From Pyrodictiaceae archaeon (GTDB lineage: Archaea > Thermoproteota > Thermoprotei_A > Sulfolobales > Pyrodictiaceae), in NCBI GenBank assembly GCA_027036135.1, contig JALVSY010000030.1, positions 64,001-128,000 of the forward strand: a DNA stretch of 64,000 nucleotides. The letters are read 5' to 3'. The notes beneath the pieces are model-generated. The model saw nothing but the letters and a program-made list of their open reading frames with translations, had not been told where the DNA came from and made no database searches. Made by a program: the position numbers and the translations under genes. Below, in pieces: positions 1 through 64,000 of this stretch (the stretch's first letter is position 1; each line of letters starts with the position of its first letter).

Positions 1-667
1 TACCGCGGAATTCGCCGTCGTAGACATAGTTGTCATAAATCTCATCGACTAAAAGCACTATTCTTTTCCTGCGAGCGAGTTCGTAGAGGGCCTCGATCTC
101 CTTGGGGGAGAAGAGTGAGCCAGTCGGGTTGTGGGGATTGTTAAGGACTATTAGCTTCGTCTTACTGGTTATAGCTGACTCCAGTGCCTCTAGGTCTAGG
201 CTGAAGCCCTCGCCGCTCCTCCACTTCATTGGGACAAAAACGGGCTTAGCACCACCGGCTCTAGCTGCCTCGGAGTAGGCGTAGTAGCTTGGCTCGGGGA
301 CTATTACTTCGTCGCCTGGGCTTACAAGAGCGAATATTGACATAAAAATAGCTGTCTTAGCACCTGTAGTTACTAGGACTTCGTTGGGAGAGACTTCGGC
401 TTGGTAGCGCTCGTTGAGGTAATCAGCTATTGCTTCTCGGAGCTCCTTTATTCCTTGGGCCTCGGTGTACCCGGTGAAGCCCTCGTCTAGGGCCTTCTTA
501 GCCTCCTCTATCACGTGGGCCGGTGGGCGGAAATCGGGCTGGCCGACGCCGAAGTTTACTACATGTATGCCCTTTGCTGCTAGTTCCTTGGCCTTGGCGA
601 TGTATATAAAGCCTTTTTCTCCGAGTAAGCGCGGGATAATGGGGCGCACAAGGCTCTCAACAACCAT
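1..667 (-). CDS. PLP-dependent class I/II (aspartate-type) aminotransferase, 3' end beyond the window
   Basis: Manual translation MVVESLVRPIIPRLLGEKGFIY...VNFGVGQPDF...LNNPHNPTG...LLVDEIYD; GGAGG RBS upstream; absent from the ORF track. Confidence 0.9.
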   Translation of the reverse strand, partial: MVVESLVRPIIPRLLGEKGFIYIAKAKELAAKGIHVVNFGVGQPDFRPPAHVIEEAKKALDEGFTGYTEAQGIKELREAIADYLNERYQAEVSPNEVLVTTGAKTAIFMSIFALVSPGDEVIVPEPSYYAYSEAARAGGAKPVFVPMKWRSGEGFSLDLEALESAITSKTKLIVLNNPHNPTGSLFSPKEIEALYELARRKRIVLLVDEIYDNYVYDGEFRG

Positions 668-830
668 GGCCTCCTCTTCCTCCGCGTAGTAGTCGTTGAT
701 AAGCGAAGTACTTGTGCAGAGTGGTCTAGGCGCACAATTCCCTCCAAGCGTAGGGTACAGTGTCTAAAATACTCTTAGCAGAGCGTGTAGATGAATTGGT
801 CGCTTACTCGTATAGGGGATAGACTGCATC

Positions 831-1601
831 ATGCCCGAGGAGAGCCAGTCCCTGGCCAGTATTGTAATCAAGATTGCTGGGCAAATTATAGGGCTTAACC
901 CTAATGCTTTGGAGAAGAAGTTCAAGGCTCGCGAGATATACCAAGGGTACCGTGTTGAGCAGCCACTAGCTCTGCGCCTTGACGGTGTTGGCTGGGGACG
1001 TAGGCTTAGGGATAGGTACGAGTGGCCCCGAGACGAGCGTGTTCACAGAGCACTTATTGTTGCAGCCGTGAGGCTCCTAGAGGAGTTTAATGCGTGTTGT
1101 GGACTAGTCGTAAGCGATGAGGTAAGCATAATTATTGGTAACGAGCCCCCGTATGGCGGGCGCGTAGAGAAGCTCGTGAGTATATCTGCTGGCTTAGTCT
1201 CAGCCACTATTAGCAGTGTTCTCGGCGAGGAGCTCTACGTGGACTCACGCATAGTGAAGCTATACGGTGCCAACGATGCAGCAGAGTATCTCCTTTACCG
1301 AATACGTGTAGGCTTCAATAACTATGTATCCAGTATTTATCATAGCATGGTACCCGGGGAGAAAGGTCGTACCCCTAGCCTCCCAGAGATGCTCCAAAAA
1401 CTAACAGAGATGGAGACACCGCCCTCGCTATGGGAGCCATGGCGCTTGCTCGGGACATGTATAGCTCGTACACAGTCCCTACGAGTACTTGATGATGCAG
1501 TTGCTGAGAGGAGACGCATAATAGCTCTTGACGCCTCTCCATCTCTCTGCAAAAAGGCTACAGACTCGTCCCTAGGACACGTAGCGGTTCATAGGATGTA
1601 G
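831..1601 (+). CDS. tRNA(His) guanylyltransferase Thg1-like protein
   Basis: RLDGxGW, SDE, GRVEKLVS and DSR motifs. Confidence 0.85.
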   Translation: MPEESQSLASIVIKIAGQIIGLNPNALEKKFKAREIYQGYRVEQPLALRLDGVGWGRRLRDRYEWPRDERVHRALIVAAVRLLEEFNACCGLVVSDEVSIIIGNEPPYGGRVEKLVSISAGLVSATISSVLGEELYVDSRIVKLYGANDAAEYLLYRIRVGFNNYVSSIYHSMVPGEKGRTPSLPEMLQKLTEMETPPSLWEPWRLLGTCIARTQSLRVLDDAVAERRRIIALDASPSLCKKATDSSLGHVAVHRM

Positions 1602-1649
1602 TCTCCGGGGAGCCGCTCTTTATCCTCGCGGAGAGAGTTATCAAAAACG

Positions 1650-2093
1650 GTGAATATTTTGAAACTCATACACATAAGAGTAGTCGCGAGGAACCAGGAA
1701 GGCTACCTGGTAAGAGCACAGGCTAGGAGCCACGAACTGGTACTAGATGAGCCCCGGGAGAGCGGGGGAACTGACCAAGGCCCAACGCCCCTAGAGGCTC
1801 TACTAGCCGCGCTAGCTGGCTGCCTCATGATGACTCTAAGGCTGCACGCACAGCGAAGCCGAGTAGACATAGAGAGTATAGAGGCCGTGGCCGAGGCCTA
1901 CGTGGATCCGAGAGGATTTATTGGAAAAGCTAAACCAGGGCTCCAGGACACCAAGCTCCGCCTAGTAGTAAGGAGTAGCGCGGACCCTGAGAAAGTCAAG
2001 GAACTAGTCCATAACGCGGAGAAGTACTGCCCCGTAGCTGATACACTGCGCTCGGAGACCTCGGTGAAGCTGGAAATTGAGATCAAGGAGTGA
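1650..2093 (+). CDS. OsmC/Ohr family protein
   Basis: DEP..GG.D.GPTP.E.LL.ALAGC and CPV..TL. Confidence 0.9.
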   Translation: MNILKLIHIRVVARNQEGYLVRAQARSHELVLDEPRESGGTDQGPTPLEALLAALAGCLMMTLRLHAQRSRVDIESIEAVAEAYVDPRGFIGKAKPGLQDTKLRLVVRSSADPEKVKELVHNAEKYCPVADTLRSETSVKLEIEIKE

Positions 2094-2169
2094 CTATTAG
2101 GGCCAAAGGCAAGGAATGTTAGAGAAATTCGCGTAATCCTTAACAATACTCTAGTGATCAATAATCATG

Positions 2170-2240
2170 GTGAGTGATGAGCCCGCCCTTGCCCGAGAAG
2201 GCAAGGGATGCGGGACCTCGTCGCCGCGGTTTGCTGACAC
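2170..2240 (+). ncRNA. C/D-box-like sRNA with a long internal hairpin
   Basis: GTGATGA at 2174-2180, CTGA at 2234-2237, terminal GTG/CAC stem, internal CCTTGCC/GGCAAGG hairpin, T-rich tail. Confidence 0.65.
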
Positions 2241-2283
2241 TTTTTCTCTCCTTCGAGAGCCCTTGATGCAGGTGCACCCTTAA

Positions 2284-3073
2284 TCAAGGCTCTATGGCTG
2301 TGAGTGCCTCGAGCCTTATCTGTTCAACAACCTTGCTCTTTATCCATGGAGGCTCCATTGGTATGAGCTCGTCTATTATCTGTGCTAGCTCAGGGGAAAG
2401 CCTTATAGAGCCGCTTATCAGCATCTTTGTAAAGGCCTTTGTTGCCAGGTAGGCTGCATAAACTCTATTATTATTTGGAAGCGTTGTTGAGGCAAGTTCG
2501 TATAGTGTCTTATAGACTAGCTTTACGTGGCTCTTGTCCCCAAGGTAGAGGTAGGCGCCACGAGGCCCCTTACCGGCAAGGGAATACAGCGTCTCCATGA
2601 TCCTCGCCGGGATAGCTACGTAGACCGCGTTGTCAATCCTCATCACTGCTGGCATCGCGTGCCAAGCAGCCTTATGAACCAGCACCGCTAGCGCGCTTTG
2701 AAGACCCTCGTTCCCCTTCTTACCCGGCAAGGGCGAGCCACTAAGCTGGACTACTTGTAGGCCCGCGCCACGCCTATAGGTATAGAACACTACGAGGCTG
2801 CCAACACCCAGGCTCCTTGCTGCCTCGAGAAGCCACTCAGCAACTATGCCTGCCTCCCTAGGCTCTAGCACCTTTGTCGGGCTAAAGACGGCGACCTCCC
2901 TAACAAACATTAGGACTGGTAGAACCATTATCCCGACAATCCCTGCCACTATGGCTGCTGCCGCGACACTGGTACCAGCTGCCACGAGAACACTGAGGAG
3001 ACCCAGTGCTATGAGTAGCGAGCCTATATCGGGCCTAGGCGGCAGCTTCCTAGACCTAGTCCTTATAACCCAT
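2284..3073 (-). CDS. hypothetical membrane protein; 5' end apparently frameshifted
   Basis: Reading frame extends upstream of 2985 (RSRKLPPRPDIGSLLIALG...); ATG at 3073 is off-frame by one G in a GGG run. Confidence 0.55.
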
Positions 3074-3223
3074 CACCTAGAGAGCTAAGGGAGGAACAGA
3101 CGCTGTCCGCTTCTATAAGAGTAGCGGTAAGCCTAGAATTAAGTCTTGTTAAGAATAAGCAGCTATGACAAGAGTATAAAGGATTAAGAGGCTAAGAAGC
3201 GACAAGAATACGTGAAAAAATAG

Positions 3224-4090
3224 CTACTTTCTCGGAACAGCTAGTTTCGTACAGCTCTTGTGCACATAGGCTTCTCCTACCTTGACGAAGTCCTCGGGGT
3301 TACCGGGTGGGTACTCGTAGAGCGTGCAGTCAGGTATACCTGCTTCGAGGAATGCCTGGTGCCTGTTCCGGCAGCTCTCGCAGCGCCCGCAGTGATATTT
3401 GCCGCTAAGATAGCAGCTCCATGTCTCATAGATTAGGTCGCCGAGTAGCTCATAGTTTCTGCGCAGGTTCTCCGCCTTGGTGAGGCCTTGCCGGCTCGGA
3501 CTCCATATCTCTATGCGCCTTGCTCCACGGAAGTGACAGATACGGAAAGCTGCCTGTAGTGCCTCTATGCACTCGGGGCTGCAGTCGGGATAGAGTGGCT
3601 CCCATGTGTCCTTCCTCGGGGCTATATCGTTGTAGTGGGCTCCGTAGACCACGTAGATGTTCTCGTCGGGATACATGTCTAGGAGGCTATAGGCGTAAGC
3701 GGTGGCGATACTGAGCATCACGACGTTCCTTATGGGGACAACTACTGTTGGCTGATACTCCTCCTCTACTCTTATCTCCTCGCTAGTAAGCTGGCTAGTC
3801 GTCCACAAGTTCTTCATGAAGCTCATGTCTATTATTTTGTGCTCTACTATCTCTCCCCATCCCTTCTCCCTTGCAAGCTCCCTGGTCTTCTCTATCAGCT
3901 TACTAGCGACTTCGAGCTCCTTGCTCCCTTTCTGACCATAGTTGAAGCTAAGGGCGTGAACCTTACAGCCACGTGCAAGCCACTGAACCATGTAGCCGAA
4001 GCTGTCCGGGCCACCACTAACAATAGCGACTACCCTACAAGGTTTCTTTACCTGTGGTTCAACACCTCTGCGCAGCGCGGTCTCCGCCAT
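3224..4090 (-). CDS. queC: 7-cyano-7-deazaguanine (preQ0) synthase
   Basis: SGGPDS, YGQK, VPIRN, YPDC, TWSCY..CG.C.SC. Confidence 0.93.
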
Positions 4091-4218
4091 AGTTACCTCC
4101 CCCTCTACTCCTCAGAGAAGTGCTTCCCTATGCTAGGGCTCTATCATGTTCAACCACTTTTAAACAAATATCACCACACCCTAGCAACACAAACACCCAG
4201 GGAGAGTACCTGCTCCTA

Positions 4219-4304
4219 GCCGATGAGGTACTGGGATCAACGATGCAGAAACTGAGCCTCCCCTCTGGGAGGGGAGGGATGCGCTAGCCTGCCGCCTCCG
4301 AGGC
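4219..4304 (+). ncRNA. C/D-box sRNA complementary to tRNA-Cys (predicted Gm26 guide)
   Basis: K-turn-compatible ATGAGG/CCGA, D' CTGA, internal hairpin; 4231-4242 and 4286-4297 each match the tRNA-Cys antisense strand 11/12, the mismatch giving a G-U pair. Confidence 0.7.
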
Positions 4305-4367
4305 CCCCTCCCATCCTCTGGTAAGGAGTTATTGAGAAGCCAAGGACCCTGGGTTAATTAGGGAATA

Positions 4368-5525
4368 GTGCGGAGAATTGTTCTTTCTTGGATGCAGGCG
4401 ATGAGTGTTAGGCGCTTCCTTGAGGAGAAACTCGGCCCCGTGACTAGGTTATCTGAGGAGCTGCTTTCGCTGCGTAGGAGTCTCGTCTCAACACTACTTG
4501 GCCGTGACGTCTCCGAGCTACTGAGCGACGAGTACCTGGCCGAGATTGTTCTAGGCGGGCTACGAGCCGAGGATTGGAGGAGACCAAGATACCCGCCAGG
4601 AAGCCTTGCCGGCTTCTATCACGATGTGCTAGGCATTGGAGTGGATAATCTTAAGCTACTCCTAGCCCGTCTGAGCGATGGCCTCCCCCTCCGCATAGCA
4701 ACACGAGGCATAAGGGTTATTGCGGAGGATACCGAGCCTCTTCAGCTAATCCATGAGATAAACTCGTTGTCCAAAGCTATACTAGAGAAACTTGGCAAGA
4801 AAACAGTAGTTACACCAGCCAATAGAGAGCCGGGCGAGCAACACGCGGCCTTAGAGGTTCTAGAGGAGCTCCTACGAGCAATAACAGAGACGCTCCCACC
4901 CTACTCTAGGGAGGCACAAATCCTCTTCAGTGCAGGGAATGGTTCCCTACCAAGAAAGCTCTACGAACAACTAGGCAACGAGGAGCAAAAAGAGCTCCAG
5001 GAACTAGGCCTAGGCGAGGAGAAGAGGCTACCGGGCTGCCCCAATGACTCTGCTCGGTGCCTCCTCGGGGCAAAGAAGGGCTCTGTAATCAGTCTCTACT
5101 ACTGCTACGCCATAGCAGCTATGAGGCTAACCCAGGATAAGAGCATAAGAAGCTACTACAATGTACAAGACGCTCTCCAAGACCTACTAGGAACAATAGA
5201 CGAGAAAACACTAACAGATCCACTCCTACAAGAACTAGCCCAATATTCTCGGAAAACACCATGCCTACCAAAGAAAGAATGCAAAACCCCGCCACCATGT
5301 ATACCGACCGGCTATGTCTTAGCAGAGATAAACCTACCCATAAGCGACGTCATAGTACAACTACCAGCAAACCGTGAAACAACCATAGGGGAGATACTCG
5401 AGAAAATCTATCCCCAACTATGCAAGGGACTAGCACAAATAACTATAGACGAGCAAAACCACATACAACTCCAATTCGCCGTGAAAACCGCGCTCCCTAC
5501 ACCGTTCCTACAGGAAACCCACTAA
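4368..5525 (+). CDS. hypothetical protein (start possibly 4401)
   Basis: 385-aa ORF; no recognised motif. Confidence 0.7.
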   Translation: MRRIVLSWMQAMSVRRFLEEKLGPVTRLSEELLSLRRSLVSTLLGRDVSELLSDEYLAEIVLGGLRAEDWRRPRYPPGSLAGFYHDVLGIGVDNLKLLLARLSDGLPLRIATRGIRVIAEDTEPLQLIHEINSLSKAILEKLGKKTVVTPANREPGEQHAALEVLEELLRAITETLPPYSREAQILFSAGNGSLPRKLYEQLGNEEQKELQELGLGEEKRLPGCPNDSARCLLGAKKGSVISLYYCYAIAAMRLTQDKSIRSYYNVQDALQDLLGTIDEKTLTDPLLQELAQYSRKTPCLPKKECKTPPPCIPTGYVLAEINLPISDVIVQLPANRETTIGEILEKIYPQLCKGLAQITIDEQNHIQLQFAVKTALPTPFLQETH

Positions 5526-5565
5526 GCATAAATACAACCTCTACATCTAATAAAACAGATGGGTG

Positions 5566-6187
5566 GGAACCCGGGACCCCTAATCCCCTCAGGGGGATAG
5601 GAAGACATAAAACAACACCATACATTATTTCCTGCTATTTTATCATAAATAAAGCATCATTATCAATTCTATCATGTATCAACTAGTGTTGGCTTCCTCG
5701 CATAGGGGATTCATAAACACAAAATCGTGGATATATGAATTTGGAATTTAATGTGTCCCGAGACCTATAATAAAATAAATGCCCTACACATGGCCAAACT
5801 TCTACCAGCATAGCAATGAAGTAGATGAGCCCACAGAGCTATGCTGTTAGGGATCTTATCGTTAATTATTTAATAGACGCCGTCTCCCTCGGCGGAGCCC
5901 TTCGTTAAAAGGATAATGTATCATGATTGCTACAAAGACAGCAGAGGTAAAACAATACCTAATTCAACTTTGGTCACGCTATCAAGGCTCTCTGGCTGCG
6001 TAGATAAATAGCCGTTCTGGGATAAACTAAGAGCGTTGATGATACCAATAAGTTACTGTTAAGTCATGCAATCCCCTAAGTCAAAAGCCATAGTTATGAC
6101 GGACAGCCTTATTGGGTAACTGTGAATGAATGTATCATAATATTGTTGCCAGTTCCTTCCCCTGAGGGAGGGATAGTCCCGGGTTCC
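5566..6187. other. AT-rich intergenic region bounded by inverted repeats; candidate replication origin
   Basis: GGAACCCGGGAC...CCCTCAGGGG at about 5566-5596, inverted copy at about 6158-6187; AT-rich interior; skew switch; cdc6 1.8 kb downstream. Confidence 0.45.
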
Positions 6188-6266
6188 GCGCTTCTTCTTT
6201 CCCGCTGATTATCTGCATAGTTGTTATTTTTGGTTTGTTTTAGGTGTTCTTTCCCGGGCTCTTGGC

Positions 6267-7901
6267 TTGGCTGGTGAGCTTTCTAGGGCTTTGCTACGCA
6301 TTGATGGGCGTGGCTATAGGAGTTATCGTGTTCTTCGCGGTCTCTGTGAAGACGTTAGTGGTGTTGGGGTTTGTGTTAGGAGGGTTCAGGGTGATCCTTT
6401 TGCTCCTCCCAGTGTTGTTGAGGCTAGGTTCTCGCTAAGCGTTGTTCCTAGGTCTTTGCTGCGTTACGGTGTTGCTGTTGCTGATTATCTTCTCCGTGTT
6501 CTACGCGATGAGTTGGAGGCTCGTAGGAGGAGGCTTGGGGAGGGGCATAGCGGGTTTCTCGGTGTTCCCCATCCATCTCCCATTATTATTAGGCGTAGTG
6601 CTCTCATCGTTCGCGGCGAAATGGGGGTTGCTAGGGTATGGGTTGGTCTTCCTTCTCGTCGTCGCCGTGTCCTTGGTGAGGAGGCTCGCTGGCTTCTCCT
6701 CGAGGCTGTTCCGGGCGCTATTCGTGCTACGCTGAGACGTGCTGGGGAGAGGCTAGGTGATCTTGAGGGGCATGTTCGGGCTTGGAGGCTTCAGGAGGAG
6801 CTTAGGTCTAGGCTTCCCAGGCTGGGACTTGTCTCATTTATTGGTGATGGCTCTATTCTTCCTAGGCGTTGTGGTGGTTGCTGGGACTCGCTGCCCGGTG
6901 CTGTCCCGTTTGAGTCTCCTCCCAGTCTTCGTGTCGAGGTTGAGACTGAGTGCTGTGGCTTGGTTACTGGCATGGGTATTAAGCGGGGCGTCACCGTTAT
7001 TGCTGGTAGCGCTTTCCATGGGAAGACTACCTTGTTAGAGGCTATTGCTAGCGGTGTATGGAACCATGTCCCGGGCGATGGGAGGGAGCGTGTAGTCACT
7101 ATACGTAGTGCTATGTATGTCCGTGCAGAGGATGGGCGCTATATTAGCTGTGTTGATGTAGACTCGTTTATCCATGACTTGCCGGGTGGGCGTCCAACCA
7201 AGTGCTTCTCGACAAGCGATGCTAGTGGGGCTACTAGTGTTGCTGCTGCTATACAAGAGGCTGTTGAGGTTGGCGCGGAGCTATTGTTGTTTGATGAGGA
7301 TACTAGTGCTACTAATATGCTCTATTTGGATGAAAGGGCTAAGCCCCTTACGCGTAGGCATACTGTTACCCCGCTAGCCGAGCTAGCCAGGAGCATGAAG
7401 GAGAAGGGGATATCGCTGGTCATTGTCTCTACGGGCTCGCTACCATTACTAGCCGTGGCAGATACCGTTATCGTTATGGAGGATTACCGCGCAAGAGACG
7501 CCACCTCGGATGCTAAGAGCCTAGCTAAGAGCATCGAGCAAGGCAAGGGGGCCTACAAGCCTCCTAGGAAGAGAATCATCAAGCATGTCACGGGTCTCGT
7601 GAAGCCCCGTGCAAGAGCGGGCATGCTTACTGCTAAGAACCTTGAGGCGCCACTACCTCTTACAAATAATATTCACTTGGCTGAGGAGTCACAGCTAAAC
7701 GCATTGGTGGCGATAGCTGCAAGGATAAGCAAGGAGAAGGGACGACTCTTAGCCGAAGTCGTTAAGGAATACGAGGAGAGGATAATCGAGGATCCCTCGT
7801 GGCTAGGCGAGAGCCCGGGACTAGGCGAGGTTAGGGGACTGGATATTGCTTTCCTTGCTAATCGGCTCCCATTAGCGGTCATGAGGCCTAGCCGTGACTA
7901 A
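6267..7901 (+). CDS. ABC-class ATPase domain protein (COG3044-like)
   Basis: VQGDPFAPPS, GSAFHGKTTLL, RAEDGR, ASGATS, LLFDEDTSATN. Confidence 0.85.
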   Translation: MAGELSRALLRIDGRGYRSYRVLRGLCEDVSGVGVCVRRVQGDPFAPPSVVEARFSLSVVPRSLLRYGVAVADYLLRVLRDELEARRRRLGEGHSGFLGVPHPSPIIIRRSALIVRGEMGVARVWVGLPSRRRRVLGEEARWLLLEAVPGAIRATLRRAGERLGDLEGHVRAWRLQEELRSRLPRLGLVSFIGDGSILPRRCGGCWDSLPGAVPFESPPSLRVEVETECCGLVTGMGIKRGVTVIAGSAFHGKTTLLEAIASGVWNHVPGDGRERVVTIRSAMYVRAEDGRYISCVDVDSFIHDLPGGRPTKCFSTSDASGATSVAAAIQEAVEVGAELLLFDEDTSATNMLYLDERAKPLTRRHTVTPLAELARSMKEKGISLVIVSTGSLPLLAVADTVIVMEDYRARDATSDAKSLAKSIEQGKGAYKPPRKRIIKHVTGLVKPRARAGMLTAKNLEAPLPLTNNIHLAEESQLNALVAIAARISKEKGRLLAEVVKEYEERIIEDPSWLGESPGLGEVRGLDIAFLANRLPLAVMRPSRD

Positions 7902-7975
7902 TTCTTCAAGAATCCTTGCTAGTCCTATCCGGGCTGTGTTATGCCTGCTCGGTTTTAACGCGTCTAGGTGGCTAG

Positions 7976-9223
7976 TTGAAGCAAGAGAAACGGGGGCTCT
8001 GGGGGTTGAGCGATGTCCTTGACGAAATATTTGAGCGCGTAGTTGCCTCGAGGATATTCCGGAACCGTGACATACTGAGTCCAGACTACATACCGGATCG
8101 CCTCCCTCACCGAGAAGAGCAGATAAAGCGCGTGGGTAGTGTTCTTGCCCAGGCGCTCAAGAATAGTAGGCCGAACAACCTATTCATATACGGCTTAACG
8201 GGTACCGGTAAGACCGCTGTCACCCTGTATGTCCTGCGCCGCCTAGTTGAGAAGGCTAAGCAGCTGGGAGTACGGGTTAGCTACGTCTACGTCAATACTC
8301 GGCAGAGAGATACACCGTACAAGGTGTTGGCTGATATAGCCTCCTCGGTTGGGCTCCGTGTACCCTTCACGGGATTATCCACCGCCGAGATATACGCGAG
8401 GCTCGTGAGAGCACTATCGAGATGGGATGGTGTACTCATTATAGTCCTTGACGAGGTTGACTGGCTCGTCAGGAGAAGGGGCGATGACCTCCTCTACAAG
8501 CTCACGCGCATAGGCTATGACCTGCCACCGGGAAGCGCCAAGGTATCACTGGTCGGCATAACGAACGATGTCAGGTTTGTTGAGATGCTAGATGCGAGGG
8601 TTCGTAGTAGTCTAGGGGAGGAGGAGGTCATATTCCCACCCTATAATGCCGAGCAGCTACGAGACATCCTATGGGAGAGAGCTAGCCAAGCATTCCAGCC
8701 AGGAGTCATAGACGAGTCCGTTATCTCTTACTGCGCCGCGCTGGCTGCACGGGAACACGGGGATGCCCGGAGAGCGCTTGACCTCCTAAGAGTAGCGGGA
8801 GAAATGGCTGAGAGGGAGAACGCTCCAAGAGTAACAGTGGAGCACGTGAAGAAGGCATGGATACAGATAGAGAGGGACCGAATATACGAGGTCGTCTCAA
8901 CACTCCCCCTTCACGCCCGCTTAGCAATACTAGCTGCTATCCGTGCACAAAGAACCAGTGGGAGAGACTACACAACAACCGGGGAGCTCTACGCTCATTA
9001 CCGGGAACTAGCAACAAGGATAGGAGTTGAAGCAGTAACACAGAGAAGGATAAGCGACATAATAAACGAGCTAGACATGCTAGGCATACTCTCAGCCCGG
9101 GTAATAAGCCGAGGCAGATACGGGAAGACAAGGATGATAACACTAGCCGCAGACGAGGACACAGTGCTAGCAGCTATAGCACAAGACCCTAGACTAAGAG
9201 AAGTAGTAAACACTCTCCTCTAA
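7976..9223 (+). CDS. cdc6: Orc1/Cdc6 replication initiator
   Basis: YIPDRLPHRE, Walker A GLTGTGKT, LDEVD, GDARRALDLL, C-terminal GRYGKTR winged helix. Confidence 0.97.
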   Translation: MKQEKRGLWGLSDVLDEIFERVVASRIFRNRDILSPDYIPDRLPHREEQIKRVGSVLAQALKNSRPNNLFIYGLTGTGKTAVTLYVLRRLVEKAKQLGVRVSYVYVNTRQRDTPYKVLADIASSVGLRVPFTGLSTAEIYARLVRALSRWDGVLIIVLDEVDWLVRRRGDDLLYKLTRIGYDLPPGSAKVSLVGITNDVRFVEMLDARVRSSLGEEEVIFPPYNAEQLRDILWERASQAFQPGVIDESVISYCAALAAREHGDARRALDLLRVAGEMAERENAPRVTVEHVKKAWIQIERDRIYEVVSTLPLHARLAILAAIRAQRTSGRDYTTTGELYAHYRELATRIGVEAVTQRRISDIINELDMLGILSARVISRGRYGKTRMITLAADEDTVLAAIAQDPRLREVVNTLL

Positions 9224-9315
9224 GGAAGCCAAGGAGAGACCAGCTACTGCTAGGAAGCTAGGCACCGTAGTATAAATAATCCCCGGGCCCTCTGAGGGAT
9301 AATAGTCACGGGTAT

Positions 9316-9389
<74 letters not shown>

Positions 9390-9615
9390 CTACACCCGCT
9401 GCGGGCCTTGGCTACCGGGTCCACCTCCCTTATCTCCTTCTAGATAGCCCCGTAAACCAATACAAAGAATCATAGACAATGCGTTAACCGCTGCTATCGT
9501 GCCTACATCCTCGTCTATAAAGTTATATGAAAGCAATAGAGGATAATATAGAATCGATAAATGGCGTAAAGGGAAAAAGGTGTACTGATTTAAAATATTG
9601 AATAAGGCTTTCCTC

Positions 9616-10059
9616 TTACTTTCTTTTCTCTGCTTTTGAGCGAATACACGCACCTAGGTTCTTTGCTATAGCTATTAGGAACCCGAGGCCTATTTGGACA
9701 TCCTTGTCGCCTAGCACTCTCAGCAGCCCAAATGTTGAAACTGGCTGTACGTTCTCCACCTTTGTCGATGCCAGTGACTTGAATAGGCACTCTGAGGCCT
9801 GCTCCACTGTTAGCCTTAGATCCAGTACTTCTTCTGGCTTAAGCTTGCCTATCGCTGCTGTCGCAGCGTCTCCCAGTGCTGCGAAGCGGTGCAGAGGCAC
9901 CTCGTTGGCCACGTAGGCGAATATCTCGGCGCTTCTCTCAGCTATCACTCGTAGCGCATCTAGTATACCGCTCTCCTTGAGCTTTACGGCAGTCTCTACG
10001 AGCGCCTCAAGCGCTTTGAGGCTTTCCTCATCTAGGAGAACTTTTTCCTGCGCAGCCAT
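9616..10059 (-). CDS. DUF1641-like protein
   Basis: L.ESGILD.L and GLLR.L.D.DVQ.GLGFL; typical partner of SQR-like genes. Confidence 0.8.
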   Translation of the reverse strand: MAAQEKVLLDEESLKALEALVETAVKLKESGILDALRVIAERSAEIFAYVANEVPLHRFAALGDAATAAIGKLKPEEVLDLRLTVEQASECLFKSLASTKVENVQPVSTFGLLRVLGDKDVQIGLGFLIAIAKNLGACIRSKAEKRK

Positions 10060-10081
10060 TACAGTTCACCTCCTATACGTG

Positions 10082-11263
10082 TCACTTCAATGAGGCTATC
10101 CAGGACTTATAGAACGCCTCCTTCATGAGCCTTATTATAGGCGATCTCATCAATGTATAGCAGACAAACTTCCACCTATCAGTTGACTCGTCGAAATACG
10201 TCTCACAGCCAGCAGCAAAACCGCTTGTACCGAAGTAACCTACACAATCCATCATCGTGTAATAGCCCATGACAGGATATCCTATATCAAGCTCGTTCAT
10301 TATTATATCGACAACATACTCTGCCGCGTAATGTATAGGCACACCCGCCGTTGGCAAGCCGGCTGGCGGCATTGAGTGCTCGCCTACTAGGAAGACATCA
10401 TCATAGTCCGGGTGCCTAAAGGTACGCGGTCTAACGGGAGCCCATCTTGGGTCCTGTTTCCACTGGAACCCATCACTCTCGGCTAAGGGGTCCGGGAGCC
10501 TTGATGGCGGGACTTTTATGAGCAAGTCGTAGCGCTCCTCTATATTCCCTGCACGTATAAGATTCCTTGAAGGATCTACTTCTTGTAATCCATTATGCTG
10601 TATAAGCTCTATTCCTAGCTCATCGAACTTCTCCTTCCAGACGCGTGCTATATCCGGTCCTAGGCCCCCAAGAGGCTTTGATTCTACACCTACAAGAGTT
10701 ATGTTCACTTTCCTGCCTATTTTCTTAAAGGTTTCTGCAAGCTGCGTAGCTGCCTCATAGGGATACATGCCGCAACGATGAGGCTTCTCTGGGACTAGGA
10801 TAACTATTTTCTCTCCCTTAAAGGCCGCTAGGGCTTTTGCCATTTCAAGTGCTCCTTCAAGAGTATAGTTGTGCACACCTGCCTCCGCTAACCCTGGATA
10901 TGCGTCCCAAGCATACTTTACTCCGAGGCTTACTATAAGATAGTCGTAGTTATATTTACCCTTCTCGGTTATTACTGTTCTCTTAGCAGCGTCTATTTTT
11001 TTGACAGGGTCTACTACAACCTTGACGCCGAACCGCTCTAAGCCTTGAATAGGGGCACGCACCTCATCGGGCACAGCCGTACCAAAGGCAACATCCGCAT
11101 AGAGTGGTAGAAAGTCGTGCCATGGCTGGTCAGTTATTAGTGTAACCTCTAGTCCTAAGTCCTTATGCTTCCTCAGAATATCACCGAGTTTCTTGGCGGC
11201 AGCTACTCCTCCGGAGCCACCACCGAGGATTAGTATTTTCTTGCCCAAGCCTTTGCACACCAC
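10082..11263 (-). CDS. FAD-dependent sulfide:quinone oxidoreductase / flavocytochrome c sulfide dehydrogenase-like protein
   Basis: ILGGGSGG FAD motif, YDYLIVSLG, RC..YPYE, late conserved Cys. Confidence 0.8.
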   Translation of the reverse strand: MVCKGLGKKILILGGGSGGVAAAKKLGDILRKHKDLGLEVTLITDQPWHDFLPLYADVAFGTAVPDEVRAPIQGLERFGVKVVVDPVKKIDAAKRTVITEKGKYNYDYLIVSLGVKYAWDAYPGLAEAGVHNYTLEGALEMAKALAAFKGEKIVILVPEKPHRCGMYPYEAATQLAETFKKIGRKVNITLVGVESKPLGGLGPDIARVWKEKFDELGIELIQHNGLQEVDPSRNLIRAGNIEERYDLLIKVPPSRLPDPLAESDGFQWKQDPRWAPVRPRTFRHPDYDDVFLVGEHSMPPAGLPTAGVPIHYAAEYVVDIIMNELDIGYPVMGYYTMMDCVGYFGTSGFAAGCETYFDESTDRWKFVCYTLMRSPIIRLMKEAFYKSWIASLK

Positions 11264-11369
11264 TTATTTTTGCTCACCCAGAAGCAAATATAGGTTACCA
11301 GTCGCTAGGCGCGGTTATACCACCTGAATCACCGAGTTCGCAGGAAAATACTTCTAAGTAGTAGCTGTT

Positions 11370-11960
11370 TTATCCCCAGTTCCTTGAAAGGCTCGAGGCT
11401 AAGACGTGTGCTGAGAAGAGGGGCTCTGGTTGCCGGGTATAGACTTGGAGCTTGCATATGGTTCTCCATGCTTCTCCTGCCTCGATACCGTAGGGCGCTA
11501 CTAGTAGCTCGCCTTTCTCGCACTTGACCCTCGAGAGCTTGTTCCAGGTGGCCTCGAGCAGGCTGAGCCTCTTCTTCCAGTCAGCGAAGTGCTTGCGGAG
11601 GGCATTAGTCACTGCTTCCTTGTTAGGAGGGTACCAGTAGACGGCTATGACGGGGATGCTTGTTTGCCGATATAGCTCCTCGGCGTCTAGGATATTGAAG
11701 CCCGCGAACACGACGGTATCTAATAGTACTGCTCTTAGACTTAGTCTTTGCCTAGCCTTATTGACCAGCCTTATTGCTTTCTCTGTAGAGTCCATCCCGT
11801 CTATCTCAACGGTATCGGCTAGGGCGAGGCAGGGACAGAGTCTATCCTCGATGAAGCAATGGGCCGCGAGGACTAGGAGGGTATAGGGCCAGTCTCGCCT
11901 AAAGAATCCATCATCTATGCCCGCGTAGCACTCCATACCAGCTACCCTTCGCCGAGACAC
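11370..11960 (-). CDS. DUF99/UPF0215 endonuclease V-like protein
   Basis: GIDDG, IDG.DST, FAGFN, PEPL..AH. Confidence 0.85.
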   Translation of the reverse strand: MSRRRVAGMECYAGIDDGFFRRDWPYTLLVLAAHCFIEDRLCPCLALADTVEIDGMDSTEKAIRLVNKARQRLSLRAVLLDTVVFAGFNILDAEELYRQTSIPVIAVYWYPPNKEAVTNALRKHFADWKKRLSLLEATWNKLSRVKCEKGELLVAPYGIEAGEAWRTICKLQVYTRQPEPLFSAHVLASSLSRNWG

Positions 11961-12027
11961 TAGGGATTCTTCCTAGTTAATGCAGAGAGAAGGCACTAGA
12001 TATTCTCCCCTTCCAGGGTACTAGGGC

Positions 12028-12669
12028 TTGTTCTCGGGGGAAAGAGTGGCGCAGGGAAGGAGGCTGGCTCCATGGATCCCGACGCCTATTAGTATCGTGT
12101 ATGCTGCTCTCGAGGCTGCGTGGGCTTCTCCCTGTGACATTGTGTATGACTTGGGTGCTGGCGATGGTAGGGCGGTGATTATCGCTGCGAGGGAGTTCTG
12201 CGTCAAAAAAGCAATCGGCGTTGAGATTGACCCGGTTCTCGCTGAGGCCGCTAGGGTAAAGGCACGCATGGATGGCGTTGATGACCGTGTCGAGATACTT
12301 GAGGAGGATTTCTTCAAGACGTCTCTCCGAGGGGCTACCCTTGTCTACATGTATCTCTATCGGAGCATTAATGAGGCGCTCCGAGAGAAGCTAGAGGCAG
12401 AGCTCGAGCCGGGAGCACGTGTCGTGACTATTGATTTCCCTATCCCAGGCTGGGTGCCTGTCTACGCGCCCCGGCTACGCGACGAGGGCGACATATTGAG
12501 GACAGTTCATGTCTACGTTATTGGGCTAAGCGACGCGAGGCATCCCCGCAGGGGGCGATTAGTCAAGGAGTGGGGCCGAGAACTGAGAGCACTAGTCTGC
12601 GATGAGCCTCCTCCGCCTAGTTGTCGGCCCCGCGTCAGGAAAGTGTTGAAGAACACTGGCTCCTCGTGA
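12028..12669 (+). CDS. class I SAM-dependent methyltransferase (protein-lysine MTase-like)
   Basis: PWIPTP, YDLGAGDGR, DFPIPGW. Confidence 0.85.
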   Translation: MFSGERVAQGRRLAPWIPTPISIVYAALEAAWASPCDIVYDLGAGDGRAVIIAAREFCVKKAIGVEIDPVLAEAARVKARMDGVDDRVEILEEDFFKTSLRGATLVYMYLYRSINEALREKLEAELEPGARVVTIDFPIPGWVPVYAPRLRDEGDILRTVHVYVIGLSDARHPRRGRLVKEWGRELRALVCDEPPPPSCRPRVRKVLKNTGSS

Positions 12670-13751
12670 GGGCCGAGGAAGATTTGCGGAGACCAGGTGG
12701 CATAGCAGAGGTTCTCGGGCTGCGACTCTGGGGCCGTGCATGGGGCCGCCCAGTATTCCTCATAACGGAGCCCCTGCCTCTCATCGGCCACATAGCCTTC
12801 GGAGTCATCGATAGAGGAACTAACGTGTTACAGGTAAGACCTACCACGCTCTGCGTGCTTAGCTGCATATTCTGCAGCGTAGACGCGGGGCCACGGAGCA
12901 AGTGGAGGCAGGCAGAGTACCTCGTGAAGCCAGGGTGGCTGGCCGAGTGGGTTCATAGAGTAGCCGTTGAGAAGGGAGTAATGGTGGAGGCCCTCATAGA
13001 CGGCGTGGGGGACCCCTTTACTTATCCGTGGCTACCACGCCTAGTACGTCTCCTAAAGAGTACTGGTGTCGTCGCTAGCGTCGCCGCCGAGACCCACGGA
13101 GAGACCCTCAGCAAGGCGCTCATCGATGAGCTTGAGGAGGCGGGGCTTGACCGGATTAACCTTAGCATAGAGACTCTTGACCCGGAGAAAGCGAGAATGC
13201 TTACAGCCACACCGTGGTACAACGTGGAGAGAGTAAAGGAGGCTGCTGAGTATGTTGCGCGAGAAACAAGTATCGATCTCCATGTCACGCCTGTCTGGCT
13301 TCCCGGGCTCAACGACGAGGACATAGCCGAGATAGTTGAGTGGGCTTACCGGATAGGAGCTGGGAAGCGCTGGCCACCAGTAACAGTGCAGAAGTATATC
13401 CGTCACCGCTATGGCCGACACCCACCTGGGTTGAGGGAGCTTAGCTGGGAAGAGTACTGGCAATGGCTAAGAGAACTGGAGCGGCGCACCGGGAAGCGGT
13501 TATCGTGGAGCATGGAGGAGTGGGGAATGCGCTACGCCCCGAGAATACAGCACCCGCTGCGAAAAGGGGCTAGGGCAAAGCTACAAGTAGTGGGCCCGGG
13601 ATGGCTACGCGGAGAGCTACTAGCAGTAACCCTTGATAGGAAACGGGTAGTCACACTCCTCTCGCGGCGCACGAGGCTAGGACCCGGAGACCTCGTAGTT
13701 GCTAGGATAATCCACGACAAGGACGGAGTATTCATAGCCAAGCCGCTCTAG
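12621..13751 (+). CDS. radical SAM protein with C-terminal TRAM-like domain (COG2100-like)
   Basis: PLIGHIAFGVIDRGTNVLQVRP, CxxxCxxC. Confidence 0.88.
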   Translation: MSAPRQESVEEHWLLVRAEEDLRRPGGIAEVLGLRLWGRAWGRPVFLITEPLPLIGHIAFGVIDRGTNVLQVRPTTLCVLSCIFCSVDAGPRSKWRQAEYLVKPGWLAEWVHRVAVEKGVMVEALIDGVGDPFTYPWLPRLVRLLKSTGVVASVAAETHGETLSKALIDELEEAGLDRINLSIETLDPEKARMLTATPWYNVERVKEAAEYVARETSIDLHVTPVWLPGLNDEDIAEIVEWAYRIGAGKRWPPVTVQKYIRHRYGRHPPGLRELSWEEYWQWLRELERRTGKRLSWSMEEWGMRYAPRIQHPLRKGARAKLQVVGPGWLRGELLAVTLDRKRVVTLLSRRTRLGPGDLVVARIIHDKDGVFIAKPL

Positions 13752-13825
13752 CACACTAGGCATAGGCGCAGACTTGATAAGAGCACAAATACACGAATAC
13801 ATGTATTTCCACGGGTGCTTCTCGG

Positions 13826-14110
13826 GTGCCAAGGATACGCGTCAAGCTCTTCGCAGAATACTACGAGCTAGCGGGTAAACAACACGTCCTAGACCTAGAC
13901 GTAGCCGAAGAAACAACTGTCCTCGAGCTAGCAAGACTCCTCGAGGAGAAGTTTCCAGGGCTACGCGGCAGGCTAGTAAACGGCGACAAGATAGCCGAGG
14001 AGACAAAGGTCCTCGTCAATGGGCGGCTAATAGACTGGCTAGAGGGGGAGAAGACTAGGCTAAGAGACGGGGACACCGTGGCCTTCTTCCCGCCAGCAGC
14101 CGGGGGCTAA
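13826..14110 (+). CDS. MoaD/SAMP ubiquitin-like protein
   Basis: VLVNG and C-terminal FPPAAGG. Confidence 0.92.
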   Translation: MPRIRVKLFAEYYELAGKQHVLDLDVAEETTVLELARLLEEKFPGLRGRLVNGDKIAEETKVLVNGRLIDWLEGEKTRLRDGDTVAFFPPAAGG

Positions 14111-15180
14111 CCAGGCACTAGGCCACGCGCCAGCTCTAGTAGCTCCTCTACGCGGCGCCTCCTAGCCTGCCTAATAACCCGGCGCTCCTCATACTCCCTC
14201 TGCAAGTGATCTGGCACCACAGGCCTCCTCCTAGGAGGGGCTGGGCGGCCATCCGGCCCTATCGAGACAAGCACCATGTAGAGCTGAGCCATCGTGTTGA
14301 CGCGGCCCTCCAGCGGGTTTTCCGCGACAACCTTTAACAAGACCTCGAGGCTAGTCCTGCCAACCCCGGTAACCCCTGCCTCGACGCGGAGCAAGTCACC
14401 GACAAAAGCAGGGGAGACAAACACCGCTGCATCAAAGCTAGCAGTAACCACGGGGCTACCCGTAGCCCTCATGGCGGTAAGAGCCCCGACCTCGTCAATT
14501 ATGTAGAAGAACTTAGTAGCGTCAAGTACTCTTGGCAACGAGAAAGTGGAGTCAGGCAAAACCATGGTATAGGTCTCAACCCGGTAAGGAACCTCCAAGC
14601 GACCAACATCGCCCCGGAGCCCACGACTACTCTCTATGAGCCTCTGCCTCTCCCCGAGCCACTCCTCATGAATATCTAGCAATGGGCGAGCCTCAAGACT
14701 ACAAGCATCAACCTCTACGCCGTGCTCACGAGACCTAACCCGGTCATCAACACTAACATAGGTCTGAACACTGAGACTAACCGGGCGAACCCCGCCACCA
14801 AGCCCACGAGCCTCAGCATAGCTAAGAACATCCAGCGTGTGACGAGTAGATCCAATAACCCAGGAATAAATATAGAGGAACTCACCCACGTGAACCGGGC
14901 TAAGAATAAACAAGTAATCAATAGAGCCAAGAACCACGTAGCCACGAGAAACCCTCATAGCAGCCATAGCACCGGACTCGAGAACCCACCAGGCAAGCCT
15001 ACCACCATATAACGTGCCATAACGATTAGTATACCTCGGATACACGGGCCGAATAACATCAATCCTAGTAGACTCGAGACAGACACGACTCAAAAACAAA
15101 CACCCCAGGAGAAGAACAGCGAGAACCCTCAAAAATAACGTAAAACGCGACCCACGGATCCAGAGACCTATCGTGTACAA
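14107..15180 (-). CDS. double hotdog acyl-CoA thioesterase (true start probably downstream of 15180)
   Basis: N.YGTLYGG, two hotdog repeats, GRTSLEV. Confidence 0.85.
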   Translation of the reverse strand: MYTIGLWIRGSRFTLFLRVLAVLLLGCLFLSRVCLESTRIDVIRPVYPRYTNRYGTLYGGRLAWWVLESGAMAAMRVSRGYVVLGSIDYLFILSPVHVGEFLYIYSWVIGSTRHTLDVLSYAEARGLGGGVRPVSLSVQTYVSVDDRVRSREHGVEVDACSLEARPLLDIHEEWLGERQRLIESSRGLRGDVGRLEVPYRVETYTMVLPDSTFSLPRVLDATKFFYIIDEVGALTAMRATGSPVVTASFDAAVFVSPAFVGDLLRVEAGVTGVGRTSLEVLLKVVAENPLEGRVNTMAQLYMVLVSIGPDGRPAPPRRRPVVPDHLQREYEERRVIRQARRRRVEELLELARGLVPG

Positions 15181-15210
15181 CGCCTAGCTATCGCTTAACC
15201 ATAGAGCAGG

Positions 15211-15609
15211 CTAGGGCCATAGAACCTCGGTCTCCACGCCTTCCCGACTAGCTGCATCTGCTTGCTTCTTGTCAAGGGTCACTAGTACTGCACCAAGATC
15301 TTTAGCTAACGCGATAAACAATGAATCATATACTGTGATATGATTCCTAGCAGCTATGCGCAGAGCCTCCGGCAAGAACCGCTCCTGCCTATATAGGGGG
15401 ATAACGTCGGAGACTAAGTCCTCGACAATACTAACCGCGTTCTCCAAGCTCATCTCTCTACGTATAACTTTCTTCCAAAGAGCATTGGCAACCTCCTTCA
15501 CCGCTAGATCGAGCGTCACAATCTCCTCAAGTAAGATTCTCTCAGCACTCTCCCAGCCAGGCTCTCTGGAGAAATACATCACAAGGATAGATAAATCAAT
15601 GACCTTCAC
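15211..15609 (-). CDS. vapC: VapC PIN-domain toxin
   Basis: VIDLS, EVANALWK, ITVYDSLFIALA, TLD. Confidence 0.92.
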   Translation of the reverse strand: MKVIDLSILVMYFSREPGWESAERILLEEIVTLDLAVKEVANALWKKVIRREMSLENAVSIVEDLVSDVIPLYRQERFLPEALRIAARNHITVYDSLFIALAKDLGAVLVTLDKKQADAASREGVETEVLWP

Positions 15610-15835
15610 GATCCTTCCTCACACTTCTAGACGCAAACCCCGCCGAACTAGGAACCACATCACCCAGAATCTGCCTCCACTTAGCAATCACCCTCTTTCT
15701 CCTCTCCCGGGCAGCAAGAGCCTCAAGATACCTACGAACAGCCTCGCCTACATCTATACCAGCGCGTTCAAGCTCTTCCTTAACCTCCCTCCTAACCCTA
15801 ACACTAACAACCACCGTAGACAAGAACGCAAACAC
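15596..15835 (-). CDS. VapB-type antitoxin (RHH/CcdA-like)
   Basis: VVSVRV..EVKEEL, ends RKDRE; overlaps the vapC start. Confidence 0.8.
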   Translation of the reverse strand: MFAFLSTVVVSVRVRREVKEELERAGIDVGEAVRRYLEALAARERRKRVIAKWRQILGDVVPSSAGFASRSVRKDREGH

Positions 15836-16004
15836 CCAGTATACATAATGGCTAAAGAGAGATAAAAAACATAGCGTAAGATAACGTAAACTAAGCTACA
15901 ATCAAGTCACATCGCAATAAATTACTAAGCCGCAGAGCACCAGGCATGTTGTATCGTTTACCACTGCCAGTCTAGGATCCCCCAGCTATCTGTGAGGGAA
16001 ACCC

Positions 16005-16084
16005 GGGGCCGCGGGGATGATGAGAAGGACACGAGCCGATCCGTGAGGAGCAGACTTAGCGCCGACCCTCTGATCCGCGGCCCC
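16005..16084 (+). ncRNA. C/D-box-like RNA, copy A
   Basis: 10-bp terminal stem GGGGCCGCGG/CCGCGGCCCC; ATGATGA, CCGA, GTGAGGA, CTGA in canonical order. Confidence 0.75.
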
Positions 16085-16264
16085 ACCCTAACGCTTTCCC
16101 CACACCCTCTCATAATGATTTCCACTCTATCCATATAATGAATTACCAATATTTTGCGATGAGGACTAGCCATTACACTTTGCCAACATTAGAGACAATA
16201 ACATGTCCATATATAGGGGTAGGGCGATAAACTTATTCACAGCCACGTAGCTATTCTGGTAAAT

Positions 16265-16352
16265 GGCCCGCGGGTTCAAGGGTCAGTGGCATCGAGTCTC
16301 GCTCACGGGCTCTGTGCCTCGGCTCGCGCCGTGCTCATCATCCCCGCGGGCC
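16265..16352 (-). ncRNA. C/D-box-like RNA, copy B (paralog of A)
   Basis: 10-bp terminal stem; ATGATGA, CCGA, GTGAG; shares CCGCGGGGATGATGAG, CGAGCCGA, CCGTGAG, AGACT and GACCCT with copy A. Confidence 0.7.
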
Positions 16353-16359
16353 GCCCTTC

Positions 16360-16519
16360 TCAGGGCTTGTAGACTAGTATTGCCTTCCTGCCATCCTTCT
16401 CGGCAAGCTCTATGAGTAGCTTATCTCCTGTCTTCCAGCCTAGGAGCTCTACTAGCTCCTTCGGTATCGTTATCTCGTAGCCTACGTATTCTCTATTGTT
16501 CCTGTTTTCTACGTATCAC
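16360..16519 (-). pseudogene. AbrB/MazE/SpoVT-family DNA-binding protein, 5' end frameshifted
   Basis: ...REYVGYEITIPKELVELLGWKTGDKLLIELAEKDGRKAILVYKP*; GTG at 16519 is off-frame. Confidence 0.7.
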
Positions 16520-16851
16520 TAGTACTAGCCGCTCTCAGTAGGACTAATCTACACTCTACTTGTATCACTACTGATAAAATGACTGGCCCAAAAAGTAGCT
16601 ATATTAATAAAAATTATATAAAATGGAAACAACATGTAGTAGCTCATATGATTGCGAGAATTAAAGATTCGATCAAGGCTTATTCATAGATATTAAAGAA
16701 GAAATAATATCGATAGCTTCTCTTAGAGAAGACCGGGACTTAAAAAGCTCGTAGTTAAGCATAAAGGTCTTCCTCCGTATACGACATGACCGTGACATGG
16801 ATAATGTAATATGGAGCTACATGAGGAGTTTATGGGAGGGGTTGAGGTGTT

Positions 16852-16929
16852 TGGTGCCGCGGCCGGGATTTGAACCCGGGTCACGGGCTTGAAAGGCCCG
16901 CATACTTGGCCGGGCTATACTACCGCGGC
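16852..16929 (-). tRNA. tRNA-Glu(TTC)
   Basis: Cloverleaf, anticodon loop CT-TTC-AA, CCA encoded. Confidence 0.96.
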
Positions 16930-17055
16930 AACCGCGCAGCGGATAAGAGCGCTTAGGGCCGGGCTCAGCCGCGGCCATGAATCTCGGTATTGGTGACTGC
17001 CTCTTATAATAGTTTTCTTTCTAATCTAATAGTTTTTCTGGCGCTCTATTACTAG

Positions 17056-19794
17056 CTATCTTGTTATATTTATAAGCCATATCTCCCTCGTACCATCTGC
17101 CCTGATAAACAAGAGTGATGTCGTGTTATAGGCCTCTAGTCTATCTCCTGGCCCCCAGGGCAGAAACGGCAATGTTACAATATAGGGAATGGTCTCGCCG
17201 GTTCCTAGGTCTATTTGGTATAAGCCCCCTCTCTCAAGTAGTACCCATAGATTGTTACCCGTGTATGCCATGCCGACGGGGTGGCTCCCCGGAGCCAGTC
17301 CAAGGACTTCTATGTTGACACCCGTGCTTGTCGCGGCCGCCTCTATTATGACTGGTTGCCCGCTTGACTTGTTATATGCTATGAAGTAGGCATGCAAGAA
17401 GTCACTAGTATGAGCTGATGCCGGGTAACTATATGGCGGCCCTACTACTAGGTCGCCAGGCAATGTACCGTTTGCGACTAAGGCGCCAGTGTTGAGGCTC
17501 ACTACGCAGTACTGATTACCCCCGGTTAACACTACTAGGTATGCATCCGTACTGGTATTTATGGCCTCTGCATCAACGCCCTGCTGCAGCGCTCGGCAAC
17601 TCGTGGTTAGGAGTGTCCAGTTTCCGCTTGGGCTGAGAGGAGCCGTGTATATACCGGTAGCATTAACTAGGACCAAGAGGTTCCTCGCAGCGCTATAAGT
17701 TATCGCCGCTGTGCCATTGAATACAGTGTTTGCTGGTATATCGTAGAGCTTAGTCAGGGAGGGGAGCTGGTAAACCTCTATGAAGTCTAAGCCGCCCGGC
17801 GCCACCAGTAATGCATTGAATACAGAGCGAGAAGCCTCTTGGTATAGGGCGTTCAACATATCGATGCTTATACTCGCTGGCCCCGGAGCCCTATAGATAA
17901 GCCTAACCTTGACGGTATCGTTAGCCGTGTTTACAAGCCCATCGTAGTTCTCTATAGTTTTGTTCGCGGATAGCGTGCCACCACTATAGCTTCCCGATGC
18001 GAGTAAGAGCCAGGCACCGCTACTCCAGTTATATAGCCATAAAGTATAGCTCCCAGTGGATATATTTGACAAAAATACCGTCTTCGCCCCAAGACTATAC
18101 GGGTTAGTATCCGGAATGGTCGCATAAGCGACCAAGTCAGCGACGTACTCCTTTACAAAGCTTAGACTATAAGCATTGCCGCCATAGACCACGCTATACT
18201 TACCACCAGTAAGGCCGCTAAGAGTATCGTTTAGCACTAGGTCTCCCTGGCTATCATAAACGACTATACGTGCATCCCGTACAATCGGGTGCCAAGTAAC
18301 ATCAAGCACAGCAATACCATCAGTATTAGTAGTATTGCTGGCAACCAGTAACGAGCCACTATAAAGCTCAACAGTCCAGCCCGAAACCGGATTACCGTTA
18401 AGAGTAACCGTGAAGTTAACAAACCTAGGATTAGCATAAGACACTATAAAGTTATCAAAGCTCGCACTCGATCTATAGGTGCCCACGCCAAGCTCTGTCG
18501 GGGTAAAGGTAGTGTCAACAGCACTCACCGATCCAACAAGCCCGTTTGCGTCATAAACGTCTAGTCGCATATAGCCGCTTGAAGGATTGTAATAAACAAG
18601 GGATGTATACCAGATATTGGTATTTACAGTTGCTGGCGCACTATTAAGTAATTCCCATCCAAATAAATTATTAGGATTATAAATCCATATATCTATACTT
18701 GAGTTTTCTACATCTATGCTAAATTCATATAACATTGATGCCGTTGAATTAAAGAGAACTATATCATTATACCCACTCCCCGTATAGATCTGAGACATGA
18801 CATAATAGGGCCTTGAGGGCGCGCTAATACTTGTCGGATATGCTATGTATTCACCGCCTATGCCACCTGTTGTTCTGGTACTTGTTTGTTGTATTCCGGC
18901 TGTCCCGTTATAGCCTATGTTGCTGTTCCAACTCCATGTCCCGCCTATTGTTCCCCAGGTGCCGCTTGTGAATGGGTCTCCGCTCTCAAAGTCCGTGGCA
19001 TAGACTAGATTGTTAGTTATATTGATGCCTTGGAATGTTATTGCTTGCTGTGTATCAATATTCATGGTGTTACCATCGCTTATGTTTAGGCTCACTGCGT
19101 TGCCGCTTACTAGCTCGCCTTCTAGCACATTATATGAGGCTACGTTGCCGTAGTTATTTGTAAGTATTGTTCCGTTTACTATTCCTTTCCATGTCTGTGT
19201 CCAGTCACTGGGCGCTATATCCATAAGGGCTAGGAGGCTTGCCGCGGGAGCTGTTGTGCTGCTTGTTGAGGTGTATAGTTGCTTATTCTTTATTGTTATT
19301 ACTGCTACTGCTGGGCTTGCTGATAGCGTTGCTGATATGGTTATTGGCTGGGTTGCCTGGTTTATTGTGACTTCGAGCGTGTCTCCTGGCGCCATTGTGA
19401 CTGGGAAGCTTGTTACTGTATATGTCGCTCCGCTTGCGCTTGTTATTGTAGCTGTTATCGTGGTGCCTAGCTCGGTGTAGCGGTCTATAGCTAGTGTTGT
19501 CTGGTTGTCCCAGAGTATGTCTATGCTTGTTATCGTGACTGCTCTGGGGGCGTTCGAGGTTATTGTTATCGTCAATGTACCAGTTAGATAGTCGTATGTG
19601 TAGTAGCTCTGTAGGCTTGAGGCTAGTAACTGGGTTGAGATCTTCTCCTGGGCTGCTTGGCTCACTGTGTTGAGTAGTTCTTTTTGCTGCGTGTTGAGGT
19701 AGAAGTAGAGGGCCAGCATTGCGAGTAGGGCTATTGCGAGCAGTACTCCCCCTATTATTGTTGCTATTGCCCTAGATCTTCTTAGCCGAGGCAT
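17056..19794 (-). CDS. large pilin-like surface protein / adhesin with class III signal peptide
   Basis: MPRLRRSRA|IATIIGG plus hydrophobic stretch; beta-rich, many NxS/T sites; LamG-like middle (FDNF.V); propeller-like C-terminus. Confidence 0.75.
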   Translation of the reverse strand: MPRLRRSRAIATIIGGVLLAIALLAMLALYFYLNTQQKELLNTVSQAAQEKISTQLLASSLQSYYTYDYLTGTLTITITSNAPRAVTITSIDILWDNQTTLAIDRYTELGTTITATITSASGATYTVTSFPVTMAPGDTLEVTINQATQPITISATLSASPAVAVITIKNKQLYTSTSSTTAPAASLLALMDIAPSDWTQTWKGIVNGTILTNNYGNVASYNVLEGELVSGNAVSLNISDGNTMNIDTQQAITFQGINITNNLVYATDFESGDPFTSGTWGTIGGTWSWNSNIGYNGTAGIQQTSTRTTGGIGGEYIAYPTSISAPSRPYYVMSQIYTGSGYNDIVLFNSTASMLYEFSIDVENSSIDIWIYNPNNLFGWELLNSAPATVNTNIWYTSLVYYNPSSGYMRLDVYDANGLVGSVSAVDTTFTPTELGVGTYRSSASFDNFIVSYANPRFVNFTVTLNGNPVSGWTVELYSGSLLVASNTTNTDGIAVLDVTWHPIVRDARIVVYDSQGDLVLNDTLSGLTGGKYSVVYGGNAYSLSFVKEYVADLVAYATIPDTNPYSLGAKTVFLSNISTGSYTLWLYNWSSGAWLLLASGSYSGGTLSANKTIENYDGLVNTANDTVKVRLIYRAPGPASISIDMLNALYQEASRSVFNALLVAPGGLDFIEVYQLPSLTKLYDIPANTVFNGTAAITYSAARNLLVLVNATGIYTAPLSPSGNWTLLTTSCRALQQGVDAEAINTSTDAYLVVLTGGNQYCVVSLNTGALVANGTLPGDLVVGPPYSYPASAHTSDFLHAYFIAYNKSSGQPVIIEAAATSTGVNIEVLGLAPGSHPVGMAYTGNNLWVLLERGGLYQIDLGTGETIPYIVTLPFLPWGPGDRLEAYNTTSLLFIRADGTREIWLINITR

Positions 19795-20227
19795 ATGCTT
19801 CTCCGCCCTCGTACACTATTTTTACATCTGCGTAGCTCTTGCCGCCGAGGTTACAGGTTATTGTCGCTGCTGCGTAGTATGGGAGTACTATGTTATGCGG
19901 TATCAGTGTTTGGCCATTGTTTAGGCTTAGTGTGCACTTGTCGCTCCACAGGGTATTGTTAATGTATATGTCGTATAGTTTTACCGGAGTGTTATCGGTT
20001 ACTATTACTACGTGGAGCACGCCATTACTATCTATATAGGCTAGGGCTATTGTGAGATCTTGCCTCGACTCTATGGTTGTTTTTATCAGCTGTTGTTCTG
20101 CTAGTTGCTGCGCGGTATAAGTGTTCTCAATTATCCTTGAGATTACTAGGGCTCCGACGCCAAGCACTATTATAGCTAGCAGTGCTGCTGAGACGTACTC
20201 GCTTATTCCTCGCAGAGGCCTCCGCAC
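19772..20227 (-). CDS. archaeal type IV pilin-like protein
   Basis: MRRPLRG|ISEYVSAALL class III signal peptide; DIYIN motif. Confidence 0.8.
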   Translation of the reverse strand: MRRPLRGISEYVSAALLAIIVLGVGALVISRIIENTYTAQQLAEQQLIKTTIESRQDLTIALAYIDSNGVLHVVIVTDNTPVKLYDIYINNTLWSDKCTLSLNNGQTLIPHNIVLPYYAAATITCNLGGKSYADVKIVYEGGEAYASAKKI

Positions 20228-20400
20228 CTTACCATCCCTCAGCAGGCTACTTGAGGGTCAAGCGCTAGTTTATGCATTGTTTGCTCCTATGTGTTTCTAG
20301 GAATAGTTTTGTGCTATTATACGACTATCGCTCCTGGAGCTACGTGGTTTCATCGTAAGCTTCTTAACCCTCCGAGCATGTAGTCTGTCCCTACATGGCT

Positions 20401-20479
20401 GCGGCGGTCGTCTAGCCTGGACTAGGACGCCGGCCTGCCAAGCCGGAGATCCCGGGTTCAAATCCCGGCCGCCGCACCA
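20401..20479 (+). tRNA. tRNA-Gly(GCC)
   Basis: Cloverleaf, anticodon loop CT-GCC-AA, CCA encoded. Confidence 0.96.
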
Positions 20480-20633
20480 ATCTCCTCGTATTACTTCGCT
20501 CCTGCAAGAGTTATGTCATGTACTGAATCCCGTGCACCTATACACATCCTAGCGCTATTTACTCTAGTTCCGAAGAAGTCGAGACATATACATATCCTGA
20601 ATTGTTCCTAGGAGAGTTACAGGGTGCACTTAG

Positions 20634-21110
20634 TTAATTGTGACGTGCTTTGGGCCAGTTGTTGCGAACAAATCTTTCCCGGTGTTCTTTTCGGAAAACA
20701 TAGCGTATACCGTAGCGTTTCTTAAACGGGAGGCGGAGAGCCTCGATAAGCAGGCGGAGCCAATGGTGACGGGGCTCTTTTTCCTTCGGCGATAAAGCAC
20801 CGGTAGGGCAGGCTTGGACGCAGAGCATGCAGCGCTTACATAGCTCTGGATGAACCATTACTGGTCTATACCTTATGGTTTCCTTTCCGAGTCCTAGTAG
20901 CTTGACTCTCATTGGCCTAGTTTCCCATATTTTGTCCCCGTAGGGGCAGGCAGAGATACACTCATCGCCTCCGCCGCATGTTGGGTAATAGATTACGAAC
21001 GGTGTATTCTCGCGCATATATTGGTAGTAGTATCGCCAACTAGGCACTTCTTCCCTGTCTCCCAAGACCGCCCAGCCTCCATAGGAAACCATCGTGCTGG
21101 AGGAGTGCAA
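20634..21110 (-). CDS. 4Fe-4S dicluster ferredoxin-like protein
   Basis: CGGGDECISACP and CKRCMLCVQACP. Confidence 0.85.
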   Translation of the reverse strand: MHSSSTMVSYGGWAVLGDREEVPSWRYYYQYMRENTPFVIYYPTCGGGDECISACPYGDKIWETRPMRVKLLGLGKETIRYRPVMVHPELCKRCMLCVQACPTGALSPKEKEPRHHWLRLLIEALRLPFKKRYGIRYVFRKEHRERFVRNNWPKARHN

Positions 21111-21465
21111 CTATTAAGTCTTCTCAAGAAAAGAGGAGCTTCGTTATCGTCTATTAAACTGCATTAATTGCTGAAAATAACTAATGACGGGGTGAGGAGC
21201 CTTCCTCCCTGTCGTTACGTATAGGAATGCTGTGCTAATGTAATGCTAGGTACCTATAGCTTATCTAGGCCCTATTCTTCGGTTTGCCAAGACGATAATT
21301 TATGGATGACGAAATAGAATATGCGCGCCGGGTAGGCCTAATAAAAATATTATACGCGCGGCATGAAAGACTATGGCTACTCGCATCGTCCTATATCTTT
21401 CAATCACCGAGCCTAAGTACTACCTAGTAATGTATTGGTCACGTATTCTTCACTTACTAGTTTCC

Positions 21466-22122
21466 TTACGACTGATGAATAGGGTCTCTATGCAATACGC
21501 TAATTAGCGTTCTGCATCCTTTTCCTAGTCTCGCAAAGAGCGTTTTGTAATAGTCCTCGAGGCTTTGTGACACTATTATTAGGTGTGGTAGCCGTGTGTC
21601 CAGGCAGCTCGCCATTATTGCTCCGAGCTCGTATTGGCGGATAGTGCTTGGCTCATTGTCTATGAGCATATTTATTGTTAATACTTCTTTGTGCTTTGTT
21701 GTAAGTACTATGTCGTGGAGATAACTTGTACCTGTTGAGCCAGTTACTAGGCTGGATACTTGATGTTCGAGGCCAAGGCCTCTAGCTGCCTTCATTACCG
21801 CGGCGTAGGCGTTCTCCTTTGCTCCTTCCTGTCTTGTTTCGCTCTCAATGCCTAGTCCTCTCTGGAGTACGCGTAGTAGTGAGAGAAAGAATGAGCCCTT
21901 GCGGGTTATGTTGTATAGGCATACGCCTCTGCTACAAGTTGTCTCTAGTAGGCCTAGCCTGTGAAGCCTTGTGGCTAGGCGTGAGAAGCTCTGAGGGTTT
22001 AGGTTCGCGAGGTGCATTAGCCTTGTCTTGCGTATGGGGCCTTTATGGCTAAGTATCGACAGTATGTCACCTACTATGATGAGGACGTCTCTGCGGCGTG
22101 ATCGCGTCATTTTCTTGTACAA
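21466..22122 (-). CDS. winged-helix regulator with a C-terminal restriction-endonuclease-like domain
   Basis: RR....IV.DIL, KT.LM..ANLN, Y.IT.KG..FL; C-terminal VTGSTGTSY.HDIV. Confidence 0.75.
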   Translation of the reverse strand: MYKKMTRSRRRDVLIIVGDILSILSHKGPIRKTRLMHLANLNPQSFSRLATRLHRLGLLETTCSRGVCLYNITRKGSFFLSLLRVLQRGLGIESETRQEGAKENAYAAVMKAARGLGLEHQVSSLVTGSTGTSYLHDIVLTTKHKEVLTINMLIDNEPSTIRQYELGAIMASCLDTRLPHLIIVSQSLEDYYKTLFARLGKGCRTLISVLHRDPIHQS

Positions 22123-22260
22123 CTCCTGGATGGATAGGGTCTACGGATATGGAGATGTATTGTAAAAATACTGGGTATCCGTTTATGTCTTTGTATCTCT
22201 TAGCTATTTATTAGAGTTGTGTACTGGGGCTACGCAATGTATAAAAGACTCCTCCAAGAC

Positions 22261-23256
22261 TCATTGATTATCTTCCTTATCCGTACTTGTTTTTGCGCAG
22301 AGGAAGAGCCTCGCTATAGGTGTACAGGCTAGTCCTTCTTCTCGGCTGAGCAATAGTGGTTGACCTGTTCTCTCCGCTAGTCTCGCTACGTCTTGGATAC
22401 CCGTTGCCTCGACGTAGTCTCTTGGAGGTGTTTTTAGCTCTATTACCGGGACTGTTAGTGATTCTAGGATCTCTACTGGGGTTCTTCGGTGCGCTCGGGC
22501 GTAGAGCACTGAACCCGTTAATGCCAGGGCTATTCCAGCAGAGAACGCTGCTAGTAGCAGCTTCCTCGTCGCTGTTGTGTCCCGTATTTGGTTGCCCTGA
22601 CTGGTTGTTGCTGGGAGTGTTATTGTTTCTGTTCCTTGGCTACTGGTGACTGTTACTTTGTAGAGGGGCTCGTTGTACCCCAGGCTTATCTTTATTGAGG
22701 GGTTCATCGTTATCGTCTTGTTCGCTATTCTTGTGGCTGCCTCTAGTCTTACTTCGAGGCTCATATCGGTTGTCACTGGTAGCCCGGTCTCGCGTAGCAG
22801 CTTTAGTGAAGTGTTTCTCGCTTCCCCTAGTCCTAGGTCTACGATTATCCTTGCTCCCGGGGCTAGTGCTCCCTTGGTCACGTTTAACTTCACTGAGAAG
22901 GGGCCTATGTTTAACTGCCTCGTCAACGTATAGTGTATGTCCCGTGCCCCTATACTTGGCGGCATCTTTAGCTCTAGCTTGAATATGCCATAGGCTCTAT
23001 GCAGGAGTTTTACTGGTAGCGCTCCCTGGGATAGTATCTCAGCCGTACCGTTGGGGTATATGAGGCTCTTCTCTGTCACCGCGTAGAGGCTTGCCTGTGC
23101 AGAGTACCGGAGAGTAACGGTGTTGTTGCTCTGGGCTGTTGCAGTGGCTGGCTTACTCGTGACTAGGAGACCCGTAGCAGCGAAGGCTGCTATGCCTAGC
23201 CCGAGGAGTATCAATGCTATTGCTACTGTGTAAGTGGCTGGTCTTTTCCCAGACAA
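22261..23256 (-). CDS. membrane-anchored accessory protein of the SipW cluster (DUF5305-like)
   Basis: N-terminal signal/TM, beta-rich ectodomain, second TM, cytoplasmic tail DVARLAE..GQPLL. Confidence 0.6.
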   Translation of the reverse strand: MSGKRPATYTVAIALILLGLGIAAFAATGLLVTSKPATATAQSNNTVTLRYSAQASLYAVTEKSLIYPNGTAEILSQGALPVKLLHRAYGIFKLELKMPPSIGARDIHYTLTRQLNIGPFSVKLNVTKGALAPGARIIVDLGLGEARNTSLKLLRETGLPVTTDMSLEVRLEAATRIANKTITMNPSIKISLGYNEPLYKVTVTSSQGTETITLPATTSQGNQIRDTTATRKLLLAAFSAGIALALTGSVLYARAHRRTPVEILESLTVPVIELKTPPRDYVEATGIQDVARLAERTGQPLLLSREEGLACTPIARLFLCAKTSTDKEDNQ

Positions 23257-23285
23257 CTCAGTTCAACACACAGTGGATTGAATGG

Positions 23286-23333
23286 TTCCCCGGGAAACGC
23301 TAACTGAGAAAAACAAGAGCTGGGTCCCGGGGA
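23286..23333. repeat. intergenic inverted repeat (hairpin)
   Basis: GTTCCCCGGGA ... TCCCGGGGAAC. Confidence 0.7.
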
Positions 23334-23389
23334 ACGATCTCCAGGGATATACTCGTGGTAGCTATTATTCAATTTTCCGGCTCTCCATG

Positions 23390-24610
23390 CTATGTTACTA
23401 CTCTCTCACGGAGTGAACGTACAAGAGCTGGGAGCATTATCAGTGCTATGATTGTTGCTAATAGTAGCATTTGCGCAGCAAATACGTCTCCTCCTAGGAT
23501 CCTTGCAACCGTTATTAGTGGTAGGCCCGCATAAGGTATGCGAAGATATAGCTTGCCTAGAACTTGTCTCGTAGTTATCGGGTTATCTGGTGCATTATTC
23601 GCATCGCCTTTTGTCACTAACTGGTTCCTAGTAACGTTGATTACTCTGTGAAGAATTATCATCCCAGAGTACTTGTAGGCTACCACATCACCAACACGTG
23701 GTTCTTGCTGGATCTTCTTCACAACCACTATGTCTCCTATCCTTATACTGGGCTCCATGCTCCCGCTGAGTACTATCATTGGCCAGTATCCTTTCCAGAG
23801 CACGAGGAGGAAAAGGAAAACCGCTAGCGCGGTTGCTATGATGGTTCCGGGCCCAACATTCCTCTCCCCGGTGTTGCCACGTATCAGCGCTACACGCGAA
23901 CTCGTATAGAGCACTATTAGCATTGATGGAAGCATTACTAGGAAACTAGACAAGGCCGACGGAAGGTAGGGAAGGAGAGGAGAAACCATTACGGGGAGCC
24001 TTATTCCAAGCACGTAGCCTATAGCCAGGCTCCTAGAGCCGTACCGTAGCAGCGTAATGGTACTAGCAAGGAGAGAGAAGAGAGCAACTAAGCCCAAACC
24101 AGTATTCATCAGCACTTGTCTATTAGCTCCAAGACCTATTTCGGAGACATTGACAAACATGTCGAGAAATACTAAGAAGCCAAGCAAGCCAAGCAGTAAC
24201 CGTCTCACCCCATGAGTTCCTCGGCTAAGCAACTCACCCAATCCCATGACGGCTACCACTATTAGAGGCGCATCCATAGCGAAGTTAAGCAAGCCAGTAA
24301 CAATACCTGGCGCATAGCTATTAACCGCGAACCCATTGATTAGCGCAAAGGCAACTAACAAGCTATACCATAGACTAAGAGCGGTCATAACCGCTGCCGA
24401 AAGCTCCTTTCCAAGAGGGGCCGCACTTCCTCGATGACTATGAAGTAGAAGCGCTAACAACATTGTGGCTAGGAGAGCCTCTAGGAGCCTAGGATAACCA
24501 AGCAGATTTACGCCTAGAAGGACATTACTCACTAAGACAAATTCTGCGCTAGCCAACGCTACTATAGCAAGACGCATTACCACTTCATTATGGCCCATGA
24601 GCATTCCCAC
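23390..24610 (-). CDS. sipW: SipW-type (S26B) signal peptidase with a multi-TM N-terminal extension
   Basis: VLSGSMEP, GDIV, ILHRV, TKGDAN..PD, IPYAG; about 8 N-terminal hydrophobic helices. Confidence 0.88.
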   Translation of the reverse strand: MGMLMGHNEVVMRLAIVALASAEFVLVSNVLLGVNLLGYPRLLEALLATMLLALLLHSHRGSAAPLGKELSAAVMTALSLWYSLLVAFALINGFAVNSYAPGIVTGLLNFAMDAPLIVVAVMGLGELLSRGTHGVRRLLLGLLGFLVFLDMFVNVSEIGLGANRQVLMNTGLGLVALFSLLASTITLLRYGSRSLAIGYVLGIRLPVMVSPLLPYLPSALSSFLVMLPSMLIVLYTSSRVALIRGNTGERNVGPGTIIATALAVFLFLLVLWKGYWPMIVLSGSMEPSIRIGDIVVVKKIQQEPRVGDVVAYKYSGMIILHRVINVTRNQLVTKGDANNAPDNPITTRQVLGKLYLRIPYAGLPLITVARILGGDVFAAQMLLLATIIALIMLPALVRSLRERVVT

Positions 24611-24709
24611 GCTTATTAAAACTAGGGGTATCGATTTAGGAAAGAGGGAAGGAGCACCCTCCTTCCCGGGAACAAAACTCTCATTGACTATGTATTAGTT
24701 AGCACTGTG

Positions 24710-25405
24710 TTATCGCGGTGTTGGCGTGCTGTATTCGTTCCATTGGACTGCTTGGAGTAGTACTAGGAAGTTCAGTGTCGTGCCCTGCGGGGCTGATTGT
24801 AGTACTGTTAGGTCTAGGCTTATGTCTGCACATTGGCCTGGATGTAACTGTGTGCCGAAGTTATCTCCCCACCATATGGTTATGTCTGGTGATGTATCGT
24901 TATTTAGATCTACTTCCACGCCCTGGTTCAGTTCTTGCTCGTTTAGCTCATAGTAGTACTGGCCATCTACTTGTACTCTCCATATCTTTATTGGTATAGT
25001 GCCATCGTTACACACCTTGAATTCTATATGAGTATAATACCATGGATACACATTAACAAGTGTAATGTTTAGTGCGTCATAGTCGCCATCACCGTCAGTG
25101 TCTACTAGTGTTACGTTAGTGCATCCGACATCCTTGCCTTCGGGCGGTGATAGTTGCTCTGCCCCTGGTTGCGGATAGTATGATGCGTTCCAGTCATAAC
25201 CTCCGCTCTGGCCATAGCCTGGCTGCAACCCACATGCATCTAGAAGTATTAGTGAACCATTCTGTGTAGCGAAGTCAACTTCACCAGTATTTGCTACTCC
25301 GTTTACTTTGAGTGTCTGGCTCCACATTGAGTACGCTAAACCGATCGATACTATCATTATTGCTGCTACTGCTAGTGCTATGCTCATTCCTCTACTTATG
25401 TACAT
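24710..25405 (-). CDS. TasA/AbpA-like SipW-processed filament subunit 1
   Basis: Signal ending GLAYS|MWSQTLKVNG.ANTGEVD; N.YP.Y, N.GTIP.K, C-terminal QWNE; DTDGDGD acidic loop. Confidence 0.8.
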   Translation of the reverse strand: MYISRGMSIALAVAAIMIVSIGLAYSMWSQTLKVNGVANTGEVDFATQNGSLILLDACGLQPGYGQSGGYDWNASYYPQPGAEQLSPPEGKDVGCTNVTLVDTDGDGDYDALNITLVNVYPWYYTHIEFKVCNDGTIPIKIWRVQVDGQYYYELNEQELNQGVEVDLNNDTSPDITIWWGDNFGTQLHPGQCADISLDLTVLQSAPQGTTLNFLVLLQAVQWNEYSTPTPR

Positions 25406-25552
25406 GACTTATCCAACTCACATAGTTACGAGGGATCTATGCCCTGGGTTAAGAGCAGAGAGGCTTGCCTCCTCTCATGCTCTGAGTCTTGGTGGAAAAA
25501 TCTTGTACCAGTTGCTTACTTTCATATTTATTGACTAGCCTTCTATGCTACG

Positions 25553-26104
25553 TTACGGGCCTGTTACTTCGTTCCACTGAGCAAATGTCAATGTTACCGT
25601 GAAGCTATAGGATGCGTTCTCGTCTGCGCTCTGGGGCACGAATACTGAGATCTGGTATGTGCTTGTCTCATCTGGGTGCATCTGGGTTGATGTCGGTGTG
25701 ACTAGGTTTACTTGTAGTGGGTCGTCGGCCACGACTGATGAGTTGTATAGCTTAACCGGTATTGTACCTATATTTGTTATGTTTAAGGTTATTACTGGGT
25801 TGTAGCCTGGGTACGCGTTGTTTATCGTTATGTTTAGGGTTATGGCGTTGTTATCTGCGTCTACCTCTGCTACTTCTATGTTGCAGCCAGCTACGTCCTT
25901 GTTCTCCTCGTTATGGAACGTTGAGTTCGGTAGTTATGGATCAGCTCCATTATCGCTGCAGCTCCAGCCAGTAAACGCTACTTTTACTTCGCCAGTATTG
26001 ACAACGCCGTTTACCTTTATTGTCTCGCTCCACATCGAGTAGGCTCCTATTATTGACGCTAGCATTACTCCTACAATGGCTAGTCCAAATATAGCTGCTT
26101 TCAT
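25553..26104 (-). pseudogene. TasA/AbpA-like filament subunit 2 with in-frame TAA at 25934-25936
   Basis: MKAAIFGLAIVGVMLASIIGAYSMWSETIKVNGVVNTGEV...DP*LPN...NAYPGY...NIGTIPVK...AQWNEVTGP; absent from the ORF track. Confidence 0.85.
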
Positions 26105-26233
26105 GATGTTTCAGCCCACTTTTTGTCATGTATAGAAAGTGTTGACCTGAATATAAATAGGTTCTACATTAAGAGAAAATATTAGCTCTATAGATTACCA
26201 GTATATATGCCGAGTACATAGCACGTGTAATGA

Positions 26234-27574
26234 TTAGCGCAATATAATAACTATATCGTTAACATTAATTCCTGTATAGCCTCCTGTATCAACAATACTC
26301 CTTATTGCCAAGAAGAACCCATAGCTATCATTGTCGTTGAGGTACCTGGTGATAGAGAGCCCCTTCCTCGCAGCCTCCCTCGCCACGATGTTGTCTATTA
26401 CCGCGCCCGCTACCGGGCTAACTCCGTCAACTCCATCCGTCCCCATGCAAAGCGCTGTGTATCCTGGCTCCTCGCCTAGGCTGGTTGTTGCACCGAGTAT
26501 CGCTAGGCATAGCTCCTGGTTTCTACCACCGACACCTCTCCCTCGAACAGTTACCGTTGTCTCGCCCCCGAGTAGGACAGCTTCCCTTCTTCCTAGCTCC
26601 TCTGCTATGCCTGCAACCAGCCCTGCTACCTGGCGTGCCTCGCCGCGCACCCTACTAGTCAGCACAATTGCCCTATACCTCATTAATACTAGGTAGTCCC
26701 TTGCTGCCTCTAGGACGTCTCGGTTACGAGCAACAATCTTGCTCTCAACGTGGATGTCTCGTCGAGGAGCTGGTCTCTTCTCAGCAGCTTTTCGTAGCAG
26801 AGGTATGTACTTATCTAGCCCGTATCGCTTCAGTATATTTTCCGCTTCAGCGAGCCCTGGTTTACACCAGGGTACTGTTGGGCCCGAAGCTATGTAGCAA
26901 AGATCGTCTCCTACGACATCGCTCATAACTAGGTTAACAAGCGTGTCTACCCTGGTGTAGCTGAGCAATCCACCAGCCTTTGTGCAGGAAAGCAGTGATC
27001 TCACAGTATTCAGCTCGTAGATACTGGTTCCTCTCTTCATGAGCTCCCTTGTTAGCTCTGCTATCTCCTCGATGCTGCCTGTGCATGGTTTCTCTACGAG
27101 CGCGCTCCCGCCCCCGGATACGAGGAATAATAACGCCGCGCCTGGAGGAACCGCTTGGAGAAACTCTATGAGCTTCTCGGCGGCCTCTACACTACGCTGC
27201 GAGGGCAACGGGTGATCAGAATGATATACCTCTATAGGACCCGGTGATGAGGGAAAGCCCCTAGGCGTTACCACTAAGCCTGCCTCTACTCGCTCTGGAA
27301 TAGTACTCAGTACTGCCTGGGCCATGGTATAGGCTGCTTTTCCCAGCCCAGCCACATATACCGGCCTATCGCCCAGGATTCCCCTTAGACTCTTGAGCGC
27401 CTCAGGAACAGTATTGCAGGGGTAGACTCTACGTAGGCCGTGCTCTGCTGCACCTAGTATTAGTCTGCGTTGCTCTGTTACGCCTAGCTCGTCACTGTTC
27501 TTTATGAATCGGCCTGGTACACTGCACTCAGCTCTGTTCATGCCCTGGATGCCTCCCCGAGGCTCTTTATCCAC
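26234..27574 (-). CDS. glycerate 2-kinase (MOFRL family)
   Basis: GKAA, HPLP, SGGGSAL, SDVVGDD..IASGPT, GGETTV, GGRNQE, TDGVDG, TG.NVND. Confidence 0.93.
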   Translation of the reverse strand: MDKEPRGGIQGMNRAECSVPGRFIKNSDELGVTEQRRLILGAAEHGLRRVYPCNTVPEALKSLRGILGDRPVYVAGLGKAAYTMAQAVLSTIPERVEAGLVVTPRGFPSSPGPIEVYHSDHPLPSQRSVEAAEKLIEFLQAVPPGAALLFLVSGGGSALVEKPCTGSIEEIAELTRELMKRGTSIYELNTVRSLLSCTKAGGLLSYTRVDTLVNLVMSDVVGDDLCYIASGPTVPWCKPGLAEAENILKRYGLDKYIPLLRKAAEKRPAPRRDIHVESKIVARNRDVLEAARDYLVLMRYRAIVLTSRVRGEARQVAGLVAGIAEELGRREAVLLGGETTVTVRGRGVGGRNQELCLAILGATTSLGEEPGYTALCMGTDGVDGVSPVAGAVIDNIVAREAARKGLSITRYLNDNDSYGFFLAIRSIVDTGGYTGINVNDIVIILR

Positions 27575-27663
27575 GTCGAGACCGTTTACATAGGCTCCTC
27601 CGTCATGAGAGAGGCACGGGTTTTCTACTACCTTGTTCTTATCATTCCCCGAGGAGACGGTTC

Positions 27664-28639
27664 ATGGAGTACACGGAGCTAGGTAGGACTGGGCTACGGG
27701 TCTCGCGGATAGGGCTGGGCGCCTGGCAATTCACGGAGGCTTGGGGCCTAACGGAGTATGCTAAGGCCCGCGAGGTCGTGAAGAGAGCACTTGAGCACAG
27801 GATAAACTTCTTCGATACCGCTATGGTGTACGGGCTTGGCATGAGCGAGACCTTTCTCGGAAGAGCACTAAGAGAGGCAGGTGCTAAGCGCGATGAGATC
27901 GTGGTCTCAACCAAGATTCCCGGCGAGTTCCTCAACCCAGGCGACATCTACAAGGCCATTGAGAAGAGCTTGAAGAACCTCGGCTTCAGCTACGTCGATA
28001 TATTGCTTGCTCACTGGCCCCCCTGCTGGCACAACTTCCCTACATGCGAGTATGCGAGAGCGCTTGAAAAAGCTAGTAGAGCTCGGCAAGGTAGGCTACC
28101 TAGGCCTAAGCGACTACCCCGTCGAACTCATCGAGGCGTTTCGACACTGCCTGGCAAGGCACGATGTACAGGTGCTGCAGCTGCGCTACAACCTGGTTGA
28201 GAGATGGGCTGAGAAGCAGCACATACCCTATGCTGAGAGGCACGACATGAGCGTACAGGCTTGGAGCCCGATAGCTAAGGGAGCGTTAACGGGCAAGTAC
28301 GAGCTAGGTAAGCTCGAGTTCCAGGACATTAGGGCCCGGGAACCAATATTTCACCCAGAGAACTACTCCAAGGTGTGAAGACTGGTTGAGCTTCTAAGAG
28401 AGATAGGGAAAAGGTACAACAAGAAGCCAGTACAGGTAGCGCTTAACTGGCTAATAATGAGTAGCCCTGCTGTAATACCAATACCTGGCGCAAAGAGACC
28501 CGAGCAAGTAGATGACCTGGTAGGAGCAACCGGGTGGAGACTAAGCTATAGTGATTGGCGCCTACTAGAGGAGGAGTCTAGGCGGATAGAGATTAGCTAC
28601 TCGGTGTTTTACCGGGAGAAAAAGACCGAGATAAAGTAG
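27664..28639 (+). pseudogene. aldo/keto reductase disrupted by a frameshift and a stop
   Basis: FFDTA.VYG, STK, HWP; frameshift at the A5 run 28067-28071; TGA at 28376-28378; C-terminal PIPGAK. Confidence 0.88.
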
Positions 28640-28676
28640 GAGGCCATGGAGCAGTAGCTATATTGGATAATTCTAT

Positions 28677-29402
28677 CTATACGGATCCATGCTTTATTTT
28701 TACCTCTAAGAGGCCGCGTAGCTTGGCCCCATAGTCCGGTGGAAGCGCATGACCCTTCTCACTATAGAGTTTCAACACGTAGCCCTCATAGCCACGGAAC
28801 ATGGTAAGCATCGAGCGTAGCTCCCAAGGCTCTGGCGCACCACTTAGAACAATTACCTTGGCAGACGGTGCCTCGGCGCCCATGGTTTCCCCGAGCCCGA
28901 TGCGCTCCTCTAAGCCGAGGCTACGAGCAAGAAACACGGCCTCTTCAACACCGCCGGCATATGCGCGGTGAACAAAGGCATCAACAAGAGCTACGCGATA
29001 GCAACGCTCATCGCTCCTATGGAACCCGCCTGGGGAAGCACAGCGACCATAAATTTCCAGGAAAGCTATCCGGGACCCAGCTGCCTCGATATCAATGCCG
29101 GCATCGCTTAGGGCGTGTCTCATCCAGGGTGGTGCACGCCTACCCGACCCTGTATAGACCTTGCCGCCGTACACTATGGCTAGGTAGCCATCGAGCTTAG
29201 ACTCTAATATAGCCTCGCCACTGACTACTAGTCTCCTCTTTCTAGTGAGTCGCTTATACTCTGAGAGCGTTATGACTGGATGTAGCCGGGCCAAACGCTC
29301 CCTATCCCATTTAGAGCTATCAGCGCTCTTCCCAGAGCCCTTAATATCATTAATCGAGAAAAATAGTGCCGGGTATGCTAGTACCTTCTTTTCGGCTCTC
29401 AC
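28677..29402 (-). CDS. ATP-dependent RNA-ligase-like nucleotidyltransferase (core domain only)
   Basis: Motif I ESKLDG, motif III FLEIYG, motif IV EGYVLK, motif V VKIK. Confidence 0.75.
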   Translation of the reverse strand: MRAEKKVLAYPALFFSINDIKGSGKSADSSKWDRERLARLHPVITLSEYKRLTRKRRLVVSGEAILESKLDGYLAIVYGGKVYTGSGRRAPPWMRHALSDAGIDIEAAGSRIAFLEIYGRCASPGGFHRSDERCYRVALVDAFVHRAYAGGVEEAVFLARSLGLEERIGLGETMGAEAPSAKVIVLSGAPEPWELRSMLTMFRGYEGYVLKLYSEKGHALPPDYGAKLRGLLEVKIKHGSV

Positions 29403-29495
29403 GCAGAGACAGAACAGAGTTCACAAAGTAAGGGAAGTGAAGGAAAGAGATGCGACATCCTTTGGGAGAAAACCGAGATGTGTTCCGGAGGAGGC

Positions 29496-31463
29496 TTAGT
29501 AGTAGTACCAGATTGTCTCGTACTCCTTGGGATCATCTCCTATCTCTTCTAGTCGTTTTAAGTAGTCATATATCGGTACATCCACGTATGGCCATGGGCT
29601 TATTGGCGCTACGCCCTTCTCCCATGGATGCCATAGGTATATTCGGTTACCGTACTTCGGTGTTATTGCTATGAGTTCGCGGTCCTGCCATGCTCTTATG
29701 TGGTTCTTTCCTAGTGCTGGCACGTTGAATACTGGCTCGTCGGTACGGAATATTCCTGGGAGTAGTCGTGCCTCCTCTTTTCTCTCCTGCATTATGCGGG
29801 CTATTGGTACTAGGTAGTCTTTCTGCTCGAACTTGCCCTTAGGGTAGAAGTTGTAGTATGGATCAATACCTATTTGTTTTAGCGCTATCCTTGTCGCTAC
29901 GTAGTGGAAGCGCCTGCTTGTCCAGAACCTGAACACTTGCTGGTTGTACACGTAGATTCCTTGTTTTCTTAGCTTCTTAACTGCCTCAGCCATCTCCGGT
30001 GTTACTTCCTCTACTTCCTCAACATGTGTCACGAACGCGATGTTCCTCTTGCCCGGCTCTATGTAGCTTCCGAGCAGCTCTGCTGTCTCATCAGTTATCC
30101 TCATGGGTACTGTTACTACTATTCTGCTACCTATGCGTATATTCTTGACATGGTCTATCTGGGCTAGCTTATCGAGTATTCTTTCTAAGCGCTTCTCGCC
30201 AAGTATCATTGGCTCGCCGCCGGTCAACAACACATCTATTATCGTGTCGTGCTCCGCTATCCACTCAATTGCCTTGTCTATTCTCCAAGGCAGTATTATG
30301 CCCTCAGGGAACATTGCTGACTCTATTTCCCAGTTCCTCTGACAATAGACACAGATCTGTGGACAAGTATCGGATACCTTGATTATCACGACAAGCGGGT
30401 AGCGCCTAGTTATGAGGTCGTGTGGAGAGGTATCACCCTCCCTCATGAAGTCGAACACGTAGCGGCGGTCCTTGCGGTGCTTGATCATTGTCTCAACGTA
30501 CCAGCGAGGAGGTATCACTTGGCTCCTCACGACGGGGTCGTTCTTCCTATCAGCCCTCGTGAAGTCGAATAGGCTTAGATAGTACGGTGTTATGCCGAAG
30601 GGTATCCTATTCTCGATTGCTAGCTTAATGTTCTCAATGTCCTCCTGGGTTAGGGGCACCAGTTCTTTAAGCATCTCAACATGCTTCATTGTCTTGAATA
30701 TGTTGCGGAACTGCCAGTGATAGTCATACCAGTCGTCAAGTGTTCCTCCGAGATAGTCGAGTATCTTTTGCCTATTCTTCTTCCTCTCCTCGATTACCTT
30801 GGGATCAAGTCCGGAGCGGTACCGCTTCACGTAGTTGAGCACAAACCTGCCCATCCTGTCGAGATACTCCGAGCGTAGAAGCGCCGCCTGTCTACCACGT
30901 GAACGAAGGAACTTCAGTATAGGCTCTTCTCCTCCAAGCCTCTCGCCGAGCCACCCCATCGAGAACTTAGCTGTCCCGTGTATTGCTTTGAAGAGGTGGC
31001 GAAACTCCTCTATAAAGCCCATCCCTACCTCGTCGTATACGCTTGGATCATCCTTTGCTAACCGGTAGAGGTATTCGAGGGTACTGAATGTTGCTATTTT
31101 CTCGTTGCGCTTTGAGAGAATATTGCGGAACACATTGATGGCCTGGATTGCGAGCCAGTGATCAATTGGGTGTAGATCTATTTCGCCCTCGCGTATCTTG
31201 AACTCCCAGCTGGAGAGGTAAGCGTAAAGCTTCTTGCGAGCAGTCTCTAGGTCAGGAGCCTCCTTCAATATCTTATAGATGGCCGGGGCCTCGACCCACA
31301 TGCGCTCAACGTCTTCCCGGGTTATCGGATAGTAGCGCCAGGGAACCTCAGCAAGTATATCAACACGCGCCTCATGAATATCCTCTAGGTAATAGCGAAC
31401 CAACAAAGGCCTTCTCATATAATTTCTATTCATTCCCTCTACATTTCTTATCTCAAAAACCAT
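29496..31463 (-). CDS. KamA family radical SAM protein (lysine 2,3-aminomutase-like, long form)
   Basis: ITPYYLSL, ITRRYP, CPQICVYCQR, LLTGGEP, RIGSR, PYY. Confidence 0.92.
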   Translation of the reverse strand: MVFEIRNVEGMNRNYMRRPLLVRYYLEDIHEARVDILAEVPWRYYPITREDVERMWVEAPAIYKILKEAPDLETARKKLYAYLSSWEFKIREGEIDLHPIDHWLAIQAINVFRNILSKRNEKIATFSTLEYLYRLAKDDPSVYDEVGMGFIEEFRHLFKAIHGTAKFSMGWLGERLGGEEPILKFLRSRGRQAALLRSEYLDRMGRFVLNYVKRYRSGLDPKVIEERKKNRQKILDYLGGTLDDWYDYHWQFRNIFKTMKHVEMLKELVPLTQEDIENIKLAIENRIPFGITPYYLSLFDFTRADRKNDPVVRSQVIPPRWYVETMIKHRKDRRYVFDFMREGDTSPHDLITRRYPLVVIIKVSDTCPQICVYCQRNWEIESAMFPEGIILPWRIDKAIEWIAEHDTIIDVLLTGGEPMILGEKRLERILDKLAQIDHVKNIRIGSRIVVTVPMRITDETAELLGSYIEPGKRNIAFVTHVEEVEEVTPEMAEAVKKLRKQGIYVYNQQVFRFWTSRRFHYVATRIALKQIGIDPYYNFYPKGKFEQKDYLVPIARIMQERKEEARLLPGIFRTDEPVFNVPALGKNHIRAWQDRELIAITPKYGNRIYLWHPWEKGVAPISPWPYVDVPIYDYLKRLEEIGDDPKEYETIWYYY

Positions 31464-31646
31464 TTTTACACCTCCGCGCCTATAATGGAAGCAAACTCAT
31501 TATAATATTTTATTACTCTTCTTTTAAATATCAATAAGCATCAATACTCTTCCTAGAAATTCGATATTAATAAATAATTTTATATATAATTATTAAATAT
31601 ATAAGGGATAATATTAGATAAAAAGAAAAGAACGGAAACCTGCAGG

Positions 31647-31691
31647 GCCGCCGGCGGGATTTGAGCCCCGCGACCACCAGCTTACAAGGCC
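31647..31691 (-). repeat. att-like partial duplicate of the tRNA-Thr 3' half
   Basis: GCCGCCGGCGGGATTTGA..CCCGCGACCACC.GCTTACAAGGCC matches 33176-33219 with about 3 differences. Confidence 0.9.
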
Positions 31692-32298
31692 AGAGACACA
31701 AATAGAGATGTTTCGAAAAACTATGGAAGACTGAAACTTCTATGCGTAGCCGACTATCATGGCACATAGTCATGCCTGCCTACTGAAACGCTAATATGGT
31801 AAACTGGTCATCATACTAGAACTGAACAGATAGCCTGTCCGCCTCGCCCTTTGATAGGGGTGTAGAACAGGGTGCAGAGGCTCAGAGCGTTTCACGACTC
31901 CTGGCTGCTCTCCTCCAGCATGCACGCTTTCCTTGCTGGCAGGGGAGCCAGTATGTTAGGCTCCGAATCATTCATTCTGTCTGAGAGAGAAATATTAAGA
32001 TTTATAGTAAAGGATGAGTTGTTGTGCTTTGGACGCGGTTAAGGCTAGGGTCTACCGGAGCATAGATGAGCTTTCCGAGGTATTAGAGCCCAGCAGGTAC
32101 ATTATCAGGGGCATAGAGATAGTGGCCATGAGCCCGTGGAGATGGAGGAGCTAGCCTACCAGCTCTACAAGAACAAGAGGTCCATAGATAAAACATAGCA
32201 GCAAGAGCTGAGTCTAAGAAGGGCCGCCTTTATGCTCTTAGAACATAATTGGGTCAGCATGTTAATTAGACTCCATAACTATACCTATTCGAGGATGG

Positions 32299-32586
32299 GT
32301 GCTAACCGTGACCGAGCAAGTTGAGGTTAAGATAAGGATTCCTAGTGAGCTAGCTGGGCTAGCGAGACCACGTAGCGTCGAGGAGGAGCTAAGGCTACTA
32401 GTGGCACTTGAACTCTACCGTGAGGGGAGGGTTTCGCTGGGGAAGGCTGCTGAGCTAGCTGGGTTAAGTCTTAGAGAGTTTCTCTACGAGCTACGCTCTA
32501 GAAGAGTACCGCTAAACTACGACCTTGAGGAGCTTGAGAAGGATATGGAGACCGTGAGAATGCTCGTAGAAGACAAAGGGGGCTAG
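32299..32586 (+). CDS. UPF0175 family antitoxin
   Basis: LYREGRVSLGKAAELAGLS..EF..EL. Confidence 0.9.
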   Translation: MLTVTEQVEVKIRIPSELAGLARPRSVEEELRLLVALELYREGRVSLGKAAELAGLSLREFLYELRSRRVPLNYDLEELEKDMETVRMLVEDKGG

Positions 32587-32591
32587 ATTTT

Positions 32592-33049
32592 ATGAAGGCT
32601 GTAGTCGATACTAGCGTGCTGATAGCGCTCTCTAATATTGGCAGGCTTGGGTTGCTAAGAGAACTTTTTCTCTAATGTACTAGTGCCTAAGGCTGTAGCA
32701 GAAGAGTATGGCGAGCCTCTACCAAGTTGGATAAAAGGTCTTGGAAGTTAAAGATAAGCATCTTGTTCAAGTCTTACTAGAATACCTGCACAGAGGGGAG
32801 GCCGAGGCAATAGCCTTAGCAGTAGAGTTGCAGGGAGCAATAATAGCCCTAGATGATAAGAAGGCTAGAATAACGGCTAGAAGACTAGGATTGAAGGTAA
32901 TAGGTACACTCGGCATCCTTATTCTAGCTAAAAAGAAGGGCCTCATAAGCGACTTAAGGGAGGAAATAGAGAAGCTCCTCCACATATCCTTCCGACTCTC
33001 CCAAGAAGTAATCCAAGAGGCGCTAAAGAGGGCTGAAAAGGACTGCTAA
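32592..33049 (+). pseudogene. DUF3368-type PIN toxin with two +1 frameshifts
   Basis: MKAVVDTSVLIAL...GEAEAIALA...LDD..AR...GTLGIL; extra bases in the T run near 32665 and the A run near 32735. Confidence 0.85.
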
Positions 33050-33171
33050 GAGACCAATAAGCAAAATTTTGAAATATGATCAATCATAAGCGATTCTAGC
33101 TAAACCTTCACGCTATAGTGTCAGAGGCCTAAAGTAGCCTATACACAATAGAGGTTTTTGAGACATTTAGG

Positions 33172-33247
33172 TGGAGCCGCCGGCGGGATTTGAACCCGCG
33201 ACCACCGGCTTACAAGGCCGGCGCTCTGCCCGCTGAGCTACGGCGGC
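33172..33247 (-). tRNA. tRNA-Thr(TGT)
   Basis: Cloverleaf, anticodon loop CT-TGT-AA, CCA encoded. Confidence 0.96.
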
Positions 33248-33388
33248 GCCTTGTTAGCTAGGCGGCTCCGTATGATTGTGGTCTCTACTCTGGTTTGGTG
33301 TTTTAATCCCTTGCGGCCCTTAGGAGCTGCCTGGTGTTATTTTAGGGGGTTGTTTGTTGATTAGATGCTTCGTTTATGGGTATGAGTA

Positions 33389-34012
33389 GTGGTTGATGCC
33401 AGGCTCGAGGAGTACGAGGATTATACTAAGCGGTTTATTAGACTCGGTATTGGTGAATTGTTTAGGTTTAGGTGTACTCGTTGTGGTCGTTGTTGTAGCG
33501 GCGGCCCTAATGTCTCTCTCACTGTGTTTGATGTTGTTCGTATGGCTCGTTTTCTCTCAATTAGTTGGAAGGGTTTCCTTAAGGGCTATGTGAAGGTTAT
33601 TATAGCTGATATTGTGCCTCATATGCTTCTGCGGGGCGATGAGCGGGGGCGTTGCTTGTTTTTGGCTGAGAAGGCTTCGGGGGAGAAGCTCTGTGTTATC
33701 TATCCCGCTAGGCCTATGAGGTGCCGCTTATATCCGGTACTTGTTGAGGACTTGTCGGGTAAGAGGGTTTATCTTGATCCGCGGTCTCCCGGTGTTGGCC
33801 GTGGTGTTTTGAGGCCTTTGCCTAGGAGGCTTATTGAGCACTATATATGGGAGCGTAGGGAGCATTATCGCCGCCTTTACCGCGTTATTGTTGAGGAGGG
33901 GGCTAGGCCTATTGAGGGTCTTTACCGCGTCTTGGAGGAGGCTTGGAGGGAGGCTGAGGAGGGAGCGGAGTGGGCTGATCTGGACTACTTGGCGAGTCTT
34001 GGCTCGGTGTAA
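33389..34012 (+). CDS. YkgJ-family cysteine-cluster protein
   Basis: F.CTRCGRCC, C.FL, C.IY.ARP..CRLYP. Confidence 0.88.
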   Translation: MVDARLEEYEDYTKRFIRLGIGELFRFRCTRCGRCCSGGPNVSLTVFDVVRMARFLSISWKGFLKGYVKVIIADIVPHMLLRGDERGRCLFLAEKASGEKLCVIYPARPMRCRLYPVLVEDLSGKRVYLDPRSPGVGRGVLRPLPRRLIEHYIWERREHYRRLYRVIVEEGARPIEGLYRVLEEAWREAEEGAEWADLDYLASLGSV

Positions 34013-34052
34013 CTAGTGGCTTGGACCCGTGGGGCCTAGTTCCTAAATACTC

Positions 34053-34841
34053 GTGTCTCGCGAGAACGGAGGTCTCTGGTTGGGGCGCTGGTCTGGGATG
34101 GTTGATGTATCAAGGCTTGATCCCCGTAGGAGGGTTGAGATCTATATAGCTAACGTGGAGCATGTCGTGGATAAGCTGAGAAGCCTTAGCGATGCAAGGG
34201 CTAGGCGCTTGCTTGACCTTGTCTCGCGCTACGTGGAGGATGCCAAGTACTTCTTGGATAAGGGGGACTACTTCACGGCGTTGGCCGATATAGCCTATGC
34301 TGAGGGCCTTGTTGATGCTTTACGATGGCTTGGTATAGCTGAGTTTGAGTGGAGAAGGCCTTCTGAGCTCTTGGAGAGGCCGAGAGTAGTTGTTGCCGGG
34401 ACCTTTGATATTATTCATCCAGGCCACGTGGGCTTGCTCCGGGAGGCTTGGAGGCTTGGCAGGGTCCACGTGATTGTCGCGAGGGATGACTCTGTTAGGA
34501 AGATTAAGGGCCGAGAACCCTTTGTGCCCGAGGAGCAGAGGCTACAAGTAGTGTCGGCGATAAGGTACGTGTACGAGGCAAAGCTTGGGAGCAAGACTGA
34601 CTTCCTCGAGCCTCTCCGTGAGATTAAGCCGGACATAGTCCTCCTGGGCCCCGATCAATGGGCTGATGAGGAGTGGCTCGCTAGGCGCTTAGAGGCAGAG
34701 GGCGTAAGGGCCAAGGTGATAAGACTACGTGAAAAGATACGGTGCCCGCTATGCAGCTCAACAAGTATTGCTTGTAGGGTGCTGGAGGTCTTGCCGAGGG
34801 ATGCTTGCAGGGGCGGAGGGAAGGAAGAGGAACAGGGCTAG
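34053..34841 (+). CDS. ribL: DUF357 domain fused to archaeal FAD synthetase (cytidylyltransferase family)
   Basis: Y..DAKYF...GD..TAL...AYAEG..DAL; GTFDIIHPGH, LGPDQ, SSTSI. Confidence 0.8.
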   Translation: MSRENGGLWLGRWSGMVDVSRLDPRRRVEIYIANVEHVVDKLRSLSDARARRLLDLVSRYVEDAKYFLDKGDYFTALADIAYAEGLVDALRWLGIAEFEWRRPSELLERPRVVVAGTFDIIHPGHVGLLREAWRLGRVHVIVARDDSVRKIKGREPFVPEEQRLQVVSAIRYVYEAKLGSKTDFLEPLREIKPDIVLLGPDQWADEEWLARRLEAEGVRAKVIRLREKIRCPLCSSTSIACRVLEVLPRDACRGGGKEEEQG

Positions 34842-34850
34842 AAGGGCTTA

Positions 34851-35477
34851 CTAGACGCCCTCGGTGTATGCTACGTATAGTTTCTTGAGCATCTTTACGG
34901 GCTCAGAGGAGAAGTCTACTCGTAGGTCAATTATCTTGTCGTAGTATGGTGTATACTCGGTCTGCCCAACCACTAGGAGTGCTGCTGAGCGGTCACCTCT
35001 CCTATCACCACCGGCTCGGTGTGCAGCCTCTATTGCCGCTAGTAGGCGCTCTGCAAGACTTCCCCGCGAAGAGCTGTAAGCATCTATGGCGTTCTTGCAG
35101 ACCGAGGGCCCCTTAACCAAGTTAGCTATGCACACAACCGGCTCGCTCAGGTGGAGATGGTAACCGTGCCACTGCGGAGTCCAGTCACCATCGTGTACAG
35201 CTATGTCTCCTCGATAATCAATAACCGCTACTTGGCGGTGAGCAGGGCTTGGGTCACGAGCAAGTGCCTGGCGTAGAGCCTCCTCCGCGGTATAGGACTG
35301 TGATAGCAGCTCAAGAACCATTGGGCCTAGGGCTGGGTTCGTATAAGCCTGTGTAGCCACGACACCGACCCCGTGACGGGCCCAGGGAACCCTGGCACCG
35401 ACAGCCACACTGCCAGAGACCACCGCTACACCGGCTTGGCCGAGGAGCGGGTCATAGGCTAGCACGCTATAAGTCAA
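34851..35477 (-). CDS. DUF1028 Ntn-hydrolase-like protein
   Basis: MTYSV.A.D, VATQA, RQV, GGDRRG.RSAA, DLRVD. Confidence 0.9.
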   Translation of the reverse strand: MTYSVLAYDPLLGQAGVAVVSGSVAVGARVPWARHGVGVVATQAYTNPALGPMVLELLSQSYTAEEALRQALARDPSPAHRQVAVIDYRGDIAVHDGDWTPQWHGYHLHLSEPVVCIANLVKGPSVCKNAIDAYSSSRGSLAERLLAAIEAAHRAGGDRRGDRSAALLVVGQTEYTPYYDKIIDLRVDFSSEPVKMLKKLYVAYTEGV

Positions 35478-35615
35478 GGCTCTCTAGCACCCACTTTATA
35501 TTGGAGAGATGCCGCTGAACAAAACGTGTAACTCGGATAAGAAAACCTAGGTCCAATAAATTGTATCAATTATATCCATAGTATCTCGGCCACCAGAATC
35601 AGTTGGTTTAGAGTC

Positions 35616-35822
35616 TTATACTATGTATAGCTGCTTTCTAACCTCCTCGGGTACCTCGTCTTCACGTAGAACTGGGTAGGTTGCTGGGGCATCTCTCCTC
35701 TTAGGGCCGATCACGACGTAGCGGGATGGATCGGTCTCGTTTCTGCTCTTAAGTACTCTAACCTTTACGTACCATCCATCGTTTCTTAGCACGTAGGCAT
35801 ATTTGCCGTGCTTCCCGCCCAT
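35616..35822 (-). CDS. small conserved crenarchaeal protein (DUF5622-like)
   Basis: KHGKY.YV.R.DG.YVKVRVLK; GGGTG RBS. Confidence 0.75.
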   Translation of the reverse strand: MGGKHGKYAYVLRNDGWYVKVRVLKSRNETDPSRYVVIGPKRRDAPATYPVLREDEVPEEVRKQLYIV

Positions 35823-35963
35823 AACTAGTGCACCCCGTATAGGGAGGGCTTGGAGGCGCTGGGAAGATATAAGCCTTAGAGTTCCTCTTTCTAGGCTATT
35901 ACCCGGGGTAATCCTCTGGCTACTGTATAATTAATGTATAGATCCGCTGCACGCGGGTGAGGG

Positions 35964-36629
35964 GTGATCATCTCGGTGTCTGAGAGCTCTCTGAGTAGGA
36001 TCCGTGTAGAAGTACCCGAGGTACCAGTTAAGGAGAAGGTAGAGCTTAACGCTGACAAGTCTGCTCTTATAATAGTTGATATGCAGAATGACTTTGTGAA
36101 GCCTGGTGGGAAGCTGCGCGTGCCTAGCGCTGAGGAGACTATTGGCCCTATTAGGCTTCTCTTGGAGAGAGCCCGCGAGAAGCAGGTAATGACTGTCTTT
36201 ACACAGGATACGCATTATCCTGGGGATCCCGAGTTCGGTATCTGGGGTGAGCATGTAGTTAAGGGTACGTGGGGCTGGAGGATAATTGATGAGTTAGCTC
36301 CGCTTCCTGGAGAGATAGTGGTTGAGAAGACGAGGTACGATGGGTTCTACGGTACCCCGCTTGATGATCTCCTACGCGTCCATGGTATACGTGATGTCGT
36401 GGTTGTCGGGACTGTTGCTAACATATGTGTTCTCCATACTGCTGCTAGTGCTGCTTTACGCTGGTACCGCGTCTATATCCCGATGGACGGGATTAGTGCC
36501 CTCAATGAGTTCGACTACTATGCTACGCTGCGACAGGTTAGCTTCCTATACCGTGGGGTTATAGTGAGGCGTGCCGAGGGTATAGTGTTTAGGGGTACTG
36601 GTAAGTGGAAGCGGAGTCGCCAGGCATAG
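35964..36629 (+). CDS. isochorismatase/nicotinamidase-family cysteine hydrolase
   Basis: IVDMQNDF, QDTH, EKTRY.GF, ANICV. Confidence 0.92.
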   Translation: MIISVSESSLSRIRVEVPEVPVKEKVELNADKSALIIVDMQNDFVKPGGKLRVPSAEETIGPIRLLLERAREKQVMTVFTQDTHYPGDPEFGIWGEHVVKGTWGWRIIDELAPLPGEIVVEKTRYDGFYGTPLDDLLRVHGIRDVVVVGTVANICVLHTAASAALRWYRVYIPMDGISALNEFDYYATLRQVSFLYRGVIVRRAEGIVFRGTGKWKRSRQA

Positions 36630-38452
36630 CGTTTCCCTATGATAGGCCTAGGCCTGGCCAGCTTGAGGCAGCTAGGCTGATAAGCGAAGCTATTAGTGAG
36701 GGCCGTGTAGTAGCGCTTCGTGCACCCACGGGGTTCGGCAAGACAGCTACCATAATCAAGGGCTTGTTGGATTCCGGAGCTAAGCGCGTAATCTATGTTG
36801 TGCGGACGCGTAACGAGATACAGCCAGTGATCCGGGAGCTCAGGCGCTTCGGACTAAGAGATTATACTTTCCTCTATAGCGCTAGGCGGATGTGCCCTCT
36901 TCTAGAAGAAGAGAACCTGGGTGTAGATGATTTCTGGAATACTTGTAGGCTTCTAAGGCTCCGAGGAGAATGCGCTTATTACTCATCGCTCTCCGAGGTA
37001 AACGAGGATGATGTGCGCCGAGTTGTTTCCTCCAAGGACTCGCCACGAGGAATAGTCAAGGACCTAGCCCATATGGGTGTATGCCCCTTCTTTGCGCTCA
37101 AGTTATTAGTGTCGTCGGCTCACATAGTTGTGGCTACTTATCCTTACCTGTTCCGGGAGGATATATTCGAGACCGTGTTCGAGCCCTTTACGCTAAGCGA
37201 TTTCGTCATAGTAGTTGATGAGGCGCACTCTCTCCTTAACCTGCAGTCATTGTTTGAGGCTCGGCTTAGTGTCCGCGACATAGAGCTAGCAATAACCGAG
37301 ATAGAGAACTATAACCTGCCGTTAGAACTCGCTGAGAAACTGGAAGAGCTTAGAGAAATCGCTGCGAATGCAAAGGCCTCGGAGAAGCTAACGAGACTAA
37401 GTATTGACGATATACGAGAGGTACTAGAGGAGCCGAGTATTTGGAGAGATGCTGCAGAGGAGGTGCGTTTAGAGAAGACGAGGGAGCGATTAGAAGAGGG
37501 TGCACCAGTCTCCTTATCGGTTGCGCTGACTAGGGTTGCTGTCTTCGCGGATGCTGCTTGGAGGAAGAGTGTGGGAGCCTACTTGTCTAGGAATAACAAC
37601 ACAGTGCTGAAGATACTCCCTCTTGAACCCTGCGACATAGTGGGCAATGTTATTAACAATGCCAGAGCAGCTATTCTCGCGAGCGGCACTCTCCCCGAAC
37701 GAGATGCTATTAGAACACTTATGTGTATAGAGAAGGAACTCGTATACCTAGATGTAGAGGAGCTCTATGGTCCCATCTTTCCACAAGAAACCCTCGCGGT
37801 AATGGTTACCGCGGAGCTGACGTCTAGGTACTCTATGAGAAGTACTAGAATGTACCGTCTCTACGCCGAGTATATTGCAGAGGCATACCATGCTACTAAG
37901 CGCTCAGTGCTAGCCGTGTACCCGAGCTACGAGATGCTAAGGAGCATCCATAGCTTCCTCTCAGCAATGCTCGGAGACAAGCTGATAAGCGAGAATAGGG
38001 GTACCTCGATAGAGGATGTCGCTGAGAGAGTTCGTAGAGAAAAACACGTAGTAATAGAGGCGGTTGCTGGCGGGAAGCTAACAGAGGGCATCGAGCTACG
38101 AGATAATCGTGGCCAAAGCCTGGTCTCCGTGGTCTTTGTTGCTGGTGTCCCTTATCCACTGCCAGACGACTATGTAGAGGACCAGGTAGAGACAATAGCA
38201 GAGAAAATAGGCGAGCAAAAAGCCAAGACAATGTTCTTCGAGGTAAACGCTGCTATGAGGATATTACAGGCCGTGGGAAGGGCTCGTAGAAGCTCAGAGG
38301 ATACCGCTCTCGTGGTTCTCGGCGACTATAGGTTCCTTAGACGTGGTATCCGGAGGCACATTAGTGAACTGACTCGGAGGTATAGAGTAGTTAACTCCAT
38401 TGAGGAGTACCGGGCCCTGGTAAAGGAAGTGGCCCAGGCCCTTGACCTATAG
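36605..38452 (+). CDS. xpd: XPD/Rad3 Fe-S DNA helicase
   Basis: APTGFGKT, Fe-S Cys residues, DEAH, SGT, QAVGR..R. Confidence 0.92.
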   Translation: MEAESPGIAFPYDRPRPGQLEAARLISEAISEGRVVALRAPTGFGKTATIIKGLLDSGAKRVIYVVRTRNEIQPVIRELRRFGLRDYTFLYSARRMCPLLEEENLGVDDFWNTCRLLRLRGECAYYSSLSEVNEDDVRRVVSSKDSPRGIVKDLAHMGVCPFFALKLLVSSAHIVVATYPYLFREDIFETVFEPFTLSDFVIVVDEAHSLLNLQSLFEARLSVRDIELAITEIENYNLPLELAEKLEELREIAANAKASEKLTRLSIDDIREVLEEPSIWRDAAEEVRLEKTRERLEEGAPVSLSVALTRVAVFADAAWRKSVGAYLSRNNNTVLKILPLEPCDIVGNVINNARAAILASGTLPERDAIRTLMCIEKELVYLDVEELYGPIFPQETLAVMVTAELTSRYSMRSTRMYRLYAEYIAEAYHATKRSVLAVYPSYEMLRSIHSFLSAMLGDKLISENRGTSIEDVAERVRREKHVVIEAVAGGKLTEGIELRDNRGQSLVSVVFVAGVPYPLPDDYVEDQVETIAEKIGEQKAKTMFFEVNAAMRILQAVGRARRSSEDTALVVLGDYRFLRRGIRRHISELTRRYRVVNSIEEYRALVKEVAQALDL

Positions 38453-38504
38453 CTGCTCCGGGATAGAAACCTTATTCTAGGAACCAGCGGGCCTCATCTA
38501 AGCG

Positions 38505-38595
38505 TGGAACCCCGGTCCCCTGCAACTCGACCCCGTGTCCCGGGGCTAGATGGGCAGGGGGCGGGTCACTCCCGGCCGTCCTTCCTCATTACATT
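38505..38595. ncRNA. GC-rich structured intergenic element, possible sRNA
   Basis: Nested stems CCCCTGC/GCAGGGG and CCCCG/CGGGG; ATGAGGA on the minus strand. Confidence 0.35.
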
Positions 38596-38680
38596 TTGTT
38601 CTCCGAGCGCGGTGAACGGGGCTATTAAATACCGGTAAGCCCAGGCTAGTCCTTGCTCCTGGGGAGGAGGTGGCCTCTGC

Positions 38681-38854
38681 ATGAGCCTCGAAGAACTGGG
38701 CAAGATAGCGAGCAAGTACCTTAACCAGCTCGACGAGGAGTATAAGAGAGTAATTGAGAGCGAGCTGGAGGCCTACGCTAGGGAGCTGATAAATAAGCGC
38801 ATAGAGTCCCTTGAGCCCCTTCGGAGAAAGATAACTGGGCTCTTTAGGGCTTAG
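38681..38854 (+). CDS. small helical hypothetical protein (57 aa)
   Basis: MSLEELGKIASKYLNQLDEEY...ITGLFRA*; GGAGGTG RBS; below the ORF-track cutoff. Confidence 0.65.
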   Translation: MSLEELGKIASKYLNQLDEEYKRVIESELEAYARELINKRIESLEPLRRKITGLFRA

Positions 38855-39972
38855 GCTTGTTCTAGTGCTTCTTTTACTATCTCCTCCTCTGCTGGATATG
38901 CATGCATGTTTCTGAGCGGCACATAGACCTCTAGCTCTGAGCCTATTAGTGGCTCTTTCTCGTCACTTGGAAGGTCTAGTAGTATGTCTTTCTCGAGACC
39001 TGGAATGGCTAAGCGCACTTCTATGAATGAGCCTATGTACATCGATACTGATACTGTTCCGCGGAGCACGGTGTAGTCGCCTGGGCTGTGGGGCTGCCTC
39101 GTTGTAGCGCCCTCTGCCTTTACTACTAGTGCTGCTGTGTCCCCTTTGCCTAGGCCATGGTTGATTGCCTTGACTTGTATCTCGCCTAGCTGTATCACTG
39201 CCGTCCGATCCTCGGTGTCAACTACTTTTCCTAGTACCAGCGTTGTTCTCCCGAGGAACATTGCTGTGAAGAGCTTTGAGGGATTGCTGTAGAGCTGCTC
39301 CGGGCTACCCACTTCCTCTACTATACCGTTTCTCATAACCGCTATGCGGTCTGCTAGGCTCATCGCCTCCTCCTGGTCATGCGTCACGTATATCATTGTT
39401 ATGCCGAGTTTTCTCTGGAGCTTGCGGAGCTCGCCTCTTAGTCTCAGCCTTAGCTTTGCATCAAGGTTGCTAAGGGGCTCGTCGAGTAAGAGGACACGTG
39501 GCTGCACGACAAGCGCTCGGGCAAGCGCTACTCTCTGCTGTTGCCCGCCGCTAAGCTGGCCGGGATATCTCTTCTCCATTCCGCGGAGGCCTAGGAGATC
39601 TAGAGCCCATTTCACTCGCTTATCTATCTCTTCGCGTGGAAGTTTGCGGAGCCGGAGGCCAAAGGCTATGTTCTCGTAGACAGTCATGTGGGGCCATAGC
39701 GCCCAGTTCTGGAAAACCATTACAGTACCGCGCTTATCCGGCGGTAGCTCGGTTACATCGCGTCCCTCGAACACTATCCTGCCGGAGTCCGGTACCTCGA
39801 AGCCAGCTATGATTCGGAGAAGCGTTGTCTTACCGCACCCGCTTGGCCCTAGTATGGCGAATAACTCACCCTTCTCTATGGACAAGGATACTCCCCGTAG
39901 CGCGACTGTCTTACCGAAGCGCTTAACCACGTCCTCTACCTGGATGAAGCCCAAGCCAAGACCACCCCACAC
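38851..39972 (-). CDS. ABC transporter ATPase (FbpC/PotA-like)
   Basis: GPSGCGKT, LSGGQQQR, LLLDEP, VTHD. Confidence 0.95.
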   Translation of the reverse strand: MWGGLGLGFIQVEDVVKRFGKTVALRGVSLSIEKGELFAILGPSGCGKTTLLRIIAGFEVPDSGRIVFEGRDVTELPPDKRGTVMVFQNWALWPHMTVYENIAFGLRLRKLPREEIDKRVKWALDLLGLRGMEKRYPGQLSGGQQQRVALARALVVQPRVLLLDEPLSNLDAKLRLRLRGELRKLQRKLGITMIYVTHDQEEAMSLADRIAVMRNGIVEEVGSPEQLYSNPSKLFTAMFLGRTTLVLGKVVDTEDRTAVIQLGEIQVKAINHGLGKGDTAALVVKAEGATTRQPHSPGDYTVLRGTVSVSMYIGSFIEVRLAIPGLEKDILLDLPSDEKEPLIGSELEVYVPLRNMHAYPAEEEIVKEALEQA

Positions 39973-39980
39973 ATACGAGC

Positions 39981-40650
39981 CTAGAGGGTTATGAGGGCTT
40001 GCCCCCTCCTCGCGAGGCGAGATGCTATAGCGATCACCGCGACCTCCGTCACCATTAGTAACGCTGCCAGGGCTGCTGCTCTCGCCTGTGGCTGCGTACC
40101 ACCAGTGACCGATGGCAGTGTGAATATCTCGGCTATAGCATAGGTTATTGGCACTGCATGTGTGCTTGGATTAGCTATTGGACCTCCCTTGAGAGCACCT
40201 ATAGTGACGCTTACGCTTACCTCGCTTAGTATGTATATGGGGCCCGGCAGCAGCACCGCCACTACGCAGTACCATACTAGGGGGAGCACTATTCGCCTTA
40301 TTACACGAGCCCTCCTCGCCCCTAGGCTTCGCGTTGCCTCCTCTAGCTCCTCCGGCGTCTGAATAACTGATGTGAACACTAAGCGCACGGTGAACAGCAT
40401 CTTCCTGATAATGTAGGCGAGTACGAGCACGTGTCCAGGGTTTAGGAACGGGTCAAAGAACCCGTAGAGGCTGTACTTAGAGAAGAATACGAAGTAGCTG
40501 AACGCTACAACCAGGCCAGGCATCGCCAACGGGAGAGAAGCCAAATATATCTAATAGCCCTGCCCCAGAGAGCCTTGCCCTAGCTATGGCCTAACCCGTC
40601 ATAAAGCCGAGTATCGCGGCGAAGATTGTTGTCTCTCCGAGATAGGTAAT
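39981..40650 (-). pseudogene. truncated Fe3+/thiamine-type ABC permease (C-terminal part)
   Basis: PLAMPG.V and EEA.RSLGA loop; degraded upstream remnant to about 40650. Confidence 0.75.
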
Positions 40651-40654
40651 AGGT

Positions 40655-41215
40655 AGGCAAGTAGTACTTAACTTCAAGATAACTGACGATGCTTGGGGCA
40701 TAGAGAAGATAACAGCCACGCTAGAATACAATGGCAAGAGGATGACACTCATACCAACATACACCTACGGAATAGCCCGTATAGTCATCCCGCCAACAGT
40801 CAAGACTAAGGAGGCAAAGCTAACAATAATGGCCATTGACGCCTCCGGGAAAGAGACCACAAAAACCATAGAGATAAAGTTCCAGCAGCTACAAACAACC
40901 ACTATAAAGCCATCCACGACAACAACCGGGATAACAAGCACGACAAGCACAACCTCGTTAGAACAACAAGTAGCACAAACCACAACAACCAAAAAGGCAA
41001 CCACAACAAGTGCAACAACAACAACAACTGCTCAGACCACGATGACAGCCCCAACAACTGCCAGCTCAACGAGCACAGCAAGTTACTCGCAACCAAGCAC
41101 ACAGCAAACAACGACAACAAAAACAAGTACAGGCAACACTACAACATTGGTAGTAGTAGCGGTAGTTATTCTCGCACTAGTAGCCTTCGCAGTAATAGTC
41201 GCAAAAGGCCGTTAA
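40655..41215 (+). pseudogene. C-terminal fragment of a Thr-rich, membrane-anchored surface protein
   Basis: Frame open from about 40655 without a start or signal peptide; Thr-rich linker, TM helix, KGR end. Confidence 0.7.
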
Positions 41216-41724
41216 CAAAGATTAATAACGTAACGAGTATCCCTAGCCTCTATGTGCTTTTTTATTATAAACTCGCTTGTTGAATGAAGCTCAACAACAT
41301 TGGGGACTTTGAGCTTTTCCTTTGCATTACCGCCAAGAATCTCGGAGAGAAAATCGATAACGATTTTCTCGAACGCCTTCTCCAGGTTCTCCACTTCTTC
41401 CTGGGACAGAGGCGGGCAATCGACCGCTAGGTCTATGTCCTTGTCGCCTAGGCCTCCGCTTGGCTCACCACCGTGCATCTCCAAGAGATAGACATGGCAA
41501 CCCTGCGGACAGAGACAAGAAGCTATGCTACGTGCAATTATGTACTTGGCCTTTTGCCACTCGAAACTAGTCCACGGAGGATCAACGCGCATGTTCATAA
41601 GCATATTTAACAGATACCCAATCTCCTTTCTATTATTTTCTAACTTTTCCTTAAGGCATTGAACAGCGTCGCTGGCTAGCAATGATTCTTCTCCAAGAAA
41701 TGGCCGCACAAAGGGGGTTTTCAA
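41212..41724 (-). CDS. hypothetical protein, nucleotidyltransferase-like fold
   Basis: VYLLE...GDKDIDL...VVELH; paralog of the next gene. Confidence 0.6.
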   Translation of the reverse strand: MKTPFVRPFLGEESLLASDAVQCLKEKLENNRKEIGYLLNMLMNMRVDPPWTSFEWQKAKYIIARSIASCLCPQGCHVYLLEMHGGEPSGGLGDKDIDLAVDCPPLSQEEVENLEKAFEKIVIDFLSEILGGNAKEKLKVPNVVELHSTSEFIIKKHIEARDTRYVINLC

Positions 41725-41784
41725 ACTATTCTGTGACTAGTTTATAGGAAGCTGAGAGAGCAGAGGATTCTATGCATATTAGAG

Positions 41785-42252
41785 TTAAGGGTATAGTTTT
41801 ATTGCCCGTACGCTACGAGGTAGTTTCTTAGAGCCATAAAGCCCACCTATGCTTGTGTGTACCTCAAAAACCGACGGCGCGTTGGTGTAGGACTTTATAT
41901 CGACTCTTGCTAGCTCTGTTAGCTTTGTCAGCATTGCCTCTATTGTTTCCTCGAGTTCTTGTGGATCGAGCTTATCGGCCTTGTTCTCGTCAAGTACTAT
42001 GTAAAGGTCTATGTCTCGGCCTATGTCCGAGTCTGATAGCTCGATATAGTAGACTTCTTGCACTATGTCGCCCAGGAGTTCTTTAATGCAATGCGCTGCT
42101 ACTGACGCTACTCTTCTCTTGAACATCGCCCATTGCATTAGGTATAGGTCGTTGAATGACTCCTCTGATGGCGTGTATTTCTTTACATCGGTTAGTATTT
42201 CTAGGCATTTCTTTATCTTTTCATCACATATACCGTATGTCATGGCTCCCAC
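41785..42252 (-). CDS. hypothetical protein, nucleotidyltransferase-like fold
   Basis: VYYIE...GRDIDL...VFEVH. Confidence 0.6.
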   Translation of the reverse strand: MGAMTYGICDEKIKKCLEILTDVKKYTPSEESFNDLYLMQWAMFKRRVASVAAHCIKELLGDIVQEVYYIELSDSDIGRDIDLYIVLDENKADKLDPQELEETIEAMLTKLTELARVDIKSYTNAPSVFEVHTSIGGLYGSKKLPRSVRAIKLYP

Positions 42253-42406
42253 GCTTGTATACCTTTGTTACTTTTTCTAGAGTGCTTTTGTACATGTACG
42301 AGGGTATATAAGACTTTTCTTCTAGGCTGGTGCGCAACTTCTCCTCGAAACAGATACTGTTTCTGCAACAGGGGATAAATCTTTTGCAGAGAGACGAGGC
42401 CTCTGC

Positions 42407-43351
42407 ATGATAACAGGGAGGACCAGGGCTCCTGGAGAACAAGCCATGGTACTCATAGCGCTTACATACAAGAAGCTCGTTGATAGAGACTTCAAGATAC
42501 TCGGTATAATTGAGCGAGAGATGACCAGATACGAGTACGTACCAATAGAGGTTATAGAGCGCAGAGCAAGAATGCCATCAACACACGTAGCGATGATTCT
42601 CCGTAAGCTTAACATGCTTAAGCTTGTTAAGAGGAGGCTAGGCGAGTACGTAGGCTATAGGCTAACCTACCTAGGACTCGACATGCTTGCTCTGCGCTCC
42701 CTCGTAGAGAGAGGGATACTTCATGCACTAGGCGACAGGCTAGGCGTAGGGAAGGAGAGCGATGTCTACTCCGGACTCACCCCGGGCGGTGAACGAGTTA
42801 TTGTGAAGTTTCACAGAGTTGGGCGAACAAGCTTCCAGCGAGTCGCGAGGGTAAGGCACTATGCAGCAGCAAAGCCCTATGCATCTTGGTACGAGCTAGC
42901 AAAAATAGCGGGACAGCGAGAGCACCGCGCACTAGAGGAACTTTACCGAGTAGGGGCACTTGTCCCACGCCCACTAGGGTATAGTAGGCACGTAGTGGTG
43001 ACAGAGTTCATTGAGGGAGTTGAGCTCTACTTATACGAGAACGCTGCCGATCCAGAGAAAATGTTAAGAGATATTCTCGTCACGCTTCGGAAAGCCTACC
43101 TTAAGGTAGGAATAGTACATGGGGATCTAAGCGAATATAACGTCCTCGTAGCGATAAGCGGGGAGGAGGAAAAACCCTATATCATTGACTGGCCACAATA
43201 CGTTGAACGAGAGCACCCAGCCGCTGATCAGCTATTGCGGCGAGACGTGGAATACATAGTGAAGTTCTTTAGAAAGAAATACAGAGTAGACATAGATGCT
43301 GAGAAGGCCTTGAAGTTTGTACGCGGCGAACTAGAGGAACCTTTTAGATAG
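42407..43351 (+). CDS. rio2: RIO2-type Ser/Thr kinase
   Basis: N-terminal wHTH GYRLTY.G.D; GVGKESDVY, KFHR.GRTSF, HGDLSEYN, IDWPQ. Confidence 0.95.
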   Translation: MITGRTRAPGEQAMVLIALTYKKLVDRDFKILGIIEREMTRYEYVPIEVIERRARMPSTHVAMILRKLNMLKLVKRRLGEYVGYRLTYLGLDMLALRSLVERGILHALGDRLGVGKESDVYSGLTPGGERVIVKFHRVGRTSFQRVARVRHYAAAKPYASWYELAKIAGQREHRALEELYRVGALVPRPLGYSRHVVVTEFIEGVELYLYENAADPEKMLRDILVTLRKAYLKVGIVHGDLSEYNVLVAISGEEEKPYIIDWPQYVEREHPAADQLLRRDVEYIVKFFRKKYRVDIDAEKALKFVRGELEEPFR

Positions 43352-43455
43352 TATCTGATGCGCAGAACTTTTTAAGTGCTTGTTTAGAGAGTGGTACTCG
43401 TTAGATAAATGACTGTACATACACTTGTTTCACTTAAGAACCGTAGTATTCAAAA

Positions 43456-43857
43456 ATGTGTTCCTTTTCCTATCTGGGAAGTGGGAGAGCAAACTTGTCC
43501 TCAGCAGTTACTAACGAGACTCAGAAGCCTACCGAGGTAACAAGGGAGGGTATAATAGAGAAAGATGGTATTCTTATTGTTTCGGGAGAGGAATACATAT
43601 ACCGCGTTTGCAGCGCCTTAGCTAGCCCTACGCGAATAAGGATACTAATAGAGCTACTGAAGCGTGAGGCCGATGTAGGCGAGATAGCTGACATGATTAA
43701 GCAGAGTAAGGCGAATGCATCGACACAAGTGCGTAGGCTTGAGGAGATAGGGCTTGTTAGATCAGAGTACCGGCCAGGAGTACGAGGCGTTAGAAAGGTA
43801 GTTAAGACCGCTGTTCGCGAAATAAGGATAGTCCTTGCACCGCCTAAGGAAGAGTAA
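43456..43857 (+). CDS. ArsR-family HTH regulator
   Basis: ALASPTRIRIL, SKANAS.....LE..GLV, PG.RG. Confidence 0.88.
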   Translation: MCSFSYLGSGRANLSSAVTNETQKPTEVTREGIIEKDGILIVSGEEYIYRVCSALASPTRIRILIELLKREADVGEIADMIKQSKANASTQVRRLEEIGLVRSEYRPGVRGVRKVVKTAVREIRIVLAPPKEE

Positions 43858-43956
43858 CTAGAGCCGGAACCAGCAATGGCCTAAATTCCACCTAGGCCTC
43901 AACGTCTATAATGGTTTTTGGTAGTGATGACTAAAGCAAGGTCTTTCTAGGAGAAC

Positions 43957-44556
43957 CTAAACGGTTTCTGGCCTGGCTTGTTTTTCGCAGCTCTTTAGCT
44001 TGGCTCGTTCCAGGGTTTTTAGGAATTGTTTTAGATCGGAGTCGCTATAGGCTATAAATATTATCTTCTTGGCTCCATTCTTGCTACTTGCTAGGTGTTC
44101 GTCGAGTGCCTCTAGCATTGCCTCTAGGCTCTCGCTGGCCGAGAGTCCACCAACGCCTGCCCCGAGGGCGGGAAAGGTTATACACTCAACCCCTTGACGA
44201 GCAGCTTCCTCGAGAGCAGCCTTTGTCGCCTTTACTACTTTGCTCTTAGTGGTTCTCATTGCTGGTCTCTCCATGGTTGGAGCATGTATTATAAATTTGA
44301 TCCGTGGCGCCAGTTTTCCCGCCGAAGTGGTTATAGCTTTGCCAACAGGTACAGGAGCTTTGTGCCTAGCCTCAGCCTCAACTTCTTCTCCCGCTGCTCT
44401 ACGGAGAGCCCCGGCAACACCACCCCCCATTATCATGAGGCTATTAGCAGGATTTACAACGGCGTCACACTCAACAAGCGTTATATCACCCTTAGCAATA
44501 GCTATAACTCTATTACCGCACTCCATCTCCTTAACTATCTCAATCGAGGCCACCAC
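43957..44556 (-). CDS. macro domain ADP-ribose-binding protein / hydrolase
   Basis: GDIT, VNPANS..MGGGVAGA, IHAPTM, PALGAGVGG. Confidence 0.93.
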   Translation of the reverse strand: MVASIEIVKEMECGNRVIAIAKGDITLVECDAVVNPANSLMIMGGGVAGALRRAAGEEVEAEARHKAPVPVGKAITTSAGKLAPRIKFIIHAPTMERPAMRTTKSKVVKATKAALEEAARQGVECITFPALGAGVGGLSASESLEAMLEALDEHLASSKNGAKKIIFIAYSDSDLKQFLKTLERAKLKSCEKQARPETV

Positions 44557-44685
44557 CTCTCACCCTAATAAGAAGAGGCAGCGACTCATATAAAAAGCCG
44601 AGACCGAGACCCGGGAGACCGTAAAGCATTTACCCCTTACCCCTCATATCGATTTAGTTACATACCTGGAGTCCTTTGGAGGGGC

Positions 44686-44763
44686 GGGCCCGTCGTCTAG
44701 CCTGGTTAGGACGCCGCCCTTACACGGCGGAGGTCCGGGGTTCAAATCCCCGCGGGCCCACCA
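44686..44763 (+). tRNA. tRNA-Val(TAC)
   Basis: Cloverleaf, anticodon loop CT-TAC-AC, CCA encoded. Confidence 0.96.
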
Positions 44764-44855
44764 TTTCCTCCACAAGCTTCTCCTTTAATTTCCCATCACT
44801 AGAGACTAGCAGGCCTCGGATCATTGCTGATCTTTACGAGTTTGATGCGCTGGCT

Positions 44856-45641
44856 CTAGCTGACCTTCCTGGCTATTTCTAGTAGTGGTAGTTTTTCTCT
44901 TACTTCTTTGAGATAGGCTTCTTCTATGAAGGCTTCTCCGTATCTCTCTCCTGAGCCTAGGTCTAGGCGTATTGCACCAAAGGGGTCTACTACTATGCTT
45001 CTACCAGTGAACCTTACGCCCCACTGAGAGGCTATTGCTAGGTATATAGTGTTCTCTATTGCTCTTGATCTCGCTGTTACTACTAGGTGGTCTTCTTTTA
45101 GGTGGCCCTCGAACCAGGCTGTTGGTACTGCTACTACCTCTGCTCCCTGAAGGGCTAGTTTCCGTACTAGTTCTGGGAAGCGTAGCTCGAAGCATATTAT
45201 TAGCCCTATTTTCGCGAATGGTAGGCCTAGGATAGGGGCTTCTTTTCTCCCGCTGCATAAGGTTTCTGACTCTTTTACCCCTAGGGCGTCGAAGAGTATT
45301 CTTTTCCTATAGACTATTCGTGAGTCTCCACCTGGGGTGGCGTATAGCGCTGAGCTATAGACGCAGTCTCCTTCGCGCTCTAGCATGCCGGCTAGTATAT
45401 AGACGCCATACTCCTCAGCTAGGGACTCTATTCCTCTCGTGAAGAAACCGCCATGCGTCTCCGCTCTCTCGAGAAACTCCTCGCGGCTAAGCCCGATCGG
45501 GTTTATGTTCGAGTACTCTGGGAGCAGTATAAGGTCAGCGTTCACGTTGTACCTTGCAAGCACATTCCTTATCCTATTGAGGCTTGAGGCGCTATCATGT
45601 CCCGCGCTGACTTGGAGTATTCCTAGGGTGAAGTCCTTCAA
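44856..45641 (-). CDS. carbon-nitrogen hydrolase (nitrilase family)
   Basis: LPEY, YRK, ICFELRFPE, RAIEN. Confidence 0.92.
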   Translation of the reverse strand: MKDFTLGILQVSAGHDSASSLNRIRNVLARYNVNADLILLPEYSNINPIGLSREEFLERAETHGGFFTRGIESLAEEYGVYILAGMLEREGDCVYSSALYATPGGDSRIVYRKRILFDALGVKESETLCSGRKEAPILGLPFAKIGLIICFELRFPELVRKLALQGAEVVAVPTAWFEGHLKEDHLVVTARSRAIENTIYLAIASQWGVRFTGRSIVVDPFGAIRLDLGSGERYGEAFIEEAYLKEVREKLPLLEIARKVS

Positions 45642-45755
45642 GGCTATCTATTCCACCGAGAAGTCTATAGAATGAGGAAGGTGCTACAAATTTATAGCCC
45701 AGTACTAGTGGGCTACGGAATGGCATCGCGAGTTCACGGTTTTTGAGGGGGTGTA

Positions 45756-46046
45756 TTGAGTACAATGGCTCAGCGCCAGCGTGTTAGGACAATAAGTCCC
45801 TTAAAGATGCTGCGCGACGCTATAGGCCGCGTAGTCCTGGTTAAGCTCAAGGACGGGAGCGAATACGTCGGTAAGCTCCATGCAACAGACTCTACGATGA
45901 ACCTTGTCCTTGACGAATGCATAGAGCTTAAGCCAGGAACTAACGAGCCCAAGGTAAAGTACGGGAGAGTGCTCATTAGGGGAAGCCACGTAGTGTACGT
46001 AAGCGTTGACTACGAGATAGTGGCACCAAGCCTACCAACCGCCTAG
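45756..46046 (+). CDS. Sm-like archaeal protein (SmAP/Lsm)
   Basis: V.LKDG..Y.G.L...D..MNLVL, IRGS. Confidence 0.93.
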
Positions 46047-46222
46047 TGCACGGCTTATCATTTCTCTCACACAATGACTTGATTACTCCTTATGCGATAG
46101 TAATACGACTTCCTAGTGTCTACTCGATTATCCTTCGATCAGTATTACGAGCTACGTTAGACGCTTCTGAGAGAGGGTATTAATATCTTAAAAGCCTCCG
46201 GGATGACCCCCCCCTTAGACTG

Positions 46223-47464
46223 GTGAAATCAAAAGTGGCAAAGAACATAGTGGTCGAAACCGTAAAGTGGCAGCCGATAGAGGAGCAATACGTTGAGCTA
46301 GTTGAGCGCAAGGGCCTTGGCCACCCCGATACAATAGCTGACGCGACGGCAGAGGAGAGCAGTAGAGTACTATCAAAATACTATCTAGAGAAGTATGGCT
46401 CCATACTACACCATAACCTCGACAAGGTACTAGTGGTTGGCGGCCAAGCAGCACCGAGATTCGGCGGCGGCGACGTACTACAGCCTATCTATATAGTTGT
46501 CTCTGGGCGTGCAACAACAGAGGTTATTCACCGCGACGGCACGAGAGAAAAAATCCCCATCGGGCCCCTAGTACTACAAGCCGTGAAGAACTGGATTAAG
46601 AGAAACTTCCGCTTCCTTGACCCCGAGAAACACGTCATCGTTGATTACAAGATAGGGCATGGGAGCGCAGACCTAGTAGGCATATTCGAGCTTGGCAAGG
46701 CACAGGTGCCCCTAGCTAACGATACGAGTGTAGGAGTTGGCTTTGCCCCGATGACCACCCTTGAGAGACTAGTCTTTGAGACTGAGAGGCTGCTAAACAG
46801 CAGGGAGTTTAAAGAGAAGAACCCTGAGGTAGGAGAAGATATTAAGGTAATGGGGCTTCGTCGCGGAAAGAAGATAGAGTTGACAATAGCGGCTGCAATC
46901 ATATCTGGGCTTGTACAGGATATAGACCACTATCTATCTGTTAAAGATTCTATAAAAGAAGCTGTACTTGACTTAGCGTCAAGGATAGCCCCCGACTACG
47001 ACGTAAATGTCTATGTAAACACTGCTGATAAGCCGGATAAGGGCATAGTATACCTAACCGTTACTGGTACGAGCGCCGAGCACGGAGACGATGGCATGAC
47101 TGGTAGGGGTAACCGTGCATACGGGCTTATCACACCGCTGCGCCCCATGAGCCTAGAGGCCGCTGCTGGCAAGAACCCCGTAAACCATGTCGGCAAGATC
47201 TATAACATAATGGCTATAAGGGCTGCGAGACGTATATACGAGTCTGTGCCAGGTATACGCGAGGTTTACGTAAAACTACTCAGCCAAATAGGGAAGCCGC
47301 TAAATGAGCCACTCGTAGCCAATGTAAAAGTGTTACCGGAGAAGCCTGGCGAGCCACTATCGAGCAACGCTTTGCGGGAAATAGAGGCTATCGTCGCTGA
47401 GGAGCTTGACGGCTTCTCCAAGATAACCAGAGAGATAATAGAGTACAAAATAACAGTCTATTAG
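46223..47464 (+). CDS. mat: archaeal S-adenosylmethionine synthetase
   Basis: [46 protein letters not shown]. Confidence 0.96.
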
Positions 47465-47487
47465 TAATGGGATGATGGAAATATGTG

Positions 47488-49557
47488 TTAGCTCATTGTT
47501 TCTTTTTCTCTTTTTCCTAAAAAGAGTTTAGCTCTCTTCGCTCTATACTCGCTTATCATTCTCTTAAACTCCTCAATACTTAGTTTTTGCTTCTTGCCCT
47601 CTTCTCTTCTCCTTCTGAGCTCAAGTAAACGCGTATAACCATCTGTTATAACTCTTTCCTCAACAAAAACCATGCTATCCACAGCCTCTATACGGTAAGA
47701 CTCCCTGGGTAACACCGGGATATCATAGCTCTCGATGCAGTTACGCTTCACAAGCTCGTTTCCGGGGACCAGTACAGCTATGAGTATCTTCCCTAGCTCC
47801 CTGCCATACCTTGCCCAGTTCACGGGGTTAATCCTATCAACTACTAGTACCATTCTGCCATACGTCTTGGCGGTTTCATTAATTATTTTGAGTTCTTCAC
47901 TCCCTATGTCGCTAAAGTAAAGCCCTGGTACCAGTTGCCCTGAGGCCACCTCTAGGATTATCCTCTCAAGAGAAACTATGGTTTCTTTTAGCTGTTTATT
48001 TTCCTCCCTTAGTTTCTCTAGCTCACTCCTGAGCACAGAGACCATGTTGGCTAACCGGTTTATCTCTCTATCACGCTCTACTTGGTCCCGGTACTCTAGT
48101 AGCACTATTCTATAGTCTTTCTCGAGTACTTCTAGTCTCTCTGTGAGTTCGCGGAGCCTTTGCTCAAGGAGCTTATTTTGTGCACGGAGTAGCTCTATTT
48201 CCTTGTGTAGTTTGTTGCTTATATCGCTCTGGTGCTTGTCCTCCTGGACCTGGTTGTTGTTCTTTCGGACACGCTTTATGAGGAAACTCTGTGGCTCTAT
48301 TCCGCTGAGAACCCTGTTTATGGCATTCTCTATGGCCTCCGCTATTGTTATTCCTTTCAGTACCTCTGCTTTGACGTGGTCGATGTCTAGCTCTATACCT
48401 ATCCGGGAAGCATACGACTCTACTTGGAGAAGCTTCGACTTATAAGTATTGTATGCACGCAGTGCTGCCGCAAGCGCATCACGGATATGTGAATCCAGTA
48501 TACGGCTTAGCCTCGGATACCTCTTGGCATACGACTCTACTAGCTCGCGTTTCTCTTCAACACTAAGGGAGACCGGCGGCTCGTAGAGAGGAACTCCGAG
48601 GCTTGCTGCGAGCTTTTTAACAAAGTCTGGCGCTGGCTTAACATCTGTAGCAACTAGTACTGGCGTACCGTGCTGCTGTATCCAGCTAATAACATCTCCC
48701 CTATCTAGGCCCCTCCTGCTTAGAGCCGCCACAAAGTTGCCATTGATATCGATTGCGGCTAACCCGGTAGAAATGCCAGGGTCAACACCGACTATGAGGT
48801 ATGGCGTCATGGTTTGTAATTGCTCTTCTTGCTTAGACTCAAAAACTATGTGACTACTATAGACGGGTTTAACCTCTACACGTATATCGTTGTCCTCGTA
48901 GGGCTTTACGATGCCATAAAGCTTGTTTCGCGGCGCATAGACTATGAAAGTCGCGCTATCCAGCCCGCCGCTGCTCTTGCGGAAAACTAGGTCATAGTCT
49001 AGCCTCTCGCGGTCAAGCCGGTGCTTTATCAGCCTCACAGCACGGAGAATAGCTGAGCGAACCTTTCGCTGAAACCTTGGATTACTTGATCCACCGTGTT
49101 TTACTCTACGAGATTTTGAGACAATTATGCGCGTCTTCTCCTCGACAAAGCGTACACGGGAACCATAGCCTCTTAGCGCAAGGACTGCAGCAATATATGC
49201 TGTCCGAGAGGGAGATAGCTTCCCGCCACCCGTCTCGATACCTGCTAGTCTAGCTAACGAGCGAATATCGACATACTCGCCAGTAGGTAGACGAGTAACT
49301 TGGACGATCTCGGTGCTCGGAGGGAGCATAGAAACAACCTTGACGAGTTCATGCTCATCGGATGCCAATTCATAGACATTATCAATGGCTATGATATCCG
49401 GCCTATACTCCCATACCAGGCGAATGACGCGGTGAAGAGGAATAGATTCATACTTGTCTACGAGTCTCTCGCCATCACCTAGTACAGCAACGGAGAAACA
49501 TGGGCGAGAACCCTTACAGCCAGGCTCAACATCCAGCCCCATGATTCGCAGCAACAA
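47488..49557 (-). CDS. DUF460 RNase H-like / coiled-coil protein
   Basis: AIDNVYEL, GG.S..RF.R, VGVDPG, H.RDALAAA, coiled coil. Confidence 0.88.
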   Translation of the reverse strand: MLLRIMGLDVEPGCKGSRPCFSVAVLGDGERLVDKYESIPLHRVIRLVWEYRPDIIAIDNVYELASDEHELVKVVSMLPPSTEIVQVTRLPTGEYVDIRSLARLAGIETGGGKLSPSRTAYIAAVLALRGYGSRVRFVEEKTRIIVSKSRRVKHGGSSNPRFQRKVRSAILRAVRLIKHRLDRERLDYDLVFRKSSGGLDSATFIVYAPRNKLYGIVKPYEDNDIRVEVKPVYSSHIVFESKQEEQLQTMTPYLIVGVDPGISTGLAAIDINGNFVAALSRRGLDRGDVISWIQQHGTPVLVATDVKPAPDFVKKLAASLGVPLYEPPVSLSVEEKRELVESYAKRYPRLSRILDSHIRDALAAALRAYNTYKSKLLQVESYASRIGIELDIDHVKAEVLKGITIAEAIENAINRVLSGIEPQSFLIKRVRKNNNQVQEDKHQSDISNKLHKEIELLRAQNKLLEQRLRELTERLEVLEKDYRIVLLEYRDQVERDREINRLANMVSVLRSELEKLREENKQLKETIVSLERIILEVASGQLVPGLYFSDIGSEELKIINETAKTYGRMVLVVDRINPVNWARYGRELGKILIAVLVPGNELVKRNCIESYDIPVLPRESYRIEAVDSMVFVEERVITDGYTRLLELRRRREEGKKQKLSIEEFKRMISEYRAKRAKLFLGKREKETMS

Positions 49558-49683
49558 TCACCCCAGGGAAACCAGACTAGGTATCAGCGCTTCCTTGCAC
49601 CTAGCTCCCTTTTCCATGTATGAGTGTAGAGAGATATCCTAATAGCTAGTCCCCTGGGTTTAAACACTTTTTACTAACACGGG

Positions 49684-49753
49684 GCCCCGCCAGTCTCACA
49701 CCCGCCGAGACCCGGCTACGGGGCTGTGAAGCGGGGCGGTCAGGCGGGGCACA
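49684..49753 (+). ncRNA. H/ACA pseudouridylation guide hairpin
   Basis: GCCCCGCC/GGCGGGGC lower stem, pocket, CCCGC/GCGGG upper stem, K-turn-like CGAGA/TGTGAA, ACA at 49751-49753; TTTAAA about 22 nt upstream. Confidence 0.88.
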
Positions 49754-49897
49754 TGCCTAGCTACACGCTGCTGGGATGAACGTGCCCCCTCGCGGATCCC
49801 CCTTGCCCGCAGAGGGGCTCCGATGAAGTGTGCCGGGCCGGTTGCGACCGTGCGTGCCACTAGGTTCTAATCCCCCGAGCAAGGTATTCTTCTGTGG

Positions 49898-50311
49898 ATG
49901 GTCGTCTTGGTTCTACAGCGTGGTCCCTGCGGCGAGAAGGTGGGCTCCATAGAGGATATACCAGCGAAACAAGCTACACTCGCAGATGGTACGCCGGTAA
50001 AGGGTGTCACGATAAGGTGGCTTATATCACGTGACGATGGCGCACTGACGTTTGCTATGAGAGTGTTCCAGGCTGAGCCTAACTCGCATATACCTGCACA
50101 CAAACATCCATGGGAGCACGAGATCTTCGTGCTACGGGGGAGCATGAGGGTCAGAATAGAGGACAAGATATACGAGGTGCGCGAGAGGAACTTCATCTTC
50201 ATACCGCCTAATACGGAGCATGAGTACTTTATAGGCGATGAGGGAGTAGAGTTCCTCTGCCTAATACCGTTAAAACCAAGTGTAAGTGAATACTATAATC
50301 CTTGCAAGTAG
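49898..50311 (+). CDS. cupin domain protein
   Basis: H.HPWEHE, IPPN.EH. Confidence 0.9.
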   Translation: MVVLVLQRGPCGEKVGSIEDIPAKQATLADGTPVKGVTIRWLISRDDGALTFAMRVFQAEPNSHIPAHKHPWEHEIFVLRGSMRVRIEDKIYEVRERNFIFIPPNTEHEYFIGDEGVEFLCLIPLKPSVSEYYNPCK

Positions 50312-50376
50312 GTGTTTTCTTCAGCAAAACTTATGAATCCTTCTTTTTCTCACCCCTCTAGGGTGACTAGCTCCTA

Positions 50377-51069
50377 ATGCAACGCGTCCCTGTTAAGCTT
50401 GTCTCGTGGGACGAGATAGTTGAGTGGAGTAGGGGGCTTGCAAAGAGAATCAAGGAGTCCGGTTATAGACCGAGTGTAATCATAGCTGTGGCGCGTGGCG
50501 GCTATGTACCAGCACGTCTTCTCTGCGACTTCCTCGGCGTAGAGAACCTATTAAGCATACAGAGCCAGCACTGGACAGAGGCGGCAAAAGCAGCTGAAAG
50601 AGCTGTGCTCAAGTTCCCGTACAAGGTTGACCTTAAGGGTCACTGGGCACTGCTCGTCGACGACATAGTTGATACTGGAGAAACCTTGCTGCTTGCCCGA
50701 GACTACATACTCCGGGAGTGGCGGCCGGACGAGCTCAAGATAGCTGCTCTGCAGTGGATCAGTACTGTTGCCAAGTTCAAGCCTGACTACTACTACATAG
50801 AGGTCAAGGAGTGGAAGTGGTTTCAGTACCCTTGGACAAGGCTTGAGGACGTAACACAGTTCATTAAGAGAATGATTGCAGAAACGTTCAAGGAGACTGG
50901 GAAGGAGAAGTGGAGCTACAAGGAGATACTAGAGAGCTTTAGGGAGTGGTATGGTGTAGAGGTTGAGGAGTTCTATTATCGGGACGCGTTAGAGATGCTA
51001 GTGGAGCAGGGCTTCCTCGAGAAATGCGGTGAGGAAGAGTACTGCCTAAAGGAGAAGCCCCAGCAATAA
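50377..51069 (+). CDS. purine phosphoribosyltransferase
   Basis: ARGG, LLVDDIVDTGET, PDYY, YPW. Confidence 0.92.
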   Translation: MQRVPVKLVSWDEIVEWSRGLAKRIKESGYRPSVIIAVARGGYVPARLLCDFLGVENLLSIQSQHWTEAAKAAERAVLKFPYKVDLKGHWALLVDDIVDTGETLLLARDYILREWRPDELKIAALQWISTVAKFKPDYYYIEVKEWKWFQYPWTRLEDVTQFIKRMIAETFKETGKEKWSYKEILESFREWYGVEVEEFYYRDALEMLVEQGFLEKCGEEEYCLKEKPQQ

Positions 51070-51110
51070 GAGCGGTTCCTCGGCTTCCTCGTTGGCTATG
51101 ATGTAACCAG

Positions 51111-52193
51111 CTATCGCGGATGCTCCTGTGAAGAATTTGGCCTTTGCTGAGCCCCTTCTAATTCCTCTACCTCTAGCTTTGCCATCCTGGCCGCTCTCAC
51201 GAAATCCCTTAGGCTAATCGGGAGCCACTCCCTTAGTTCATAGTACAGCGCTAGCGGGGCCTGTTTTCGACGTCCCCGGCTCCACTTCATTAACTCGATG
51301 AAGGCGCGGAGCCTTGCGTCTCGCGGGCTCATAACCCTTCTCACAGCTTCCTCAACATCACATGTCTCGTACCTAGCTCTTAGCACGATCTCCGTTATCT
51401 GAGGAAGCCTGGAAGGAACTCCATGTATGCTACCTCTAAGTGTTATTTTTCTAGGCTCTCCGAGTCCGCGTAGGTCTAGTCTACGAGTAGCACCGGGCCT
51501 AGGCAGTATATCGATAATTCCACCGATAATAAAGGCATCCGCGTTTAGAGCCTCGTTACTTGTTAAGGGCTTCTCTGCCGAGGGGTCAAGGACTATTATC
51601 TTATTTGCGCCACGGAGATAAGCTGCTTCGTCGCCTGGTAACTCGCTGTAGTCAAAGAGAGCACGCCCCATGAAGGCGCGGAGCCATTCAATGACCCCTG
51701 GTCTGGCGCTGGATAACAATAAGTGTCGATCCCATAGGTATCTGCGGATGACACCGAGAGCTGCACCTACTTGGACTCTTAGGCTCCTAAGCTCTCGACC
51801 AAGATGGCTCGCTACCAGCCCTAGGTCTATGACTATTAGTGGCTTGTACTCCTCGATCATGCCGAATAGTTCCTTGCGTGTATTGCACGGCTTGTTCCGG
51901 TACGAGATAATTGCATCAACCTTTTCGCCCCCCTTACCATGGCCTATGCATAGCCTTCCCCCTTTACAGGAATGACACTCCTCTAACAAGCACATAGAGT
52001 TACGCTTCTCTATGCAAGCACCCCATACCATGACTTGCAGGAACATGTCTTGTAGAAGGGATAGCCGGGGAAACCTTCTATGACGCAAGCATATGGCGCG
52101 AATATTTTCCCTGCATAGGTACTCCAAGAACGCCCTTCGATGAATCGGTGTGTCGCATGTTTTCCTGGGCTCAGTTACCGTGAGGCTCTTCAC
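51111..52193 (-). CDS. trm10: Trm10-type tRNA purine-9 methyltransferase (SPOUT)
   Basis: VLDP.A...L, FIIGGIID, LRGS..GVP.R; true start uncertain. Confidence 0.8.
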   Translation of the reverse strand: MKSLTVTEPRKTCDTPIHRRAFLEYLCRENIRAICLRHRRFPRLSLLQDMFLQVMVWGACIEKRNSMCLLEECHSCKGGRLCIGHGKGGEKVDAIISYRNKPCNTRKELFGMIEEYKPLIVIDLGLVASHLGRELRSLRVQVGAALGVIRRYLWDRHLLLSSARPGVIEWLRAFMGRALFDYSELPGDEAAYLRGANKIIVLDPSAEKPLTSNEALNADAFIIGGIIDILPRPGATRRLDLRGLGEPRKITLRGSIHGVPSRLPQITEIVLRARYETCDVEEAVRRVMSPRDARLRAFIELMKWSRGRRKQAPLALYYELREWLPISLRDFVRAARMAKLEVEELEGAQQRPNSSQEHPR

Positions 52194-52296
52194 AGCTCTT
52201 CACAGCTCCGCATGGGGGTGAGAGGAGGCTCATCAACACCCCGGGCGAGAGAGCGTAAACTAATTACGTTCAGTACGCGTAATAGCCCCTGATTAT

Positions 52297-52356
52297 GGGC
52301 CGTGAGGAGGGCTAGATAAACTGAGCGATGTGATGACGGTTTCTGGTGCTGAGCCC
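52297..52356 (+). ncRNA. C/D-box sRNA
   Basis: GGGC-C-GTGAGGA-12nt-CTGA-5nt-GTGATGA-12nt-CTGA-GCCC canonical layout. Confidence 0.9.
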
Positions 52357-52358
52357 CG

Positions 52359-52733
52359 TTACTCCTCCTCGGCTTCCTCAAGCTCCTCTAGAACATCCAT
52401 CACCGCTGTCCGTGTATCACTACTAACGCTTATCCCTTTACGCCGTAGAGCCTCGGTGATTCGCACCGCGATTGAGCTCACGTCGTCTAGGAGGTCCTCA
52501 ATGTATTCTCGCGGGTTATCCTCTGTATCCAATACCTCTCTTACATAGTCTCGTAGATTCTCATGCCCTATTCTAACAGTAACGCCACTGCTTGACTCAA
52601 ATACCTCTATGTAGAGAGGAGCGCTGGGGTGAAGCACGACTATTTTCTCGCCTCTTTTTTCTACTCGGTACCCGCTCTGCTTAGCTATTCTCTCTATTTC
52701 TTTTACTATATCCTCGTTTATCAAAGCGCACAC
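52359..52733 (-). CDS. hypothetical acidic protein
   Basis: 124-aa ORF; GGGGTG upstream. Confidence 0.7.
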   Translation of the reverse strand: MCALINEDIVKEIERIAKQSGYRVEKRGEKIVVLHPSAPLYIEVFESSSGVTVRIGHENLRDYVREVLDTEDNPREYIEDLLDDVSSIAVRITEALRRKGISVSSDTRTAVMDVLEELEEAEEE

Positions 52734-52886
52734 CCCACGCCATAACCCGCGTTATTGCAATAACCGCCCTTATAAGAAGAACTATGCTGCATCACTACAG
52801 CTACCACAGAGCGCGGATTAGCTACGAGCTATAATTATTATCGTAGCCGTGTAAGAGGTGAAGATTAAGAGGGGACACCAATGATG

Positions 52887-52993
52887 TGGAGCCGGGGCCG
52901 GGATTTGAACCCGGGATCAACGGGTCTCTACGCGATGGGCGGATGCATTGAGGCACTGCAGCCCGCCGCCTTCGACCGCTCGGCCACCCCGGC
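52887..52993 (-). tRNA. tRNA-Cys(GCA) with a 30-nt intron at 37/38 (52926-52955)
   Basis: Cloverleaf restored by removing 52926-52955; CCA encoded. Confidence 0.93.
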
Positions 52994-53063
52994 CTCCATC
53001 CGTGACTACTTGTTTCTCTTACTTGGTAGCTTATTAACGCAACGCCCAGGAAACGTATCCTCC

Positions 53064-53125
53064 GGGGATGATTGGCTCAGGCGGAGCTGAGATTACTAGA
53101 GGATGAGTTTAGCCTTGGCTGACCC
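53064..53125 (+). ncRNA. C/D-box sRNA overlapping the start of the downstream ORF
   Basis: GGG-ATGATTG-12nt-CTGA...AGGATGA-12nt-CTGA-CCC. Confidence 0.8.
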
Positions 53126-54185
53126 TGTCAGCGACGTTATTGTTGTAGGTGCTGGTCCTGCCGGTTTATCCGTGGCTACGCGTCTCCGAAGAAAGAGCGT
53201 GCTCGTGCTCAATGCCTCCGAGTCCCCTGGGTGGCCTCCTCATTGCACCGGGCTTGTTAGCCCCAAGACCGCGCAGAGGCTCGGCGAAGACGCCGTGACC
53301 GAGTCGTTTACTGAAGCCGTTTTCCTTGATGATTCTTTTAGGGAGATCTGTAGGATTTATGGTAAGCCGCTCGCTGTCCGTGTTTCACGCCCTCTACTTG
53401 AGGAGATCCTTAGTCATAGACTAGAAGAGATGGGGCACTTACTGCACAATAACTCGCTTGCTGACGATATAGGAGAGACCTGTATCCATGTTAGGGGCAA
53501 GGGGTGGTTATGTGCGAGGGAATCGGTGCTTATCGCTACTGGGTATTCTCGGTTCTCCAAGCTATTCGGGGCAAAGCGCTGCGATACGCTAAGCGGGCTT
53601 GAGGTTCGTGTTCGGCTTAGTAAGCGCATAAGGGATGATGAATTCGTAACGCTGCACGGCAATAAGTATGCACCAGAGTTCTTCACCTGGATTGTGCCGC
53701 TGCATGGGGGGCGGGAGGCGCTAGTTGGCCTAGCAGCACGCTCTGATACAGCTAGTAGGCTTGCCGCCTTCTTACACGCTGCGGAGAGAAAGGGTCTACT
53801 CAGTATAGACAAGCTGGTTTCTCATCGGGGAGGCCGTATTCTGCGCGGTCCACCAGCAAGGCATGTGTATCGGGGAGGAGTGTATGGTCTAGGTGATGTT
53901 CTCTGCGCGTCAAAGCCCTTTACGGGTGGAGGATTATACGCTATAGCCGCTATGGCACCACTACTTACGGATGCTATAGAGCGTGGGGACAGAGCTAGGC
54001 TGGAGGATGAGTGGAGTGCCTTAAGGAGCGAGCTTCTCCTCCAGAGGGATCTTACAAGGCTCGCCATTATCTATAGACCTCTCTGGAAAATGGGCCTGGC
54101 AGCAGCGTGTAGTGTCCAGGATAGGTGTTCTATAAGCTATGATAAGCATAGTTCACTGCTTAGGTGCCTAGCTAGGGGGCGCTAG
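53103..54185 (+). CDS. geranylgeranyl reductase-family flavoprotein
   Basis: VVGAGPAG, PPHCTGLVS, F.W.VP, GD....KPFTGGG. Confidence 0.85.
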   Translation: MSLALADPVSDVIVVGAGPAGLSVATRLRRKSVLVLNASESPGWPPHCTGLVSPKTAQRLGEDAVTESFTEAVFLDDSFREICRIYGKPLAVRVSRPLLEEILSHRLEEMGHLLHNNSLADDIGETCIHVRGKGWLCARESVLIATGYSRFSKLFGAKRCDTLSGLEVRVRLSKRIRDDEFVTLHGNKYAPEFFTWIVPLHGGREALVGLAARSDTASRLAAFLHAAERKGLLSIDKLVSHRGGRILRGPPARHVYRGGVYGLGDVLCASKPFTGGGLYAIAAMAPLLTDAIERGDRARLEDEWSALRSELLLQRDLTRLAIIYRPLWKMGLAAACSVQDRCSISYDKHSSLLRCLARGR

Positions 54186-54189
54186 GGAA

Positions 54190-55050
54190 TTGGCGAAGAA
54201 GAGGCTTCTAAGAGAAATAGCTGCTGAGGTTCTTGGGCCGGAGAAGGCGCGTCAGGTATGGTCTAGAATAGACATTATTGGTGATATAGCTGTTATAAAG
54301 AAGCCCTTTGGGCTCGATATCGAGGAGTTGAAGCCGCTAGCTGAGGTACTGCTTAGGAAAATACCTTATATTAAGAGCGTGTGGGCTGCCTCCGGCCCAG
54401 TTGAGGGAGAGTACCGTATCCGAACATATACTCACCTAGCTGGCGAAAAGAGAAGTATAACCCTCTATAAGGAGCATGGCTGCATATTCAAGGTTGACAT
54501 AACCCGTGTATACATCTCGCCAAGACTCTCAACCGAGCATCGTAGAGTAGCTGAACAAGTAAGGCCCGGGGAAATCGTTGTCAACATGTATGCAGGCGTC
54601 GGCTTATTCTCAATAATTATGGCTAAGATCTCGAAGCCTAAACGAGTCTACAGCATAGACATTAACCCTTATGCATATAGACTCATGGTGGAGAATATCA
54701 GGCTTAATAGGGTAGAGAACATAGTTATCCCGATCCTCGGTGACGCCGGAGAAATAGTTGGTACTAGGATCAGGGACGAGGCTGACCGAGTACTAATGCC
54801 TCTACCAGAGCTAGCCCTTGCCCATTTACCTAATGCCGTCAAAGCTCTCCGGGATGAACGAGGCATTATACATGTTTATTTACATGTATTCGCGGAGAAA
54901 GAAGTTGATCCACGTGAGAAAGCGAAGAAGCTTCTAGAGCAACGCTTGCAGGAAATAGGGGTTACCCGATACGAGTTCATGTTGGCAAGGATAGTTAGGA
55001 CTGTGGGGCCTCGTAAGAGCCAAGTAGTTGTGGATGTACGTATAGGCTAG
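54190..55050 (+). CDS. Trm5/Taw2-family tRNA-37 SAM-dependent transferase
   Basis: DIIGDIA, KEHGC.F.VD, Y.SPRL..E, MYAGVG.FS, DINP, DRVLMPLP. Confidence 0.9.
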   Translation: MAKKRLLREIAAEVLGPEKARQVWSRIDIIGDIAVIKKPFGLDIEELKPLAEVLLRKIPYIKSVWAASGPVEGEYRIRTYTHLAGEKRSITLYKEHGCIFKVDITRVYISPRLSTEHRRVAEQVRPGEIVVNMYAGVGLFSIIMAKISKPKRVYSIDINPYAYRLMVENIRLNRVENIVIPILGDAGEIVGTRIRDEADRVLMPLPELALAHLPNAVKALRDERGIIHVYLHVFAEKEVDPREKAKKLLEQRLQEIGVTRYEFMLARIVRTVGPRKSQVVVDVRIG

Positions 55051-55487
55051 TCCATTAACGATGCTATCTTGGTTGCGACGAACTCCAGTATAGCTTTTAC
55101 ATCATCAGCGTTGTCCTTTGTAACCCCTGTAACAAGTATAGCCTGGGTCTTGCCATCGCTCTCCTCAATACTGTACTCTAGCCCCTCGTAGCTATCTGCG
55201 AGGTTCTGGAGACTAGTGCGTACATACTTTATGTAGGGATGAGCACTAGGCACTGGCTTTAGGAACACTAGTCTAAATGTATCCCGGGTCATACTCAGCC
55301 TTGCAACGACCTTGCCGCTTCTCGACCTAAACTCTTTGCCGGAAGCACTGGGGCCTCTCGCTGCTACTCCTCTCCCACACTCCGACACTAGGTCTAGAAG
55401 CTGTTGATATAACTGAAGCTCTTGCTCGAGCTGCTCGATCTTGGCCTCCAAGAACTCTCTAAGCTTCTCACACCTATCCTCCGACAT
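55047..55487 (-). CDS. hypothetical protein (N-terminal coiled coil)
   Basis: 146-aa ORF; GGAGG RBS. Confidence 0.75.
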   Translation of the reverse strand: MSEDRCEKLREFLEAKIEQLEQELQLYQQLLDLVSECGRGVAARGPSASGKEFRSRSGKVVARLSMTRDTFRLVFLKPVPSAHPYIKYVRTSLQNLADSYEGLEYSIEESDGKTQAILVTGVTKDNADDVKAILEFVATKIASLMD

Positions 55488-55627
55488 CTAATCCTCCCCG
55501 AAGAGGAATAATCGGGACAAAGGATTAAGGGAGGCCTAGCCCTCTACGAGGAGATAGAATCAGAAGGGGTAATTATTTACCGTTCCCTTCACTGCTCCGC
55601 ATAGACTAGGGAAGGGAGGTAGCCTAG

Positions 55628-57397
55628 TTGCCGAGCGGAAAGCTGACAGCATCCATATTTGTGTTAAGTATTGTACTCGTTTCCCTAGCACCTCTACAAG
55701 CAAATGCATATACCTATACTGCTCACATAGGCCTGCTAGCTGTGACTGATCATTCAGGAGAGGTTATTCCAGCGGACGTAACTGTTTCGCGCGGCAGCAG
55801 TGGTGGCCTCGTTCTACAACCAAAGCAATACATTCACCCCAGCGTCCTATACTCTACACGTGTAGGATATGTGTTAGCATCTCTGCTTAATCACTTGTCT
55901 CCAAGCAATGTATACACAAGAGTATTCATACATACAAATACAGAGGTACAGGGGCCAAGTGCAAGTGGGTTCCTGGCATCAACTATCTATCTTGGAATTA
56001 GAGGGATCTATCCCAGAAACGATACTACTATGACTGGGATGATTTCCTTAACGGGGTTAATACTGCCCGTAGCCGGGATAAAATACAAGGTTGAGGCAGC
56101 TGCAAGGGCTGGTTATCACCGTGTAATCCTACCCTATGGCGAGAACGTGTCCAACAAGACAATAGGCGGGGCTCCTATCATAGTGCTACATGCTTGTAGC
56201 GTAGAGCAGGCCATAATGGATCTAGCCTCGGCGCCTCTAAAGATTGCATCATATAACGTTAGCTACGTGAACTCCTCGATAAGGACGATGATTCACGATT
56301 ATATTAATGTCAGTGTTTTCGCTAATTATACAAAAATGTTTCTGAAATCGCTGAGACTCCTTCTAAGAGAATATAATGGAGAGGACAAGAATGTGTACAA
56401 CAAGCTCGCCGAGCTGGCTCAGCGAGCACTTAGTAACGGTGATTCATATAGTGCTGCCAGTATAGCATTTTACTCACTAGTAAACATTGCCGAAAGAGTG
56501 GCTAGCATCAAGGGATTCAGCTACGTAGAGGAAAAAATGGGGATTAGTCTCAATAAGGAGATCGAGCTAGCTACCAAGGAGTTACGAGCTGCCTCAAAGA
56601 CCGTGCTAAATGGCTCTAGGTGCTATGCATGGCGCGTAGAAGCCCTTGCTGCTGCTAGTGCTAGGCTCTATCTAGCTAAGCACGTGGCCAGCAGTACTAA
56701 CGGTGACAAGGTATTAGCACTGCTTAGAGCGATCTCGGCGCGCTCATGGATAGAGCTGGCAAATAATGTTAGGGGGCCGCAAGTGCCTTGCACGCTACTA
56801 AAGGAGACTATCAAGAACTATGTAGATTACGCCTCACTCTCGTATCAATACATTAATAGCGTGCTCCCCTTCCTTGCTAGACAGCTGCTAATGCCCGATA
56901 ACCGAAGCGTTACTGCCTGGCTAAGGGATGCACATAACGCACTAGAGAATAATGACTATTTACTTGCCCTGGGACTTGCTGAGAACACCTTGGCTAGTTT
57001 TGAGGATGTATTAGTGGATTATGCAGGTTTACCTCTCAGTTGCGTAGCTAACCATGTCTACTTCCTCCTAAAAGAGTCTTCGATAGAGTACCCGCTGCCA
57101 ACACTGCTCTACATGGATTATGCACTGACATACGCCATTAAGGTTAGCAAGATTATAAAGAAACAGAACTTTGCCTCAATACTAGGCTCTGATGCCGCTA
57201 CTTGGGCTCTCTTCGGACTCTTTGGCTGGATGACTAATCAGACTCTTACTCCCTTAAACACTGGTGCTGGTAGCTCTGAGCTAACATACGTCAAGCCATC
57301 CTCGATGATGCCTCTCGTGGTTGAGGCACTGGTTCTCGGCGTTATTGTCTATGCTGTAGCCGGGCTAGCTCGTAGAGCTTCTTCCCAAAAACTCTAG
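55628..57397 (+). CDS. secreted, membrane-anchored S16 (Lon-protease-domain) serine peptidase
   Basis: Signal peptide, GPSAS, MTG.I...G.I.PV.G...K Ser-Lys dyad, C-terminal TM. Confidence 0.85.
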   Translation: MPSGKLTASIFVLSIVLVSLAPLQANAYTYTAHIGLLAVTDHSGEVIPADVTVSRGSSGGLVLQPKQYIHPSVLYSTRVGYVLASLLNHLSPSNVYTRVFIHTNTEVQGPSASGFLASTIYLGIRGIYPRNDTTMTGMISLTGLILPVAGIKYKVEAAARAGYHRVILPYGENVSNKTIGGAPIIVLHACSVEQAIMDLASAPLKIASYNVSYVNSSIRTMIHDYINVSVFANYTKMFLKSLRLLLREYNGEDKNVYNKLAELAQRALSNGDSYSAASIAFYSLVNIAERVASIKGFSYVEEKMGISLNKEIELATKELRAASKTVLNGSRCYAWRVEALAAASARLYLAKHVASSTNGDKVLALLRAISARSWIELANNVRGPQVPCTLLKETIKNYVDYASLSYQYINSVLPFLARQLLMPDNRSVTAWLRDAHNALENNDYLLALGLAENTLASFEDVLVDYAGLPLSCVANHVYFLLKESSIEYPLPTLLYMDYALTYAIKVSKIIKKQNFASILGSDAATWALFGLFGWMTNQTLTPLNTGAGSSELTYVKPSSMMPLVVEALVLGVIVYAVAGLARRASSQKL

Positions 57398-58048
57398 TAT
57401 ACTGGTTTGCCTAGTCAGCTTAGGCTCTACGTGCTCTTTTTTGGCTTTGAGCTGTTTTATTCTCTCTACTTCTTTGCGTATGGTTTCCCCGAAGTCCTTC
57501 TTCAGTTGCTCGCGGATAGGCGGTTTATAGAGTGCTGCCGCGGGGTGATATGTCACCGCTATGCGTAGCTTTACTCCCTCTATGCTCGCGTCATATACGT
57601 GGCCGTGTTGCTTGCTCATGCTCTGCCACTTGAGCCCTGCAAGCTCTAAGAGAGTTCTTGCAGCGTGCCGGCCCAGCGCTATGATTAGTTTTGGCTTAAT
57701 GAGCTGGGTTTGCCGAATTAGGTAGGGGAGGCAGGCTCTTATCTCCTCGTCGCGTGGATCCCGGTTGCCTGGTGGTCTACACTTAACGACATTAGTTATA
57801 TATACTTGTGCTCTCTCAAGCCCTGCTAAGCCGAGTAACTTGTTGAGTAGCTGTCCAGCAGCACCGACAAAGGGCCTACCTTGTAGATCCTCGTTTCTCC
57901 CCGGTGCCTCCCCTACTACCATTATGTCTGTGTCTAGGGGGCCTTCACCGGGCACTGGGTTCTTGCGAAACTTGTGAAGCGGACATTTCTTACAATTCCT
58001 TATCTCTTCTACTAGCTTCCTATATTCTTCCTCAACATTATTCCTCAA
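57365..58048 (-). CDS. udg: family 4 uracil-DNA glycosylase
   Basis: C..C, GEAPG..ED..GRPFVG, KCRPP.NR, HPAA. Confidence 0.95.
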   Translation of the reverse strand: MRNNVEEEYRKLVEEIRNCKKCPLHKFRKNPVPGEGPLDTDIMVVGEAPGRNEDLQGRPFVGAAGQLLNKLLGLAGLERAQVYITNVVKCRPPGNRDPRDEEIRACLPYLIRQTQLIKPKLIIALGRHAARTLLELAGLKWQSMSKQHGHVYDASIEGVKLRIAVTYHPAAALYKPPIREQLKKDFGETIRKEVERIKQLKAKKEHVEPKLTRQTSILEFLGRSSTS

Positions 58049-58138
58049 AGCCGTAGCCCCTTAGCCAGTCTCTGAAAAACACCACCCGGAAGTTATCTCA
58101 TTATTGGCTAGACTTAAGGTATATGCCCGGTACTAGGC

Positions 58139-59005
58139 TTGCCCGGTGAAGCAATCTTGGAGGAAGAAGAGAAGACTAGCGCGTCAGAGCCCGTGATAAA
58201 GGGCAGGATGTACCACATAATGCTAGGGCCAGGCGACATCCCCCCGTATGTCCTATTGCCCGGAGACCCTGGGCGCATAGAAACTATAACGTCTACGTGG
58301 GAGCGGGCAGAGCAACTCGCGTTTCACCGGGAATATCGCAGCGCTAGAGGCGTCTACAAAGGAATAGAGATAGGAGCAATTAGCACTGGTATAGGTGGGC
58401 CCTCAACATCCATAGCTATAGAGGAGCTTGCCCGAATAGGTGTACATACTCTTATCCGTGTCGGGACTACTGGCGCTATTCAGCGAGATATAGAGCCAGG
58501 AACACTGATAATAGCAAGCGCTGCTGTGCGCTTTGACGGAACTAGCCACGAGTACGCATACCCCGAGTATCCCGCAGTTGCGAGCCCGGATGCTGTTCTA
58601 GCTCTCGTGGAGGCTGCGGAGAGGCTCGGCTATACCTACCGAGTAGGAGTTGTCGCCTCTACTGCAAGTTTCCATGTGGGGCAAAGCAGGCCCGGATTCC
58701 GGGACTATAGCTGGTCCTTGAGCGAGAAACGCCTAGAGGATCTCCAGCGTATGGGTGTTCTTAGCTTCGAGATGGAGGCTGCAACCCTATTTACACTATC
58801 AAATATATATGGCCTTAGGAGCGGATGTGTATGTGCTGCGATAGCCAACAGAGTTACCAATGAGTTCGTGAAAGACAAGGGTGTCAAAGAGACAATAAAG
58901 GTGGCTAACGAGGCCCTACGTATCTTAGCCAGCGCTGATAAGAAATTTGGACAAAAACTCCACAGTATTAGTGAACTATATTCTGTCCTCAAAGAATTTG
59001 CTTAA
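58139..59005 (+). CDS. udp: uridine phosphorylase
   Basis: LPGDPGR, STGIGGPS, RVGTTG, EMEAA. Confidence 0.9.
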   Translation: MPGEAILEEEEKTSASEPVIKGRMYHIMLGPGDIPPYVLLPGDPGRIETITSTWERAEQLAFHREYRSARGVYKGIEIGAISTGIGGPSTSIAIEELARIGVHTLIRVGTTGAIQRDIEPGTLIIASAAVRFDGTSHEYAYPEYPAVASPDAVLALVEAAERLGYTYRVGVVASTASFHVGQSRPGFRDYSWSLSEKRLEDLQRMGVLSFEMEAATLFTLSNIYGLRSGCVCAAIANRVTNEFVKDKGVKETIKVANEALRILASADKKFGQKLHSISELYSVLKEFA

Positions 59006-59961
59006 CAAGATTTCTTATCTCTAAGCGGACACGTGGCCCGAGTGGCTCTCCGCTAATCCTTTTCGTTAACTTACAGAAGCTACATATATCCCTGGCTGAT
59101 ACGAGGCCACAATATCTGCATTTCTTATACTCCCTTTTCCCCGCCAATGCTTGGTAGGTTTCTATTCTTTTCTCGAGCCTTCTTAGAAACGAGAGCTTAA
59201 TGCCGGGATGCTCCTCCTCAAGCTTGTTCATGAACTCCTTTATTCTTTCCTCGATAGGCTGCTCTGGCCTAAAAGGACACTCGTCAATCACTATGGGTAG
59301 CTTGTTAACGAGCGCGTAGAGCAACGACTCTTTCTCATATACCTCGTATAGGGGGCGGAGCCTACCAACGGCAAGGCCTTTAATAGTCTCGGTAGCGGGC
59401 CCGAATTTAGCTAGTTGCTCGAGATCCTGGTTAATGAATGACTTAAGAGAATACGCAATTATGTCATCAGCGTTGTGTCCTAGTGCGACATAGTCAGCGC
59501 CTATCTCTACTGCAACAGCATTCAGAATATAGCGCTTAACGAGACCGCAAACACTACATACAGGTCGTCTAGCTCGCCGAGCCAGCTCGTAGACAGTGAA
59601 CCCTATGAGCTTCCTTAGCTCTACTACTATGCAAGGCGTCTTATACTCTTTGCATAGCTGCTGTACCTTTTGAAGACTCTGCTCACTATACTCGCGTAGA
59701 CCAAGGACTATATGAACACCTATTAATCTAAACCCGTATTGTCTTGACAGCTTAGATAATATGGCCAGCATTGTGGAGCTATCTTTACCACCCGACACCG
59801 CTGCGACAATTACCTTAGTCCTTATACAGTGCACCGACACGCCTTAGTATGCGCTCAACCTTCTTTTCCACGAATTCCGAGAAGTGCTGCTTGCACAAGC
59901 GGAGACGAGCATACCTTATCTCAACTATTGCGGGGTTATCACACTTACTACATTTAGCCAC
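58989..59961 (-). pseudogene. ttuA: TtuA/Ncs6 tRNA 2-thiolation protein with a 1-bp frameshift near 59820
   Basis: N-terminal MAKCSKC...LCKQHF in another frame; SGGKDS, CSVC, GHN.DD, CP, C..C...CSFC. Confidence 0.85.
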
Positions 59962-60160
59962 CACTTGTCGCGACATATATCTCAACCATTTCCCCGTCTT
60001 CTAGGCAGGTATTCTCAAGAATAGGCTCACCCTTGTAGAGAACTACCACGGATTCACGTGAATATCCGAGCTTCTTCAGCACCTCATATACACACCCATT
60101 ACGCGTCTCTATCTCCCTTACCACATTGCCGGGAATTATGCGCACCACTATTCTTACCAA
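59954..60160 (-). CDS. ThiS/TtuB sulfur carrier
   Basis: C-terminal SGG; overlaps the ttuA start. Confidence 0.88.
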   Translation of the reverse strand: MVRIVVRIIPGNVVREIETRNGCVYEVLKKLGYSRESVVVLYKGEPILENTCLEDGEMVEIYVATSGG

Positions 60161-60255
60161 GGACGATGCCCAGGTCGCCTCCGACCCTGGTTGAGCTAGA
60201 TTAATTTTAGGGATAACGACATTCTTCTTCCCAAAAGGGGAGGGTTATCAACACA

Positions 60256-61482
60256 ATGCATGCAAGTAGCAAGCATGATTTACTGAAACACGGGTTACCA
60301 TCTCCTAGCGAGAGGACGTTTAGTTGTACCTTCTCTCCCGCTGAAGCCCGGGAGCCGAGCCACAGACTCGTGAATGCAGAGCTTCCCCCCTCGCCACTTG
60401 ACCCATTAGAGGCCATGTTTAGCAATATAGCATTTAGAGATTATACTGGGAGATCCCGAATAGTCCTGGCTGAGAAACCTGTAGAGAAAAATCTTAGCTA
60501 CATCGAGTTCCTTGCAAGGATCCTTTACGAGCTAATGCGTACTTATTGGCGCGCACCAATGCCTTTCCAGACCATGTTTGTCTCTCAGCGACTCACCGAG
60601 TACCAGCTAGCTAACATGCGGCCAGGCATGGGTATCTACATAGTTGATCTTGATGCTCTCCGCGAGAAAACAAGCGATGAAGCAACGTTCGCTAGGTTTA
60701 CTAGAACCATTAGCGACCGTTTGCACGAGGCATTTAGCCAGTGGATAGGCTACCTAGTGCTCTACGGCAGAGATGATAGTCTCTCGCTCATAAGGAAGCT
60801 ATGGGAGCCCAGGGTAATTGCCAGGAGGGTCGTGTACGCGAGCCTTCCACCCTACGTAGAAATCCGGCTAGGGGTCCACAGAGAACAGCTACTTAGGCTA
60901 ATATCTCTCTTTTACGGAGAAGTACCTGGGCTAGAAGAGGCGGACACCGTTAGCCAGGCCGTAGCAAGAGCAGAAGATGCATACTTTACTAGCCTAGAAC
61001 TCGTAGCCAATGATCCCTTTATTTCTCTCTATAATAGACCTGCCGTGGACGAGGAAGAAACAAGACAAGATACCGCATTTATTCATTTTGCTCTCAAATC
61101 TGCCGCTATCAAGTACCTAATGGATATTGGTATTGATCCCTCAGCGCTAAGCGTTGAAAGCATTGTCGCCAACATACCCATTGATATAAGGGTTGAGAGG
61201 GGATGGGGTAGCAGCATAACAGTTGAGATTGAGACCATGTATGGAGTAGGTAACCCCGTGTCGAGACTCAGCGCGGTGATAAGAGAGCGGGTTTCACTTG
61301 GCTACAATGTCTGGATAGTATTACCGCCTACTCAGGCACTGATATTTGCTCCCTACATTAGAGGACTTATGCGACACTTCGCGGAGAGAGTAGAGTTCTA
61401 CACGTTCGATACAGTTAAGGGGTCTTTGAGAAGCCTCACGGAATACTATGAAAGAATCGACAAAGCCCTAGGAGAGCTATAG
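60256..61482 (+). CDS. hypothetical protein with a C-terminal PD-(D/E)xK-like motif
   Basis: H..LK, VE......IDI......VEIET. Confidence 0.6.
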   Translation: MHASSKHDLLKHGLPSPSERTFSCTFSPAEAREPSHRLVNAELPPSPLDPLEAMFSNIAFRDYTGRSRIVLAEKPVEKNLSYIEFLARILYELMRTYWRAPMPFQTMFVSQRLTEYQLANMRPGMGIYIVDLDALREKTSDEATFARFTRTISDRLHEAFSQWIGYLVLYGRDDSLSLIRKLWEPRVIARRVVYASLPPYVEIRLGVHREQLLRLISLFYGEVPGLEEADTVSQAVARAEDAYFTSLELVANDPFISLYNRPAVDEEETRQDTAFIHFALKSAAIKYLMDIGIDPSALSVESIVANIPIDIRVERGWGSSITVEIETMYGVGNPVSRLSAVIRERVSLGYNVWIVLPPTQALIFAPYIRGLMRHFAERVEFYTFDTVKGSLRSLTEYYERIDKALGEL

Positions 61483-61498
61483 GGAAATAATAGTTGCC

Positions 61499-62359
61499 TT
61501 ATCTCGACCATATAGCTGTAGGAGGCTTAACATTCATTTTCTCATAGAGCGCCGATATTACTGCTAAGGCAATGATTACCACGAGGTAGGGTGTTACATC
61601 TGCTATGGAACTAGGTATCCCAACGGTCTCTAAGAGAGGCCTCATCGCATAAAGAAGCCCTACTAGGTAAGATGCAGCAACAACACCTACCGGGTGCCAG
61701 TACCCGAGAATAACAATGCCTAAGCTCATCCACCCCCACCCTAACAACGACATGGATACCCACCGTGAGCCTAGAGGCCCGGTAAAGAATAGGTATGAAC
61801 CAGCAAGACCAACAAGTGCTCCATTGATAATTAATGCCGCTATCCTCGTGAGCGTGACAGGCACTCCAAGCGCTCGAGCTGTTGCCACGTTTTCGCCAAG
61901 GCTTCGGACCACATAACCCAGCCATGAACGAAAGAGCATAAAATATAGGACAATGGGCAAGACTAGAAGAGCAAGAACAACAATCAAGTCATTGGCTAAT
62001 ATTCCTATGCTTGGAGTTACTGCCCCACCAGTTGCTCTGCCCACTACATCTCCTAACCCAATACCAAGGAATACTATAGAGAGCCCGGTAACAGCTTGAT
62101 CAGCGCCAAGAGTTATTACGAAGAATCCGTATAGAAGAGCAAGGACAATTGAGGAAACAATGCCAGCTAATAGGCCGTAAACGGGAGAGCCTGTGTAAAG
62201 CGATATTATTGCTGTAACGCCGGCGCTAAGGTATATCATTCCCTCTAGGCCAAGGTTGAAGAGACCAGCTCTTTCTAGGAATAGTTCACCCTGCGCTGCG
62301 AGCGCGTATACCGTTGCATAAGGAAGTGCTTGGCTCAGTAAAGCTGCAACGTTAACCAT
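61499..62359 (-). CDS. nucleoside/sugar ABC transporter permease
   Basis: GE...ERAG.FNLGLEG, GEN...A..LG. Confidence 0.9.
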   Translation of the reverse strand: MVNVAALLSQALPYATVYALAAQGELFLERAGLFNLGLEGMIYLSAGVTAIISLYTGSPVYGLLAGIVSSIVLALLYGFFVITLGADQAVTGLSIVFLGIGLGDVVGRATGGAVTPSIGILANDLIVVLALLVLPIVLYFMLFRSWLGYVVRSLGENVATARALGVPVTLTRIAALIINGALVGLAGSYLFFTGPLGSRWVSMSLLGWGWMSLGIVILGYWHPVGVVAASYLVGLLYAMRPLLETVGIPSSIADVTPYLVVIIALAVISALYEKMNVKPPTAIWSR

Positions 62360-63366
62360 TACCTCTCACCGCGCCTCATAGAGAGCGTTGTGAACGCGAG
62401 CACGGAGAGCACGATTATGGCTTCAAGCGCAAGGACAAAGCTATCACTGACTCCATATAGTTGAAGAGTAGAGCGCATGGAGTATAGTATAGCTATAAGA
62501 AGACTTGCTGCCAGCGCCCCTAGGGGCCTTAGGCCGCCAAGCCACGCTGCAAGTATACCCATGTATCCATACCCCCAGCCCCCCAGACCAACGCTTCTAA
62601 GCTGCCGCAGTAATTGGAGAAGAAGAGCACCGCCACCAATACCTGCCACAAAGCCTTGTATCAACGCTACTATTAGGATTGTCGACGCGATGCCTATGCC
62701 GTATGTCTGTGCTGCTTTACGTGCAAGCCTTACAGAGTCTATCGCGACACCATATTTAGTAAAAACTATGAAAAGTTCTAGAAGAAGACCCGCTATAACC
62801 ACGATAAGCACTGCAGCAGATAAGCCAATACTCATACTGGGTGGCAATGGCGCGGTACGCGTATAGCCTCCCTGCTGCCAAGGCCCTGCAACCAAGTAGT
62901 TAACAATACCTATAGCGATATAGTTTAGCATAAGGCTTGAGAGTATCTCGTTAACTCCTAGCCCTACGCGTAGACCACCGACAAGGCCGCCGTAGAGAGC
63001 CCCGACTAAGCCAGCAAAGAGGATAGCAGCCGTGACAGCGGCAACGCTACCATGCCCTATCACGTAGTAGAGCAACCAATAAGCAGCAACTGCTCCAAGC
63101 ATTACTTGGCCTTCAGCCCCTATTGTTATGAAACCTGCTCTATATGCAAGGGCAAGACCTGATGCAGATGCTGCGATAGGCACGAAGTACGGTAAGGCAG
63201 ATGTCCACGTATCCTTGCTCAACAGGCTTGAAAGGAATATTTTCGAGAATCCTAGGGCGCCTAAGCCCGTAAAAGACCCGAGTATCAGGGAGACTAGCAC
63301 TGAGAACAAGAGGCCCAATACCAGGCCTATTGCCCCATATATTACCCCACGTAGCCTAGTATTCAT
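62359..63366 (-). CDS. nucleoside/sugar ABC transporter permease
   Basis: IGAEGQ, NEILSSLMLNYI, GY.GI..A.L. Confidence 0.9.
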   Translation of the reverse strand: MNTRLRGVIYGAIGLVLGLLFSVLVSLILGSFTGLGALGFSKIFLSSLLSKDTWTSALPYFVPIAASASGLALAYRAGFITIGAEGQVMLGAVAAYWLLYYVIGHGSVAAVTAAILFAGLVGALYGGLVGGLRVGLGVNEILSSLMLNYIAIGIVNYLVAGPWQQGGYTRTAPLPPSMSIGLSAAVLIVVIAGLLLELFIVFTKYGVAIDSVRLARKAAQTYGIGIASTILIVALIQGFVAGIGGGALLLQLLRQLRSVGLGGWGYGYMGILAAWLGGLRPLGALAASLLIAILYSMRSTLQLYGVSDSFVLALEAIIVLSVLAFTTLSMRRGER

Positions 63367-63369
63367 GGC

Positions 63370-64000
63370 CTAAGACACCGTCATGGCCTCAGCTATCTTG
63401 TCTATATTAAACGGTCTATGAGCCTCATAGACTATGCGCCCCCTTGACATAACAACTATTCTATCCGATACCTCTACAAGCTCGTCCAAGTCCTCCGAGA
63501 TAAGTAAGATACCTGCACCACGAGCCGCCTCTTCTAGCAGTAGGTCTCTAATTCTCTCAGCAGCTTCCACGTCGAGACCACTTGTAGGATTCATTGCAAG
63601 AAGCAAGCACGGTAACTTATAGAGTTCTCGACCTACTATAAAACGCTGCATATTGCCACCACTCAGAGACTCGGCATTAGCATCGGGTCCCGGCGCCTTG
63701 ACCTCTAATGACCTAATAATATTCTCAGCCATTTTGCGCGCAGCACGCCAATCAACTATGGAGAAACGAATAGGCGCTTTAGGAGAAGAGTAAAGACCTA
63801 GAACCGTGTTGAATACAAGCGACTTACCGGGCACAAGCGCCCAGCCCAAACGATCCTCGGGAATAATACCTACTCCTAGGCGCCCCCTTGCACTACTATC
63901 CCTGAAAGTGACATCAGTACCACAGATACTTATCATGCCCCTGCTCGGCTTCCTAATACCGATGAGTGCCTCGAAGAACTCTCTCTGGCCATTTCCAGCT
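63370..64000 (-). CDS. nucleoside/sugar ABC transporter ATPase, 5' end beyond the window
   Basis: AGNGQ.E, IPEDR, LSGGNMQ, PT.GLD, ISEDLDE. Confidence 0.93.
   Translation of the reverse strand, partial: AGNGQREFFEALIGIRKPSRGMISICGTDVTFRDSSARGRLGVGIIPEDRLGWALVPGKSLVFNTVLGLYSSPKAPIRFSIVDWRAARKMAENIIRSLEVKAPGPDANAESLSGGNMQRFIVGRELYKLPCLLLAMNPTSGLDVEAAERIRDLLLEEAARGAGILLISEDLDELVEVSDRIVVMSRGRIVYEAHRPFNIDKIAEAMTVS

Follow-up and report, generated by a model that had tools for sequence, protein, structure and literature searches.

A probable abpX-type fibre module with a nonsense codon in its major-type subunit gene in a Pyrodictiaceae archaeon

A 64,000-nucleotide stretch of DNA from a Pyrodictiaceae archaeon (the window) carries five co-oriented genes on its minus strand, from 26104 to 21466, as a preliminary description had stated. 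They very likely form an abpX-type fibre module of the TasA superfamily, for whose intact form we propose a mechanism below; in the present genome the major-subunit gene is cut by a nonsense codon. According to a preprint (10.64898/2026.01.04.697558), AbpX of P. abyssi polymerises by donor-strand complementation with bound Ca2+, as seen by cryoEM. Structures of the fibril (PDB 9sj2) and of a self-complemented monomer (9rhp) are described together with abpX-like loci of Thermoproteota, e.g. that of Zestosphaera tikiterensis (10.64898/2026.01.04.697558; Nat Commun 2025, PMC12518558). The parts that the preprint gives for such loci are major and minor subunits, a ten-helix signal peptidase I, a DUF5305 protein and a transcription factor. 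This layout is already published (2025-2026) and the present locus is a further, well-conserved example of the recently defined AbpX branch, one that confirms the published locus grammar independently from raw sequence. The dedicated TasA-like fibre system first proposed for these genes stands as a secreted fibre type with its own signal peptidase, but the family is AbpX-type and not TasA or AbpA proper.

The first two genes encode related secreted proteins. Subunit gene 1 (25553..26104, minus strand), of the major AbpX-like type, has 183 codons if translation is continued through an in-frame stop at codon 57; its product has a signal peptide at residues 1-23 and a predicted cleavage site at AYS|MWSE. 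Subunit gene 2 (24710..25405, minus strand) is intact and encodes a minor-type AbpX-like protein of 231 aa, with a signal peptide at residues 1-26, predicted cleavage at AYS|MWSQ and conserved C58 and C95. Both cleavage sites were placed with the -3/-1 rule and by comparison with AbpX, whose chain begins one residue before the Trp. The motifs said to be common to the two proteins are present in each, as GAYS|MWSETIKVNGVVNTGEV, NAYPGY, NIGTIPVK and QWNE in subunit 1 and LAYS|MWSQTLKVNGVANTGEV, NVYPWY, NDGTIPIK and QWNE in subunit 2. A profile-profile comparison of the two families (probability 100%, E 4.3e-41, 183 columns) bears out the claim that they are paralogous.

Both families are homologous to AbpX. 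A profile of 13 subunit-1 orthologues matched AbpX (9sj2_C) with an E value of 7.5e-13 over residues 2-139 of 163, and the single orthologue from locus L001 did so with an E value of 1.8e-6. For the minor type, the profile of 32 relatives gave 2.6e-5 and the window protein alone 0.015. Several close relatives have already been named in the literature: the Z. tikiterensis homologue of subunit 1 (P0156, UniRef100_A0A2R7Y7S4) is the 'major AbpX pilin' of the preprint, P0018 (UniRef100_A0A2R7Y7T0), with which subunit 2 shares 62% identity, is its 'AbpX-like minor fibril subunit' (10.64898/2026.01.04.697558), and P0137, of the subunit-1 type, is the P. delaneyi AbpX-like protein WP_055409108.1 named in PMC12518558. 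The subunits have a pI of 4.05 and an Asp+Glu content of 11-13%; the preprint reports a pI of about 4.0 and about 15% Asp+Glu for the AbpX family (10.64898/2026.01.04.697558).

The best conserved block of the subunits is the N-terminal strand, including W2, which drives polymerisation in AbpX. Following the predicted cleavage, this strand reads M-W-S-E-T-I-K-V in subunit 1, where the donor-strand residues W2 and E4 are conserved, and M-W-S-Q-T-L-K-V in subunit 2, where W2 is kept and position 4 is Gln (Glu or Asp in most of 31 relatives). The pattern W2, L/I6, V8, G10, A/V12 fits the W2, L6, L8, A10, I12 of AbpX. In addition, subunit 2 contains an acidic loop, D102-T-D-G-D-G-D-Y-D110 (25076..25102, minus strand), which is a candidate Ca2+ site. 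Across 32 relatives, its residue G107 never varies, and D102, D104, D106, D108 and D110 hardly do. D104, D106 and D110 align with the AbpX ligands D46, D48 and E52, as does D44 with D18, consistent with the earlier suggestion that the DTDGDGD loop may bind Ca2+. Subunit 1 has counterparts of D46 and D48, plus E4, and is without D18 and E52 equivalents; in both subunits these are alignment-based assignments.

Could the two proteins share the AbpX fold and yet form no fibre, acting instead as secreted Ca-binding surface proteins (adhesins, S-layer-associated proteins or camelysin-like proteases, for example)? Fold searches are non-specific on this point. AlphaFold2 predicts an all-beta structure for subunit 2 (pLDDT 82.5), with the N-terminal strand region 30-44 left unstructured; the model gave generic beta-sandwich matches only (best Z 5.2-5.4), among which TasA (8aur_A), the Tafi pilin (9p0a_C) and the thread 7pnb_A did not stand out (Z 4.3-4.5), and no AbpX entry was among the matches listed. 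Furthermore, the minor-type subunit bears large insertions, in which FG-GAP-like DxDxDG loops occur in 24 of the 32 relatives, and P. abyssi is the one member in which the polymer has been seen. Against this, it is the polymerising strand that is best conserved, with W28 invariant in the 32 subunit-2 relatives and W25 in the 13 of subunit 1; a dedicated peptidase that would free this strand is syntenic; and family-model searches of the locus proteins found no metalloprotease motif or family match. We consider non-fibre surface proteins highly unlikely and retain the fibre assignment.

The third gene (23390..24610, minus strand) encodes an archaeal/ER-type signal peptidase I of 406 aa, the start codon being uncertain, with its catalytic domain at 275-358. 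It matched the archaeal signal peptidase I model TIGR02228 over residues 262-379 with 84.4 bits (cut-off 51.85), and all 12 locus orthologues keep S284, H321, D336 and D342, i.e. the catalytic residues are intact. In hydropathy and in the AlphaFold2 model, the customary anchor helix (254-272) is preceded by eight others and followed by one at the C-terminus (376-405), for a total of about ten; the membrane part is modelled with low confidence (pLDDT about 50-60). The genome has three signal peptidase I genes, including this one. The enzyme had been described as a SipW-type peptidase with about eight extra N-terminal helices; the helices are confirmed, but the protein scored 57.7 bits against the SipW model NF046067, far under the equivalog cut-off of 190, while the TIGR02228 cut-off was passed, and we rejected a SipW orthologue in favour of an archaeal signal peptidase I. 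The polytopic extension might, as suggested earlier, serve as a platform for assembly.

The fourth gene (22261..23256, minus strand) encodes a probable divergent DUF5305 protein of 331 aa, organised as a transmembrane span, a beta-rich ectodomain, a second transmembrane span and a cytoplasmic tail. Its hydrophobic spans (5-34 and 232-253 by hydropathy) give a layout that fits the DUF5305 family. The window protein itself reaches 20.7 bits against PF17231, under the cut-off of 29. Compared profile to profile with its positional orthologues, five of six of which pass the cut-off, it gave a probability of 93% (E 3.3e-7, 267 columns), and a DUF5305 protein above the Pfam cut-off lies just after the peptidase in five of eight loci scanned. 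The two transmembrane spans had been noted before, and the protein had been labelled an anchor. The spans are there, but the role proposed in the literature for DUF5305 proteins is that of a signal-peptidase accessory subunit (10.64898/2026.01.04.697558; PMC12337348, PMC11821415), which we propose here as well.

The last gene (21466..22122, minus strand) encodes a protein of 218 aa with an HTH_45 domain at residues 10-87 (PF14947, 34 bits, cut-off 25.5) and an uncharacterised C-terminal half, in agreement with the winged helix-turn-helix (wHTH) regulator initially assigned. Spacers of 99-147 bases separate the five genes. A simple pattern scan of the spacers picked out a TATA-like box, TTTATA (26152..26157, minus strand), 53 bases 5' of the subunit gene 1 start codon, as a candidate archaeal promoter.

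The gene set is conserved in relatives. A paralogous subunit gene lies directly upstream of subunit 2 in all 16 loci that hold upstream DNA, and 17 of 18 related loci have the peptidase downstream of it, the 18th ending just past subunit 2; the preliminary description had named synteny as one test of its reading, and the subunit pair and peptidase are kept in 16-17 of 18 loci. In 12 of 18 loci a wHTH homologue adjoins the subunit genes, for the most part on the upstream side of subunit 1. Within the order, 52 of 151 genomes, belonging to 27 of 58 genera, contain the family.

By analogy with the solved AbpX fibre and the literature on related loci, we propose that the five genes are co-transcribed and that the intact system would work as follows. 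The two paralogous subunits would be exported by Sec and cut after A-x-S/A by the ten-helix peptidase of the locus, probably together with the DUF5305 membrane protein. Cleavage would free the N-terminal amphipathic strand, M-W-S-E/Q-T-L/I-K-V-N-G-V, which would enter the open groove of the next subunit by donor-strand complementation, and Ca2+ held by the acidic loop and strand residue 4 would lock the joint. The 183-aa subunit would be the major fibre protein and the 231-aa subunit a minor component, with the wHTH protein regulating the genes.

In the present genome, subunit gene 1 is not intact as first described: codon 57 (25934..25936, minus strand) is an in-frame TAA, with the same frame before and after it, and the product as written has 56 residues, made up of the 23-residue signal peptide and 33 mature residues. 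The stop falls at a conserved Gln position. Of 14 translated orthologous loci, 12 have Gln there, and the remaining two, which are the most divergent, are without a clear counterpart. Gln is also found in 9/9 full-length members of the 90% cluster. A public protein, P0263, is the same as window subunit 1 except for a Gln at residue 57. Contigs of run X5 have a G at 25936 on the plus strand, giving CAA, and those of runs X1 and X3 have TAA as in the window. The TAA is a C-to-T change at Gln57, a real and recent nonsense allele rather than a recoded codon.

We considered whether the TAA might be an assembly or sequencing error in a gene that is intact in the organism. A frameshift and a stop likewise disrupt the adjacent aldo/keto reductase gene, which could hint at consensus problems, and the runs with TAA may be the assembly's own sources; since this may hold for both X1 and X3, the TAA allele is without fully independent confirmation. 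However, the X1 contig supports TAA with a word depth of 959, at which a substitution would be an atypical error, and the X3 contig comes from another study code. The shortened 56-aa product is on record from two contigs and the genome is 99.6% complete, making an error very unlikely.

It is exceedingly unlikely that readthrough or recoding of the TAA (e.g. as Gln) instead yields full-length subunit 1 and a fully functional locus. The stop does fall exactly on a conserved Gln codon, an in-frame stop also interrupts another subunit-like gene of the genome, and ARAGORN in intron mode labels one tRNA (C7:282279-282396) 'tRNA-Stop (tta)'. This label is nonetheless an artefact of splice-site placement: on manual reading, a canonical intron after base 37 gives a perfect bulge-helix-bulge and the anticodon UUG, and the gene is therefore an ordinary tRNA-Gln. 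None of the 39 tRNAs found without intron mode is a suppressor. Of the 1143 open frames in the genome with 250 codons or more, 403 terminate in TAA, and relatives use Gln codons at this position (CAG in L001). The stop in the second subunit-like gene is a TAG at a Tyr position, another codon and another residue. Lastly, Gln is present in a public protein whose sequence is the same elsewhere, and CAA in a near-identical contig, and the difference at codon 57 is therefore an ordinary C/T polymorphism.

As the premature stop lies in the major-type gene, a normal fibre is most likely not made in the present genome, whose output would at best be fibres or deposits of the minor subunit only. The second secreted subunit-like gene with a stop (TAY to TAG) lies outside the window, about 70 kb upstream in the contig, and has its own dedicated peptidase. 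It would be a long shot to view the two nonsense alleles as a population-level off-switch for matrix fibres, with shortened subunit 1 as a natural inhibitor of polymerisation. Intact alleles circulate in the same habitats. The pattern would be in keeping with selection for variants that lack fibres and do not aggregate (dispersers or matrix cheaters), and an exported, free donor-strand peptide of 33 residues could block the acceptor grooves of subunits made by neighbouring cells. What the locus adds to the literature is at the strain level only: a very recent nonsense allele of the major subunit, an intact allele on public record that is otherwise identical, and a second secreted subunit-like gene of the genome knocked out in parallel. 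If selection rather than chance is responsible, the alleles would provide a natural on/off pair for testing the role of the fibre in a hyperthermophile.

Among known systems, the tapA-sipW-tasA operon of Bacillus subtilis resembles the locus in having a secreted beta-sandwich subunit that donates a strand and adjoins a dedicated ER/archaeal-type signal peptidase I (PMC9245690); the window peptidase also gives a sub-threshold SipW-model match. However, that score is well short of the SipW cut-off, the peptidase has eight extra helices, a DUF5305 partner is present and there is no TapA-like gene at the locus. The TasA/camelysin model PF12389 gave 11.5 bits for window subunit 2 (E 0.27), missing the gathering score of 22.5; at E up to 1 it matched 4 of 32 subunit-2 relatives (best 9.3e-4), and at E up to 10 it matched none of 13 subunit-1 relatives. 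Assembly would be expected to depend on Ca2+ rather than on a TapA-like protein. TasA/camelysin proper was rejected on the PF12389 and SipW scores and the lack of a TapA/AbpB-like gene.

AbpA/AbpB of Pyrobaculum calidifontis (PDB 7UEG; PMC9245690) is likewise an archaeal donor-strand fibre of the TasA superfamily with a wHTH gene in its locus. That locus is described without a dedicated signal peptidase (PMC9245690), whereas the window locus has one. The subunits did not match AbpA in the PDB at E up to 1 (profile) or 10 (single-sequence searches), the TapA-like AbpB gene is absent, and no gene for a signal-peptide protein of ~400 aa adjoins the window subunits. An AbpA-type bundling pilus was rejected for want of an AbpA match and an AbpB gene.

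The haloarchaeal Tat-fimbriae (Tafi) pilus has a comparable four-part module of strand-donating pilin(s), dedicated peptidase, DUF5305 helper and regulator, reported as TafE, TafD, TafG and TafB, respectively (PMC12337348, PMC11821415). The Tafi pilin 9p0a_C is a weak fold match to the subunit-2 model (Z 4.5, 131 residues aligned), and PDB searches with the subunits found no direct sequence match to Tafi pilins. Unlike Tafi, the window subunits have Sec-type rather than Tat signal peptides.

The closest relatives are AbpX and the abpX-like loci, with which the locus shares sequence similarity, a W-S-E-T-L-type donor strand, a low pI and an acidic loop that aligns with the Ca2+ ligands. It differs from them in the Gln at strand position 4 of subunit 2 and the nonsense codon of the major-type gene, and a predicted tip-protein gene was not recognised within the window. 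Most of the other loci compared have the regulator upstream of subunit 1, whereas the window and L001 have it downstream of DUF5305. The P. abyssi locus is described in the preprint as minimal (10.64898/2026.01.04.697558), unlike that of the window. The window locus has the parts that the preprint lists for abpX-like loci, and both window subunits are direct orthologues of the subunits of the Zestosphaera example.

The five genes that the preliminary description had grouped as co-oriented were confirmed to lie together on the minus strand, from 26104 to 21466. The first two encode the subunits. Gene 1 (26104-25553) reads MKAAIFGLAIVGVMLASIIGAYS, followed by the cleavage mark and MWSETIKVNGVVNTGEV, and gene 2 (25405-24710, 231 aa) reads SIGLAYS, then the cleavage mark, then MWSQTLKVNGVANTGEV. 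The motifs N-x-Y-P-x-Y and N-x-G-T-I-P-x-K and the terminal Q-W-N-E were present in both alike, and the profiles of their relatives matched each other (probability 100%, E 4.3e-41), confirming the two genes as paralogues. Both mature proteins have a computed pI of 4.05. The AlphaFold2 monomer of gene 2 was all-beta and confident (pLDDT 82.5), and left the strand region 30-44 unfolded-in; a similar exclusion of the N-terminal strand is reported for AbpX monomers in 10.64898/2026.01.04.697558.

Gene 3 (24610-23390, minus strand, 406 aa) encodes an archaeal-type signal peptidase I (TIGR02228, 84.4 bits vs. a cut-off of 51.85). The peptidase assignment made earlier is thus retained, but its SipW label is not, the SipW model scoring 57.7 bits vs. 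190. Residues S284, H321, D336 and D342 were invariant across 12 orthologues. Hydropathy and an AlphaFold2 model, the latter of low confidence in its membrane part, place eight helices before the anchor helix, in line with the extra N-terminal helices already proposed; these are followed by the anchor helix itself, a catalytic domain modelled at pLDDT above 85, and a single helix at the C-terminus, giving ten helices in total. The membrane part of the model (pLDDT about 50-60) was too poor for a fold search, and the N-terminal 250 residues matched only unnamed clusters in the ESM Atlas, all below 0.9. Gene 4 (23256-22261, minus strand, 331 aa) has two membrane spans flanking a beta-rich ectodomain, a layout confirmed by hydropathy. 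Its match to DUF5305 was weak (20.7 bits vs. a cut-off of 29); its positional orthologues exceeded the cut-off in 5 of the 8 loci scanned, and a profile-to-profile comparison of gene 4 with them gave 93%, E 3.3e-7. The idea that this protein anchors the fibre was given up, since the DUF5305 protein is proposed instead as an accessory subunit of signal peptidase I (10.64898/2026.01.04.697558). Gene 5 (22122-21466, minus strand) carries an HTH_45 winged helix, as expected of the regulator, and had no match among PDB sequences.

To define the conservation of the gene set, we counted synteny in 18 related genome loci. In every one of the 16 loci with DNA upstream of it, the gene-2 homologue was immediately preceded by a paralogous subunit gene, and a peptidase homologue lay downstream in 17 of the 18, the remaining locus stopping just past the subunit. 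A winged-helix homologue occurred in 12/18 loci, mostly upstream of the subunits; it stands at the locus end in the window and in the close relative L001. Two loci (L008 and L016) have a third subunit-like open frame. The gene-1 profile found matches in 52/151 genomes and 27/58 genera of the order, usually as an adjacent pair, and the named sources of relatives include Pyrofollis, Pyrodictium, Desulfurococcus, Ignisphaera, Zestosphaera, Thermosphaera and one Syntrophomonadaceae bacterium. The locus is real and conserved, and its kind had been correctly recognised. In the same genome, about 180 kb downstream in contig coordinates, stands a divergent third AbpX-like open frame (G000:C30:267199-267774, plus strand, 192 codons; subunit-1 profile E 1e-3). 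Its His-rich product has a strand reading A, cleavage mark, LWN...V.G.V.TG, as well as the motif N-Q-G-T-I-P-L-K, and may act either as a tip component or as a subunit standing alone.

The solved AbpX fibril of Pyrodictium abyssi (9sj2_C) was matched by a profile built from 13 orthologues of gene 1 (E 7.5e-13; residues 2-139 of the 163 in AbpX) and by the gene-2 profile (E 2.6e-5). Several relatives are proteins that the literature already names. P0018 (62% identity to gene 2) is UniRef100_A0A2R7Y7T0 and P0156 (gene-1 type) is A0A2R7Y7S4; in the Zestosphaera tikiterensis example of 10.64898/2026.01.04.697558, the former is called the AbpX-like minor subunit and the latter the major AbpX pilin. 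P0137, also of gene-1 type, is WP_055409108.1, named in PMC12518558 as the AbpX-like protein of P. delaneyi. The subunits did not reach Pfam PF12389. The AbpX Ca2+ ligands D18, D46, D48 and E52 align with D44, D104, D106 and D110 of gene 2; the DTDGDGD loop, for which Ca2+ binding had been suggested, is therefore the homologous site by alignment and a candidate Ca2+ site. Gene 1 retains E4 and the equivalents of D46 and D48, and no more of these ligands. In structure comparison, TasA-superfamily structures were not singled out: Foldseek of the gene-2 model against the PDB gave nothing at E up to 0.001, and the wide and second-look VIA-align searches gave best Z-scores of 5.2-5.4, with generic beta-sandwiches throughout. 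AbpX entries were absent from the fold matches listed for this model, possibly because the structure library is without AbpX. Complex prediction with three copies of mature subunit 2 (27-231) gave a median of 0.38 vs. a mark of 0.42 (runs 0.38, 0.12 and 0.48; controls 0.00-0.02), a score that weighs on neither side of the question of binding.

Gene 1 has the motifs of a subunit gene, but it also contains an in-frame TAA at codon 57 (25936-25934) that had been overlooked, the flanking sequence being in frame on both sides. This position is Gln in 12 of the 14 orthologous loci translated (CAG in L001), the two most divergent (L017 and L018) having no clear counterpart. The 90%-identity cluster around the protein has 11 members: nine full-length proteins of 183 aa, all with Gln57, the window's own 56-aa product and a 46-aa fragment. 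P0263, a public protein of this cluster, differs from the read-through of gene 1 at residue 57 alone. Among public sequencing runs, the CAA form was seen in contigs of X5 and the TAA form in X1 (word depth 959) and X3, each of which may be a source of the window's assembly; X4 had no contig over 25895-26013. If TAA were recoded, the full-length subunit could still be made; however, stop usage, the tRNA set and the codons of relatives gave no support for this. TAA terminates 403 of the 1143 long open frames of the genome, and ARAGORN found no suppressor among 39 tRNAs. A 'tRNA-Stop (tta)' called in its intron mode was rejected as a splice-site artefact: as we read the sequence, G000:C7:282279-282396 is an ordinary tRNA-Gln (UUG) whose 42-base intron, once placed canonically, gives a clean bulge-helix-bulge motif, the mislabelling as a TAA suppressor arising from a splice site set two bases early. 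Given Gln57 in the relatives, the CAA form in X5 and the lack of support for recoding, we conclude from these sequence comparisons that the TAA is a recent C-to-T nonsense mutation. The major-type subunit would end after 33 mature residues, and the normal fibre is therefore probably not made in this genome.

Outside the window, at about 15.8-19.4 kb of G000:C30 (L022 7859-11440, minus strand), a second locus has a signal peptidase I of its own. This peptidase (339 aa, TIGR02228 63.9 bits) has a C-terminal extension. Its neighbours are a beta-rich secreted protein of 409 aa, a membrane protein of 196 aa and a subunit-like gene. The latter has a 28-residue signal peptide, then an in-frame TAG, then 166 further codons; its intact 197-aa counterpart in the same-genus genome G105 has Tyr at the TAG, and the subunit had no match in Pfam or in PDB sequences. 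The aldo/keto reductase gene beside the window locus (27664-28639, plus strand) is also broken: compared with the 364-aa L001 protein, which is intact, its homology changes frame near 28020-28070, and an in-frame stop lies at 28376-28378. There are thus lesions in three nearby or related genes of this genome. Elsewhere in the order, an independent in-frame TGA interrupts the major-type AbpX-like gene of G089 (G089:C1:63056-63595, locus L023), at a Trp that its two same-genus relatives, G096 and G124, conserve. Four of the six flags for internal stops (G038, G057, G121 and G128) were natural terminators. A rough search of the whole genome for stops lying in frame between coding-like sequence gave 95 candidates, a count that is no measure of pseudogene richness; the several that were placed (e.g. 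C30:16452) were tightly packed neighbour genes sharing one frame.

The locus genes are separated by spacers of 99-147 bases with hairpin-like repeats, and TATA-like boxes, sought with a simple pattern, occurred at two places only: ahead of gene 1, and 123 bases ahead of gene 5. The minus-strand spacers 24611-24709, 25406-25552 and 23257-23389 contain G+C-rich inverted repeats and short T-runs (e.g. GGGAAGGAGGG...CCTTCCC and TTCCCCGGGA / TTCCCGGGGAA), possibly attenuators setting subunit-to-peptidase ratios. Two further genes at 17056-20227 (minus strand) have type IV pilin-like N-termini; one encodes 151 aa (MRRPLRG, cleavage mark, ISEYVSAALL...) and the other a 912-aa Asn/Thr-rich protein with no family match. 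Considered as parts of the system, they were set aside: adjacency was seen only in the window and L001, and neither a pilus ATPase nor any other partner is encoded nearby.

By analogy with AbpX, both subunits would be exported by Sec, and the dedicated peptidase, possibly together with the DUF5305 protein, would cut them after A-x-S/A. The freed strand, with W2, L/I6, V8, G10 and A/V12 on one face, would then enter the groove of the next subunit. The corresponding AbpX strand residues are W2, L6, L8, A10 and I12. The family, mechanism and locus layout are already in print (2025-2026), and what we add to this literature are strain-level points only: a recent nonsense allele in gene 1 and a parallel one in the second locus of the genome. 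The locus type described in 10.64898/2026.01.04.697558 comprises AbpX-like major and minor subunits, a ten-TM signal peptidase I, DUF5305 and occasional transcription factors, and the module of peptidase, DUF5305 and regulator is common to the window locus and the haloarchaeal Tafi loci described in PMC12337348.
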